From: a virus
Taxonomy: Duplodnaviria; Caudoviricetes
IMG/VR virus record: IMGVR_UViG_3300009103_000042
Location: 1 to 54,561 of that record
DNA length: 54,561 bases
Direction: 5' to 3' (one strand)
Shown here: in pieces, positions 1 through 54,561 of the stretch
How the letters are laid out: every line of letters starts with the position of its first letter
Position numbering within the stretch: position 1 is the stretch's first letter
Program-made: the position numbers and the translations under genes
Notes under the pieces: generated by a model
Database searches by the model: none
What the model was told of the DNA's origin: nothing
What the model saw: the letters and a program-made list of their open reading frames with translations, nothing else

Positions 1-2
1 AA

Positions 3-797
3 TTTCCAGTAGATACTGAGAAATATCCAAATGTATTTGGACATCATTGTACATCTAAATTTAAACCTACTGATGAAGAGATTAAAGACTTTGAGCAGAT
101 ATTTGGACATAAATTTCAACAATTTCCTCTTAAAGTTATAGCCAGGTTGCAAACAGATAAAGTAGATGTTCTTATAATAAATAACAAAATAGAGTATGGT
201 GATATAGGAGATTATTTAGATAATAATCCAATATCTTACAACAATCATGCTCACATAACTCTGGCTACAGCAGAAGGAATAAAGCCTTTTGAATCTAATA
301 AAGAAATTTTAGCAAATGTTTCAACTTTAGCATTAGAATATATAGACAGTTTAGATTCATATCCAGGATTATATACCTCTAATAATAAAGCTAAGAAGTT
401 AGGACAAGCAGTTATAGTAGATATAGATAGGACTCTTTGTAATATTACTGAGAATGGTAGAAGTCCTTATGATTGGGATAGAGTAGCTGAAGATGAGCCT
501 ATAGAAGCTATGTGCCAATTAGTTAGAAATATACATAAGAAATATCATATTGTTTTATTAACTGGGAGGAGTGAAGATGCAAGAGAAGGAACAGAGGACT
601 GGTTAAGAGATAACTTCATAGATTATGATAAACTTCTAATGAAAGCTTCTGGTAGTTATGAGAAAAGCACACTTACCAAGTATGAGTCTTATGTCAATGA
701 CATTAAAGATGAGTATGATGTAGCATTTGCTATAGATGATGACCAGAGAGTAGTAGACATGTGGTCAGAGAATGGCATACTGTGCTTAAAAGTTTAA
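3..797 (+). CDS. RNA end-healing enzyme, 5'-truncated: 2H phosphoesterase fused to PNKP/PseT-type HAD phosphatase
   Basis: The frame of ORF 147..797 is open back to nt 3 (FPVDTEKYPNVFGHHCTSKF...). Two HxT motifs (HHCT, HITL...GIKPFESN) indicate a 2H fold. The C-terminal domain has HAD motifs DIDRTL, LTGRSE and AIDDD as in T4 PNK phosphatase. Confidence 0.75.
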   Translation, partial: FPVDTEKYPNVFGHHCTSKFKPTDEEIKDFEQIFGHKFQQFPLKVIARLQTDKVDVLIINNKIEYGDIGDYLDNNPISYNNHAHITLATAEGIKPFESNKEILANVSTLALEYIDSLDSYPGLYTSNNKAKKLGQAVIVDIDRTLCNITENGRSPYDWDRVAEDEPIEAMCQLVRNIHKKYHIVLLTGRSEDAREGTEDWLRDNFIDYDKLLMKASGSYEKSTLTKYESYVNDIKDEYDVAFAIDDDQRVVDMWSENGILCLKV

Positions 798-936
798 ATC
801 AAGATTTTCTTTTCATTAAATTATTTATCCATACCTAAACTGGGAATAGGTTGAGTCATCTGAAATAACGATGAGACAAAACAATATTATGGATTTAAAA
901 ATGATGTGCACACTGCAGTGAAAAGTATTCCAGTGT

Positions 937-969
937 CCAAGGGTGATCTCTAGTCTCTCACACCCTTGG
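937..969 (+). other. Intergenic hairpin
   Basis: CCAAGGGTG (937-945) pairs with CACCCTTGG (961-969). Confidence 0.5.
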
Positions 970-1020
970 CACTTTTATAATATAGCTAAATCAATTAATA
1001 ACATTTAAAACTGGGAAATT

Positions 1021-1245
1021 ATGTCTTATGAAAGCCAAAATTGTCTTTACTGTAGTAAAGAATTAGAAGTAAAGGATGCTGAAGATGTCTCATTAGGTAT
1101 ATGCTATTGTGAAGACTGTGATAAAACTTATGAACTTGAATGGGATATTGCTTGGAATGGTACTGATGAATACCATTATTGGTGGTTGACAGAGGTAAAA
1201 CATCAAGTTTTTAAGAAAGATGGAAAAATTATTAACTCAAAATAA
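1021..1245 (+). CDS. Small zinc-ribbon protein
   Basis: CLYC...CEDC motifs in 74 aa. Confidence 0.6.
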   Translation: MSYESQNCLYCSKELEVKDAEDVSLGICYCEDCDKTYELEWDIAWNGTDEYHYWWLTEVKHQVFKKDGKIINSK

Positions 1246-1251
1246 GAAATC

Positions 1252-2574
1252 ATGACGGGAAAATTAAAAATAAATGAAATTATATTAAATAAATGTGGTT
1301 TTGAAAAATATGAGGAACTATTAAAGCTACCTTATGAAGATCAGGTATTTAGATATTATTCTGAAAATTTTGGGAGAGGATTAAATATTTCTAAAATAGT
1401 AGAATCAGATGATAAAGTATATTTATCTAATTGTTATTATACTATATACTTAGGTAGTAAATCTTTATATATTAAAAAGACTTCTTTTGATGGAATAACT
1501 TATAATAAAAAGGGATCTTCTACTAAAAGAGCTAAAATATGGAAAGGAGCCAAGTTAGGAGAAGTAAATAATTATCATGACTTCTTCGAACATATGAAAT
1601 GCGAATGGTTTACTCAAATGCCTGTAATATGTCTTGATTATATAACAACAGGTATGTTAGGTAATATTTTATCCAAAAATATTTCAAATCCAAGAGAGTT
1701 CTTTCGTTATTACATAAAGAGATGTATTAGACTAGATATATCTCCTGAATTATTATATCAAGCTATTAAATGTATTGCGGATTCTCCTGAATGGGTTGAT
1801 GATTCAGACTTTTATGAGAAGATAATTAGAAAATATGACAGTAAAAGACTGATTGAGAATGATGGATTTACTGCAAGTTACCTTTATAATTCTTTTAAAA
1901 GTAAAGGTACCTTTTTATGGTGGTTAAGAGTGGCTAAAAATCCTAATATTTTCTTAAGTCAAATTATAAATGGAGCAGAGTTTCTACATTATAAGGATAT
2001 AGATGATATAGTAAGACAGGCAAATGTGTTATGTAAGAAAATTGATTATGATTGGTCTCCTGCTAGATTTAAGGAAGTTCATAAAGAATGGACTGATATA
2101 ATTATTATGAAAAATAAGGATACTATTCCTGATGTTGATTATAATTATAAAGGACTCCCTGATCTTCCTAAAAATTGGAAATTGATAAAGAATGATAAAG
2201 AATTATATGAAGAAGGAGCTATTATGCGTCATTGTGTTTATCAAAGATCCCCTCTTGTAGTTACAGGGTTCTCTTTTATTATTCATGTTTGTTATGAAGG
2301 TGAAAAAAGTGTATTTCCTATGTCTAATAATATTAAGGCTGCTGAATACACTGTAGAAGTAGGACACAAAGATCTTTACGGAATAGAATTTAAAGTGGTA
2401 GATATAAGAGGGAAGTATAATGAAACTGCATCTAATGATGTGTATGAACATGTTTCAAGTATTATTGATAAAGAAACTAACAAGAACTTTTTCATAAATA
2501 ATTATAGAGAATTGTCTATTAAAGATAAGGATAAAGAGGTTGATACATACGTAAATTATAATGATTATGCATAA
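1252..2574 (+). CDS. PcfJ-like domain protein
   Basis: C-terminal LYEEGAIMRHCVY motif and later RGKYN, typical of the PcfJ family. Confidence 0.7.
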   Translation: MTGKLKINEIILNKCGFEKYEELLKLPYEDQVFRYYSENFGRGLNISKIVESDDKVYLSNCYYTIYLGSKSLYIKKTSFDGITYNKKGSSTKRAKIWKGAKLGEVNNYHDFFEHMKCEWFTQMPVICLDYITTGMLGNILSKNISNPREFFRYYIKRCIRLDISPELLYQAIKCIADSPEWVDDSDFYEKIIRKYDSKRLIENDGFTASYLYNSFKSKGTFLWWLRVAKNPNIFLSQIINGAEFLHYKDIDDIVRQANVLCKKIDYDWSPARFKEVHKEWTDIIIMKNKDTIPDVDYNYKGLPDLPKNWKLIKNDKELYEEGAIMRHCVYQRSPLVVTGFSFIIHVCYEGEKSVFPMSNNIKAAEYTVEVGHKDLYGIEFKVVDIRGKYNETASNDVYEHVSSIIDKETNKNFFINNYRELSIKDKDKEVDTYVNYNDYA

Positions 2575-2815
2575 TACTTTAAAATGTCATTTTCCTATAT
2601 TAATCACTATAGACACTTTACAAAAAGTAAAGAATTCAAGAAGAGTGATTGCAAAAGTCCATAAAGATCTATATGAAGAATGGAAGCTATCCCCATGTAA
2701 AAATGCGGATGCTTCTTACTTCTTCAGAGAGATGTCTCATTTACAAGAAGAATTAAACTATTTAAAAGAAGTTGAGGAAGACGCTAAATTATTACTAATA
2801 ACACAATTAAATTAA
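2561..2815 (+). CDS. Hypothetical protein
   Basis: 84-aa ORF overlapping the upstream stop, same strand as its neighbours. Confidence 0.55.
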   Translation: MIMHNTLKCHFPILITIDTLQKVKNSRRVIAKVHKDLYEEWKLSPCKNADASYFFREMSHLQEELNYLKEVEEDAKLLLITQLN

Positions 2816-2841
2816 TTTACTCATTAAAAAAGGAAGAGAAA

Positions 2842-2955
2842 ATGAAAAAATTATTAGAAAATATAGCGGATTATTTATTACAATTTATTATGTTAGGGCT
2901 TCTTATTATTTCAGTAATGACAATAGTGATGGCCTTTCATGTAAATATATATTAG
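2842..2955 (+). CDS. Small membrane peptide (37 aa, not in ORF track)
   Basis: Hand translation MKKLLENIADYLLQFIMLGLLIISVMTIVMAFHVNIY*; one hydrophobic helix; A-rich leader. Confidence 0.5.
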   Translation: MKKLLENIADYLLQFIMLGLLIISVMTIVMAFHVNIY

Positions 2956-3031
2956 GGAAAAGTCGACTATCCCTATTGGTAACCTCCCAAGCTCCAAAGG
3001 GGAGGGGGGTTACTTATTTTATAATATAAAT

Positions 3032-3240
3032 TGAGTGGAACTGGCGAAAAGTTCACTTGTAAGTACATTCAAGGAAATGTACCTCTTCAATGTAAGAGAT
3101 AGTGTGAGGACACTCACTTATGCGATGGTATAAGCTATACACTCAGACGCCTGTAGAAGCACCAATTAAGAAAGGAGTAGGCAGAGAATTAATTTAACCG
3201 ATAGGTTTCATTTTTAGGGCCTCTGCTGAAACTTTCTTTT
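3032..3240 (+). ncRNA. Candidate structured ncRNA, multibranch; strand inferred from context
   Basis: TGAGTG(3032)/CACTCA(3140) closes stems GAACT/AGTTC, GTACATT/AATGTAC, CTCTT/AAGAG, GTGAG/CTCAC and CTTAT/ATAAG. A second domain has AAGAAAG/CTTTCTT with GCAGAG/CTCTGC. Confidence 0.5.
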
Positions 3241-3412
3241 ACAATTGTTTAAAGACATTAAGAGCATTAAAGACATTTTCACACCTTTCAGTTAAACTAT
3301 GTTTATCCAATAAGGTAATTAATTAGATTATTATAGCTAGATTCCCGTCCTATGGTTACATCTAAGAAAGGTGTTATAGACATTAATTATAATTTTAATT
3401 AAACTTAATAAA

Positions 3413-3577
3413 ATGAAAATTGATCTTACAAAAAAGGGACCAATAAAGGCTATTGGTGATCCTACACAACAAGAATTTAATGAAAAAGAATTATTTAAAA
3501 ATTATGAAGAATTTTTACAAATATCATTATATCCTAGTATAATGGAAATGATAAATAAAAGCAAATTAGAGAATTAG
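3413..3577 (+). CDS. Small hypothetical protein (54 aa, not in ORF track)
   Basis: Hand translation MKIDLTKKGPIKAIGDPTQQEF...KLEN*; A-rich leader. Confidence 0.45.
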   Translation: MKIDLTKKGPIKAIGDPTQQEFNEKELFKNYEEFLQISLYPSIMEMINKSKLEN

Positions 3578-3777
3578 TTTATTGGTTTTAGTATGGTTCA
3601 CAATAAACTTAAGGGCAAGGTATGGTTAATCCTTGCCCTGCTTAATGCTACCATGTTCAAGTTGTACAGCTAAAAATATAATCTGTAGCTGGTTAACTAT
3701 TAACATGCAGGTCACAAGTCCTGATAAATGCAGAGTGGGCAAATTAACATTAATTATTAAAAATAATTTAAAATAAC

Positions 3778-4329
3778 ATGAAAACTACAGTAAAAACATT
3801 GGTTAAAGGAGATACTCTACTTGTTTCCGCTAAAGGAGTGAAAGGTGGAAAAGTTCAATTAGAGTTCGCTGAGCATGTAACAAATCCTTATGCTTCAGCA
3901 AGTAATTCATTAGTATCTGCATTAAACAGATCTGATGATAGATTTTCTTCTAGACCAAGGAGAGCATGGATTTCAGGAGAAAAAGTAGATATAGAAGATC
4001 TACTAGGAATTAAGCTTTCTTCAATGGAAGAAGGAGATATAAAAGAACTTAATATATTAAACCCTAAAATTAAGGGACAAAAAGTTCGAGTTCAGATTAA
4101 TGAGACTACTGAACCAGATTCATATCAACAAGATAACATTGAAGATACTGCTAAAAGAGCAGGTGCAGAAGGAGATTTCATTTTCTATAAGGGTGATCAT
4201 ATTTTCAGCAATCCAAGTGCTGTAATAGGTGAGCCTAATCATGTATTTCTACCAGGAGATACTGATGAGACAGAAAGTGCAAGCTCTAGTGAAGCTGCAT
4301 ATGAAGCTCCAGAAGAGCTAACTGCGTAA
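3778..4329 (+). CDS. Phage protein with acidic C-terminal tail (possibly nucleic-acid binding)
   Basis: 183-aa ORF with strong A-rich leader, acidic tail and its own terminator. Confidence 0.6.
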   Translation: MKTTVKTLVKGDTLLVSAKGVKGGKVQLEFAEHVTNPYASASNSLVSALNRSDDRFSSRPRRAWISGEKVDIEDLLGIKLSSMEEGDIKELNILNPKIKGQKVRVQINETTEPDSYQQDNIEDTAKRAGAEGDFIFYKGDHIFSNPSAVIGEPNHVFLPGDTDETESASSSEAAYEAPEELTA

Positions 4330-4349
4330 TTATTACGCGTATAATTAAT

Positions 4350-4391
4350 AAGAATAAGGGTAATCGAGAGGTTACCTTTATTCTTTTTTTT
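4350..4391 (+). terminator. Intrinsic terminator
   Basis: AAGAATAAGGGTAATC-GAGA-GGTTACCTTTATTCTT stem-loop followed by a T-run. Confidence 0.75.
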
Positions 4392-4413
4392 AGAATCACT
4401 TAAAAGAAATAAG

Positions 4414-4596
4414 ATGGGAATACCAAAATTAAAAATAAAGAGAGAAAGATTAAATAATTATATATTTCACTATAATCCATATAGTAAAATGTGGAATATG
4501 ATACCAAGAGATAGTCAAGTGGATTACTGGAATGGTAAATGTACTGATTGTAAAAAAGACGAAAGTTTGACAGCATTACTTAAGAAATTGTTATGA
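4414..4596 (+). CDS. Hypothetical protein
   Basis: 60-aa ORF with ATGA overlap into the next gene. Confidence 0.6.
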   Translation: MGIPKLKIKRERLNNYIFHYNPYSKMWNMIPRDSQVDYWNGKCTDCKKDESLTALLKKLL

Positions 4597-4805
4597 AAAA
4601 TCAAATAAATCTTAATCCATTAGGAGCATTATTAATTTATATGATCCTATTAGCAACTTATTCTTTCTGTATATGGCAAACTGCCATTACTTTCTATCCA
4701 GTGCAACAAGAGATGGAAATAAATGATTGGAAGAAGAGATGTGAAAAATGCCATTGGCAATTATTAAAAGCAAATGGAGAATTAGAAAAACAAAATAGAA
4801 AATGA
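4593..4805 (+). CDS. Small membrane protein
   Basis: N-terminal hydrophobic helix (LGALLIYMILLATYSFCIW); ATGA-coupled on both sides. Confidence 0.6.
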   Translation: MKNQINLNPLGALLIYMILLATYSFCIWQTAITFYPVQQEMEINDWKKRCEKCHWQLLKANGELEKQNRK

Positions 4806-5026
4806 GTAAATATATTATAATACTCTCAATATTATTTATGTCTTGCGGAAATGATAATCCTCGTAAGCAAATGGAATACAAAAAGAGAGGAAAATTAATT
4901 GAAGGAACCATGTATACTACCAACAGTGGTGCAGTTATAGAAGTAATAGATAGTTTAGAAGGACATAAAATTATACTATGGCACCGTGGTTATGGTAGTG
5001 ATATGGAAATTATAAAAATTAAATAA
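4802..5026 (+). CDS. Putative lipoprotein
   Basis: MSKYIIILSILFMS-C signal peptide with lipobox-like Cys15. Confidence 0.6.
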   Translation: MSKYIIILSILFMSCGNDNPRKQMEYKKRGKLIEGTMYTTNSGAVIEVIDSLEGHKIILWHRGYGSDMEIIKIK

Positions 5027-5030
5027 AATT

Positions 5031-5402
5031 ATGACTACAGAAACATTTACAAATTATTATAAAGATGATGGGTTTCATATTGAATTATGGAATGAGAATT
5101 GTTATGTAACCAGAGAAAATACTGCTAGTGTTGAAGCTTATGAATGCAGTGTAGAATGGGATTTTACAATAGAGATGAGGTCTTGGGGGGTAAAAGATAT
5201 AAGTGCTTACGCTACTAAAGTTCATTTATCAATTATGGTAGAATATTATGACAAAGATGAGAATATTCACGATGAAGAGATTGAGGTGGATTTAAAGGAC
5301 TGGAAAATAGATAGTGAAAGAGATACAGACAATGAAGGACTGTATACCTGTATAAATGTAGCTTTTGATTTTAAAGAGAAATTAATAACAGTTTATTTTT
5401 AA
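5031..5402 (+). CDS. Acidic hypothetical protein
   Basis: 123-aa D/E-rich ORF. Confidence 0.65.
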   Translation: MTTETFTNYYKDDGFHIELWNENCYVTRENTASVEAYECSVEWDFTIEMRSWGVKDISAYATKVHLSIMVEYYDKDENIHDEEIEVDLKDWKIDSERDTDNEGLYTCINVAFDFKEKLITVYF

Positions 5403-5413
5403 TAATTAAAAAG

Positions 5414-7423
5414 ATGATATACCTAGTAACAAATCAAAAGAATCTGTTTGGACATATAACGGCAGATATATCATTTGCAAGTTGTCAGGAATTAAGAGAT
5501 TACTTCAAGGATAAAGATGAAGTTGAGTTTGATACAGAGACTGGTGGATTTGATCCTTGGGTATGTAAGTTAATTTCTGCACAATTTGGAGATGCAAATA
5601 ATCAATTTGTAGTAGATACTGCAAGTGTAGATATAAGAGAATTCAAAGAGCTTCTTGAAACCAAGCTAATACTTATGCAAAATGCAAAGTTTGATTTGAA
5701 ATTCTTATATCACCATAGAATAATCCCTACAAAAGTTTATGATACTTTCTTAGCAGAAAGTGTCTTAAACATGGGAAAAAGACAAGTAAGAAAGTCATTA
5801 GATAAACTAGTGGCTAGATATTGTAAAGAAACAATGAGTAAGGAAGTGAGAGGTCTTATTCATAAAGAAGGTTTAAGTGTACAAGTAATTAGATATGCCG
5901 CAGGAGATGTTAAGTATTTAGGTAGAATTAAAGAACTTCAGGTTATTAAGCTAAAAGAACTAGACCTGATGCCTTCCCTTGCTCTTGACAACAAGTTTGT
6001 AAGGGTTCTGGCTTATATAGAATATTGTGGATTTAAATTAGATGCAAATAAATGGGCAACAAAAATGAAAGAAGATAGTCAACTTGTCATTAGTTGTGAA
6101 GAGAGATTAAATGAATGGGTAGTTAGCAATAATAAGAGAAAGTATATAAATTCTCAATTAGATTTGTTTAACGATAAGATAACTTGTAAAATAAACTGGA
6201 ATAGTGAAAAACAAGTTATTCCTCTATTCAAAGATCTTGGCGTTAATACCAAGACTAAAGATAAGGACACTGGAAAAATGAAAGACAGTGTGGATGCAAG
6301 AGTGTTACAAACAGAAGTAAAGAAACATGAGATGGTTCCATTATATATGGAGTATAAGAAAGTCGGTAAATTAGTTTCTTCTTTTGGTGGAAGTGTTTTA
6401 AAGCAGGTTCATAGTGTGACAGGTAGAATCCACACTACATATAAGCAAATATTAGATACTGGTAGAATGTCCTGTGGGGGTAAAAATAGAAGTACTAGTC
6501 CTCCAACAGAATATGTAAATCTGCAACAGATTCCCAGGGATTCAAGGCATAGAGAATGTTTCATTGCTGAGGATGACTGTGTTTTAATTGTAGCAGATTA
6601 TGCAGGACAGGAATCAGTAGTATTTGCTAACAAATGTAAGGATAAAGATATCCTTAAATTTTATCAGGAAGGATTAGGAGATATGCATTCATTTGTAGCT
6701 TCTAAGATATATCCTGAATTAGAGGGATTGGAATTAGATAGAATTAAGAAAGAGTTTAAAAGAGAAAGACAAAACGCTAAAGCTGCTGGATTTGCAATTC
6801 AGTATGGTGGTGTAGGAGCTACAATAGCAAATAACTTAGGGTTGCCTATAGAAGAAGGTGATAAGATATATGATGCTTACTTTAAAGCATTCCCAGGAGT
6901 TAAGAGCTATTTTGTAACCTGTAAAGCAGATGCACTAGCAAAGGGGTATATATTATTAAATAATATATCTAACAGAAAGTCTTTTATTGAGTTCTTTGAT
7001 GACTATCTAAAGCTTAAAGAAAGAATGGATGCTCCCGGATTCTGGGATGAGTATAAAGCTCATAAGAGAGCTAACTCCGCAAAGTTCATTACTGAGTATA
7101 AACCATTAGTTAGAGATTATTTTAAGAAGAAGGGTATGATAGAGAGAAAGTCTCTTAATTATCCTGTTCAAGGTACTTCTGCAGAGATAACTAAATTTGG
7201 AGGAGTCCTCTTTTTTAATTATCTTGAAGCTAACAATCTCCTTTTTAAAGATGTAAGAATTTGTAATATCATTCACGATGAAATAGTCGTAGAATGTAAG
7301 AAAGATATTGCAAGAAAAATGGCAAGTAAACTAAAGGAGTGCATGGAAAAGGCAGGAGAACCTTTCTGTCCAACTATTCCTCTTAAAGCAGAGCCTTGTA
7401 TAACTGAATTTTGGAATCATTAA
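5414..7423 (+). CDS. polA: Family A DNA polymerase with 3'-5' exonuclease
   Basis: Exonuclease motifs DTET, NAKFD, YAAGD; TGRMS; motif A ADYAGQE, motif B RQNAKAAGFAIQYG, NYPVQG, motif C IHDE. No 5'-3' exonuclease domain. Confidence 0.96.
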   Translation: MIYLVTNQKNLFGHITADISFASCQELRDYFKDKDEVEFDTETGGFDPWVCKLISAQFGDANNQFVVDTASVDIREFKELLETKLILMQNAKFDLKFLYHHRIIPTKVYDTFLAESVLNMGKRQVRKSLDKLVARYCKETMSKEVRGLIHKEGLSVQVIRYAAGDVKYLGRIKELQVIKLKELDLMPSLALDNKFVRVLAYIEYCGFKLDANKWATKMKEDSQLVISCEERLNEWVVSNNKRKYINSQLDLFNDKITCKINWNSEKQVIPLFKDLGVNTKTKDKDTGKMKDSVDARVLQTEVKKHEMVPLYMEYKKVGKLVSSFGGSVLKQVHSVTGRIHTTYKQILDTGRMSCGGKNRSTSPPTEYVNLQQIPRDSRHRECFIAEDDCVLIVADYAGQESVVFANKCKDKDILKFYQEGLGDMHSFVASKIYPELEGLELDRIKKEFKRERQNAKAAGFAIQYGGVGATIANNLGLPIEEGDKIYDAYFKAFPGVKSYFVTCKADALAKGYILLNNISNRKSFIEFFDDYLKLKERMDAPGFWDEYKAHKRANSAKFITEYKPLVRDYFKKKGMIERKSLNYPVQGTSAEITKFGGVLFFNYLEANNLLFKDVRICNIIHDEIVVECKKDIARKMASKLKECMEKAGEPFCPTIPLKAEPCITEFWNH

Positions 7424-7432
7424 ATAATAAAT

Positions 7433-7678
7433 ATGAGTAAAGAAATATACGTAATAGCACATACTTATGAAGACATTGATTTAACTATTAGTGTATTTTA
7501 TAGTAATCATAAGGCTGTTAAATATGCTTCAGAGTGGTTTGAAGGTGATGGTTTTAGAAAACCTCATGATATAGATGAACCTATAGAAGAATATTTTTCT
7601 GATTATTGGGAATTTATTCAAGAGGAGCAGGATAATCAATCTAATTTAGCAATAACATTTGAAATCATTAAATTATAA
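7433..7678 (+). CDS. Acidic hypothetical protein
   Basis: 81-aa ORF in a tightly packed gene run. Confidence 0.6.
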   Translation: MSKEIYVIAHTYEDIDLTISVFYSNHKAVKYASEWFEGDGFRKPHDIDEPIEEYFSDYWEFIQEEQDNQSNLAITFEIIKL

Positions 7679-7680
7679 TT

Positions 7681-8019
7681 ATGGAAGAAAATAAACTAAT
7701 AGCAGAATTTATGGGAAGAGAGTATGTAGATGAGAATTTAATTGAGTTTAAAAACTTCTCTGCATATAAAACTATAACATTAGACGAAAATGGGCATCCT
7801 GATGATATAGTTTACACTGATTGCTTTGACCCAGACAATGAATTAGAATATCATACATCTTGGGATTGGCTTATGCCTGTAATAACAAATATTTTAGAAA
7901 AATGTAGTGAGTTAGATGATATGGAAAGATATCATTGTATTATAGACCAAATTCCTCAAATAGACCATACTTACAAAGCAGTAGTAGAATTTATAAAATG
8001 GTATAATAAAAATAAATAA
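7681..8019 (+). CDS. Phage hypothetical protein
   Basis: NKLIAEFMG...YHTSWDWLMPV pattern, which I recall from other phage hypothetical proteins. Confidence 0.65.
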   Translation: MEENKLIAEFMGREYVDENLIEFKNFSAYKTITLDENGHPDDIVYTDCFDPDNELEYHTSWDWLMPVITNILEKCSELDDMERYHCIIDQIPQIDHTYKAVVEFIKWYNKNK

Positions 8020-8021
8020 TT

Positions 8022-8174
8022 ATGGAAAATTGTCGGTTTTGTAGTAAACCTACTCCAAATACAAGAATATGGAAATTAGGGAGCCGTAAGTTTATTTCTC
8101 CATTTTGTGATGATGAATGCAAGAGTGAGTATGAAAAAATTAAACAAGAGATAGGTAAACAAAAAAAAAAATAG
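8022..8174 (+). CDS. Small treble-clef zinc-finger protein (50 aa, not in ORF track)
   Basis: Hand translation MENCRFCSKPTPNTRIWKLGSRKFISPFCDDECKSEYEKIKQEIGKQKKK*; fills the gap between 8019 and 8178. Confidence 0.6.
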   Translation: MENCRFCSKPTPNTRIWKLGSRKFISPFCDDECKSEYEKIKQEIGKQKKK

Positions 8175-8177
8175 AAA

Positions 8178-8516
8178 ATGGCAAATAATGAAGAAGCTAA
8201 AACATATAATGAATTTTATGGTGTTTACTATGATACCATTGTAAATAAACAACCTAATGATAATAAGGTTTGGACTAAAGAACATTTAGAAATGCTTGAT
8301 GTATGTACAAAAAGCAACGAAGGAATACGCAATATGGTTAAGTATTTCGAAAGAAAAGGTAAATCTATTAAAGCCATGCAAAGAAAAAGAGCATATGAGA
8401 GATTAGAGTTTTTAAATAAATTACTCCTGGAATTTGAATATCAGGACAAGTATGAGTTGCTAAAAAGCACCATATCTGAAATAAAGTTTCTTAAAAAGTT
8501 TCTAAATATAAATTAA
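8178..8516 (+). CDS. Hypothetical protein
   Basis: 112-aa ORF with TAATG coupling to the next gene. Confidence 0.6.
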   Translation: MANNEEAKTYNEFYGVYYDTIVNKQPNDNKVWTKEHLEMLDVCTKSNEGIRNMVKYFERKGKSIKAMQRKRAYERLEFLNKLLLEFEYQDKYELLKSTISEIKFLKKFLNIN

Positions 8517-8767
8517 TGAAACAGAATAAATATTACATATTTGGTAAAAGTGCAGTTGATATAGTGGAAGAAAATGAATTAAATTTTTCAGAGATACAGA
8601 TTGCTAATAAGATTCAAAGAGAAGATATTTTTTATGAGATATTGGAGTTTAATATGTCAAATCCAAATCCTGATTTATTATTAGCTGCCTATGATGGGTG
8701 GATGGCTCATTATCCTATTACTAAATCTCTTTATAATTTATTAAAAAAACACGAAGGTGGAAACTAA
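8516..8767 (+). CDS. Hypothetical protein
   Basis: 83-aa ORF. Confidence 0.6.
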   Translation: MKQNKYYIFGKSAVDIVEENELNFSEIQIANKIQREDIFYEILEFNMSNPNPDLLLAAYDGWMAHYPITKSLYNLLKKHEGGN

Positions 8768-9146
8768 AACTTGTTCAACATGTGGAGAAACAAAAAGTTT
8801 GGATAACTATTATAAAGATAAAAAAGCTAGTGATGGCTTAGTATTTCAATGCAAGAAGTGTTACGGAATAAGAATGAAAAAACATAATTCTAAACCTTCT
8901 TCGATGGAAAAAAGAAGAATATTTCAGAGAAAAAGGAGCAAAACTCCTAAAGCTAAGAAATATTTTGCTAAATACCATAGAAAATGGAGAAAAGAGAGGT
9001 CTTTTGATAACGATGCTTATATATCTAGATTAATAACCCATAAATCTCCTGAATTAGAGAAGAAAGATATTACAAAAGAGATGTTGGAACTTAAAAGGAA
9101 GCATCTTAAGATGTGTAGAGCTCTTAGGGAAATGAAAGGTAAATAA
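8757..9146 (+). CDS. Zinc-finger, basic putative DNA-binding protein
   Basis: CSTC...CKKC, K/R-rich helix, C-terminal DAYISRL...DITKEMLELKR. Confidence 0.65.
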   Translation: METKTCSTCGETKSLDNYYKDKKASDGLVFQCKKCYGIRMKKHNSKPSSMEKRRIFQRKRSKTPKAKKYFAKYHRKWRKERSFDNDAYISRLITHKSPELEKKDITKEMLELKRKHLKMCRALREMKGK

Positions 9147-9163
9147 ATTAATAGTAGACAATT

Positions 9164-9604
9164 ATGAAAACTAGAGAATGTATGGACTGTAGTGTCAGTA
9201 TTGCAGAGAGGCATCATAGTTCTGTTAGATGTGAAAGTTGTCAAAAAGAAAATCATAAAAAATTAAAAAAGAAGAATAGGATAAAACATAGAGAGACAAT
9301 AAAAGCCGCAGCTAGGGAGTATCGTAAAAAAAATAATGCCAAGAGGACAGCTTATAACAAAGAAAGATATACATCTAGTTATAGAAGAAAGCGTTATTTG
9401 AAAGACAAAGAGATTGAAGCAGCTAGATGGCGAGAGCATAAAAAAAATATAACAGATGTATATATAAAAGACCTATTGACATCTAATAGGGCGAAGAAGG
9501 GATGTCCTTTAAAAAGGGCGGATCTTCCTCCTGAGTTAATAGCTCTTAAAAGAAAGGAGGTACAAATAAAGAGAGAGTTAGATAAAATAAAAGAGAGAAA
9601 GTAA
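9164..9604 (+). CDS. Zinc-finger, basic putative DNA-binding protein (paralog of 8757..9146)
   Basis: CMDC...CESC, K/R-rich helix, C-terminal DVYIKDL...DLPPELIALKR. Confidence 0.65.
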   Translation: MKTRECMDCSVSIAERHHSSVRCESCQKENHKKLKKKNRIKHRETIKAAAREYRKKNNAKRTAYNKERYTSSYRRKRYLKDKEIEAARWREHKKNITDVYIKDLLTSNRAKKGCPLKRADLPPELIALKRKEVQIKRELDKIKERK

Positions 9605-9639
9605 ATTAAATTAACCATTAACCATTAATAACTAACAAC

Positions 9640-9939
9640 ATGGCTAGAAAAGCAAAAAGTGCAGCAGTTACAAAAACAAAAACTGCTACAGTACGTAAAA
9701 AAGCAAATGTAAAGGCTGTTCCTATGACAAAATCCATAGCACAAATTAGAAGTGCATGTATTACTTATGGGGACCATAATCATTCTGAATTTCTAACTAC
9801 CAGTGATCCAGAAGTTAAGGAAAAAGCAGGTAAGAATGCAATGACTGGTTATAAACAAGCTATTGACGCTTTCAAGGTTCAGTTAATCTATAAGAAGATG
9901 ACTGGGTGTACTAAGAAAGTATCATTTGGCGAAGAATAG
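9640..9939 (+). CDS. Basic hypothetical protein with K/A/T-rich N-terminus
   Basis: MARKAKSAAVTKTKTATVRKKA. Confidence 0.6.
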   Translation: MARKAKSAAVTKTKTATVRKKANVKAVPMTKSIAQIRSACITYGDHNHSEFLTTSDPEVKEKAGKNAMTGYKQAIDAFKVQLIYKKMTGCTKKVSFGEE

Positions 9940-9945
9940 GAAATC

Positions 9946-11157
9946 ATGGAGACATTAACTGTAGCTAGAGATAGAATTCAATCAGAAGCTCTTGAAGCCT
10001 GGATAAAATCAGGCCAGAGAGGTACTATTGAAATGATTACTGGTTTGGGTAAAACCAAGATAGCTATGGAAGCTGTCAAAATGTTACCTAAAGAATCTAA
10101 GATTTTATTCTTAGCGGAAGTTAAGGATAGAGAATTAGAGGTTCGTAAGGAACAAGAGAAATGGGATACCCAGAAATGGGATATCTCATTCTCTTGCTAC
10201 CAATCTGCTTATAAGTGGAAAGGTACTGAATGGGATCTTGTCATAGCTGATGAGATTCACGATTCTTTAACTCCTGAGTATTTTAAGTTTTATCGTAATA
10301 ATAAGTATAATCAGATTATGGGACTTTCTGCTACTATAGATGAGAGAGCAGTAGTATCAGAAGATGATGAGTTTAAAATAACAAAAGGAATTCTTTTAAA
10401 AGAAGTAGCTCCTGTTTGTTATACTTACGATATTAATGATGGTCAGGTAGATGGAACATCTAGACCTTTGGATATTTACGTTATTAATCACAGATTAGAT
10501 ATTTATAACAAAAATGTTCCAGCAGGTAATGATAAGAAGAGGTGGTATCAAACTGAGTTTGGAGCTTACTCTTATAAAGATATGATATTCAAAAAAGCAA
10601 CTAGATCTCCTGATGATGTTAGACAAAGGAGAATACATGTTGCTTCTGCTGCCAGAGCCAAGTTATTGTATGAACTTCCAAGTAAGATAACTGTAATTAA
10701 GAAATTACTTAATAATATTATTGGAAGAACTATACTATTTGGCAATTCTTTAGAATCATTAGAAAAGATAACTTCCAATGTTATAAGTTCTCATAGGACA
10801 GATAAAGAGAATAAACAAACTAGAGAAGACTTTGATAATGGTAAATTAAATCTTATAGCTGCGTTTAAGAAATTAAAGCAAGGAGCTAACCTTAACAACC
10901 TAGACAATTGTGTGATCATGTCTTATTATTCAAAGGAAAAGGATTTAATTCAAAGAATTGGCAGACTCCGTAATAATGGAGAAATAGGAAGGATATTCAT
11001 ATTAGTAACTGCCAATACTCAAGAAGTAGTATGGTTTAAAAGAATGACTGAGAGCATGAATGAAAGTAATCTTAATATAATACAATGTAAAGATGTTGAT
11101 GATTGTATCTCTAAAATTGATTATTATGGAAATAAGAGAAAAGATACCCTTTCATAG
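9946..11157 (+). CDS. Superfamily 2 DExH helicase
   Basis: TGLGKT, IADEIH, GLSAT and QRIGRLR motifs. Confidence 0.9.
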   Translation: METLTVARDRIQSEALEAWIKSGQRGTIEMITGLGKTKIAMEAVKMLPKESKILFLAEVKDRELEVRKEQEKWDTQKWDISFSCYQSAYKWKGTEWDLVIADEIHDSLTPEYFKFYRNNKYNQIMGLSATIDERAVVSEDDEFKITKGILLKEVAPVCYTYDINDGQVDGTSRPLDIYVINHRLDIYNKNVPAGNDKKRWYQTEFGAYSYKDMIFKKATRSPDDVRQRRIHVASAARAKLLYELPSKITVIKKLLNNIIGRTILFGNSLESLEKITSNVISSHRTDKENKQTREDFDNGKLNLIAAFKKLKQGANLNNLDNCVIMSYYSKEKDLIQRIGRLRNNGEIGRIFILVTANTQEVVWFKRMTESMNESNLNIIQCKDVDDCISKIDYYGNKRKDTLS

Positions 11158-11641
11158 TTATGGAGTTAAGCCAAATTCTTTAATAATAAAAGATCTTAAT
11201 AAGATTAGGTTCTCTGTAGAAAAAGAATTTAAAACCTCTGTAAGAACAAAAGGACATTCAAGGAAAGAAGTAGATACCAAAAAGGTATTTATATCCTTAG
11301 TTCTAAATGTTTACAATAAGATTCAGAAAAAACTAGGGTTGCGTAAAGTGACTCTAGTTTCTCTTGCTAGATATATGAGATATAGCAGCCATTCATCTAT
11401 TTCTTTACATTATATTAATAGTGTTAAAGGACATATGGCAGTGGAAGAATATATTATGGAAAATAAAGACTTGAAAGAGAGGTACCTTGTGCTAAAAGAA
11501 GAAGTAGAAAAGGGAAAGTTTATAACTTTCAAGAGTTTTTTAATAGCAAAAAGAAATGAATTACTTTCAGAAATAGAGGCTATTAATGATTATCTTAAAA
11601 AAGAACATCATGACGAAGAAGTTAAAGAAGGATCAGAATAA
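11126..11641 (+). CDS. Putative HTH DNA-binding protein resembling the DnaA C-terminal domain
   Basis: SRKEVDTKKVFISL...TLVSLARYMRYSSHSSI pattern. Start at ATG 11126 preferred over 11093. Confidence 0.45.
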   Translation: MEIREKIPFHSYGVKPNSLIIKDLNKIRFSVEKEFKTSVRTKGHSRKEVDTKKVFISLVLNVYNKIQKKLGLRKVTLVSLARYMRYSSHSSISLHYINSVKGHMAVEEYIMENKDLKERYLVLKEEVEKGKFITFKSFLIAKRNELLSEIEAINDYLKKEHHDEEVKEGSE

Positions 11642-11763
11642 AAAAGCTGTTATAAAAATCCAAATTAAAGACGAGCAAGATATAATTATAAATAAAATAA
11701 TAAAAAGATATGAAGAAGAGAAAATTGGTAATGAAGAAATTGCCATGCTACAAGATAAATATT

Positions 11764-11794
11764 TTTGATTTTATTCCTATTTTAGTTATATTTG
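11764..11794 (+). promoter_or_regulatory. Bacteroidota primary-sigma promoter
   Basis: TTTG (11764-67), 19-nt spacer, TATATTTG (11787-94) matches the -33/-7 TTTG...TAnnTTTG consensus; lies upstream of the replication operon. Confidence 0.7.
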
Positions 11795-11850
11795 CTATGA
11801 GCTATAGAGTTTGGTAAAAATCAATTTTTAACCCTAATAAATCTGTAAGA

Positions 11851-12414
11851 ATGGAAGTAGATATTAATCTGCTGGTGGAGACTAATCTCACACCAGATGA
11901 GTATGTATTCCTCTATTATTTGGCAAAAGGTCAGATATATAGTGTGAATTTAAGAGCAGATTATGACAAACTTGAAAAAGCAGGGTTTATTAAACAAGGA
12001 GAACGTATTCATATAAGGAAAAGAGGAATTGATCTCATAAATAATAAAATACCTATTGCAAAAAAGGATGTCAAATTTGTTGACACTGTTTCTCATTGGA
12101 TAGACGATTGGAGAAATTTATTCCCTAAAGGAATAAAGACTGCGGGATATGCTATTAAAGGAACAAGAGGAGGGTGTTTAAAGAAGATGAAGAAATTCGT
12201 CAAAGAACACAAAGAAGTAACTAAAGAGCAAATTTTTAATGCTACTGAACTCTACGTAGAGGAAAAAAGAAGAGTTAGATATGCATATATGAGAATTGCA
12301 GATTATTTTATTGAGAAAGATGGGGGATCTCTGTTGGAAAGTTATATAGAACAACTAGAAAACAACGAAACAGTATCTGATCAAAGAGTTAATACTTTGA
12401 CAGATGATATATAA
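11851..12414 (+). CDS. Putative replication initiator/helicase loader
   Basis: N-terminal wHTH-like segment; directly upstream of and overlapping the DnaB-like gene. Confidence 0.5.
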   Translation: MEVDINLLVETNLTPDEYVFLYYLAKGQIYSVNLRADYDKLEKAGFIKQGERIHIRKRGIDLINNKIPIAKKDVKFVDTVSHWIDDWRNLFPKGIKTAGYAIKGTRGGCLKKMKKFVKEHKEVTKEQIFNATELYVEEKRRVRYAYMRIADYFIEKDGGSLLESYIEQLENNETVSDQRVNTLTDDI

Positions 12415-13486
12415 TGATGTAATAGAGAAAATAAGGAGAGGCCGTGAGGGTCTTAATACTGGATTATCTATGGGATTTGAGAGGCTTGTAGATCATATTC
12501 CAGGAATACAACAAGGTACTTATTACTTAATAGGAGGAGAGACCGGAAGTGGTAAGACAGCCTTTACAGATTCATGCTTTTTGTATAATCCCTATGATTG
12601 GATGAAGGCTAATTCTAAAGACGGTATTGATTTAAAAATATTTTACTGGTCCTTAGAGATAGACAAAACAATTAAGGTAACTAAAGCAATCTGTAGAAAA
12701 TTATATTTGGACTATGGTATATTAACAGATATTAATTTTGTTTTATCCAGAGGCAAAAATAGAATCAGTAAGGAAGTATATGAAGCAGTTAAATTTACAA
12801 AAGATTACTTCTATCAATTAGAAGATTGTCTTACTATTATAGATGCTGCAGAGAATCCTACTGGAATTTATAAGTTTATGAATAATTATGCTAATGAAAA
12901 TGGGGATATTATTTATAAAAAGATAAGGTCAGGAGAAGATACTATTAATGTTTTTGATAAATATATTCCATATAATCCAGATAGATATGTCCTAATAATT
13001 ATAGATCACATCGCACTAATGAAAAGAGAGCGAGGATTTAACCAGAAGGATAATATAGATAAAATGAGTGAATATTTAATTCCACTTAGAAATAACTTCA
13101 ATTTTATTCCAGTAGTTGTTCAGCAATTGGGAAGAGGATTATCTCAAACTGATAGATTTAAATTGGATAGAGTAGAACCACAACTATCAGATTTTAAAGA
13201 TAGTGGAAATACTCAACAAGATGCTAATGTTGTATTATCATTATTTTCACCACGGAAATATGAAATAGAAAATTTTAGAGGATATGACATTATAAAACTT
13301 AAGGATAGATTTAGAAGTTTATCTATTCTTAAAAACAGAGATGGGGCTGCAGACATTAGAATAGGTTTGCAATTTGTAGGTGAAGTAGGACATTTTCAAG
13401 AGATACCTCCTTCTAAACAATTTAAAGATGATCCATCTTTGTATAATAAAGTAATTGACGTTAATAATAAAAATAACAATAAATGA
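12404..13486 (+). CDS. dnaB: DnaB-like (SF4) replicative helicase
   Basis: GGETGSGKT, SLE, IIIDH, VVQQL, KDSGNTQQDA and KNRDG motifs. Confidence 0.9.
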   Translation: MIYNDVIEKIRRGREGLNTGLSMGFERLVDHIPGIQQGTYYLIGGETGSGKTAFTDSCFLYNPYDWMKANSKDGIDLKIFYWSLEIDKTIKVTKAICRKLYLDYGILTDINFVLSRGKNRISKEVYEAVKFTKDYFYQLEDCLTIIDAAENPTGIYKFMNNYANENGDIIYKKIRSGEDTINVFDKYIPYNPDRYVLIIIDHIALMKRERGFNQKDNIDKMSEYLIPLRNNFNFIPVVVQQLGRGLSQTDRFKLDRVEPQLSDFKDSGNTQQDANVVLSLFSPRKYEIENFRGYDIIKLKDRFRSLSILKNRDGAADIRIGLQFVGEVGHFQEIPPSKQFKDDPSLYNKVIDVNNKNNNK

Positions 13487-14163
13487 GTGAATTAATAGGC
13501 ATAGTAGGAGAAAGTGGAACTGGCAAATCTACTGCTGTTAGAACATTATCTCCTAAAGAAACAGTAATAATCAGTTGTATAGGAAAACCTTTACCAATCA
13601 AGGGATGGAAGAAAAATTATACTCCATTTAAAGGAAAAGAAGGTAATTTCTTTGAGTCTGATATTTCTGCTGAGATCATTAAATGCATGAGTCATATATC
13701 TGAAAATAGAAAGGATATTAAAAACATTGTAATTGATGACTGGCAATATGTTATGAGTAATGAATATATGAGAAGGTCTGCGGAAAAGGGCTTTGATAAA
13801 TTCACTGAGATAGGTAAGAATGCTTGGTCTACTTTAAATAAGGCTAAATCAATGAGAGATGATATTAAAGTATTTATACTAACTCACAGCGATACTCAAC
13901 CAGGAGAATTTGGTGCTGCTCCTGTAATTAAAATTAAAACAATAGGTAAATTGTTAGATGATAAGATTAATCCAGCAGGTCTATTTTCTATTCTGTTATA
14001 TACAGATGTAAATAAAAAGGAAGATGGAGAAATGGAGTACAGATTCATCACTAACAATAACGGACATTATCCTGCTAAATCACCAATGGGTATGTTTACA
14101 GACCTTTATATTCCTAATGATCTAGGTTTTGTAAGTAAAACCATAGAGGAATATTATGGATAA
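13483..14163 (+). CDS. Sak4-like / AAA_24 P-loop ATPase
   Basis: GESGTGKS, IVIDD, LTH and AKSP; followed by an SSB-like gene. Confidence 0.8.
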   Translation: MSELIGIVGESGTGKSTAVRTLSPKETVIISCIGKPLPIKGWKKNYTPFKGKEGNFFESDISAEIIKCMSHISENRKDIKNIVIDDWQYVMSNEYMRRSAEKGFDKFTEIGKNAWSTLNKAKSMRDDIKVFILTHSDTQPGEFGAAPVIKIKTIGKLLDDKINPAGLFSILLYTDVNKKEDGEMEYRFITNNNGHYPAKSPMGMFTDLYIPNDLGFVSKTIEEYYG

Positions 14164-14201
14164 TAAATCAATCAATTAATTAATTTCAAAACAAAACAAT
14201 T

Positions 14202-14798
14202 ATGAGTTTTAAAACTAAAGGACACACTGTAGAAGAAACAAGCTTTGTATCCAACTTTCTGTCTCCTGGTATCCATGAGGCTAAAATCCAAAAAATAGAG
14301 TTCTTTGAAGCAGCTTCGGGAACTCCTGGTATGAAAATTACACATGAAGGTCGTCCTATGGAAGATCTAGGAGGTGCAGGACAAGTAGCAGAGACTACTT
14401 GGTGGTTAAGCGATAATGCTTGGAATTATACTATAGATAGGTTAGTTATTATGGCCGATAAATTAGGAGTAAGGTCAGCTTTAGATGCAGTAGATGAAGA
14501 GTCTCCTGAACAATATGCTAAGGCACTAGATGGAATATTTAAAAATAAGGCAGCTAGATGGAAATTTGCTGGAGAAGAGATTGCAGGTAAAGAGGGTAAA
14601 CAAAACTGGTTTAAAGCTAGCTTAGCTGGTTATGGTTTTGTAGAAGCTTTAAGTACTGAACCTAGTAAGCTTTCTTTCGATGAGTCCAATAAATATGACA
14701 TGAAGAAATTACCTGTAGCAGATTCTGAGACTGCTTCAAGTAATGGTACTACTGCAACTGCAGCAGTATCTAGCGAAGATGACGACCCCTGGGTTTAG
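14202..14798 (+). CDS. Putative ssDNA-binding protein (DUF669-like)
   Basis: PGIHEAKIQKIE start and acidic-aromatic tail EDDDPWV; next to the Sak4-like ATPase. Confidence 0.65.
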   Translation: MSFKTKGHTVEETSFVSNFLSPGIHEAKIQKIEFFEAASGTPGMKITHEGRPMEDLGGAGQVAETTWWLSDNAWNYTIDRLVIMADKLGVRSALDAVDEESPEQYAKALDGIFKNKAARWKFAGEEIAGKEGKQNWFKASLAGYGFVEALSTEPSKLSFDESNKYDMKKLPVADSETASSNGTTATAAVSSEDDDPWV

Positions 14799-14830
14799 TC
14801 ATCTGAGGCAAATGGTGAAAAGGTAAATTA

Positions 14831-14852
14831 GGGAGAGTAATCTCCCTTTTTT
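14831..14852 (+). terminator. Intrinsic terminator
   Basis: GGGAGA-GTAA-TCTCCC followed by TTTTTT. Confidence 0.75.
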
Positions 14853-14876
14853 ATCCTTCTAATATTTGGTATTAAT

Positions 14877-15866
14877 ATGTATAACACTAAAGGACATCAA
14901 ATACTAAGTGTTGATAATATTCTGGAAAAAATAACTGAATATGATATTTTCAAGTATTATATAGAATCATTTGAAAAACCTGGTAAAAAATTCTGTTCTG
15001 AACTAAGAGCAGATAAAAATCCTTCTTGCAGTATAAAGGTAATGGCATCTGGTAAAGCAGTTTATAGAGACTGGGCTACTGGAGAGGTTTATGATTGTTT
15101 TAAATATGTACAGCAAAAATATAGTCTTAAGTACCATGAGTGTCTAAGAGTAGTGTCTAATGATTTTAATTTAGGACTCAGTTCTGGAGACATAGAACTT
15201 AAGAAAACTAAGGCTATTATAGGTGAGCATTTTAAGAAACAACCTAAATACTCAGATACTTCTATTAAGATAGTATCTATTCCTTTTACTAGTATTGGAA
15301 AATCTTACTGGGAATGCTATGGTATAAGTGAAAATGTTTTAAATAAATATCAAGTTAAACAAATTTCTCATTATTACATTAATACTTCTCTTATTACAAT
15401 TCCTAAAAAAGAAATAGCTTTTGCATATTCTTTTGGTAATTATAAGTATAAGATATTAAGACCTTCTGGGAATAAGTGGAAATGGATAAGTAATGTTAGT
15501 TCGAGTATAGTACAAGGACTTAAACAACTAGAAGAGTGTGGTGATACATTATTTATTACAAAGTCATTGAAAGATGTAATGGTACTTCATTCTTTGGGAT
15601 TTGATGCTATTGCTCCTCAGTCTGAGAATACAATTATACCTTTAAAAATAATTGTTTATCTTAAGAGCTGCTGGAGAAGAATTATTATCTATTATGATAA
15701 TGATGATCCTGGTATTACAGCCTCTAAAGAACATTCTGAACTATATAAAGTAGGATATGTTCATAATAACCTAGATGATCCTAAGGATGCATCTGATTAT
15801 TTTGTTAGGTATGGAGGAGATAATCTCAAAAAAATGATAATGCATTTAATTAAAAAACATGACTAA
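14877..15866 (+). CDS. DnaG-type primase (TOPRIM)
   Basis: Degenerate Zn-binding N-domain (CSELRADKNPSC...RDWATG); TOPRIM ITKSLKD, YDNDDPG and KDASD. Confidence 0.85.
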   Translation: MYNTKGHQILSVDNILEKITEYDIFKYYIESFEKPGKKFCSELRADKNPSCSIKVMASGKAVYRDWATGEVYDCFKYVQQKYSLKYHECLRVVSNDFNLGLSSGDIELKKTKAIIGEHFKKQPKYSDTSIKIVSIPFTSIGKSYWECYGISENVLNKYQVKQISHYYINTSLITIPKKEIAFAYSFGNYKYKILRPSGNKWKWISNVSSSIVQGLKQLEECGDTLFITKSLKDVMVLHSLGFDAIAPQSENTIIPLKIIVYLKSCWRRIIIYYDNDDPGITASKEHSELYKVGYVHNNLDDPKDASDYFVRYGGDNLKKMIMHLIKKHD

Positions 15867-16242
15867 ATCAATATTTATACCTGGAAATGTACCATCTTCT
15901 AAAAATAGTAAGCAGATGGTTATAAATAATGGAAGGACCTTTTTTGTATGGTCTAAAACAGCTCAAAAATATGTGAAAAATACTAAGAAAGATTTTGTGG
16001 ACAATGCTCCTGTGTTTAAAAGCTATGTTAAGGGACTTAAAAAACCTTATAAAATATCATTTAAATTCATAAGAGGGTCCAAACATAAATTTGATTATCC
16101 TAATCCATTACAGACAATATTAGACCTTATGGTTAAATATGAATGGATAGAAGATGACAATGCAGATGAAGTTATTCCTGTATTTGAGCCCTATAATTAT
16201 TCTAAGGAAAAACCTGGAGTAATAGTAGGAATTTTAGATTAA
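15859..16242 (+). CDS. RusA-like Holliday junction resolvase
   Basis: PSSKN, FDYPN...ILDLM...IEDDN acidic pattern. Confidence 0.7.
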   Translation: MTKSIFIPGNVPSSKNSKQMVINNGRTFFVWSKTAQKYVKNTKKDFVDNAPVFKSYVKGLKKPYKISFKFIRGSKHKFDYPNPLQTILDLMVKYEWIEDDNADEVIPVFEPYNYSKEKPGVIVGILD

Positions 16243-16269
16243 AATTTGTAACTTATAATCTGAAAAAAC

Positions 16270-16542
16270 ATGGAATATGATCAAAAATTAGTAGAACTTT
16301 TAACTGAAATGTCTATATCTCCTTTACTTATTGGAGATCCTAATAGTCTTAGGATTTTATTAGAGGACAAATTAGATGAAGCAAAATATAATACCTTAGA
16401 TATACAAGTAGTAGGTTTATCTGAAGATATAATGATAACCAGAGGAGAGCTGGGATATCTTCAAAAAGTAAGAGATGCTTATAATCTATTTATGGAGTTA
16501 TATCAAGATTACTTAGATAATCAATTAATTATTAATAAATAA
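16270..16542 (+). CDS. Hypothetical protein
   Basis: 90-aa ORF. Confidence 0.6.
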   Translation: MEYDQKLVELLTEMSISPLLIGDPNSLRILLEDKLDEAKYNTLDIQVVGLSEDIMITRGELGYLQKVRDAYNLFMELYQDYLDNQLIINK

Positions 16543-16553
16543 AAATTAAAAAA

Positions 16554-17081
16554 ATGAGTGTAAAAACAGAAAAAGAGACTACAACATCAACCAATCAAGA
16601 AGTAGAAACTCGTAGTGTAACTATATATTCTACTCAATCAAAAAGTAGTCAAACTATTGAAACCAGTGCTTCTACATGGGGAGAGTTAAGATCCGAATTA
16701 TCTGGTACAAAAAATGTAAGGGCAGTAGTTAGAGAAACTAGAAATTCTCTAGAAGGAGCTTCTTCTAAGCTACCTAATAATGATTTTACTTTATTTCTTT
16801 ATCCTGAAAGAGTAAAATCTGGAAATGAAGAATTACTTCAAAAAAAAAGTAAAAGAATTTCTAAGATTCCTAAAATTGCATCAACTGCTTTAGAAGCGTC
16901 AGAATGGGAGAATTTGAAACTACAAGAAGCTATAGCAGATACTTTATCAGAACTTAAAGTAGAATATAATAGCGCACTTGATGAGTTAAAGTTAAAAGAT
17001 GTAGATCTTTCTTCTATATCTAAAGAAGATCAAGAAATGGCAAAGGAAGCAGCTGCTATCGCAGCAGAATTGAGAATGTAA
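16554..17081 (+). CDS. Putative ubiquitin-like (beta-grasp) precursor with C-terminal helical extension
   Basis: Residues ~20-90 follow a beta-beta-alpha-beta-beta pattern (VTIYST..TIET..TWGELRSEL...LP..FTLFL) ending in VKSG90; first gene before E2/JAB/E1-like genes. Confidence 0.6.
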   Translation: MSVKTEKETTTSTNQEVETRSVTIYSTQSKSSQTIETSASTWGELRSELSGTKNVRAVVRETRNSLEGASSKLPNNDFTLFLYPERVKSGNEELLQKKSKRISKIPKIASTALEASEWENLKLQEAIADTLSELKVEYNSALDELKLKDVDLSSISKEDQEMAKEAAAIAAELRM

Positions 17082-17107
17082 TACCATTATTAATCTAAAT
17101 ATAAGCT

Positions 17108-17144
17108 TTTAGAGAAGAGTAACTCTCTTCTCTAAAGGTTTTAT
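17108..17144 (+). terminator. Hairpin / possible attenuating terminator between Ubl and E2-like genes
   Basis: TTTAGAGAAGAG / CTCTTCTCTAAA stem followed by GGTTTTAT. Confidence 0.5.
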
Positions 17145-17162
17145 ATTTAAAATTTTATACAT

Positions 17163-18434
17163 ATGGGAGTATCAAATAAACATGGACACATGATAGAATG
17201 TGAAGAGGGGGACTTCTTTAAAGTAAAGTTGGAACCTACAGAAAATGGACTGGTTGATACTGTATTTAGAGCAGACCGTCCTTGGAAATATAATCCTGAT
17301 TCTAAGTATAATGGATTAGCTGGAACTAATATTTATAGTAATAAGTCTGAGGTTATAATAGTAGAAAGAAATTATTGTATTTTATTATCTAAAGAAGAAC
17401 AAGAATTACTAGAAAAGAAAATGGAAGAGTCTTCTCAAGAAATTATTAGACAAGATGAAAAGATTATACAACAAGTAGTTGAATCTTTAGAATGTATTTA
17501 TAAAGATAATTGGGACTTACAGGTTAATCCTAATAATCCTCTTAGTCTTTATACTGTGATTATAAAATTCCCTTCTTTTTATATAGTAAATGGAAGAAAT
17601 GAAAGGCATGAGATTAAAGATTTATATGTAAGATTTAAATTTAAAAAGGGATTTGTTTTATCCTGTCCTATTGAAGGAACAAGAGGAACTCTTAGCTTTG
17701 TTGAATATGAGTCTAGATATTTACATTCTCATTTACCCAGACTAAATATAAGATCAAAAGAAGATCTGAAAGATACTATTGTACAGGCAACTTCCTTTAA
17801 TACTTTTTGTTTAGGTGTTGGAGATTTTGCTGATATAAATTCAGAATGGAAATGCGAAGATAAAGTATTTAACCAAGAAGAGTTTGAGTTATTATTATAT
17901 CAATTACAGGCTTACGTACAATGGGAATCTCTTGGAGGAGGTCCTTACATAAGTATAAGAGATATCTCTGTAAGAGATTGTAATTGGAGAGGGCATATAC
18001 ATGGATCAGGGAGGAAAGAAGCTTTTGAATCAATAATAGCTAATATTAAGAATTTTCCATTAAAATTTAATCACTTGAGAAGTAAGTTTGAAATAGATTT
18101 TTCAGAGTTAGAATCTTTTATATCTCCTTTAGAAAGCCCACATCTACCAAAGATAAAAAAGACAAGTGAAGGAGAATATATTTATGGACAATTAACTCCT
18201 TTAACTATCAATAGAAGAGTAGATGATGCTAACGAAATCTACAAGAGTGTTTCTCTTTTTAAATTTCAAGGAGAAGATATTTCATTAAAGATTACAGGAA
18301 TAAATACTGAAGATGAAGATGATCATTTAGAAGAAGTAATACATCCTGATATAACAAGACATATAGCAACTGAATTAGAAAAAAAAGTAAATAATAATGT
18401 CATTAAAAAACAACTAAGAAATGAATTACAATAA
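17163..18434 (+). CDS. Putative prokaryotic E2 (ubiquitin-conjugating-like) protein
   Basis: YLH188-S-H190-LP followed by F-C216-LG, resembling the HPH/HPN...CLG core of prokaryotic E2 families; adjacent to JAB and E1 genes. Confidence 0.55.
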   Translation: MGVSNKHGHMIECEEGDFFKVKLEPTENGLVDTVFRADRPWKYNPDSKYNGLAGTNIYSNKSEVIIVERNYCILLSKEEQELLEKKMEESSQEIIRQDEKIIQQVVESLECIYKDNWDLQVNPNNPLSLYTVIIKFPSFYIVNGRNERHEIKDLYVRFKFKKGFVLSCPIEGTRGTLSFVEYESRYLHSHLPRLNIRSKEDLKDTIVQATSFNTFCLGVGDFADINSEWKCEDKVFNQEEFELLLYQLQAYVQWESLGGGPYISIRDISVRDCNWRGHIHGSGRKEAFESIIANIKNFPLKFNHLRSKFEIDFSELESFISPLESPHLPKIKKTSEGEYIYGQLTPLTINRRVDDANEIYKSVSLFKFQGEDISLKITGINTEDEDDHLEEVIHPDITRHIATELEKKVNNNVIKKQLRNELQ

Positions 18435-19578
18435 ATTTAATAATATAACTGTACAAAAAACTAAAAAACCTGAGATAAATTATCCCATAGTAACTTCTGA
18501 AAAAAAGGGGAAATTAATTATATCTTCAGAATTAAAAAGCCAAATAGATTTATTTCATCTTATAGCTGGAAGTACAGAATGGTCCGGTATTCTTCTATAT
18601 AACGTAACAAAGGGAGATATTGAAAATCCAAAAGATCTGTTAATAGAAACTAAAGCGATGTTTCCTATGGATATAGGAACTCCAGGATATACAGAATATG
18701 ACTATGATGAGAGAGTATTAGATATGTATGATTTATATCCTAATGCTTTAACAGAAGAATGGAGATTAGGACATATTCATACTCATCACAACATGGGTGC
18801 CTATTTTTCAGGGACTGATCTTCAAGAATTAAAAGATAACATAGATAACCATGCGTACTATTTGTCATTGATAGTCAATTTTGAGGGAAAATATTGTGCT
18901 AAATTGTGTGTCAAAGCCGAAAGGAATATGACTCAGAAAAGTACTTTAAAATACTCAGGGCTATTTTCAGATAAAGAGAATGATTTAACTTTAAATTCTG
19001 AGAAGAAAGAATCTATAGTCTATAGTGTGGATCTTGATATTGAATTACCTCAAGAAGAAGAAAATTCTATTTCTTTTATAGGAGAAATTATAAAACTAAA
19101 GAATACTTCTAAAAAAGGTAATTATAGTTGGGGGAATTCTAGTAGTGATTATAGAAGAAATTCTACTATTAATCTAGATACAGGAAAACAAGTAAGTCTA
19201 TGGGATGATGTAATGACGGATGGTGAAGCATATGTTAATGAAGTTGATACTATTACTTCATTTCTATGTAAAGTAATAACCGTAGATCCTGAATCTAAAC
19301 TAGACAAAGGAGAGACTTTTAAAGAATTCCTATCTAAATATAATAAGAAGTACCTTAATATGACTTCTGGTGATAAAGTTTCTTATCATAGTTATATGAA
19401 TGATAATATATGGAATATAGCTCAAAATACCGCAAGAGATGAAAGTTATTATGCTGAAGAAAATCTTCTAGAAGATTCTATTAAGTATCTAAAAATCTTT
19501 AAAGGAGTTTCAGTTTTGGCAAGTACTTTAGACGAGGTAATAAAAGACTGTTTAAATGAATTTGGTTCAACCTTTTAA
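18421..19578 (+). CDS. JAB/MPN+ (JAMM) metalloprotease
   Basis: E53 (EWSG) and H120-T-H122-x7-S130-x2-D133 (GHIHTHHNMGAYFSGTD), an exact JAMM motif. Confidence 0.9.
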   Translation: MNYNKFNNITVQKTKKPEINYPIVTSEKKGKLIISSELKSQIDLFHLIAGSTEWSGILLYNVTKGDIENPKDLLIETKAMFPMDIGTPGYTEYDYDERVLDMYDLYPNALTEEWRLGHIHTHHNMGAYFSGTDLQELKDNIDNHAYYLSLIVNFEGKYCAKLCVKAERNMTQKSTLKYSGLFSDKENDLTLNSEKKESIVYSVDLDIELPQEEENSISFIGEIIKLKNTSKKGNYSWGNSSSDYRRNSTINLDTGKQVSLWDDVMTDGEAYVNEVDTITSFLCKVITVDPESKLDKGETFKEFLSKYNKKYLNMTSGDKVSYHSYMNDNIWNIAQNTARDESYYAEENLLEDSIKYLKIFKGVSVLASTLDEVIKDCLNEFGSTF

Positions 19579-19588
19579 ATAAATAAAA

Positions 19589-20266
19589 ATGACAGAAAGG
19601 ACTATAAATCCAAGGAGTGTTAGATTTTCTGATGCTCCTTGGTATCGTCCTGATATAGATGTAATAATAGGAGGAGCTGGGGGAATTGGTTCCTGGCTTT
19701 CCCTATTCTTGGGGAGACAAGAATGTAATATTTATCTATATGATGACGATGTAATAGACGAAACTAATCTAGGAGGTCAATTATATTCTACTAATATGAT
19801 TGGTAAGACTAAAGCAGATGCTACTGCAGATCTTGTAAGTCAATTTGCAAGCAATTCAATAGAGAAAATGGGAAAATACACTAATACGTCAATGACATGT
19901 CCTGCAGTATTTGCTTGTTTTGATAATATGGAAGCTAGAAAAATTATGTTTAATAATTGGGCTAGTTCTCCTAAAAAGCAAATTTTTATAGATGGCAGAA
20001 TGTTAGCTGAAAATTTTCAAATTATTGCAGTCACCTCTAAAGATATAGATAGATACCAAAAAGAAGAACTTTTTGATGATGCTGAGGTAGAGGAAGAAAG
20101 ATGTTCTATGAAAGCTACTTCTCACTGCGGAGCTTTAGTAGCAGGGTATATGGTATCTGTATTTAATAATTATGTATCAAATTACTTAGAAAAAGGAAAT
20201 TTTAGAGAGATTCCTTTTAAAATGTATTATGATCTTCCAACATTAACTAATACTATTAAGATATGA
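19589..20266 (+). CDS. ThiF/MoeB/E1-family adenylyltransferase (Ubl-activating enzyme)
   Basis: GAGGIGS, DDDVIDETNLGGQ, K, CFDNMEAR, IDGRM; candidate catalytic Cys172 (ERCSMK); no CxxC Zn pairs. Confidence 0.9.
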   Translation: MTERTINPRSVRFSDAPWYRPDIDVIIGGAGGIGSWLSLFLGRQECNIYLYDDDVIDETNLGGQLYSTNMIGKTKADATADLVSQFASNSIEKMGKYTNTSMTCPAVFACFDNMEARKIMFNNWASSPKKQIFIDGRMLAENFQIIAVTSKDIDRYQKEELFDDAEVEEERCSMKATSHCGALVAGYMVSVFNNYVSNYLEKGNFREIPFKMYYDLPTLTNTIKI

Positions 20267-21330
20267 ATACAGTTGCTAGAAAGAAATTAGATTTAGAAAG
20301 AGTAGACTTAGGTGTAGGTACTCCTTGGAATTTAGAGGGAAGTAATAGACACACAAGGAGTATTAATATCCAGGAGAGCAGTATGATGGGGAATAAACAA
20401 AATAATATAGTTCCTTTTTTCATATTAGAGAGACCGATATACCGTAATACTTTTGCAAGTCGCAATATAGTAGATTACAATGGCTATTATTCTAGTGGTG
20501 GGTATACCTGTACACTTTCTGAAATAGTATCTACAGAGAAATTATCTAAATACCCTATTTTAGAAGATAAATATCATGATATTTTGGTACAAAATATTAG
20601 ACTTATGATTCGAGAAAATGGTGGTAGTGAAGATATAAAATCAATTGAAAATATTTTAGATCTAAAAACTGAGATAATTGATATAATAGAAGACCTTAAA
20701 ACAGTTTTTAAGTTATCTAGTATAAATAAAGAATCTTTAGTAAAATCTTTTGATTATTATGCTGTGCCTGAGGATACTACTTTATCAGCAGTATATAGGT
20801 ATAGGACGTATAAAGATGGTCTCCTTCATTTTCTACAAAGTAATGGATGGTATAGTTTAACAACAAAAACAGTAATAGATGGAAATCTTTTACGATACCT
20901 AATAGGTCCTTATTTTCTAGGAGATGTTACTAGAAAAGGAATTGATCCCTTAGTTGTTTTAGTTACTAGGCCAGAATATCTTAGTTATATAGATTATTCC
21001 CTTAGTCTCTCTAAAGAGATAGATCCTAGAATTTTTCAAATATGGGTTAATCCTAAATTTGATGTTCCTAGAAGTAAATGGAAAGGAATTAGACCTTTAA
21101 TTAGAAAAGAATTCTTAATTCCATTTCACAAGGCAGGAGTTCCCATAATTGAAAAAGAAGACTTTAGTGAATTATTTTCTAAAATAGAAGTTCCTGTAAT
21201 GGAAAATATAGGGGATTATAAAAAATGGATAAAAAATTGTTCAAAAGATACTATGTCTTTATTGAGAGAAGACAACTGTATTATTCCTGCTAATGAAGTG
21301 GTAGGAGGAGGCCAAATGTTAGAAATATAA
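20263..21330 (+). CDS. Hypothetical protein coupled to the E1 gene
   Basis: 355-aa ORF with ATGA overlap onto the E1 stop. Confidence 0.7.
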   Translation: MNTVARKKLDLERVDLGVGTPWNLEGSNRHTRSINIQESSMMGNKQNNIVPFFILERPIYRNTFASRNIVDYNGYYSSGGYTCTLSEIVSTEKLSKYPILEDKYHDILVQNIRLMIRENGGSEDIKSIENILDLKTEIIDIIEDLKTVFKLSSINKESLVKSFDYYAVPEDTTLSAVYRYRTYKDGLLHFLQSNGWYSLTTKTVIDGNLLRYLIGPYFLGDVTRKGIDPLVVLVTRPEYLSYIDYSLSLSKEIDPRIFQIWVNPKFDVPRSKWKGIRPLIRKEFLIPFHKAGVPIIEKEDFSELFSKIEVPVMENIGDYKKWIKNCSKDTMSLLREDNCIIPANEVVGGGQMLEI

Positions 21331-21364
21331 ATAAATTAAAAATTAATCAATTATTATTTTAAAA

Positions 21365-21778
21365 ATGAGTAAAACAATTGAAATTAAGCTTTCTGGAGTC
21401 CTTCAGGATTTAAAAGATGGCTACACTAGACTTAAAACAGATAAAAACTATGACCCTAAAATAGGGAGTATTCAAGAAAAATATGGACTTAATGGAATCC
21501 AGGTGTTTGAGTTATTTAAGCATGAAAAATTAAAAGGTAAAAAGACCATAATAAAGAAAGAACCTGCATTTCTATTAATAGATGATATAGACTCTCCAGT
21601 AGAGGAAGTATCAGTAGAAGTTGTAGAGGAAGTAGAAGAAACGACATCTCAGGAAAATAATGATATTAACGAGGTATCCACTCCTGATACACAGACATCA
21701 ACAGACATAGATGATGCAGCTGAAGAAGCGGAAGCAGAACCAGTTGAGACTATTAACGAAGAGGATTCTTGGTTATAG
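21365..21778 (+). CDS. Hypothetical protein with long acidic tail
   Basis: Compact N-domain plus E/D/T-rich tail ending EEDSWL. Confidence 0.7.
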   Translation: MSKTIEIKLSGVLQDLKDGYTRLKTDKNYDPKIGSIQEKYGLNGIQVFELFKHEKLKGKKTIIKKEPAFLLIDDIDSPVEEVSVEVVEEVEETTSQENNDINEVSTPDTQTSTDIDDAAEEAEAEPVETINEEDSWL

Positions 21779-21788
21779 GTCAGGAGAT

Positions 21789-21824
21789 GAGGGGAGAGGC
21801 AATTTCGTTCCTCCCCTCTTTTTT
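21789..21824 (+). terminator. Intrinsic terminator
   Basis: GAGGGGAG / CTCCCCTC stem followed by a T-run. Confidence 0.7.
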
Positions 21825-21849
21825 ATTAATGTTTAAATTTAAAATTAAA

Positions 21850-22836
21850 ATGGATATAGAAAGTAAAAGTATAAATATAGTTAAAGAATATAGAGCAACA
21901 GATGCTATTAATTATTCATCACTATCAGCATTAGCTACAAGTCCTCAAGCATATCAGACAAAAGATCAAATTGAAGGAATTCCAGCATTTAGAAAAGGAT
22001 CTGCAGTAGATTGTTTATTAACTACTCCAGATGATTTTCATTCGGAGTTTTATGTTATGAATAAAAATAAAATGCCTTCAGATGCAATGGTAAGATATAT
22101 TGATGAGTATTTTAAAACAAATGACCATAATAAAGCCTATATAGAATCTGGATATAAAACAAAAGCAGAGTCTATCAAAGAGAGGTTTGAGACAGAAGGA
22201 ATGGAATATTATAATGCTCTGAAAGATTCTAGAGGGAAAACATTACTGTCATTTGATGAATATGAACAAGTACAAAGAGCTGTAAATCAAATACTAAATG
22301 GAGAATTTACTAAAAAATATTTTTCTAAGCAGAGAGAAGGTGTAGAAATATTTTATCAGTATCCTATTTATTGGGAAATAATGGGACAAAAATGTAAGTC
22401 TCTTTTGGATATCTTAGTAGTAGATCATAATAGAAAAGAAATTTCTCCAATAGATTTGAAAACGACAGGAAAAAGTGCTTATTATTTCAGAGGAGCTTTT
22501 ATAAAATGGAAATATTATTTACAGGCTGCTTTTTATACAGAAGCAGTTAATTGTTGGAAAAATAAGAATCCCAAATTAGAAAATTATAAAATTAATAATT
22601 TTAAATTTTTAGTAGTAGAAACTTCTGGGTTTAATCCTCCTATGATATATCAAGCCAATACTAATGATCTAGATATAGGGACAAATGGAGGATTTGATAA
22701 ACAAGGATATAGAGTTAAGGGATTTGTACAATTAATAGATGATCTTTGTTACCATGAAGAGACTGGAAATTGGGATTTTCCTAGAGAAATGTATGAAAAT
22801 AACGGAGTAGCAATTTTAGATACTATGGAAAGATGA
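21850..22836 (+). CDS. PD-(D/E)XK exonuclease (RecE/ExoVIII, DUF3799-like)
   Basis: INYSSL, GSAVD, KSLLD...IDLKTT and YYLQAAFY. Start at ATG 21850, after the terminator, preferred over 21769. Confidence 0.8.
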   Translation: MDIESKSINIVKEYRATDAINYSSLSALATSPQAYQTKDQIEGIPAFRKGSAVDCLLTTPDDFHSEFYVMNKNKMPSDAMVRYIDEYFKTNDHNKAYIESGYKTKAESIKERFETEGMEYYNALKDSRGKTLLSFDEYEQVQRAVNQILNGEFTKKYFSKQREGVEIFYQYPIYWEIMGQKCKSLLDILVVDHNRKEISPIDLKTTGKSAYYFRGAFIKWKYYLQAAFYTEAVNCWKNKNPKLENYKINNFKFLVVETSGFNPPMIYQANTNDLDIGTNGGFDKQGYRVKGFVQLIDDLCYHEETGNWDFPREMYENNGVAILDTMER

Positions 22837-23390
22837 AAATAAAAAAGACAAAAAGTTATTCGTATATATTACCCATGCTTATGCATGAAATACCTGGTAT
22901 TAAAAGTAGTTTATCCCAGTTAAAAAATGTATTTATTGCAGACGAGAATTATCCTTTCTTAGATAAACATATATTTCTTCTTTATGAATTTACAGGAGAA
23001 ACATGGTTTTTAGAATATGAAGAAATGGCTAAAAATTCTTCAATACATGAATTAACAGAGGATAAAGATAAATTCCATGTTATGATGGTATTTGAAGTCC
23101 CTGAAGAATATTTAAATGATTATAAATTATTTAAGGCTTCTAAGTACTCAAAAATGAAAGATGAGTATAAAGAGATTATAAAGAAATTTCATAATCTTCA
23201 CTCAGATCATCCTATATTGGATGTTTTATATAAAAGAGAAAGAGCATATTCTTCCCTAGAAGAAAAATTAAATGTAAAAATTCCTAGGGATCAAGAGGCT
23301 TCATCTGTCTTAAATATAAAGAATGAAACTTATTTTAATACTATGAAAAAAGAAGATCCTATGAAAACTGCATGGGAACTTAAGGTTTAA
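22833..23390 (+). CDS. Phage hypothetical protein
   Basis: 185-aa ORF with ATGA overlap onto the exonuclease. Confidence 0.7.
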   Translation: MKIKKTKSYSYILPMLMHEIPGIKSSLSQLKNVFIADENYPFLDKHIFLLYEFTGETWFLEYEEMAKNSSIHELTEDKDKFHVMMVFEVPEEYLNDYKLFKASKYSKMKDEYKEIIKKFHNLHSDHPILDVLYKRERAYSSLEEKLNVKIPRDQEASSVLNIKNETYFNTMKKEDPMKTAWELKV

Positions 23391-23620
23391 TATATCTGCT
23401 GAAGACAAACAGACGCTCTAATTAGGCTTAGCCATAGAGGAGTAAGTTAATCATGCCAAGATGATGTTGTTTGTTGTAAGATAGCTAAATAGTATCCATT
23501 ATCGGAACTAACTATTTCACTTGGAAATGGACAGATATATTATATAACAAGAGGAGGAGAAAGCTGCTATGGACCCATAGCTTATCTTACGAGGATCAGG
23601 TTAGTATCCTCCTTATTGTT
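23391..23620 (+). ncRNA. Candidate structured ncRNA / cis-regulatory RNA
   Basis: TATATCTG(23391)/CAGATATA(23532) encloses ACAAACA/TGTTTGT, CTCTA/TAGAG and AAATAGT/ACTATTT. A second domain GGAGGA/TCCTCC encloses GCTATG-GACC-CATAGC. Confidence 0.4.
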
Positions 23621-23638
23621 TAATTTAAATTTGAAATT

Positions 23639-23785
23639 ATGATAAATGAAATCTTACAGTGGGTAGTATTACTATATTTAGTATATATTGCAGTTAAATT
23701 AAGTGGTAATATGGTTAATGTTAGAAGATCTTTTAAGATGGTTTATCATATGCTACGAGATGAAAATAAATCTAAAAAAAAATGA
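23639..23785 (+). CDS. Small membrane protein (48 aa, not in ORF track)
   Basis: Hand translation MINEILQWVVLLYLVYIAVKLSG...KSKKK*; ATGA overlap with the next ORF. Confidence 0.55.
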   Translation: MINEILQWVVLLYLVYIAVKLSGNMVNVRRSFKMVYHMLRDENKSKKK

Positions 23786-23937
23786 GTCTAAAAATAAATC
23801 ATAAATTATTAGCAAGAATTAGAGAAGCAAAAAACAGAGATATTGAGAGAATAGGATATAGTATAAATTATGAGCACTTGGGGAGAGTTCTAGAAGCAAA
23901 AGAAAAAGAACTACAGTGTAAAACTATATTAAAATGA
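23782..23937 (+). CDS. Small hypothetical protein (51 aa, not in ORF track)
   Basis: Hand translation MSLKINHKLLARIREAK...TILK*; ATGA overlaps on both sides. Confidence 0.55.
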   Translation: MSLKINHKLLARIREAKNRDIERIGYSINYEHLGRVLEAKEKELQCKTILK

Positions 23938-24626
23938 ATAAATTAAGAGAAACATTTGGCGAAGGATGGTATGACTTATTAGAAGATATCTTAATCTCTG
24001 AGAAATTTAGAGAAATAGGATTCTTCCTTAAAAATAATAAGAAACAATATTATCCTGAAAGAAGTAAAATCTTTAGAGCATTTGAATTATGTCCTTTAGA
24101 TAATCTAAAAGTAGTGATTCTTGGACAAGATCCTTATCACGATGGGAGTGCTACAGGCCTCGCATTTAGCAATGAGGATGAATATAAGAGCATTTCTCCG
24201 TCTTTGAGGAATATCTTCAAGGAAGTGGAAGAAGATGTCTATGAAGGCTTTAAATTAGAGCAAGACAGTAATTTAGATAGATGGGCTGAACAAGGAGTAT
24301 TACTTCTTAATACAGCTCTTACAGTGGAAAAAGGTAAACCGGGTTCTCATGCTGAGGTATGGAATGAGTTTACTAGAACTGTATTAAAAAGAATATCTGA
24401 TACCGTCCCTGCAGTAGTTTATATGCTATGGGGAAAACATGCTAAAGGTTATCTAGATTGTATAAGTAGAGATACAAATTTTATCTTAGCTTCTGCACAT
24501 CCCTCCCCCTTTTCAGCAGGTAGGGGATTTTTTGGCAACAAACATTTTAGCAAATGTAACTTAGCTTTAAAAGAAGTAGCAATTGCTAAAGAAGAGGATG
24601 CCGTTTCTTATGAAATACAATGGTAA
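23934..24626 (+). CDS. ung: Uracil-DNA glycosylase, family 1
   Basis: GQDPYH, GLAFS, PSLRNI, QGVLLLN, LWG and HPSP motifs. Confidence 0.97.
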   Translation: MNKLRETFGEGWYDLLEDILISEKFREIGFFLKNNKKQYYPERSKIFRAFELCPLDNLKVVILGQDPYHDGSATGLAFSNEDEYKSISPSLRNIFKEVEEDVYEGFKLEQDSNLDRWAEQGVLLLNTALTVEKGKPGSHAEVWNEFTRTVLKRISDTVPAVVYMLWGKHAKGYLDCISRDTNFILASAHPSPFSAGRGFFGNKHFSKCNLALKEVAIAKEEDAVSYEIQW

Positions 24627-24630
24627 ATAT

Positions 24631-24660
24631 AGAGTCCTTTCTTTTGAGAGGACTCTTTTT
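24631..24660. terminator. Terminator at the convergent strand switch
   Basis: AGAGTCCT / AGGACTCT stem plus T-run between ung and the minus-strand block. Confidence 0.7.
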
Positions 24661-24685
24661 ACATTTTTTTTCTCGTTGTCTTTTC

Positions 24686-27600
24686 TTAGTAAGGACTTTT
24701 CTTATCCTGTTCAAACATTTCTACTAATCTTCTTAATTGACTCATTCCAATAATCCACTGGCTAGAGTAATAAAAGAAGGGGGTTTTATCGTATGGATCA
24801 GGAGTTCCTGTTACAAAATGATATCCTTCATCCACAGTATTCTTAAGTGTTTTGTACACATCTGTTAATAAACCTGCCATTGGTAGAGGACTTTTTACTA
24901 GTCTAATTAACTCTGAAGGGGTGAGAGCAAAAGTTATTTCAGAATGTGCTCTATTTAATGTTTTATATAAAGTTCTTCCCAACCAAGTTTTCATATATCT
25001 AGGTTCATCATCATCTCCCTCAGCTCCTAAGAATGCTATTAGAGCTAAAAATCCAATTACTACTCTTGCTTCTACCAAAGCTGCTCTTACTTGTGCTTGT
25101 TTTACTTCTAAAAAAGCTTCAAAAGTTAGATTTTTAGCTTCTTCTGGATTTTCTAGTTTCCATTTATTATAAAACAATTTTGCTCTTTTTTCATCTACTC
25201 TTCCTAAAAGTCCCTGTGCATATCCAAAAGTTCCTAAATCAATAGTTAAACGAACAAGGTTAGGTACAACTACATTTCCTATAAACTTCATTAGTCCCAT
25301 TCCATCTTCATATTGAAATTCAGAAAAAACAGCCTGATATCTTCCATATCTAGCAGCATCTATTCTTTCATCAAAGTAAAGAGTACCAAATCTTTCTTTA
25401 AGTAATCCCGGCATCCATGTTTTAAACTGCATTACTAGATTTGCCCATAGATTTAAATTGGCATAGTTAGTATCCTCCTCTGATATTGCACCTTTTATAC
25501 TAACAGAAGTTGCTTTTGCTGCATTTCTAAAAGCCATATATCCATTTTGAGTAATACCATCTACAGATATCTCTCCTGTCTCTTTATTAACTTTGAAACT
25601 TTCTGCTATAGATTTAGCACCTTCTGGTAAATTAGTTAGTCTTTTTAAGTTACCTTCTTTGTCGAACCCATAATTATGAGACATAGCTACTAGAACATGA
25701 TTATCTATATTTTCATCTGCTTTTCTTAAAGGAGAAAATAATGTTCTGGAATTTAACCATTCTACACTCTTCTTGGAGGTAAGTTCCATGGCTTTTCTAT
25801 AAGACATTTCTTCTACATGTATGTCAAAGAAATTAGAAATAGCCATATATTTCTCTCTTTCAGTGGCCCACATTTTCATAGTATCTGCCATTTGCTCTTC
25901 AGTGTAAGTAATTCCTTTTTTAGCCTCAAGATAAGCTGCTGTTCTACCTGCTATCCAAGCAGCAGTACCAGGAATTACTGCAAATCCTAATATCTTCATC
26001 CCAAAGAAATTCTTAGCTGCCAGCAAAGCTTTAGTAGAATTTACTTCTTTTCCCAGAATATTAGCCGTTGTTCCTCTTTGTGTGTATTTTATTCCATATA
26101 AATAAAAATCAGTAAATGCCTCAAATAATTTATACATATTAGAAGCTTTTCCTTGAGATAATTCTGCCTTTTCTCCTAATACATCTTTTAAAATATTTCC
26201 TCTAGTTCCTTTTGCCATATGTTTTGTCTTTTCCATGGCAAGTTTTAATCCTAAAGTTTGAGCTTCTATTTCCTGCATATACTTATAGTTATATGCCATT
26301 TCTCCAAATAAATAAAGAGTTCTTCCTAAATCAAAAGATTTTTCGCTTAAGTTTACCTTACCATCTGCATTTAGAAACTTATTCAAATATAACTTAGGTA
26401 TCTTTTTTTCTATCTCCCCTGTTTGAGGATCTCTATATCCCATGAATTCATCTTCTTCTCTTACATTTAATGAATTTACAAATTCTCTCCCTGCTCCTGC
26501 TATATCAAATCCTCCATCTATCATTCTTTCCATCATTTCTCTCCTTATATTAGGTAAAAAATTTGGAGGAAGGTCTCTATAATTTACACCTAATATTTCT
26601 CTAAATATTAAATTATTTTTTTCAAACATCTCGTAGAAATCTAAGAGAGGCTTGTTATCTTTTATAAGTTTATATTGGGAAGAATAATTATTTTCTACTA
26701 CTTCTTCTTTAAGTTCTAGATGGTATCTATTTCTTTGATTTAACCAAGCATTATCGTACCTTTCTAAGTTCCATTCTTTTTCCCAATTTTTTAAGTCTCT
26801 TGCATATGCCTTTGACAGCTGCTGTTTACTTTTAAGTACATTTCCTGCCTTGTCTTTCCATACTTTTAGATTATTATGTTTGGCTTTTAAATATGCTTTT
26901 TGTTGATTTAACCTCTCATTATATTCCTCTTTCCATTCTTTTTTATTTTTAAATAAGTAAACAGATTTTAACCATTTAATATCTCTTGATTTTATAGCAT
27001 TATTATAAGTATCCCAAAACTCTTTAGACAGATGGCTATATAGATTCCCTGTTTCTTTATTTATTAATAGATCAAAAGTTTGTGTTTTATTATATCCTCT
27101 AGTTTTTCCCCAATTAAATAATGCATTTTGTTTATCTTCAATCTCTTGGCCTAGCATTTTTAATGCCTCTCTCTTTTTATATATAGCATTGTCTTTTAAT
27201 TCAGAGAATTTTTTAAAGATGGGATGAGAAAATTCAGATAATCTGCCAAACATTCTCTTCATAAAACCTTCTTCAGCTTGCGCTTTTAATTTTCCACTAG
27301 AATCTTTGTATTCTTCATTTATATCTGCAACACTTTCTTCTAATATTCTACTTTTTATCCTGGCTAAAGTTCTTTGTATTGCAGGCACATTATCATCTAT
27401 TATATCTTGTATTTCTTCTTTCTTATCTTTATCTGAAAGATCTTGGATCCATTCATCAGTACTTTCTATAATACCTCCATAGACATTAAGTTCTTTTTCT
27501 AATTCTTCTAATTCTTCTAAGGACATGTTTTCAGAATTTTCTTCAAAGTCCGTTATTAAGAAATCTATAACAGAATATAATTCTACAAAATTCTGTTCTA

Positions 27601-28738
27601 GTATAATATCTGTTGTAGCATTTTTTATTCTTTGTATTTTATTTTGCAAGGTTTGCCATCTATTCCTATCTCCTTTAAGTTGACTTTGTTTGCTCCTTAA
27701 CTCTTCAACAAGACTTAATTGCTTTTTTACAAAATCATCTAATTCATTATACCCTGTTTTTTCAACTCCTACTGGCAACTGCTTAAGAAATTCTGAAGAT
27801 TTTTCTCCGGTTTGTAGTAGAGCTATTTCTCCAGTATAAAAGTTTCCTGGTTCTATCCCTACTCTGGCTTTTTTAGATTTAAGTTTATATTGTACATGTA
27901 CAGGAATAACTCTAGTTTGCCTTACATCAGATACCCCATAAGATTCTTTTAGTATTCTTTTATATTCCTGTATTTGAATTCTAAAAGCCTCCTCTTTTCC
28001 AAAAGGAATAAATTCTTTAATTATCTTTGTTTTGGAACCATACCCAGTTACATATTCTGCAAAAGGAGACATTGATTTCCAATCATATATACTTGCAGTA
28101 TTATCACTAAATACTGCCAATAGATCTATAGTTCCTCCAATATCAAATACTGGATCTATAACAGTCTGTTCAGTGATGATTTTAACTTTTCCTTTTTCTC
28201 CTGTTCTCCTGTTTATTGCTCTTTGCTGTTCATATATTTGCTTAACTACATCTCCTACCTCTTTGTAAAAATTATTAAACTGTGTTGTGCTTATCTTATA
28301 AGAACTAGTTCTAGCTAATTCTCTTAGTCTTGATTTTGATTTTTGTTTTCCATATACTATGTCTTCAACTATCTCTTGTGCTAAAGCATGTATAAAAACT
28401 CCCCCTTCTCTTTTTAATTTATTGTCTGGTAATTGAGACATTCTTTCTATCTCTTCCTCTGTTTTATATCTTTTAAAAGTTCTTTTAGCTAATTCACTGA
28501 CTCTTCTTCTAGCAGCAATGGCTCCAGTTTCTAATATGGTGTATAATGGTTTTATTATTTCCTTCCCCTTTTCAAATACTTTGTGCTCTTCTATTCCTAT
28601 TAGATCTGAAGTATGTTCCAGCCTTTTAACAGTCTCTTCTGCAGTTTGATCAGGAAGTACATTGAAAAAAGTTTCTCTGTCTTTTATCATATTACTAGCC
28701 TCCTGGGGGGAGGGAGTAATGGTTACACATTCTGCCAT
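24686..28738 (-). CDS. Large virion cargo/ejection protein with N-terminal PD-(D/E)XK nuclease-like domain
   Basis: GGVFIH...EQTV...GGTIDLL...IYDWKS...QIQEY; long helical body; C-terminal hydrophobic segment (VVIGFLALIAFLGA); follows the RNAP gene. Confidence 0.7.
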   Translation of the reverse strand: MAECVTITPSPQEASNMIKDRETFFNVLPDQTAEETVKRLEHTSDLIGIEEHKVFEKGKEIIKPLYTILETGAIAARRRVSELAKRTFKRYKTEEEIERMSQLPDNKLKREGGVFIHALAQEIVEDIVYGKQKSKSRLRELARTSSYKISTTQFNNFYKEVGDVVKQIYEQQRAINRRTGEKGKVKIITEQTVIDPVFDIGGTIDLLAVFSDNTASIYDWKSMSPFAEYVTGYGSKTKIIKEFIPFGKEEAFRIQIQEYKRILKESYGVSDVRQTRVIPVHVQYKLKSKKARVGIEPGNFYTGEIALLQTGEKSSEFLKQLPVGVEKTGYNELDDFVKKQLSLVEELRSKQSQLKGDRNRWQTLQNKIQRIKNATTDIILEQNFVELYSVIDFLITDFEENSENMSLEELEELEKELNVYGGIIESTDEWIQDLSDKDKKEEIQDIIDDNVPAIQRTLARIKSRILEESVADINEEYKDSSGKLKAQAEEGFMKRMFGRLSEFSHPIFKKFSELKDNAIYKKREALKMLGQEIEDKQNALFNWGKTRGYNKTQTFDLLINKETGNLYSHLSKEFWDTYNNAIKSRDIKWLKSVYLFKNKKEWKEEYNERLNQQKAYLKAKHNNLKVWKDKAGNVLKSKQQLSKAYARDLKNWEKEWNLERYDNAWLNQRNRYHLELKEEVVENNYSSQYKLIKDNKPLLDFYEMFEKNNLIFREILGVNYRDLPPNFLPNIRREMMERMIDGGFDIAGAGREFVNSLNVREEDEFMGYRDPQTGEIEKKIPKLYLNKFLNADGKVNLSEKSFDLGRTLYLFGEMAYNYKYMQEIEAQTLGLKLAMEKTKHMAKGTRGNILKDVLGEKAELSQGKASNMYKLFEAFTDFYLYGIKYTQRGTTANILGKEVNSTKALLAAKNFFGMKILGFAVIPGTAAWIAGRTAAYLEAKKGITYTEEQMADTMKMWATEREKYMAISNFFDIHVEEMSYRKAMELTSKKSVEWLNSRTLFSPLRKADENIDNHVLVAMSHNYGFDKEGNLKRLTNLPEGAKSIAESFKVNKETGEISVDGITQNGYMAFRNAAKATSVSIKGAISEEDTNYANLNLWANLVMQFKTWMPGLLKERFGTLYFDERIDAARYGRYQAVFSEFQYEDGMGLMKFIGNVVVPNLVRLTIDLGTFGYAQGLLGRVDEKRAKLFYNKWKLENPEEAKNLTFEAFLEVKQAQVRAALVEARVVIGFLALIAFLGAEGDDDEPRYMKTWLGRTLYKTLNRAHSEITFALTPSELIRLVKSPLPMAGLLTDVYKTLKNTVDEGYHFVTGTPDPYDKTPFFYYSSQWIIGMSQLRRLVEMFEQDKKSPY

Positions 28739-28741
28739 TTT

Positions 28742-31700
28742 TTATCTTTTACATTTAATTTCTATATGCCCACTAGCCATGTATTCTATGATAGCTTCCC
28801 TTTCTTCTTTTGAGTAGTGTGCAAACTGAGGGAAGTATTCTTCAAAGTTAACCATTAATTCATTCATAGCCTCTGACGATGATGAAACTGGAGAAGAACT
28901 TACTCCACTGATTTGTTTTACATTAGTTATAGTGTTATTTCTTCTCTTGTTATTATTCTCTGCCTCTTTTAATTCTATTTCTTCAATACCAGGTACATTT
29001 TTTCTGGAAGGGTATAAGTTAATTCTAGCCTTCCCTTCCTCTATATTTACTATTTTCGCTTCAATAGAAGGATAGTTTTGACTTATAGTATTTGCTATTC
29101 TTTCTGCTGTTGCATTTGAGAATATTTTGTCTTCGCTGTATTGTTTTCCATCAAACCAGTAAGGATCTTTTTTAAGATATTTTTCACTTGCTTCTTTCTT
29201 TTCTTTTTCAAAAGTCTTATCTGCCTCTAAGGAAGGCATTTCTTCCTCAGCTACTTCCTTACTTACCTCTGGGACTAGATTTGATACATCTGCTTGAAGC
29301 ATTTTATATGCAGATTTTACATAAGGATCAGTTTTTATCTTGGAGAACCAATTTTTAATTAATCTTAGCAGTTGTCCAAACCAAGTATTTAGCTGTGACT
29401 GTTGTCTAGAGCTAAGTGTACTTGAGAATCCTTCATTATCAATATTACCATTCTGGATATCTATTATCTTCTTAGCTATTAATTTACCAACAGCTTCTTC
29501 CTTTATTGCATCTATATCTCCTCCATAATAATCCCCGTATTTTTCTACAGTATCCTGATAAATATCGTAGTTGGTTATATTATCAAACATTGCTTTTTTA
29601 AGGGAACTTTCTTTAGGCAGCATTGCTACAAAAAAGTGGGCAGCTTCTTCAGGTAGTTGATTTAGTCCCTTTTCTCCTTTTGTAATTTGTACTACCTTTT
29701 TAGATAACTTAGCTAAACCATGTGCATTAAGTACTTTTCCTCTTCTATCATATATTCTTGACACTTCCTTAATATCCACTCCTATTGCCTTTAAAAAAGT
29801 CCTCATTCTTTCTTCAACTGCCTGTCCTGCAGGAGACTGAGAAACTTCTGAACCAAATAAAGAAGGCATATCTCTTTTAATATCTCCTTTAGTAGAAGGT
29901 CCTCCTAATAGCCCTGCCTCAGTTAGCATTTCTTTTATTTTAGGTATATTCTTTCTAGTATAGTCTTTTCTTACTGTACCCTGTCTTCCTAAATTAACTC
30001 CAGTTCCTGGAAGTACTAATTTAATATTTGGACTACTTTTTATTGTTTTGATTAATAAAGGCAAAATTTCAGATACACTTCCTTCTCCATGTCCTAGTCC
30101 TGCTAAAGGCAGTAGGTAAGTCTTACTAGGATTTGATCTGGCAGTATTAACTAAACTTTCTAGACCACTTTTAAGTAGATTTATATTATCGTTATCTTTC
30201 ATTGAATCTCTCCAATGTTTTTTAACCGGTAACTGTACTACATTATTAGTTGCTTTAAAGTCACCATCTCCTCTCTTAATTAGGCCCTTAGATGCAGCAA
30301 TTTGGGCTAGTCCTGCACCATGTACTCCCCCTAGGTTGGTAGTAACAACAGGAATTCCTTTTAAATTAAAAATATCTCCTTCTATTACTCTAGTTTTAGT
30401 AATAGATTTTGTTTTTTTCTGTTGTTTTATTTTATCTAATTCTATTGGAGGATCTTTATCTCTTTCTGTTTCTGCTTTCTTAAGATCTTTAGGAGTAGGA
30501 ACTTTCTTTTTCTTTTTAGGAGACTTAACAAAGGATACTTTATTGTAGGATAATATAGAGCTAGGATCAGAATTGTTATAGAATTCGGTAAAATACATTC
30601 CATCTCCTAATTTGCTTACTCTATCGTATACATAAGATCTTCTATTATTAGATAGCAATGGAGTCCCATCTACATTGTAAACTTTCTTAAAAAGATATAT
30701 TTCAGTAGGTATAGTAGCATAGGGTCTTCCTGCCTCTCTTGCTTCTTTTTGTAATTCTCTTACTCTTTGGTAAGATACACTATATCCTTCTACAGATAAG
30801 TAATCCATCCCAGCATCCTTGTCTTTTCTATATATATGTATTCTTGTCTTATTAGGATCATATTTATCAATCTGCTCTCCAGTGTATAAAGTAATTCTAT
30901 TACTCATTACTTTTTTAGCATTTTTTCTTGGTACTACTACAGGATTATTCCAAGATCCTCTGTAGAAGTTAGTTTTGAAATTTTCTAAAAAGTCTTCTAC
31001 GCCATAACTTCTCTTTTTAATATGGGAGTCTATCCATTGATCTATTACTACTTTTGAAGTAGGTTGAAAATATTCTTCTGGGACTATTTTTCCAAACGAT
31101 ATTACAGAAGGAGACACTCCAGACTGTACTAATTGTAATTTCATAAGATCCTTTGCAAATTCTTCCATTTTAGGATTACCAGATTCAAATAATTCTAAGA
31201 AATTAGTAGTCATGCTATTAAGCTCCTCTGTAGTGTATTTTAAATTAAGAAGCTTTATATTATTTAAAGATCTTTTCCTACCTCTTCTTCCAACATATTC
31301 TTCTATAAGAGGAATTAGCTTAGAAAATAACATATTTGATTCTTCCCCTTTAGGAGTTTTTTCCTTTTTTCTTACTTCCTTATCTATCTTTTTAATGTTT
31401 TTAGCAGGAGATTTAGTAGTAAGTAGTAGATCTTCATAGAATTCATTTAAAGATCTTGGTATATCCTTACTATCCTTTTTCCAAATAGAAGAGGTTTGAG
31501 TATGTAGTATAAAGGTAATTAATGCATTTTCTATATTCTGAGCTACTTTATATAAGTCTCTTTCAGACATGTTCGCCTTTTTACTAAGATAAGGAGACAT
31601 CATTTTTGTTAAAAAATCTCCTAAAGTATCTCCTTTTCTATTTATAAGAATATCCCCATACTTATCTGTGAAAAAGAATTCACTATATATAGGAATTACT

Positions 31701-34700
31701 TCTTCTTGAGTTCTATTGTATTCTCTAAGATAAGTTAGGTTTAAGTGGTTTTCTATATCTTTTGGAGATAAGAATTTCTCTTCTTTTAATTTTTCTATTT
31801 TATCTTCTCTTATTTTTAAAGAACTCCTTCTTGCTCCTAAGGCAGCATCAGGTCTCGCTATTTGCTGAAAAGATTTTAAAGATTTAGAAGCTTCTTCGTA
31901 GAATAAAAAATTATCTAATACTTGTAATTGAACTTTTAAATATTCAGGTAATCTATTTCCTTTTTCTATACCATCTTTTACTTTTTTTAGTTTATTCTTT
32001 GAAAGATGAGAATACCTACCCGGTAAAGAATTAAGATATTTTGCCTTTGTTACTAATTTTTCTGCAGTAGATTTTTCAAGTTCAGTTTCCCCTTCTCTCA
32101 TATCTTTATAATGAGTAGACTCAAAGTTTTCTGTATTCCCCCCATAGCTAAATGCAAGATCTTCTATAATATCATTAAAAGATCTATTTCTTCCTGATGC
32201 CTTTAGAAAGATAGAAGAATTAATTTCCCTCTGATGGATTAAATCTTGTATAATAGGCTGTGTGAAAAAATACATCAATGTTTCCAAAGATGCAGGAGTA
32301 GAATTTGAAAATCTTTGAAGCATATTATAAACTGGAAATACATTCTGTCCCATATTTAAAAATCTAATAAAGGGATCTGCAGCTACATCTACATATGCTG
32401 TTAAGAATTCTCCTAGATTATTAGAAATTATTTGGCCATCCATATCTTTAACATGACCCATTAAGTATTTTCCATTTTTACGTTCTTGACCTTCTAGGTA
32501 TATTTCAAAATGGTTGTCTTCTATAGTAATAGGTACTATCTGAGTTAAAGAGTGAGAGGCGGTAGCTATAGCTGCCATTGCTCTTCCTCTAATACCTTCC
32601 CAGTTATTTCTAGCTACCTCCATATTGAAGGACCATTCCATCAAATCTGAATATTTTAGTTCTTTATTTTCAGTTCTAACTTCAGAAGAAAGTCTTTTAA
32701 GAGTTTCAGCGGCTACTGGGTTTAAAAGCTGATCATAGTTTTCAGAGATAAGAATAGTATCTAATGCTATCTCTATCATTCTATTTTCTATAGATTTTTT
32801 AGTATTTAATACTACAGGATTTTTACCCTCATATTTTTCTACAAACTCTGCTTTGGTAGGTATTTTTCCTATTTTTTCTTTCAAATCCTCATAATCCTGA
32901 TACCTATATCCTATTAAGTTTAATTTAGACTTAAATAATTCTATAGTAGTTTCTAGGACCTCTTCTTCTAAAATGTCTAGATCTGTTTCAAATATAGCAG
33001 AAAGTAGTTTGGTAACTTCTGCATTATCTTGACCTGCGACTATTTCAGCATTAGCTCTTAACTCTTCTAATTTCTCAAATCTTCTATTTAAAGCTCCATA
33101 TCTTCTATCATATACTTCTTCTACTCTTTCTTTAGTAAGAGGATCAGTTTGATATTTTACATATTTAGGACCTTTATTAGTCATTTTTGCATTAGGTAGA
33201 TATATTGAAAGTTTATCAATGTCAAAATCAGACCCTGCTTTTATAACTATACCAGTAGGAAGAACTATTTTTTGTCCAAAGTGTGTAGGTAAAAAGTTTT
33301 TTACCTTCATTGCATCTAAACTATGAAGACCATCTGCTGGGATACGATTTCCAGTAATAAGCAGTAATTTTTTATCTATACGAGGATCTCCCTCTTCTAT
33401 CATTTTATTTAAGGCCTCTAGACCCTTATAGGTAGTTTCTCCTGTCTCATACTTCAGGGTGGAGACCCAAGTATTCCATTCTTTAGGTAAGGGAATCTCT
33501 ACTTCCATAGGAGAAATAGTACCATCTTCATTTTTAGTATAGGACTTTAAATAGTTATTAGTGAGAACTTTTTGAGTAGTTCCATCTTTTTTCTTAATAG
33601 TAGTCCATACTCTATCTCCCTTTTCATGCCCTGTAGATGCTTCTTGAACTGCTTGATATCCATTTACTTTAGTAGAAATTACCTTGTTTCTAACTAGTCC
33701 CATTAGAATACTTTCTATATTATCTTTGGTAATAAGAGTATCCATTAATTTATTCTCACTAGTAGTTGCAAGATTCATTCCTTCCATGATATTATAAGGC
33801 ATTTGTCTTCTAGTAAGCTCCTCTAATAATAGTTCTCTAAATTTTGTTGGATCATTATTTACTAGTTTAAATTTTCCAGTTTTAGTCTCCTCTAATCCTA
33901 ATTTAGATATTAGTCTTTCTCTTTCTCTTTTAACATACTCATTAGTTAATCCTTTTCTTTCTTCTCTTAAGTTCTCTATTTTTGATTTTGAATCCTTAGA
34001 TTTCAAATCTATTTTTCCTACATTAAAAAGATCTACAAATAATAGTCTTTCTTGCTGAGTAGCTTTTTTAGTTTTTTCTTTTCCTTTAGGATCTATCTCT
34101 AGCTGTATCCCAAAATCTTGAAAACTCTGTGATTGAATTAAGTTTTCATTAATGGGAGCAGGACTGCCATTTTCATCATAGTAATCTTGTAGTTCTCCTT
34201 TATTATTAACATAAGCTGCAGCTTTCTCTCCAGATATGAATACTCCAATATCTATCTGATTCTCCATCATGTTTAATACTCTCTCAAACATAGGATCTCC
34301 AGACTTAAGTGTAGATAACATTATAGGAGCCAAAGATAGCTTAGTAAAATCAGTAGCTTGAAGATTAGATAAGCCAGTAATATGCCCAAATCCTTGAGGT
34401 TTTATTGGAGGTAATGCAGGAAGATCTCCTAGATTATCTATTATTTCACCTTTATACATAGGAGAAGATGGCATTTTTCCATTAGTATGTTCCCCAAACA
34501 TATTAATAAACATCTCCTTAGTGACAAGATTACGATTAAAATTTCTTTTATTTCTCCACATATTTAAGAAGAAACTTTGCATTTCATATTGGTAAGTTTT
34601 CTCTTCTTCTCTCCAGGTTCCTTGTCTTAGTAATATTTCCCTATGTCCGTCCAAGGTAGTTCTTCCTTGAGCATCTCCTTCTGTAGCTATTTCTCCAGGA

Positions 34701-37700
34701 TATTCTTCTGGTATTGCATCTGCATCAGTATATACTATTTTTCTAGCATTTCCATCATAAATTTTTCCATCAGCTCTGGTGTATTCTTTATTTAAAGCTA
34801 TTTCAAATGACCCTCCATTTCTGGAAGATTGACGAGTAGAAGCAGCTCCTGTAGTTCTTTTATGGAAAGCTTCTATACTTGCAAACATAGCAGGATCTCC
34901 AGTGAATATTTTAGTTTGTTCTATGTTAGCTTTTAAAGAAGCATAACTAAAAATATCCGTTATAATATTTAATTGTTCTTCAGTAATTTCTTTTGGATCT
35001 AGTCCTAAGTTAGATATGATATCGGTATCTATACCATTTGATCTATAGACATCTCCAAGGTTATCAATAACTCTATTATTTAATAGTTTCTCTTTTATTC
35101 TTGTTTTAGAATCATTAAAATAAATAGATAATCTTCTTTCTATTAATCTTTCTTTATTTCTTACAAACTTTTCAGTTATTTTTTGAAGATCATTTAAGTC
35201 TTGTATCTCTTCAGTAGTTATTCTAGATTTGAAATCTTCTATAAATCCATCAGGTAATATGCTCTTAAAGAATCTTAAATCTTGCCCATTCTCCCTATAG
35301 TTCTTTACATTTTCTCCTATACCAAACTTCACTAATCCTCCTACAGTTAATAATTCATCTATAAGATACTTCTTAAAGTCATATAGAAAGTCTCCTAAAT
35401 CCGCAGAGTAATCTACTTCTTCCCCTTCTATTTTAAAAGCATATTCTAATTTTCTATCTGCAGCTCTGAGAAAAGGAAACATTCCTTTCATTGTAGTATT
35501 AAAAGACATTGCCACAAAATCTGCATGTGTAAGGTTAGAAGTATCTATACCAGTATCTGTCATTTCCTTCATCCCTCTTAGCAATACTAATTGGATTTCT
35601 TTTCCTTCTTTTATTTTAGATATCCAATCAGAATTAGTACTATATAGATTTCCATTAGGATTATTTTCACTAAAAGGCAGTAAAATGTCTTCTACAGATT
35701 CTAAGTACTGATCTATGAGTAATTGAGAATCTGGTTTTCCTTTAAGTTCTTTTACTTTCCTGGCAATTCTGTTTAGTCGATGTATAATATTAGAAAGAGA
35801 AGAATTTAAAGTAACAGAATATTCAGTCTTCCCTTCCTGATTAACATATTGTAGGTCCACAATTTCTCCACTTAAAGAGGATAAATACTCTACCATTTCC
35901 CCTATCCTGCCTGTAACATCCAGTCCTTCCTTTGTAAATATGTCATCTATAGATACTTTCTCTCCTTTTCCTAATTTTTCTTGTATTGTAGTTATAATCC
36001 AATCTACTCCATTTAATTTTCCTACATCTGTTAATTCAGAAAAAGCTACTGGTATATCTAGTCCCATGGCTAGAAGTAAAGAGTACTGATCTTCTGGAGT
36101 AATCTTAGCGGTGTCTAATTCTTCTATAGTTCCAGACTGCCTGGATAAAGTTATCTTCTTATTTTTATCTATGATAATTCCTCCGTAATATCCTTTTTTA
36201 AATAACGTATTTTTTAAATCTTGCGCTTTTATATTGTTTCTCCATTCATCTAATAATTTAGTTGAGCTGGAAGAATTAACTGCATCTTTTAAAATTAAAC
36301 TACCATCCCTTGTAACTAAAGTTATGTAAGGGTTATTCTTATTCATATTAAAATGATTAAAGAACTGGGTCTGGAGTATTATATCATCTTTAGATAAGTT
36401 TCTCTGAGGAACATTTAATTTTAACCAGTCTATAAGGGCAGAAAATTCTGGATTTTTATAAGACATTTCTAATATCTTAGCTATAACCTCTTCTTCGTTT
36501 AATCCTATTAATTCATTTTGCAATTTATTAATAGTATTTCCATATCTAACAGTGGCATTTGCTAAATATTTACCTATTTTTTTCTCTTTAAATTTTCTTT
36601 TAGGGGTAACTACATCATATCTTTTCTCAATTCGTGCTCTTTCTTCTTTAGTTTTTGCTTTCTTTAATTTCTCTATATATAAACTATAGTAAGTTTCTTT
36701 TCCTGTTTCAGTATCAATTACTTTACCTTTTACTTCCTCTAGTTTCTTTTGTAGTAGTTCTATTTCTTTTTGAACATTTTTTGGAGATTTAGCTCTCTTT
36801 AATTTTTGCTCTAGGAGTGCTATTTCTTCCTCCAAAGAATCTGAGGTTAGTTCTTCTTTAAGAGATAAACCTGCAATTATAAGTTTAATGGCAGGAGGCA
36901 TTATAGCTTTAGCAGAAGTAGTATTACTTTCTGTCCACCCTCTATTATCTCTTGTTTCTCTTTCAGCTGCAGTTTCAGGATCTTCTCTTAGATCTTCTAG
37001 TAAATCACCTTGTATTCCAACTCCATACTGTTTTAAGAAGTTAATATGTTCTTCTCTTATATTTCTAAAATTATCCACTATATCAGAAACAAGCTGCTTT
37101 CTTCCTAAATCTTTAGGTTCTTTTCTTTTATTTAAAGTGTCTAGTTCTTTCATATAGGATAAAAGAGTATTTATCCATATATTTTTTAATGTACTTTCAT
37201 TGAAATCTAGAAGCTGTGTAGAAGCATTTTCTCCTTTATTATTTAATAGCTGGTCAAAAAATTTATAATTAAAATCCTTGATCAGTGTCAAAGAGTAAGT
37301 TTCATTAAAAGGTTCTTGTTCTGATACAACTGATTCTCCTTTACTATTTGTAGTAACTATTTTTTCTCTAGGTATTCTATCAAGTTCTTTTATAAGCTCA
37401 CCTTTTCTATTTGATAATTCATAACTTGGAGTATCTGCAATATCTTTAAATATCTGTTCTAATGTATAAGGAGCTTCATTCTTTTTTCCTCTTAGAGTAT
37501 TAAAAAAATCTTTTATAAAGTTCCATATTGTTTGGAATAAGCTTTTTTCTTCTTTTGCAGATTCAGGAAAAGTATAATTTCCTTCTGCTAACATGAAAGA
37601 TCTAAACTCTTCTGCTAAAAATTCCTCTGCTTGATCATCTGTAAGGTTTTCTCCTTCTACTTCTATATATTCAGTACCTTCTTCATTGTATGTTCTTACT

Positions 37701-40700
37701 TTTTGTCCTTTTAGTCTTTCTCTGACTTCCTGATACATAGCTTCTCTTTCTGCAGGATCCATAAATATTTGAGTAACTATATGGAAAGCTTCATGAAATA
37801 AAGTACCTTCAGTAGCAATATCAGATAATAATACTTGTAAACTAGTCGTTAATCTTCCATAGCTTCTTCCTCCTATTAATCCTGCAATATTAATTATAGG
37901 AACTTCAGGATATTTTTGTCTGAACCACTCTATTTCTTTAGAGTTCATTACCTTTTCTAGTCTATTAAGATCCGCAAGTCTGTCTCTATCTTCTACATCA
38001 TCTTCCTCATCTTTATTATTCTCGTATTTTTCTTCTGCTTCCTTTCTAGATAATCCCCCCATCTCCATCATTAATTTGATAGCTTTTTCTTTACTTTCGT
38101 CTACTTGTCTCTTCTTTTGATTCCCCATTCTTTCTTCTAGACTCCATTTTCTATCCCAAGCTTTTTTAGCCTCTTCTTCAGTATACTTACCAGTTCTCAT
38201 TATATTAGTTAAGAATATATCATAGTATTCTTCAGTATTTTCTGTTGCTAATCTTAACTCTTCTCTTAAAGGATTTTTATGGTAATTTTGACTTACAGCA
38301 ACAGTACTAGCAAATCCACTTTCTACAGCATCATCCATTGAAGAAGGCACAAAAATATCTGTTGCTGATGATATAGCATCTGATGAAATTTCTCCTTCCC
38401 CTTCAATAGTTAATTTTGTATCTCCCCTCTCTACGATAACTCTATTCTTCCTTGATCCTGTTCCCCGTCTTCCTGTCCCTCTTCTTCCTCTTCCTCTTCC
38501 TTTATATTTTGTATTTTTAGCTATTGATGCTGCTTTAGTTTTTTCGTTTTTCTTATACTCAGGACTCGTTACTCTAGCTGATTTTACCTCTACATTTTCA
38601 CTTAGTTCTAGAGAACTATTTAAATACTGAGGCATTGAAGGATCTCCTAAGGGGGGTACATTAGTAGTAAATTTAGCAGTTCCTGCAGAGGTACCATCGT
38701 CTTCCTCTGCTAGTAAGTATCCTAAATATCCTCCTTCTTTTTTAGTATACTCCCTCTCATTTAAGCCCTTACTTAAGTCATTAGGATCAACAACTTCAAA
38801 TACTGAGTATTTAGATTTATTTTTTCCTAATGCTCTAACTTCAGCGTGATGATATTTTGAATTTAAAAATTCTCTTAGCTCTTCTACTTTAGCTCCTTCT
38901 CTATTATTTACTAACTCTGATACACTTATCTTATTAGCTCCAAAGTACAAAGTACTAGGAGTCATATAAATTTTATAAGGAAAGTCTTGAGGCTTTTTAT
39001 CAGATTTAGGATAGTTAAAATACATTACTGATCCTAAATTTTCCCTCAGCATTTCTACTAATTGTTTAGTAGAAGAGTCTTCAGAGGTCCTATCTAAGCG
39101 AGCATAATACCTTAAAAGGTCCAAAACTCTTTCTGTTTCTCCACTTTCCTCTAATGTTTTAGGCTTTAGATATTCTACTCTTCCTTGATTTATTACATAG
39201 AAGGCACCCTTCTTAAGGGGATATACTCTTCCCCCAATAGTTTCTGAAGTTTTAGTAGCTACAAATACATTTCCTTCTGATTGTAATTTCTCTAAATCTT
39301 CTTGGGTTTCTACTATTCTTGTTTCTACAGGTCCCCATGGTACTTCGGCATCTATTTGTTTAGCTCCAGGATTTTTATAAGCTATTCCCATTTCCAGAGG
39401 CTTTACAGTCCTTCCAGATTCTTCTGGGAAAAATTGCTGTCTCCATTCTAGCCATAGAATTCCTTCTTCTTTCTTTCTTTTTGCTAACCTAGACTCTACT
39501 TTCTTTTCAATATCATTATCTACTACAGCTTTTTCTTCTTCGTCTAGTTTATCATAATTTTCTATATTCTTTTTTATCCTATTTCTTTCTGTTTCTTTAT
39601 ACTTCTCATAACTAAATCTTTCATATCCAGATTCTTTAGTGTAAAGAGTTTCTACTACTCCAGAAGGTAAACTAGTGAATACTGCTCTGGTATCTCCTTC
39701 TTCTCCTACTTCAAATACAGGATCTTTGCTTTTCTTATTTACTACTACTACTTTCAGTTCTTTTTCTTCTCTAATAGCATTTAAAGCTTCTATCCTTTCT
39801 TCTCCTGTTAATTCTTTTATCTGTGATTTTGTAAGCTGTGCTCCCTCTCCCCTAAATCCTCTTACAAAGAAGGTTACATAATCCTCTAATTTGGGGTCTA
39901 ATATATCATAGGAATATATCATAGTTGATCTTGTCCCAGAAGCAGGATCATACTCTTCTAACCATTTAAACCATGCTCCTACATTAGGATCATAGTTAGG
40001 ACTATCAGGATCTGCCAATTCTTGATTGGAAGCAGTTCTGAAAAAAGATTTCCAGTCATAAAATGGAGGAAGAGCACTCTTATTTACAGGAATTTCAGGA
40101 TTATAAAATTCTTCTTCAGCTTTCTCCATAGCTTTATCATAGCTACTTTCAGGAGAAGAAGCATCCTCTTTCCCTAATATTACATCTTCTGGATCTATCT
40201 TAGGCTGTTCAATTACTCCTTTTGCAAGATTTAAATATTCTTGATAGAATCTTTTTAAAGCAGCTTTTTTATGTCTTAATGCTTTTTCTAAACTACCTTC
40301 TATTAATACCCCTGTAGCAGGATTTACTCTGTTTAATTTAGATTTATATTCTAATAATTTTTTATTAAGTTCCTCCAGCTGTGCCTCTTTTACTTGTATC
40401 TTATCTTCAATTTTCTCTATTCCTCTTTTTCTTCCTTCCATGGAAGCTCCTAAAATAGCATCTACCTGTTCTCTTAATCCCTCATTAGCTGCTATTTCAT
40501 CAATACTTTCTATATTTAAAATAGGAACTCCTGTAGGAAAGAAAGTTTCTAACGCTTTCTTATATAAAGTATAGGCCCCTTTTAGAAGAGCTTTTAGCTT
40601 ACCTAATGCTCCTTCTACTGTTTTTATCTTTGCTTCTGTAGCTTTAATGATCTCTGACCATTCTTCTATCTCTTGAGTAATTTCTTCTAGTAGTTTTTCA

Positions 40701-43700
40701 CTGGTTACAGCGAAATCTACAGTTACTGAAGGGTCTTTAGCTCGGAATCCCTTTTTGAGTTTCCTATATTCTTGCTTGGAGACCTCCATCTCTTCCTCTT
40801 TAACTGATCTTTTTGCGCTAAGTTGATCAATACCCTCTGTTACAATAATAATTTCTCCTGTAGCAGGGTCTATTGTCTTTTCTCCTTCTCTAATTTCAAG
40901 TATTCTATCTTCTATTGCTTTAACAGTTAAAGCTATTTTAGTTCCTTGAACATTGATATAAGCTCTTCCAGATTTATTAGCAAGAGCTCTTTCTGCAGCT
41001 TTCATTAAAATATCTATCTCTTCAAACTTCCTTCCTATACCTTTTTCTATTCTTTCTATCTGATCTCTTAGAGATTGAATTACTCCTTTGGTTCCTCTCT
41101 TTACTGTAAAAGTGCCGTCTTTATTTTCAGTCCTTTCTCCTTCACTATAAAGTGATTTTAGTCTAGCTTCCACTTTAAGCTCTTTCCTCATTTCTTTTGC
41201 TTCCCTTACTACATTTATTTGAGGGGAATCTATCCTATATTGATTATCGGCAGTTCCAAATACAAAACTTCCATCTTGGTTTAGAAAAGCTTTCTGGGTT
41301 ATCTCTGGATTAGTACTAGTTAATTCTATATTACCAGTTCTCGTAACCTTAGTCATTGTAAAGTTAGGAGGCATTTTTACTCCCGCATCTTTTAAAGAAG
41401 TATCTGCTAAATAGTCTTCTAAGTTGACATCTTCAGGAAGCCCTATATTTAATTCAGAAGAGTGAAGTACAGTACCTTCTAGATCTTCAAACTTAACCTC
41501 TTCTGCAAATGTATTTTTGTCCCATAATTCTTTTAAGTATCCTGAAAGTCTAGCACTTTGTTCTTTCTTATCAGGATTTTGTTTCTCTGCTTCTGCTTTT
41601 TTAGCCTCTTGTAATTGTACTTCTGCAGCAAAAGCTTGTTGCTGTAGTTTTTTATTGAGAAGATCTTTTACCTCCTGGATTCTTTGATCTCTTATTTTTT
41701 CATGCTCCCCTATTAGTTTATTGTTCTGATCTATCTTCTGTTTATCTAGTTCAGTAACCGACTCTTGGGATTCTATAGTTTCATTTTCTGCAGTATGCTC
41801 ATCCATTTTATCTTGATGAAATCTTTGCTCTGCTGATTTATAGGTCACAGCTTTTTTAATTTTCTCTATAAACTCATCCCTCTGCTTAGCATATCCTTTA
41901 TTAGGTATTTTTATATCAAAATATGTATTATCATATATATCCATAAAGTTAACGTCTTTAGCTATTTTTTCAGCTTTTTCCATTAACTCTGATTTTATCT
42001 CAGATGATCTTTCTGATATATTAATCCCTTCAGTTTCTGCCATACTCTTTGCCATACTTTCTGAAATAGCTTCTAGTTGTCCTTCTAACAGTTCCATTCC
42101 TCCTTCTATAGAAGCATAGGGAACTACTAATCTAGTCATCATATCGTTAAAAGCAGTATCATAAAGATCTTTATTATCTGCCATAGCTGCTACTTGCATA
42201 TAAAGATCTGTTAAAGTACCATCTGCGACATTTTTAAAGTATTGTTCTACTTTTAAAGGATCTATTACAGGCTGTTTAGTATCTTCATCTAGAATATATC
42301 TTAGTTTCTGCTCCCCTTCTTCATCTGTAAAAAGTTCTGTCTTATATAAATTAGTAAGATTAGCCGCAAAATCAGAATTAGTCTTTTGTAACATTTTAAA
42401 GACATTATTGGCATTCTTTTTAAATGCAGCATCTTCTCGTAGAGTTTGTATTGAACCCATTCCTCCCCCTAATAATGCTCCTATAAACATAGCTTTTTGT
42501 CCTTCTAAAGTATCCCAAGCTTCTTTATAAGAGTCTACAATACCTTCAAAGTAATCTTTATCGGTTTCTCCCAGGGCTTTGTCATTATAATAATCTTCAA
42601 TTGCAAATTGACCTCCCTCTTCAATAGCACCTTCACTAACTATTCCTGCTCCTACTGCACCTAAAAATCTTCCTAATCTAGACTTACCACTTAACTTGGG
42701 AGCTTCTTTTACTAGTTGTCCTGTTGAAGTTTTAAGTCTATTTGCCATACTTCTGAAAGGTGCAAAATTCCCCATTACTGCTTTATAAGAAAGAACATTG
42801 GGACCTATGAGTAAAGCTATATTATTAAGGAATACACTAGTTCCTGCCTCTTCTATTTTCCGGTCTGCCTCTTCTTGAGTCATTTCTCCATTTTTGACCT
42901 TCTGTGCAAATTGCATTTTAAGATTATCTACAGTTCCTGCAGATTCTGCTGCAGCTTCTAGAATTGTGTTAGCTGCCACACCTGTTATCTCATCTATTTT
43001 ATCTGCTCCTACTAATCCTGCTTTTCCTAATAATTTTAAATCTGCTGTTCCTAAAGGAGCTCCTTTGCTTACCTTATCTACTAAAGAAGCAGGTTTTCCT
43101 AACTTCATTAATTTAGCAGTATTTACTCCTCTAGCTATTTTAGCTCCAGTTCCCATTGCTTTTAGTGCAATACCTGGTGTAAACATAGATACAAGAAATC
43201 CTAGTCCATCTGCAAAATCTGTTGCCCAAAAAGAACCAGAAGTTATGGTATCCCATAAACTCCCTTTTTCTAGCAAAGGACTAGCATATACAGGTAAGTT
43301 TTCTTTTGCAGACTCGTCTATATCTTCTATGAAGTTAATCCATGAATTATCTACCATCGTTTTAATATCTCCTGTAGCTATTGCTCCTACTCCTCCTGCA
43401 GCATACCCTGGAATTTTTGCTACTTCTGTCAGAGCTTTTGATGCAAATCTTCCAAGTCCTCTTACTGCTAAATCATCCCAAGGCTGTAATCTTGATTGCA
43501 TTTCTCTCAATGCTTCTGTTCCTCCAGTAGGTTTAAAAACATCTCCTATATATTCACTATATTTTGCAGGATCATATCCGGGAAAAGTATCTATATCTCT
43601 TCTTATTCCTCCTGTTCTAGTGTGGAACTTCCTTCCTTTAGGGGGATTTATTGAAATAGGTATATCTAAATTTACTTCTTTAGAAGGTAAATTATCTTCA

Positions 43701-43741
43701 GGATCTAAAGGAGTAGGATTTAATAAGTCTTCTTTTGCCAT
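28742..43741 (-). CDS. Giant virion-associated DNA-dependent RNA polymerase (crAss-like), multidomain
   Basis: 4999 aa. NRIP and GSDFDIDKL catalytic loop (33215-33229); zincin HEAFH (37781-37795); macrodomain (~29905-30395); Gly/Ala-rich hydrophobic N-terminal segments. Confidence 0.88.
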   Translation of the reverse strand: MAKEDLLNPTPLDPEDNLPSKEVNLDIPISINPPKGRKFHTRTGGIRRDIDTFPGYDPAKYSEYIGDVFKPTGGTEALREMQSRLQPWDDLAVRGLGRFASKALTEVAKIPGYAAGGVGAIATGDIKTMVDNSWINFIEDIDESAKENLPVYASPLLEKGSLWDTITSGSFWATDFADGLGFLVSMFTPGIALKAMGTGAKIARGVNTAKLMKLGKPASLVDKVSKGAPLGTADLKLLGKAGLVGADKIDEITGVAANTILEAAAESAGTVDNLKMQFAQKVKNGEMTQEEADRKIEEAGTSVFLNNIALLIGPNVLSYKAVMGNFAPFRSMANRLKTSTGQLVKEAPKLSGKSRLGRFLGAVGAGIVSEGAIEEGGQFAIEDYYNDKALGETDKDYFEGIVDSYKEAWDTLEGQKAMFIGALLGGGMGSIQTLREDAAFKKNANNVFKMLQKTNSDFAANLTNLYKTELFTDEEGEQKLRYILDEDTKQPVIDPLKVEQYFKNVADGTLTDLYMQVAAMADNKDLYDTAFNDMMTRLVVPYASIEGGMELLEGQLEAISESMAKSMAETEGINISERSSEIKSELMEKAEKIAKDVNFMDIYDNTYFDIKIPNKGYAKQRDEFIEKIKKAVTYKSAEQRFHQDKMDEHTAENETIESQESVTELDKQKIDQNNKLIGEHEKIRDQRIQEVKDLLNKKLQQQAFAAEVQLQEAKKAEAEKQNPDKKEQSARLSGYLKELWDKNTFAEEVKFEDLEGTVLHSSELNIGLPEDVNLEDYLADTSLKDAGVKMPPNFTMTKVTRTGNIELTSTNPEITQKAFLNQDGSFVFGTADNQYRIDSPQINVVREAKEMRKELKVEARLKSLYSEGERTENKDGTFTVKRGTKGVIQSLRDQIERIEKGIGRKFEEIDILMKAAERALANKSGRAYINVQGTKIALTVKAIEDRILEIREGEKTIDPATGEIIIVTEGIDQLSAKRSVKEEEMEVSKQEYRKLKKGFRAKDPSVTVDFAVTSEKLLEEITQEIEEWSEIIKATEAKIKTVEGALGKLKALLKGAYTLYKKALETFFPTGVPILNIESIDEIAANEGLREQVDAILGASMEGRKRGIEKIEDKIQVKEAQLEELNKKLLEYKSKLNRVNPATGVLIEGSLEKALRHKKAALKRFYQEYLNLAKGVIEQPKIDPEDVILGKEDASSPESSYDKAMEKAEEEFYNPEIPVNKSALPPFYDWKSFFRTASNQELADPDSPNYDPNVGAWFKWLEEYDPASGTRSTMIYSYDILDPKLEDYVTFFVRGFRGEGAQLTKSQIKELTGEERIEALNAIREEKELKVVVVNKKSKDPVFEVGEEGDTRAVFTSLPSGVVETLYTKESGYERFSYEKYKETERNRIKKNIENYDKLDEEEKAVVDNDIEKKVESRLAKRKKEEGILWLEWRQQFFPEESGRTVKPLEMGIAYKNPGAKQIDAEVPWGPVETRIVETQEDLEKLQSEGNVFVATKTSETIGGRVYPLKKGAFYVINQGRVEYLKPKTLEESGETERVLDLLRYYARLDRTSEDSSTKQLVEMLRENLGSVMYFNYPKSDKKPQDFPYKIYMTPSTLYFGANKISVSELVNNREGAKVEELREFLNSKYHHAEVRALGKNKSKYSVFEVVDPNDLSKGLNEREYTKKEGGYLGYLLAEEDDGTSAGTAKFTTNVPPLGDPSMPQYLNSSLELSENVEVKSARVTSPEYKKNEKTKAASIAKNTKYKGRGRGRRGTGRRGTGSRKNRVIVERGDTKLTIEGEGEISSDAISSATDIFVPSSMDDAVESGFASTVAVSQNYHKNPLREELRLATENTEEYYDIFLTNIMRTGKYTEEEAKKAWDRKWSLEERMGNQKKRQVDESKEKAIKLMMEMGGLSRKEAEEKYENNKDEEDDVEDRDRLADLNRLEKVMNSKEIEWFRQKYPEVPIINIAGLIGGRSYGRLTTSLQVLLSDIATEGTLFHEAFHIVTQIFMDPAEREAMYQEVRERLKGQKVRTYNEEGTEYIEVEGENLTDDQAEEFLAEEFRSFMLAEGNYTFPESAKEEKSLFQTIWNFIKDFFNTLRGKKNEAPYTLEQIFKDIADTPSYELSNRKGELIKELDRIPREKIVTTNSKGESVVSEQEPFNETYSLTLIKDFNYKFFDQLLNNKGENASTQLLDFNESTLKNIWINTLLSYMKELDTLNKRKEPKDLGRKQLVSDIVDNFRNIREEHINFLKQYGVGIQGDLLEDLREDPETAAERETRDNRGWTESNTTSAKAIMPPAIKLIIAGLSLKEELTSDSLEEEIALLEQKLKRAKSPKNVQKEIELLQKKLEEVKGKVIDTETGKETYYSLYIEKLKKAKTKEERARIEKRYDVVTPKRKFKEKKIGKYLANATVRYGNTINKLQNELIGLNEEEVIAKILEMSYKNPEFSALIDWLKLNVPQRNLSKDDIILQTQFFNHFNMNKNNPYITLVTRDGSLILKDAVNSSSSTKLLDEWRNNIKAQDLKNTLFKKGYYGGIIIDKNKKITLSRQSGTIEELDTAKITPEDQYSLLLAMGLDIPVAFSELTDVGKLNGVDWIITTIQEKLGKGEKVSIDDIFTKEGLDVTGRIGEMVEYLSSLSGEIVDLQYVNQEGKTEYSVTLNSSLSNIIHRLNRIARKVKELKGKPDSQLLIDQYLESVEDILLPFSENNPNGNLYSTNSDWISKIKEGKEIQLVLLRGMKEMTDTGIDTSNLTHADFVAMSFNTTMKGMFPFLRAADRKLEYAFKIEGEEVDYSADLGDFLYDFKKYLIDELLTVGGLVKFGIGENVKNYRENGQDLRFFKSILPDGFIEDFKSRITTEEIQDLNDLQKITEKFVRNKERLIERRLSIYFNDSKTRIKEKLLNNRVIDNLGDVYRSNGIDTDIISNLGLDPKEITEEQLNIITDIFSYASLKANIEQTKIFTGDPAMFASIEAFHKRTTGAASTRQSSRNGGSFEIALNKEYTRADGKIYDGNARKIVYTDADAIPEEYPGEIATEGDAQGRTTLDGHREILLRQGTWREEEKTYQYEMQSFFLNMWRNKRNFNRNLVTKEMFINMFGEHTNGKMPSSPMYKGEIIDNLGDLPALPPIKPQGFGHITGLSNLQATDFTKLSLAPIMLSTLKSGDPMFERVLNMMENQIDIGVFISGEKAAAYVNNKGELQDYYDENGSPAPINENLIQSQSFQDFGIQLEIDPKGKEKTKKATQQERLLFVDLFNVGKIDLKSKDSKSKIENLREERKGLTNEYVKRERERLISKLGLEETKTGKFKLVNNDPTKFRELLLEELTRRQMPYNIMEGMNLATTSENKLMDTLITKDNIESILMGLVRNKVISTKVNGYQAVQEASTGHEKGDRVWTTIKKKDGTTQKVLTNNYLKSYTKNEDGTISPMEVEIPLPKEWNTWVSTLKYETGETTYKGLEALNKMIEEGDPRIDKKLLLITGNRIPADGLHSLDAMKVKNFLPTHFGQKIVLPTGIVIKAGSDFDIDKLSIYLPNAKMTNKGPKYVKYQTDPLTKERVEEVYDRRYGALNRRFEKLEELRANAEIVAGQDNAEVTKLLSAIFETDLDILEEEVLETTIELFKSKLNLIGYRYQDYEDLKEKIGKIPTKAEFVEKYEGKNPVVLNTKKSIENRMIEIALDTILISENYDQLLNPVAAETLKRLSSEVRTENKELKYSDLMEWSFNMEVARNNWEGIRGRAMAAIATASHSLTQIVPITIEDNHFEIYLEGQERKNGKYLMGHVKDMDGQIISNNLGEFLTAYVDVAADPFIRFLNMGQNVFPVYNMLQRFSNSTPASLETLMYFFTQPIIQDLIHQREINSSIFLKASGRNRSFNDIIEDLAFSYGGNTENFESTHYKDMREGETELEKSTAEKLVTKAKYLNSLPGRYSHLSKNKLKKVKDGIEKGNRLPEYLKVQLQVLDNFLFYEEASKSLKSFQQIARPDAALGARRSSLKIREDKIEKLKEEKFLSPKDIENHLNLTYLREYNRTQEEVIPIYSEFFFTDKYGDILINRKGDTLGDFLTKMMSPYLSKKANMSERDLYKVAQNIENALITFILHTQTSSIWKKDSKDIPRSLNEFYEDLLLTTKSPAKNIKKIDKEVRKKEKTPKGEESNMLFSKLIPLIEEYVGRRGRKRSLNNIKLLNLKYTTEELNSMTTNFLELFESGNPKMEEFAKDLMKLQLVQSGVSPSVISFGKIVPEEYFQPTSKVVIDQWIDSHIKKRSYGVEDFLENFKTNFYRGSWNNPVVVPRKNAKKVMSNRITLYTGEQIDKYDPNKTRIHIYRKDKDAGMDYLSVEGYSVSYQRVRELQKEAREAGRPYATIPTEIYLFKKVYNVDGTPLLSNNRRSYVYDRVSKLGDGMYFTEFYNNSDPSSILSYNKVSFVKSPKKKKKVPTPKDLKKAETERDKDPPIELDKIKQQKKTKSITKTRVIEGDIFNLKGIPVVTTNLGGVHGAGLAQIAASKGLIKRGDGDFKATNNVVQLPVKKHWRDSMKDNDNINLLKSGLESLVNTARSNPSKTYLLPLAGLGHGEGSVSEILPLLIKTIKSSPNIKLVLPGTGVNLGRQGTVRKDYTRKNIPKIKEMLTEAGLLGGPSTKGDIKRDMPSLFGSEVSQSPAGQAVEERMRTFLKAIGVDIKEVSRIYDRRGKVLNAHGLAKLSKKVVQITKGEKGLNQLPEEAAHFFVAMLPKESSLKKAMFDNITNYDIYQDTVEKYGDYYGGDIDAIKEEAVGKLIAKKIIDIQNGNIDNEGFSSTLSSRQQSQLNTWFGQLLRLIKNWFSKIKTDPYVKSAYKMLQADVSNLVPEVSKEVAEEEMPSLEADKTFEKEKKEASEKYLKKDPYWFDGKQYSEDKIFSNATAERIANTISQNYPSIEAKIVNIEEGKARINLYPSRKNVPGIEEIELKEAENNNKRRNNTITNVKQISGVSSSPVSSSSEAMNELMVNFEEYFPQFAHYSKEEREAIIEYMASGHIEIKCKR

Positions 43742-43746
43742 TATAT

Positions 43747-46647
43747 TTATTTTGAAGGAACTAGCTCTATATGTAAATGTCCTTGATGGTAAGCGTGCTT
43801 TATTTTGTATTTTCTATCTTTCCTCTTCATTAAAGAGTTTTTATTATTTATATATTCTATTATAGTCTTATATTCTGAAGAATCTTTTTTGACTGAGAAA
43901 TCTGCTCCAAGTCCTACAGTATGTAAACTATTTTTAGCACTGTATTTTAAACTATCGTTATAAGCTTTAGTTCTAAATAGTCCCCCTAATTCAACTTCTT
44001 TATTCTTCCCTTTAAATACTCTATCTAGTTCTTTTAAGAAATCTATCATTACAGGCTGTGCTGCAGGACCATATAAACTATCTGATAAATTAATATTTTC
44101 AAAAGTTTCCTCTAATACTGGTTCTACTTTTTCAGGAGCAATTTCTTTTGGTAATGATAGAGCTTCTATAGCTACTCTTTCTCTATATCCCTCCTTATCT
44201 TGACTAGGAAGAACACTAACACTAGTATCAATCTCTTCTTGAGGATTCCAGAAATTTGAACTAAGTTCTGCTTTTAAATTATCTCTAGATAATTCTTGCT
44301 CTGTTCCTTGAAGCTCATCATATAGCTTTATATATAAATCTTCTTCTCCTCCTGCTTTAGGAGTAAATGCACTATAAGTAGCTTCTTTTTCATCATGCTG
44401 AATTTTTATATCTCCTTCAGGATCATCGTATACTATTGCATACTCTGTACCATCTTTTAAGACTTTTAATTCTTTTTGAGTTACAGGATCTTTTAAACCT
44501 GGGATTGCTCTTACCTCTTTGGTCCCCATTGTATGTAAATTAATATTACGAAGATGAGGAGCTAGCCTCATATCAGCTAGCATTTGATGCCCTAGTTGTT
44601 GGTACTTAGGAACATTACTTTGAGCTAAAGATACTGCTATATTTCTAAATTCTGGAGTTTTAATAGCTCCATTTGTAACTTGGAAAGATTTTATTATTTT
44701 AGTGTTACCATCTTTCTCCCCTTCAACACCCAATTGATATACAGGATGTCCTGCATTATCTACTTGATTGGTAGCATAAATAAAGGTCTCTCCTGTAGGC
44801 TTATACCCGTCTATGCCATCACTGAATGCTCCAGAATTCTCGTTTATAAAGTCTTCTACTACTCCACTTGCAGCCAAGCCTGCATCACTACTACCATTAA
44901 GAACTAAACTCCATCCTGAACCGTTAGTATTTTTATATAGCAGACTATTCTGAGCATTTAGAGTTCCTATAGGACTATATCCTTTTCCAGCATCTGCTCC
45001 TGTAAATAAGTAAGGAGTTTTAGTTACTTTAAAGTTAGGATCTTCCATTGCTTTTTCCAAAGCTTCTTTTCTTTCTGCTTCTATTTGGTTCCTAATAGAA
45101 ATTTTTTGAAAATTAGCATTAGTTTCTATTTGGTTGAAAACAATAGGATCTAGATAATATATTTCTCCGGTTTCAGGATCTTCCCATGTCTTTTGATTTG
45201 ACTCATCTATAGCTGTAAGAGGACTATCCATTCTTTGACCCTGGTTATTTTTTTTCATTTGATCCGCCCTATAAATATTAATCCTATCCTCTATTATATT
45301 ATCAATATCTTCTGTAGAAATACCAGCTTGTTGATATAGTTGATTTATATTATTTTTTATAGCTTCATTTTGAGCACTTAGAGCTTGTTTTTGTATCTCT
45401 AATTCTTCTATCTTATTCCGAGTATCAGGATTATCGTTTAATTTTAAAATCTCTTTTTGCTTATTTATATCTTCTTCTAACTTCTCTATACTCTCATCGG
45501 TATCTTTTATTACTTCTTCTTGCATTTTTAATCCCTCAGGAGATTGACTTACTAAGTCATTTCCTTGAGATAAAATCATTCCTTGAACATAGTCTAAACT
45601 GCTTCCCCCACTACCACTAGACTCAGAAGGAACCCTAGTTTCTCTACTTTCTATCCTATCATCTTTAGCAAATACTCCACTTGCTATAAGTGCTTGGTCT
45701 GATACTATGCTGTCTTTAAGAGCTTCTTTATATTTATACTCTAGATAATTTTCTCTGTCAGTAGCACTGTAAGGATCATATCCTGCAATTTCCATACCTT
45801 CTATTATATCATCTTCACTTAATTTTAATGCTGAAGAGGCTAGTTCTTCAAATCCACCCGGAGTATTTCTAGCTTCTTCCATTGATTCCCATACTTTTAG
45901 TCCTGCTCTTTCTTCTAAGTAAGGCTGTAATTCTGGATTATTCCTAACAGCAGCATTAGCTAGTTCATATATAGTATTAGGAGATAATTTTGAAACTTTG
46001 AAGTCAGTTCTTTCTAATAGTTCATGACCAGAAGGTAATACTTTAAGAGCCCATTCTCCTATTTGATTGGAATTCATTTCCTCTAATTTATCTGCTACTT
46101 TAAATACTTCTTCTTGTATGTCTTGGTTTAATACTGCATATTCTAATTCTATATCTGCAAGAGCTCCTACATCTCCTACACCATGATAAGATGCTCTTTC
46201 TTTTGCTCTTTGTGTCTTGAAAGAATTCTCATTTATTTTGCCATCTTTTAGTCTTTTCTTTTCTTCTTCATAGTTTTCCCAGTATCTTTGATAATTATCT
46301 GCAGCTTTTCCTAACTGACCAGTAGCCATTTCATTCTGGTATTTTCTTCTTTCTGCTTTTATAAAAGGAAGAATTTTACCATAATCCCCTCCTACTTCTT
46401 CTATCTTGTTATTTATCCTATTGGTAAATTCTTCTTGTTTTTCTTTAACCATTGCAGCATCTTCTGCGGACCATTTTAAATATTTAGACTGCATTAATTG
46501 GTCATCTAAATCTTCTCTTAATTCTTCAGAAAGATCATATCTTTCTTGTTTCATAGCCCCTGCCTGTAGAATTTCCTGATAGGGCATAGGTACATAAGTA
46601 TTCATGTACTGTGCTTGAAAGGGCTGATCATATATATTTACTGCCAT
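43747..46647 (-). CDS. Virion cargo/ejection protein with C-terminal M15-like (LAS) peptidase
   Basis: FRTKAYN...SLH-TVGLGA-D (Hx6D)...HLHIE; coiled-coil N-terminal part. Confidence 0.7.
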   Translation of the reverse strand: MAVNIYDQPFQAQYMNTYVPMPYQEILQAGAMKQERYDLSEELREDLDDQLMQSKYLKWSAEDAAMVKEKQEEFTNRINNKIEEVGGDYGKILPFIKAERRKYQNEMATGQLGKAADNYQRYWENYEEEKKRLKDGKINENSFKTQRAKERASYHGVGDVGALADIELEYAVLNQDIQEEVFKVADKLEEMNSNQIGEWALKVLPSGHELLERTDFKVSKLSPNTIYELANAAVRNNPELQPYLEERAGLKVWESMEEARNTPGGFEELASSALKLSEDDIIEGMEIAGYDPYSATDRENYLEYKYKEALKDSIVSDQALIASGVFAKDDRIESRETRVPSESSGSGGSSLDYVQGMILSQGNDLVSQSPEGLKMQEEVIKDTDESIEKLEEDINKQKEILKLNDNPDTRNKIEELEIQKQALSAQNEAIKNNINQLYQQAGISTEDIDNIIEDRINIYRADQMKKNNQGQRMDSPLTAIDESNQKTWEDPETGEIYYLDPIVFNQIETNANFQKISIRNQIEAERKEALEKAMEDPNFKVTKTPYLFTGADAGKGYSPIGTLNAQNSLLYKNTNGSGWSLVLNGSSDAGLAASGVVEDFINENSGAFSDGIDGYKPTGETFIYATNQVDNAGHPVYQLGVEGEKDGNTKIIKSFQVTNGAIKTPEFRNIAVSLAQSNVPKYQQLGHQMLADMRLAPHLRNINLHTMGTKEVRAIPGLKDPVTQKELKVLKDGTEYAIVYDDPEGDIKIQHDEKEATYSAFTPKAGGEEDLYIKLYDELQGTEQELSRDNLKAELSSNFWNPQEEIDTSVSVLPSQDKEGYRERVAIEALSLPKEIAPEKVEPVLEETFENINLSDSLYGPAAQPVMIDFLKELDRVFKGKNKEVELGGLFRTKAYNDSLKYSAKNSLHTVGLGADFSVKKDSSEYKTIIEYINNKNSLMKRKDRKYKIKHAYHQGHLHIELVPSK

Positions 46648-46661
46648 GTCTTTGTTTTTTA

Positions 46662-48566
46662 CTATCCTTTTGTTCTTGGATTATATTTCCACCCCCAAGG
46701 AGTGTATCCATAATCAAACATATCTTTTAATAAATTACTTCTCTCAGAATCAATATCATATTGATTCTCCATTTGTTGCTGTAATTGAGCCCATTGTCCT
46801 AACTGAGAAAGCCCTGCTCCTGTGAAGGCCCTAGCAGTAGCATCTGTTCTTTTATCTATATCCCACTTTTTAGCTCTTTCTGACATTACATCTCTTCCAG
46901 CTCCATACCCTAATTGTCCTATTTGTCCATAAGCTCCTGCTAGTCCTGCTAGTGCTTGGGCCTTTTGCCTAGGATCATTCCATTGAGCATTTATGTTTTG
47001 AGCTTTAGTAAGAATTTGATCTGTTTCTTTAGCTAATTGGGCATTAGCTCTATTTTGTAAAGCAAATCTTGCAGCTCCTCCAGAAGCAGATGCTGCATTT
47101 TCCATACCAGCATCTCTTCTGCTTTTTGCAGCTACTAATTCAGGTCTTGGATTATAGAACCTTGGAGTATCTAGCCCTTCTTCAGCTTCTCCTAATAATC
47201 CTCTCATATCTCCTAAATCTCTTGCAAATTGGTCTGCATATGGGTTTGTAAATCCTGGGTAGTAATCTCTGGGCATTTGTCCCATTACAAGATTTCCAAC
47301 TGTTGGAGCTAATCCTAATGCAGCAAGTGCAGGATTTCTTTGTCTATCTCTTTCCTCAGGAGTTACAGGGGGAGGAGGAGGAGAAGTATTAGTTGTATAC
47401 TCTTCTTCATTAAAAGCAACCATAGGGACATCCTTAATATCTAATAACTCTGGAATAGGAGTATTCATATAAATATTGTTTGCAGTAGTACTAGCTGTCC
47501 CTGTTCCTCCTATACCTGCACCTGTTCCTGGAGTTGTACCTGCAGTAGAAACTCTACTATCTATCTCTGCTTGTATTTGTGCTATAGCATCTTCAGCTCC
47601 TATATCCTGTGCATCTAGTAAAGACTGTTGAAGTTCTTCATCACTTGCTGCTCCTAATCCTTCTATTTTATTAGTTCCCCCCTTATTTGGAAGTACTGTT
47701 GTCTTCTTACCTGTCTTCGGATCAGTTATTATTCTGGATATTTCTCTAAAGGTAGTATTAGAAGGAATTGTAATTGTAGGAGAAGTATGTTTTGCGGTAG
47801 AAGTTTTCTTTTTGAAAGGATCTTTTTTAGATCCTCTTCTACTCCATAGTTCATCTTTTAGTTCTTTTATTCTAGAGGAATCACTAGCAATTCCTATATC
47901 TTCTAATCCTTTTATTGTTTCTATTAGAATTTCATTATCCAAAGATTTTAAATCGTATCCTGCATCTTCAAAAGACATGGACAATTCTCCTCCTTGCTGA
48001 TAAAAGGGAGTCCCGTAATTAGGGGTCCCTTGTGTTTGACTAAACATAGGAGTCTCCATTCCTGCCCAACTTCCACCATAATCAATACCTTGATTTGCTG
48101 TAGGATTGGTATTTACAAACTGATTCAATGCCATATATTCATTCCTATCTTTTTCTAACTGGGCAGCCTCTTCTTCAGCAGCAGCCTCAGCTTCTTCTTG
48201 TGCTTTAAATTGATTACTTTGTCCTAATAAGCTAGTTCCTAGTCCTATTACCCCTCCTATTGCAGTACCTAATCCTGGCATTACTGCAGTTCCTGCACCT
48301 GCATATGTTGCAGCATTTCCTAAGGCCTGTCCCCAGTTAACATCTCCTCCACTAAAGTACATAGGCATCTCTTGTTCTCCTGCAGGTTGAGACTCAGGAT
48401 TATTTTGTTGAGATGCTTTTAATAACTCCATCCCCTGTTGTATTCTTGCTATACTTCTTTTTGCACTTTCTATATCAACAGGTTCTGTGCTTTCCTCTAA
48501 TATTTTTTCATAGTCTCCTAATTTCTTAGAAAGTTTATTTGCTAATTTACCGTATGTTGTTGCCAT
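46662..48566 (-). CDS. Virion cargo/ejection protein with glycine-zipper-like segment
   Basis: GAGTAVMPGLGTAIGGVIGLGTSLLG; Q/A-rich coiled coils; lies in the cargo gene block. Confidence 0.6.
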   Translation of the reverse strand: MATTYGKLANKLSKKLGDYEKILEESTEPVDIESAKRSIARIQQGMELLKASQQNNPESQPAGEQEMPMYFSGGDVNWGQALGNAATYAGAGTAVMPGLGTAIGGVIGLGTSLLGQSNQFKAQEEAEAAAEEEAAQLEKDRNEYMALNQFVNTNPTANQGIDYGGSWAGMETPMFSQTQGTPNYGTPFYQQGGELSMSFEDAGYDLKSLDNEILIETIKGLEDIGIASDSSRIKELKDELWSRRGSKKDPFKKKTSTAKHTSPTITIPSNTTFREISRIITDPKTGKKTTVLPNKGGTNKIEGLGAASDEELQQSLLDAQDIGAEDAIAQIQAEIDSRVSTAGTTPGTGAGIGGTGTASTTANNIYMNTPIPELLDIKDVPMVAFNEEEYTTNTSPPPPPVTPEERDRQRNPALAALGLAPTVGNLVMGQMPRDYYPGFTNPYADQFARDLGDMRGLLGEAEEGLDTPRFYNPRPELVAAKSRRDAGMENAASASGGAARFALQNRANAQLAKETDQILTKAQNINAQWNDPRQKAQALAGLAGAYGQIGQLGYGAGRDVMSERAKKWDIDKRTDATARAFTGAGLSQLGQWAQLQQQMENQYDIDSERSNLLKDMFDYGYTPWGWKYNPRTKG

Positions 48567-51500
48567 TATATTAAGTATTTAAGTTTTTCTACTATATCTT
48601 TAGGAACATTTATAAAATCTGAATATACAAATCCTCCTTCAGCTCCTTTCATTTGAGGACCTCCTTCTGGATCACTGTGTTTATTTCCTGTAACATACTG
48701 ATAGTTATTTGAATTCCTAACAGTCCCTCCATGTTCTAATGCTATTGCAGGATTACCTATAGGCTCTTCTATCACTTCTCCTCTTTCTACTTCATATCCT
48801 GCATCAGGATGTACTTTTCCTCCCTTTTTCATTTTTTTAGCATCTACTGCTTTTTCCAACTTTTTAATAGATTTTAGTGAAGAAGGTTGTAAAGTATTTG
48901 TACTATTCCATCCTTTCTGTTTTTCTATCCATTGTTGAAAAGGATCATCACTTAACCATTCTGGTATATACATTTGAAAATCAGGACCTCCTTGATAAAC
49001 ATAATCACTAGGAGAAACTTCAATATTCTTAGGATCTGCTATCTCCCCAGCATCTGGGTAATATATACCTGGGATTTTACCTCCATACTGTTTCTTCTTT
49101 AATCCGGGATACTTTTTATAGACTTTAGATTTTACATCAGATCTTCCATGCATTCCTGCTAGTCTTAAAGCATCTACAGCATCAGCTCTTGTAGGGATAG
49201 GATAACTTCTTCCTCCTCCTGCAAAGTTTCCTGCACTTACTGAGGGGTAAGGCTTCTTCTTACTTCCGTAATCTTTGGCTCTTGAAAGACCTCCTCCTTT
49301 CCTGTAAGTAGGAACTTGTCCATAACCCATAAACATATTAGGAACTGTAGAAGTATTAGCATCTGGATTAGGAGTATTTTGAGCAGCAGGATTATACATA
49401 GGCAAGTTAGCTAAAGAAGGCTGATTAGTCTGAGGCATGTTTCCTGCTACAGTACCATATTCTAATAGTCCAAATCCTGGTCCTGTTTTTGCACCTCCTG
49501 TAGCTGCCATATTTCTAGAACCTGGTCTTATTCTGTCACTTAACCTTTGATACATAGGAAGGTCTCCTCCTTTTTGGTTAAATCTTATAGGTTGTAATGG
49601 AGCATCAGATAGCCCATAAGTAATATCACTAGTTCCATATTTACTGCCTCCTGGTGTCTTATGTAATAAAACATCAGGGTGCTGTACATGCTTAGCTTCT
49701 TTCATAATAGGAACTTTAGAATATGCTTCTGCATGTACTGAAGGAGTTTTAACTACATTAGGATTACGAATAGCACCAGAAGGAACTCTATCATGTGCTA
49801 TGTTTTTAAATACTTGCTGCCACGGTCCTGATTTCATATGTGAGACATGCCCCAAGGCTGATTTCTGAGCTGATGTACTAGGATGGTGGTAAACTTTTTC
49901 AGTATACTTACCAAGAGTAGCTTTTCCTGTAGGTTTTAGTTTAGAAACTGCTTTTGATGACTTGCCTAATAAAGAAGCTGCGTTAATTGGAGCTCTGAAT
50001 GTTCCTGCTCCTATAAAATCAATAGGACTTATGCTTTCTTCTACTCTTCCACTTGCAATTGGAGTTTCTGGATAAGAAGTAATTCCTGTTACTGAAGGAT
50101 GCAAAGACCCTGGTTGTATTCCGTAGCTTGCATTTTCTAATAATTGCTCTTGAGATATAGGAGTTGCTGCTCTTTGGAAAATAGGCAAATTATTATTTGA
50201 TGAGGGTTTTTTTTCCTTCCATTTTTTTATATACTCAGAATTAGGATCTAATTGCCAAGGTAAAGGATGCATGCGAGGAGATACTTGGGGATCATTTATA
50301 AGTAGTTTACGATTAGTATTAAGAGAGTCTATAAGAAATCCAGGATCTATATTTCTTCCGTCTTCACTTTCAATTAGAAATCCCGGATCTTTATTAGTAG
50401 TATCAATAAGCCCTTCAGGTATTCTTCCCCAGCTTTTTTGATACATAGGTAAATTACCTCCTTTTTTAGCATATAAAGAAGGATAAGATTGTGTAAATCC
50501 TAATGACTGGGCTGTAGGAATATCCATTCCTGGTCCTCTTCTTCTTCTATTTCCTTGAGATTGTGCTGCCCACATTTGAGCATAAGGATTAACTCTTTCA
50601 GGAGTAGGTTTGTTTTTATTCTTTCCTATTTGACTAGCTCCCCATAATGCTGCCCCTGCTCCTAATATTGCTGGAGCTGCTTTTCCTAGTCCTTTTCCTA
50701 TTCCTTTCCAATCTACTCCTTTTCCTAAATTAGTTCCTGCAGATTCTCCTAATCCTGGATACATTTCTTCTTGGGTAGGAGGGCCTACCATTCCACTAGT
50801 ATTAGTAGTATAATTCTGAGTAGGTACTGTCTGAGGAGTAGGGCGAATTGGGGTACCTGTTGTTTGAGGTACTCCTTGTAAAGGTATGGTAGGCATTGCC
50901 TGAGGTCTTTTGTATAATTCTTCTTCTGTAGTAGTAAGATTTAAACCTGAAGCTCCAGGACTAGTAGGAGATTGAAAAGATTTTTTAAAAGGTGCTCCTA
51001 GCAAAGAAGCATTTGAAGCTACATCTGTAGGGCCAGGAGCAAGTGCAGATCCTTGAAAAGGCATATTGAGAACTGACTGGGGAGGCATATTGGCATCCTG
51101 CATAGTTTGGTAATTATTTGGCCCTGGAACCATAGGAACTTGATGATAATATTCAAACCCTGGAGCAGGAGTATTCATATAAGGGAGTGTCCCGTAGGGT
51201 TGCTGCTGCTGCTGTTCCCAAATATCTATTTTATTCATTGTATTATCTACTCCAGAAGAGCCTCCAAATTGATACTTAGGTAATTTCTTTTTTCGTGCCA
51301 TAGTGTTTGAGTTTAATGATCCTCCATATCTAAATTCTGTAGGATCTAGTACTTTCATTTTTCCTAATTTCTGTAGTCTTTCATACTCATGTTTAGGTAT
51401 AAAGGTTTTATTACCTAAACTATCATATTTAATATGCTGTGCTTGACCTGGTGTTCCTTTTATATACTGAATAGAATCTTTAATAGTAGGTTCTTTCTTC

Positions 51501-54500
51501 TTTCTTTTATCTACAATTGGTATAGGAGGCCTCTTAAGTTGACTTATTTCTGCATGAAAAGCTGGTACTTTTCCTATATCTTCTTCTTTTATATTTGAAT
51601 AAGGTACCATTTCTTTATCAGGATGTCTTTTGATAAAGGTACTCACAGGTGCTTTAGGTTTTTCATATATAGGTACACCAACAGGAATCATACTTCCGTT
51701 ATCATCATACATTAACCAAACATTTCCTGTTTTTCCTATATCACGTCTAGTATCAGGAGGATAGTCATTTTTTTCATATTCAGGACTAAATTTCAAATCG
51801 TCATAAGATAAGTCACTTTCAAATTTACCCTGATGCCTCTCTAATTGCCATAGAGCTTTAGCTCTATTATAATTAGCTAAACTATCTGGATATAGTTTTC
51901 CTCCTACTTGATATTTAGGAAGACATCCTCCTTTTTTCATCAATGGAGTTTCATATACTGAACTTCCTGGGGGGAATTTATAATTTTTTCCTGGTTTCAT
52001 AAATTGAGTTTTACCTATTTTGTTTCCTTTATTATCAATAGGAGTTCCTGCTAGAGGAAATCTTACTCCCTCCATTGTGATATTATTATCAGGGATGATG
52101 TAAGGACCACTATTAGGTCCCTTTCCTTGGTATCCTGTTATTGATGTAGAAGCTCTTTGATAAGAAGGTAATGGGCCTCCTTGTTTTTTTACTATCCTAT
52201 TACCCCAAAACCAATGAGGATCTCCTTCATAAATATCATAGTTCTTAGGATTATTTGTTACTTTACTAGGCATAGGAACACGCCTTGTATCTGCTAATTT
52301 ATTTAATGCTTCAGATGATAGTTTTTCTGCATTTATAATACGGTTACTTTCAGTTGCATGATTAAACGCCATATTCTTTCCTGCATTAAATTCATCTGAA
52401 TTTTTAGCAACCATTCCTTTTTTAGGAATTATAACATGTTCTTTACCTATATTTTTCATTGGATGTGGAACATCTCCAATCTTTGCAGGGTACCATCTGC
52501 TTCCTTGAGAAAAATAAGGCTCTGTAAATGAACCTGTATACTTTCCCGTAGTAGGGACTACTTTAGCTTTTTCAGTTCCTTTTCCTGTTTTTAATACTAC
52601 TGTGCTAGGGCGTAAATCTTGTACTATACGTCTTCTAAAAGCTTCATTAGCATCATCCCAGAAACCACTTTGTTTAAAGTTTTGTAAGGCTTCATCACCA
52701 TATATTTGACGGGCTAACAAATTTTCATCTGCAATTTTTTTATTTAAGTTAACAGCTTTTGGATTAATCTTATATATATTTTTAGCACCTTTAGTAATTA
52801 AAGAAGGAATTCTTACTGCGCCAGGGCCTATAAAATCAAAAGGACTAATAGAGGGATCTACTTTCCCAGTACCAGTAAGTTCTCCTCTACTAAGCTTATC
52901 AGCTTCTACCATTCCTTTATACTGAGGAGATTGTTCTATTAAAGATTGTCCAGGTTCTTGAGAAATTACAGGGGCATCTCCAGATACAGAAGCTCCTGTA
53001 TCCCATCCATAGTTATAAGGACTTCCTATAGTTACAGGAGAAGCTTGATAAAAAGGAAGAGGGCCTCCATACTTTTTTTCTTCTATTACTCCTAATTCTT
53101 TAAGTCTTTTATATTCAGCAGGTCTTACAAAGTGTTTTTTACCATAAGCATCTATATACCAATTTTCTGATTGTTGTAATCCTTGTCCTCTATCTTTATG
53201 CCCTACAGACTCACTAATAGTATCCTTTTTAGTAGGAATGCTAGATACTTTATTTACTTCTTTTTCAATAGTTACTGGAGGTTTTTTAACATTTACTTCT
53301 TTTTTAATTTCAGGTTTTACTTTTTCTTTTTCTTTCATTTCCGTATATAACTCTCTTTCCTTTCTTCCCCTTTCAAATGCTGAATTATCAATGTATTTAA
53401 CTGGCTGAACTGGTTTTTCAAAGTCATAATTCCATCCTTGACCTTGCCAACCTCCTATAGACTCTATAGTCCTATGTTCAATGTCAGGACTTCCAGTACT
53501 ACTAAAGAATGAATCATCTGGCACCATAATCATCTTCCCTTCTTTCCTAAGATTTTGTTTTATAGGTAAATTATTCTTATAGCGAACTATATCTTCCAGA
53601 TCATAGTCTTTGTCCCATAATGTTCCTTTTTTTAAATCTGGATTGGCTTTTTTAAATTCATCCGTGAACCATTTTTCATCTCCTTTAATTTTATATGCAA
53701 ATGCCGGTCCTGCATATCTACCCGTTGCCTGTGGATTAGGTTCCCTAAACCAACTTCCTTCTCTACCCTCCTTTACTCCAAGCCAATCTATATTAGGATT
53801 ATTTTCAACCAATTCATTTGCTTTTTTTGATAATATAAATTGATTCTGTTTTATTTCTTCATCAGTTAGCCCAATATTTAGGAAAGGTTCTAATTTTCGT
53901 TGCAACTTAGAATATTCATATAAATCTGAACTATCTTTATATGCTTTTAATCTAGGATCATTGGGATCTGTTACATATATTGGTTTCTTTTGATTTGTTG
54001 TCTGAGTTTTGGATTTAGGAGTTCCTGCAGTTCCATATTTTTCTACTCTTTCTTTTTTCTGTTCTGTAGATAACATATTCCAAGGAGTTACTGATATGGG
54101 ATCATAGGTATAACTGCTTACAATATCTCCCATTCCTCTTGTAAATGGTACTATATTAGTACCACTCAATTTACCGGTAGGAGTTATTCTAGTATCAAAC
54201 AATTGCATAGGAGCATTTAAATCTAATTCTCCAGTATTAGATTCTCTTTGCTCATAAGTATAAGGTCCTTTCTTTTTATAATAATCTGACATTTTTAAAA
54301 GCCTATCTTCAACTGTGTTAAATTCAGCATAATTATCTGATACTCCATATCCTACTTTTTTATCTATCATTTGTTTTACAAAATCTCTAGCTTCTTTATT
54401 TTCCTTAAATGCTCCTTTTTGTATACCGGGAGTCATACTAGAAAGATAAGGAGCACCGTAATAATCTTGTACAGCTAAACTATTTTCAAGGAGATTTATA

Positions 54501-54559
54501 CTATCCTGTCTTGTAGGAATTGATGTAGGAGAAACTTGATACTTAGGCAGTGAGCCTCC
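48566..54559 (-). CDS. Giant modular virion protein, 5'-truncated, with repeated KxGGxLPxYQ motifs
   Basis: The frame stays open past 54436 to the window edge (hand-read GGSLPKYQVSPTSIPTRQDSINLLENSLAVQDYYGAPYLSS-M). Low-complexity P/G/Q linkers; C-terminal EVERGEVI...GNKH...GG...VYSD domain. Confidence 0.75.
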   Translation of the reverse strand, partial: GGSLPKYQVSPTSIPTRQDSINLLENSLAVQDYYGAPYLSSMTPGIQKGAFKENKEARDFVKQMIDKKVGYGVSDNYAEFNTVEDRLLKMSDYYKKKGPYTYEQRESNTGELDLNAPMQLFDTRITPTGKLSGTNIVPFTRGMGDIVSSYTYDPISVTPWNMLSTEQKKERVEKYGTAGTPKSKTQTTNQKKPIYVTDPNDPRLKAYKDSSDLYEYSKLQRKLEPFLNIGLTDEEIKQNQFILSKKANELVENNPNIDWLGVKEGREGSWFREPNPQATGRYAGPAFAYKIKGDEKWFTDEFKKANPDLKKGTLWDKDYDLEDIVRYKNNLPIKQNLRKEGKMIMVPDDSFFSSTGSPDIEHRTIESIGGWQGQGWNYDFEKPVQPVKYIDNSAFERGRKERELYTEMKEKEKVKPEIKKEVNVKKPPVTIEKEVNKVSSIPTKKDTISESVGHKDRGQGLQQSENWYIDAYGKKHFVRPAEYKRLKELGVIEEKKYGGPLPFYQASPVTIGSPYNYGWDTGASVSGDAPVISQEPGQSLIEQSPQYKGMVEADKLSRGELTGTGKVDPSISPFDFIGPGAVRIPSLITKGAKNIYKINPKAVNLNKKIADENLLARQIYGDEALQNFKQSGFWDDANEAFRRRIVQDLRPSTVVLKTGKGTEKAKVVPTTGKYTGSFTEPYFSQGSRWYPAKIGDVPHPMKNIGKEHVIIPKKGMVAKNSDEFNAGKNMAFNHATESNRIINAEKLSSEALNKLADTRRVPMPSKVTNNPKNYDIYEGDPHWFWGNRIVKKQGGPLPSYQRASTSITGYQGKGPNSGPYIIPDNNITMEGVRFPLAGTPIDNKGNKIGKTQFMKPGKNYKFPPGSSVYETPLMKKGGCLPKYQVGGKLYPDSLANYNRAKALWQLERHQGKFESDLSYDDLKFSPEYEKNDYPPDTRRDIGKTGNVWLMYDDNGSMIPVGVPIYEKPKAPVSTFIKRHPDKEMVPYSNIKEEDIGKVPAFHAEISQLKRPPIPIVDKRKKKEPTIKDSIQYIKGTPGQAQHIKYDSLGNKTFIPKHEYERLQKLGKMKVLDPTEFRYGGSLNSNTMARKKKLPKYQFGGSSGVDNTMNKIDIWEQQQQQPYGTLPYMNTPAPGFEYYHQVPMVPGPNNYQTMQDANMPPQSVLNMPFQGSALAPGPTDVASNASLLGAPFKKSFQSPTSPGASGLNLTTTEEELYKRPQAMPTIPLQGVPQTTGTPIRPTPQTVPTQNYTTNTSGMVGPPTQEEMYPGLGESAGTNLGKGVDWKGIGKGLGKAAPAILGAGAALWGASQIGKNKNKPTPERVNPYAQMWAAQSQGNRRRRGPGMDIPTAQSLGFTQSYPSLYAKKGGNLPMYQKSWGRIPEGLIDTTNKDPGFLIESEDGRNIDPGFLIDSLNTNRKLLINDPQVSPRMHPLPWQLDPNSEYIKKWKEKKPSSNNNLPIFQRAATPISQEQLLENASYGIQPGSLHPSVTGITSYPETPIASGRVEESISPIDFIGAGTFRAPINAASLLGKSSKAVSKLKPTGKATLGKYTEKVYHHPSTSAQKSALGHVSHMKSGPWQQVFKNIAHDRVPSGAIRNPNVVKTPSVHAEAYSKVPIMKEAKHVQHPDVLLHKTPGGSKYGTSDITYGLSDAPLQPIRFNQKGGDLPMYQRLSDRIRPGSRNMAATGGAKTGPGFGLLEYGTVAGNMPQTNQPSLANLPMYNPAAQNTPNPDANTSTVPNMFMGYGQVPTYRKGGGLSRAKDYGSKKKPYPSVSAGNFAGGGRSYPIPTRADAVDALRLAGMHGRSDVKSKVYKKYPGLKKKQYGGKIPGIYYPDAGEIADPKNIEVSPSDYVYQGGPDFQMYIPEWLSDDPFQQWIEKQKGWNSTNTLQPSSLKSIKKLEKAVDAKKMKKGGKVHPDAGYEVERGEVIEEPIGNPAIALEHGGTVRNSNNYQYVTGNKHSDPEGGPQMKGAEGGFVYSDFINVPKDIVEKLKYLI

Positions 54560-54561
54560 TT

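Follow-up and report, generated by a model that had tools for sequence, protein, structure and literature searches.

Organization of the locus and fold of the Ubl precursor

The window, by which we mean the whole 54,561-nt stretch of DNA analysed here (IMG/VR record IMGVR_UViG_3300009103_000042, itself a virus record, of a marine phage), carries a gene for a ubiquitin-like (Ubl) protein with a long C-terminal tail, followed by genes for an E2-like protein (X423, the product of gene X), a JAB/JAMM metalloprotease, a small ThiF-type E1 and a further conserved protein, Y355 (Table 1). The neighbours of this module are replication and repair genes. Among 83 related viral stretches, 81 have the order Ubl, X, JAB, E1; the other two end at a contig edge.

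Table 1. Features of the Ubl module in the window.
Feature	Position	Strand	Basis or remark
Ubl precursor gene	16554..17081	+	175 aa plus stop; ORF list and sequence
Low-complexity N-terminal extension, residues 1-19	16554..16610	+	specific to the close family
Beta-grasp (ubiquitin-like) domain, residues 20-90, ending K88-S89-G90	16611..16823	+	AlphaFold2, Foldseek, column conservation
G90 codon GGA, proposed cleavage and activation site	16821..16823	+	G in 161/163 rows
Tail, residues 91-175	16824..17078	+	basic disordered start (91-116), then two helices; AlphaFold2
Run of nine A in the tail's first codons (Q96-K97-K98-S99)	16840..16848	+	sequence reading
C-terminal helical tail module, residues 117-175	16902..17078	+	ends ...M-A-K-E-A-A-A-I-A-A-E-L-R-M; tail-only profile
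Terminator-like hairpin, 17 bp, loop of 5	17103..17141	+	3' of the Ubl gene, ahead of the enzyme genes
X423, E2-like, UBC/UEV/RWD-like core at about residues 94-270	17163..18434	+	AlphaFold2 and structural matches
JAB/JAMM metalloprotease, 385 aa, uncharacterised C-terminal half	18421..19578	+	Pfam and JAMM residues
Minimal ThiF-type E1, 225 aa	19589..20266	+	Pfam ThiF 53.6 bits, cut-off 28.1
Y355, conserved gene downstream of E1, function unknown	20263..21330	+	homologue follows E1 in 48/83 stretches

The AlphaFold2 model of the precursor, for which 15 homologues were used, has strands at residues 20-26, 31-37, 55-59, 64-66 and 78-84 and a helix at 42-48, with pLDDT values of 76-86 in this core block; in the tail, helices are predicted for residues 117-145 and 157-172, while pLDDT falls below 50 at residues 1-11, 13-16, 89-98 and 109-115. 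The domain closes with the residues ...FTLFLYPERVKSG, the final residue being G90, six residues past the last beta-grasp strand in the model. The first-pass annotation of this DNA, made from the sequence by itself, had let the beta-grasp pattern end at VKSG90 and had counted an 85-aa tail behind it, and both the ORF and the model agree with that division. Most relatives begin at profile position 18-21, in keeping with an N-terminal extension that is specific to the close family.

When the model was compared with the PDB using Foldseek, nearly all matches listed were ubiquitin-superfold domains (ubiquitin, ISG15, DIX, UBX, kindlin). Single-domain targets aligned over 74-81 columns, with a TM-score by target of ~0.6-0.67 and an rmsd of 2.6-3.7 Å; among the matches listed, none had an E-value below 0.009. 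The protein also matches PHROG 15560, a family of unknown function. A contig from another sample (X2) spans positions 16500-17250 with zero differences, and one from a different study (X3) shows neither differences nor gaps over 16594-17036; because these contigs are identical to the window there, the fused Ubl-tail frame did not arise by misassembly in a single sample. Run X1, possibly the source sample itself, does not count as independent.

A conserved glycine that is always capped

Column 90 of the Ubl family alignment holds glycine in 161 of 163 sequences. The residues leading up to it are conserved as well, with P84 and K88 each present in 150/163 and S89 in 148/163 (Ala in 10 and Gly in 1 of the others), whereas the commonest residue at position 91 occurs in only 26/163. 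That conservation would drop right after KSG had been predicted from the window's sequence, and since G90 is kept in nearly all relatives, the earlier proposal of a cut at this glycine stands unrefuted by the comparison.

No relative that we examined ends at G90 itself: the sole apparent zero-length tail in 161 aligned rows (P0019) is a misaligned fragment. Tail length varies from 1 to ~250 aa, and the tails are hypervariable. The short Ubl forms at 70 unique viral loci end 1, 3 or 5 residues past the glycine, and 53 further short-form relatives comprise 28 with exactly one variable cap residue (two of these assigned by eye, as the script pattern had matched an earlier site) and none ending at G. 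Queried with the beta-grasp region of the window's Ubl, a word-index search gave no candidate for a short relative; the short relatives were recovered with an alignment of short forms as query. Since the activating glycine of the window's Ubl is buried ahead of an 85-residue tail, the protein probably needs cutting before use, and on our analysis the most likely reading is an obligate precursor that would be cut after G90, with the neighbouring JAB as the protease.

The tail and the separately encoded small ORFs

A profile built from the tails of the window's family, without the Ubl domain, finds the C-terminal ends of other tails, long and short alike: 9/132 tails are found at E <= 0.001 and 15/132 at E <= 0.01, while at the latter threshold both shuffled and reversed tails give 0/132. 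A second profile, made from the last 32 residues, was too weak, with 0 matches at E <= 0.01. Of 58 diverse members, at least 90% have Leu in the M162 column, and Pfam detects a SAP domain in the tails of eight (best E 1.6e-6).

Where the Ubl is short, a small protein is usually encoded in the place of the tail. Of 17 short-form lineages, 15 have a helical ORF of 32-105 aa with its own ATG between Ubl and X, and this start often shares the sequence TAATG with the stop of the Ubl. Lineage L042 has neither tail nor small ORF, so that the tail appears dispensable for the core reaction. By parsimony, the E1 tree (65 labelled rows) requires seven switches between the long and the short Ubl form. A first phmmer run of the small ORFs against the fused tails gave E-values of 2e-4 to 5e-3 for some ORFs; these were no better than the values against reversed or shuffled tails, and because the controls were not clearly worse we do not claim homology between the two. 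A motif picked post hoc occurs in 4/16 small ORFs, 27/144 tails and 16/2080 background ORFs. The equivalence of small ORF and tail, which draws on position, composition and this post hoc motif, is thus not established.

It is conceivable that the tail is a disposable inhibitory propeptide that keeps the Ubl inactive and has no function of its own after removal. The hypervariability of the tails in both length and sequence would fit this, as would the one-residue cap that suffices in many relatives, the existence of L042, and a Protein Atlas search in which the tail found only generic helical look-alikes. We nevertheless consider such a propeptide unlikely, though less so than the other alternatives discussed below: part of the family conserves the C-terminal module, at the extreme end of tails that differ in length, SAP domains are present in some tails, and a small helical ORF is kept at the tail's place when the Ubl is short. 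Judged by these sequence features, the tail is probably not junk. The initial suggestion that the released tail may be functional is supported by the tail-only profile, and is extended by the SAP tails and the small helical ORFs.

The operon enzymes

In X423, H190 and C216 are invariant in an alignment of 42 sequences. The AlphaFold2 model (pLDDT 80.8, pTM 0.77) matches Tsg101 UEV, several E2s, RWD domains and a chain of the Bub complex (9eav_D, Z 5.2) in VIA, over ~100-147 aligned residues, with Z between 5.0 and a maximum of 5.8, in a range (below 8) where a match may merely reflect a common arrangement. The best Foldseek E-value is 0.19, Pfam assigns no E2 family to X423 or to any of the 42 members scanned, and a profile search of the PDB sequences gave no match below E 0.3. 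Given these middling structural scores, X423 is described here as a putative E2-like protein.

The JAB protein scores 21.7 bits over 34 residues with Pfam Prok-JAB, under the cut-off of 25; its zinc site (E53, H120, H122, S130 and D133, in the pattern E...HxH...S..D) is invariant in 44 sequences. Prediction of a complex between JAB and the Ubl precursor, from alignments of 44 and 15 rows, returned 0.00 in both runs, which speaks neither for nor against binding. In the E1, residues G29, G31, D54, K75, D112, R117, R137 and C172 are invariant in 69/69 sequences. As far as can be read from the alignments, the catalytic residues, presumed ones in the case of X423, are retained in each of the three enzymes. 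For Y355, neither Pfam nor PADLOC nor PHROG gave a match, and the Protein Atlas gave an M13 peptidase a score of 0.90, which is at chance level, along with matches at TM 0.3.

A Ubl with a JAB and a ThiF-like E1 might also be a sulfur carrier. In the QbsE/QbsD and CysO/Mec+ systems, a small beta-grasp carrier is trimmed by the JAMM protease of its operon, extra C-terminal residues being removed from QbsE in this way, and is then activated by a ThiF/MoeB-like enzyme; these carriers end in GG and have sulfur-transfer enzymes but no E2-like protein as partners. A ThiS/MoaD/QbsE-like Ubl in the phage would be trimmed by JAB, thiocarboxylated via the E1 and used to thiolate a cofactor, a tRNA or a DNA base, with no protein being modified. 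The E1 here is indeed a minimal ThiF-family protein, its homologue in phage FpV4 is annotated as 'thiamine biosynthesis protein', and JAB is linked to ThiS/MoaD-type operons by Iyer et al. 2006 (PMC1779556). However, the Ubl family ends in K-[SA]-G, with a single glycine instead of GG, the operon includes the conserved X423, with its UBC/UEV/RWD-like core and its invariant H190 and C216, and no sulfur-transfer family (rhodanese, desulfurase or other) was found among the 16 neighbouring proteins scanned, although Y355 could be a novel sulfurtransferase. We therefore think it improbable that the module serves sulfur transfer.

The A9 run at the start of the tail

The run of nine A in the first tail codons raises the question of whether both forms of the Ubl could be made from one gene. 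The relative P0002 is identical through residue 98, then continues in the frame expected if one A were missing, and has its stop after 112 aa. The equivalent Lys run is where P0011 and P0012 end, and it is also where P0114, an ORF for the tail alone, begins. The run could thus be a programmed slippage site from which a long Ubl-tail protein is made as well as a Ubl with a short cap, in imitation of the split architecture. On the other hand, the contigs of three runs (X2, X3 and X4) all have the A9 state without an indel, bearing in mind that rare variants drop out of contigs; sequencing errors in homopolymers account for such frameshifts equally well; and AAA-coded Lys runs are expected because the genome is AT-rich. 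Programmed slippage is in our opinion a very improbable explanation, slightly more so than sulfur transfer.

The hairpin after the Ubl gene

The 84-nt spacer 3' of the Ubl gene folds with -26.8 kcal/mol, compared to -8.4 +/- 2.3 for shuffled sequences (z = -8), and none of 200 shuffles folded as well. At 57/70 unique loci, the 90 nt upstream of X contain a hairpin with a dG of -10 or lower, while the starts of E1 and JAB, controls that consist of coding sequence as opposed to intergenic spacer, have one at 8/70 and 5/70, respectively. The T-run that follows the window's hairpin is interrupted. From these sequence features, the likeliest role of the hairpin is in partial intrinsic termination or in stabilising the 3' end, which would leave more Ubl(-tail) than enzyme message. 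A hairpin at this junction had already been noticed, at 17108-17144; it is real, but those positions were slightly off. The accompanying idea, that it keeps the Ubl in excess over the enzymes, gains support in so far as the junction hairpin is conserved. A scan for sigma-70-type promoters gave 52 sites, against 55.9 +/- 7.9 in shuffled sequence, Bacteroidota promoters being outside its scope. Searches of the whole window for RNA genes, with Rfam at the gathering threshold and with a tRNA scan, found nothing.

Proposed mechanism

From the observed anatomy, conservation, synteny and folds we infer the following course of events. The Ubl would be translated in an inactive state, with the reactive G90 held in a peptide bond to the 85-residue tail. 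JAB, encoded two genes downstream, would cut between G90 and N91, leaving two products, a 90-residue Ubl with ...K-S-G at its end and the tail as a helical protein by itself. Next, G90 may be adenylated by the small ThiF-type E1, which would load the Ubl onto its invariant C172, from where X423, with C216 and H190, would accept it and hand it on to lysines of target proteins; JAB might also reverse the conjugation. The tail would be an accessory protein that co-translation yields in a 1:1 ratio to the Ubl, in the manner of the eukaryotic fusions of ubiquitin to ribosomal proteins, and in related phages its place would be taken by the separately encoded small helical protein, or be left empty. 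The hairpin, finally, would bias the message towards Ubl(-tail) over the enzymes. Taken as a whole, this picture of a capped precursor, released by JAB for E1/E2-like conjugation together with a co-translated accessory tail, is the one we consider probable.

Comparison with known systems

In eukaryotic ubiquitin fusions, the C-terminal glycine of an N-terminal Ubl links it to an unrelated protein, and cleavage frees the two in a 1:1 ratio; in polyubiquitin, copies with a one-residue cap occur. The eukaryotic partner is a ribosomal protein, while that of the phage is a helical, partly basic tail with a SAP motif in some relatives, and the presumed protease of the phage Ubl is, unlike in the eukaryotic fusions, a JAMM metalloprotease of the same operon.

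In gene order, the module resembles the bacterial ISG15-like ubiquitination operons of type II BilABCD, which also run Ubl, E2, JAB, E1, with the qualification that the E2 of the phage is assigned structurally only. According to the report on type II Bil (10.1101/2023.09.26.559546), BilA has a glycine that is conserved universally, with up to nine non-conserved residues behind it, and the JAB protein BilC cuts after this glycine, exposing it for the E1, as determined by Edman sequencing and crystal structures. Conserved glycine ahead of non-conserved residues is thus a shared feature, at least as BilA is described there, and so is a small residue before the glycine (A-G in E. aridi BilA, S/A-G in the phage Ubl). 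In contrast, the extension after the glycine, at most nine residues in BilA, is 85 aa in the window's Ubl and exceeds 200 aa in relatives, with conserved content, although forms with 1-5 aa also exist. The PADLOC profiles for BilA, BilB and BilC do not match the phage module. The phage JAB is hit by generic JAB models only (E 1e-3), and the E1, whose 225 aa are half of the 453 positions of the BilD profile, has a weak partial match to it (E 4e-4, 78 residues). The two systems also differ in setting, type II BilABCD being found in bacterial anti-phage defence islands and the phage module inside the replication module of lytic-type genomes. The first-pass annotation had compared the Ubl to Bil-type systems; this applies to the logic but does not extend to membership of the Bil family.

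Fusion of a Ubl to a partner domain has precedents. In the Bub or '6e' operons (Iyer et al. 2006; 2024 preprints from the Corbett laboratory), the Ubl may bear a C-terminal partner domain that elsewhere is encoded by a standalone gene between Ubl and E1, as stated by Iyer et al. (PMC1779556), and C-terminally fused E2 domains are mentioned in a further paper (PMC11601603). The Bub complex chain among the structural matches of X423 adds to this likeness; however, the fused partner in Bub is the E2-like domain, whereas the E2-like protein of the phages is always separate and the partner is the helical tail, and the peptidase and E1 architectures differ as well.

Tail assembly protein I of lambda and T1, as presented by Iyer et al. 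2006 (PMC1779556), is itself a phage Ubl with a conserved end glycine that is fused to a C-terminal domain; the JAB-NlpC protein K adjoins it, and a cut at that glycine has been predicted. This pair belongs to a tail-assembly module without E1 or E2, as opposed to the replication setting and the E1 and E2-like proteins of the module described here. One might argue, as in lambda-type protein I a Gly-rich linker joins the two parts, processing is a prediction only (PMC1779556), and cleavage of the precursor studied here is so far only predicted too, that full-length Ubl-tail is the working form, with G90 an uncut structural hinge and JAB acting on other substrates, but of all the alternatives this has the least to recommend it: conservation stops exactly at the glycine, dozens of relatives end 1-5 residues past it, for which a hinge gives no explanation, and the module includes an E1, an enzyme whose known substrates require a free C-terminal glycine.

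Distribution and possible role of the module

The Ubl family comprises at least 1151 sequence clusters at 50% identity, as counted from the cluster representatives at E <= 0.001. With the E1 alignment as query, which was used to collect both viral and genome loci, 80 loci were obtained from viral contigs, while 185,579 scanned species genomes yielded no more than two weak matches. We found no paper that describes a phage-encoded Ubl-E2-JAB-E1 module, the supplementary operon tables of the Bil papers lying outside this search.

To our knowledge, prokaryotic ubiquitin-like conjugation has so far been characterised as bacterial anti-phage defence (Bil, type II CBASS, Bub). Here, the module is on the side of the phage, where it is conserved and widespread, and viruses of bacteria may therefore rely on the same chemistry, be it against their hosts or inside them. 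An obvious point for regulation would be the glycine's obligate cap, and the alternation between fused and separately encoded partners is a natural 'Rosetta stone' that parallels the eukaryotic ubiquitin-fusion genes.

We tentatively speculate, with clearly less confidence than in the mechanism above, that a large, mostly marine group of phages, likely infecting Bacteroidota, has a complete ubiquitination-like cascade of its own. The modifier would always be made capped, and the phage JAB would therefore be the on-switch, while the cap would have been exchanged repeatedly between a single residue, a separate helical protein and a fused tail, in some lineages with DNA-binding SAP. While replicating, the phage might modify host proteins or its own by means of this cascade, be it for takeover or for counter-defence. 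If true, this would be a viral counterpart of the eukaryotic ubiquitin-fusion genes.

The conserved K88 offers a handle on possible targets, as modified lysines should bear a Ser-Gly remnant after digestion with trypsin, by which they could be found with standard proteomics. Experimental access is given by relatives of the module in cultured phages, these cultured relatives being lytic Flavobacterium phages.

A near-invariant, capped glycine closes the Ubl domain

The stretch of the ubiquitin-like protein (Ubl) that closes at G90 (codon 16821-16823) is ...FTLFLYPERVKSG. The first-pass annotation held that a beta-grasp-like pattern ends at this glycine, and this agrees with both the ORF sequence and the core of an AlphaFold2 model. 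In the model, built with 15 homologues, residues 20 to 84 form a beta-beta-alpha-beta-beta-beta core with a core block at pLDDT 76-86; residues 89-98 and 109-115 fall below 50, and the tail is modelled as two helices, 117-145 and 157-172. Nearly all matches listed in a Foldseek search of the PDB are of the ubiquitin superfold (ubiquitin, ISG15, DIX, UBX, kindlin), with TM-scores by target of ~0.6-0.67 against single-domain targets and no E-value under 0.009.

A profile from the 15 closest homologues, searched against 1.84 billion proteins, retrieved 1151 cluster representatives at E <= 0.001; the 150 matches listed, together with the first 15, gave an alignment of 163 rows in all. Glycine occupies the G90 column in 161/163 rows, one of these (P0019) being the chance alignment of a fragment; the rows without it are a protein that diverges just ahead of the motif (P0028) and a tail-only ORF (P0114). 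K88 and P84 are each found in 150/163 rows and S89 in 148/163, while the most frequent residue at position 91 occurs in only 26/163. With G90 near-invariant and position 91 variable, the drop in conservation predicted directly after KSG is therefore present.

Tails in this set are between 1 and 248 residues long, and the glycine is never C-terminal. Short-form Ubl proteins in 70 unique viral loci stop 1, 3 or 5 residues past it. When short forms were used to seed a further search, 53 new proteins came up, 52 with the motif; exactly one variable residue follows the glycine in 28 of the 53 (26 by script, 2 by eye), and none of the 53 has glycine as its last residue. Several sit on contigs of 80-125 kb, and the short forms there are therefore not truncations. 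According to 10.1101/2023.09.26.559546, type II BilA has a glycine that is universally conserved and then as many as nine residues lacking conservation, and BilC, the JAB protein, is demonstrated to cut after that glycine; the phage Ubl resembles BilA in having a conserved glycine and then non-conserved residues.

The tail has a conserved end and a probable separate counterpart

The tails are hypervariable, containing helical segments and runs that are either acidic or rich in Lys/Ala, and are not random in sequence. In 58 diverse members with long tails, the M162 column is Leu in at least 90%, and near the tail C-terminus the consensus is L-x-x-E-A-x-x-I-A. A tail-only profile from the window's close family matched 9/132 other tails at E <= 0.001 and 15/132 at E <= 0.01, with 0/132 for shuffled and 0/132 for reversed controls; every match placed the C-terminal 50 profile positions at the extreme tail end, regardless of tail length. 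That the last helix is conserved hints that a partner, itself conserved, may dock there. A Pfam SAP domain lies in the tail of 8/58 diverse members (best E 1.6e-6), and this together with the Lys/Ala-rich versions suggests that tails in some lineages may bind DNA.

In short-Ubl operons, a 'gap' of 120-340 nt precedes the gene of the E2-like protein (X). In 15/17 short-Ubl lineages this holds an ORF with its own ATG, often overlapping the Ubl stop as TAATG, whose product is helical, mostly acidic and about 32-105 aa long; L042 has no such ORF and L052 is ambiguous. Position and composition make the small ORF the fused tail's counterpart. No homology in sequence between small ORFs and tails could be demonstrated with phmmer, where real tails score about like reversed or shuffled ones; a C-terminal [EQ]-[LMIF]-G motif, picked after seeing the data, occurs in 4/16 small ORFs, 27/144 tails and 16/2080 other ORFs. 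When 69 E1 proteins were placed on a quick maximum-likelihood tree (65 rows labelled: 45 long, 19 short, 1 intermediate), parsimony required 7 long/short changes among the labelled rows; the architecture has therefore switched repeatedly. Section 14 of Iyer et al. 2006 (PMC1779556) describes a similar fused/separate alternation in '6e' (now Bub) operons, with the difference that the alternating partner there is an E2-like domain.

Directly past the Ubl domain, nine A stand in a row (16840-16848). Up to and including residue 98 the relative P0002 has the identical sequence; from there it continues in the frame expected from one missing A and ends at 112 aa; P0011 and P0012 end in the equivalent Lys run, where the tail-only ORF P0114 begins. 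The pattern reflects either homopolymer error or real slippage, which would make a split gene of the fused one.

Locus and enzymes

The window is a virus record of 54,561 bases with an estimated completeness of 53%. Upstream of the Ubl ORF the window encodes a DnaB-like helicase, an AAA_24 ATPase and a Toprim primase; four genes in the same orientation follow the ORF, and a PD-(D/E)XK-like protein is encoded downstream, as is a uracil-DNA glycosylase.

Coding features of the Ubl locus
Feature	Position	Strand	Remarks
Ubl precursor ORF	16554-17081	+	175 residues
X423	17163-18434	+	no Pfam family
JAB protein	18421-19578	+	
E1	19589-20266	+	ThiF-family, 225 aa
Y355	20263-21330	+	no Pfam, PADLOC or PHROG family

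The reading frame is upheld by independent assemblies: a contig of run X2 covers 16500-17250 with zero differences from the window, and one of run X3, which belongs to a different study, extends over 16594-17036 with zero differences and zero gaps. All PHROG families matched by the module are of 'unknown function', and the whole window (1-54561) holds zero tRNA genes and zero Rfam families at gathering threshold. Two small ORFs (p127, 127 aa; p90, 90 aa) lie directly upstream of the Ubl gene at 15859-16542; homologues precede it in part of the related loci (p127 in 19 ORFs, p90 in 24).

All 44 JAB sequences keep E53, H120, H122, S130 and D133, all 69 E1 sequences keep C172 together with the residues that bind the nucleotide, and all 42 X423 sequences keep H190, C216, G218, E255, G259 and P261; judged by sequence, the module's enzymes look competent. 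In the X423 model (pLDDT 80.8, pTM 0.77), a long helix and a meander of four strands lead to a loop with H190, after which come C216 and additional helices. Structurally it is matched best by the Tsg101 UEV, several E2 enzymes, RWD domains and a Bub complex chain, with Z of 5.0-5.8, a middling range, and Foldseek E-values of 0.19 or worse; on this model we therefore call X423 E2-like, not an E2. Y355, whose start overlaps the E1 stop and whose own Atlas model is poor (pLDDT 0.34), may be a fifth component: a target, adaptor or E3-like factor.

Proposed mechanism and alternatives

What the analysis shows is anatomy, conservation, synteny and folds; beyond these we propose that Ubl would be an obligate precursor in which JAB cuts the G90-N91 bond. 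E1 would adenylate G90 and then bind Ubl at C172, and X423 would accept Ubl at C216 and pass it to target lysines, in a conjugation reversible by JAB. The tail, or the separate small protein, may be an accessory factor produced in step with Ubl. It is possible that the tail is purely disposable, since L042 lacks one; this leaves the conserved C-terminal module unexplained. That the uncleaved Ubl-tail protein is the working form is hard to reconcile with the one-residue caps in relatives. A sulfur-carrier role is disfavoured because Ubl has a single glycine, the operon has a conserved E2-like protein and the 16 neighbouring proteins scanned include no sulfur-transfer family; Y355 itself has no assigned family.

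The proposed precursor follows the same logic as type II Bil and eukaryotic ubiquitin precursors. The phage module falls outside Bil, from which it departs in its profile matches, in the architecture of E1, in extension length and in host. Among the papers covered, literature searches returned no description of a phage-borne Ubl-X-JAB-E1 module.

A conserved hairpin at the Ubl-X junction

The hairpin that the first-pass annotation placed between Ubl and the enzyme genes at 17108-17144 exists, a few bases off, at 17103-17141; it has 17 pairs and is far more stable than shuffled sequences (z = -8). The 90 nt ahead of the X start contain a simple hairpin of dG <= -10 kcal/mol in 57/70 unique loci, 36 of the 57 with at least five T in the nine bases that follow, compared with 8/70 and 5/70 for the E1 and JAB starts, whose upstream regions are coding sequence; structure at this junction is thus conserved. 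The hairpin typically ends 12-24 nt ahead of the X start codon, and stem sequences vary among loci. We infer that it may attenuate transcription. In several split operons (L027 about 3350-3400; L020, L036) the terminator-like hairpin draws its 5' arm from the final codons of the small ORF (...K-E-L-G-stop), so that a conserved protein end and an RNA stem share the same bases.

Operon conservation and hosts

With an alignment of three E1 proteins as query, 80 loci were retrieved from viral contigs; adding one earlier locus (on the same contig as one of them), the Flavobacterium phage FpV4 and the window gave 83 stretches. Iterated profile searches of their ORFs found the order Ubl-X-JAB-E1 in 81/83, the other two beginning inside JAB at a contig end, and a Y355 homologue behind E1 in 48/83. 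Cultured relatives are Flavobacterium psychrophilum phages (FpV4 group) of about 88-92 kb, with a Ubl homologue of 289 aa. An E1-pattern scan of one genome from each of 185,579 prokaryote species gave two weak matches only, and the module therefore looks virus-borne.

An E1 homologue, 39% identical over 143 residues, is encoded on a 2.4-kb contig (L085) binned with an uncultured archaeon; the contig is probably viral and ended up in the archaeal bin by carry-over. In several related phages, inserts of 0.2-1.2 kb split the JAB gene in L017 (3980-5082), L013/L014, L041, L078 and L084, and the E1 gene in L080/L081 and L084. The L017 break falls inside the JAMM motif (...GGIHTH / ...FFSGTD), and its insert, with a 260-aa ORF on the opposite strand bearing two LAGLIDADG-like motifs, has the look of a homing endonuclease or intron inserted into catalytic-site codons.
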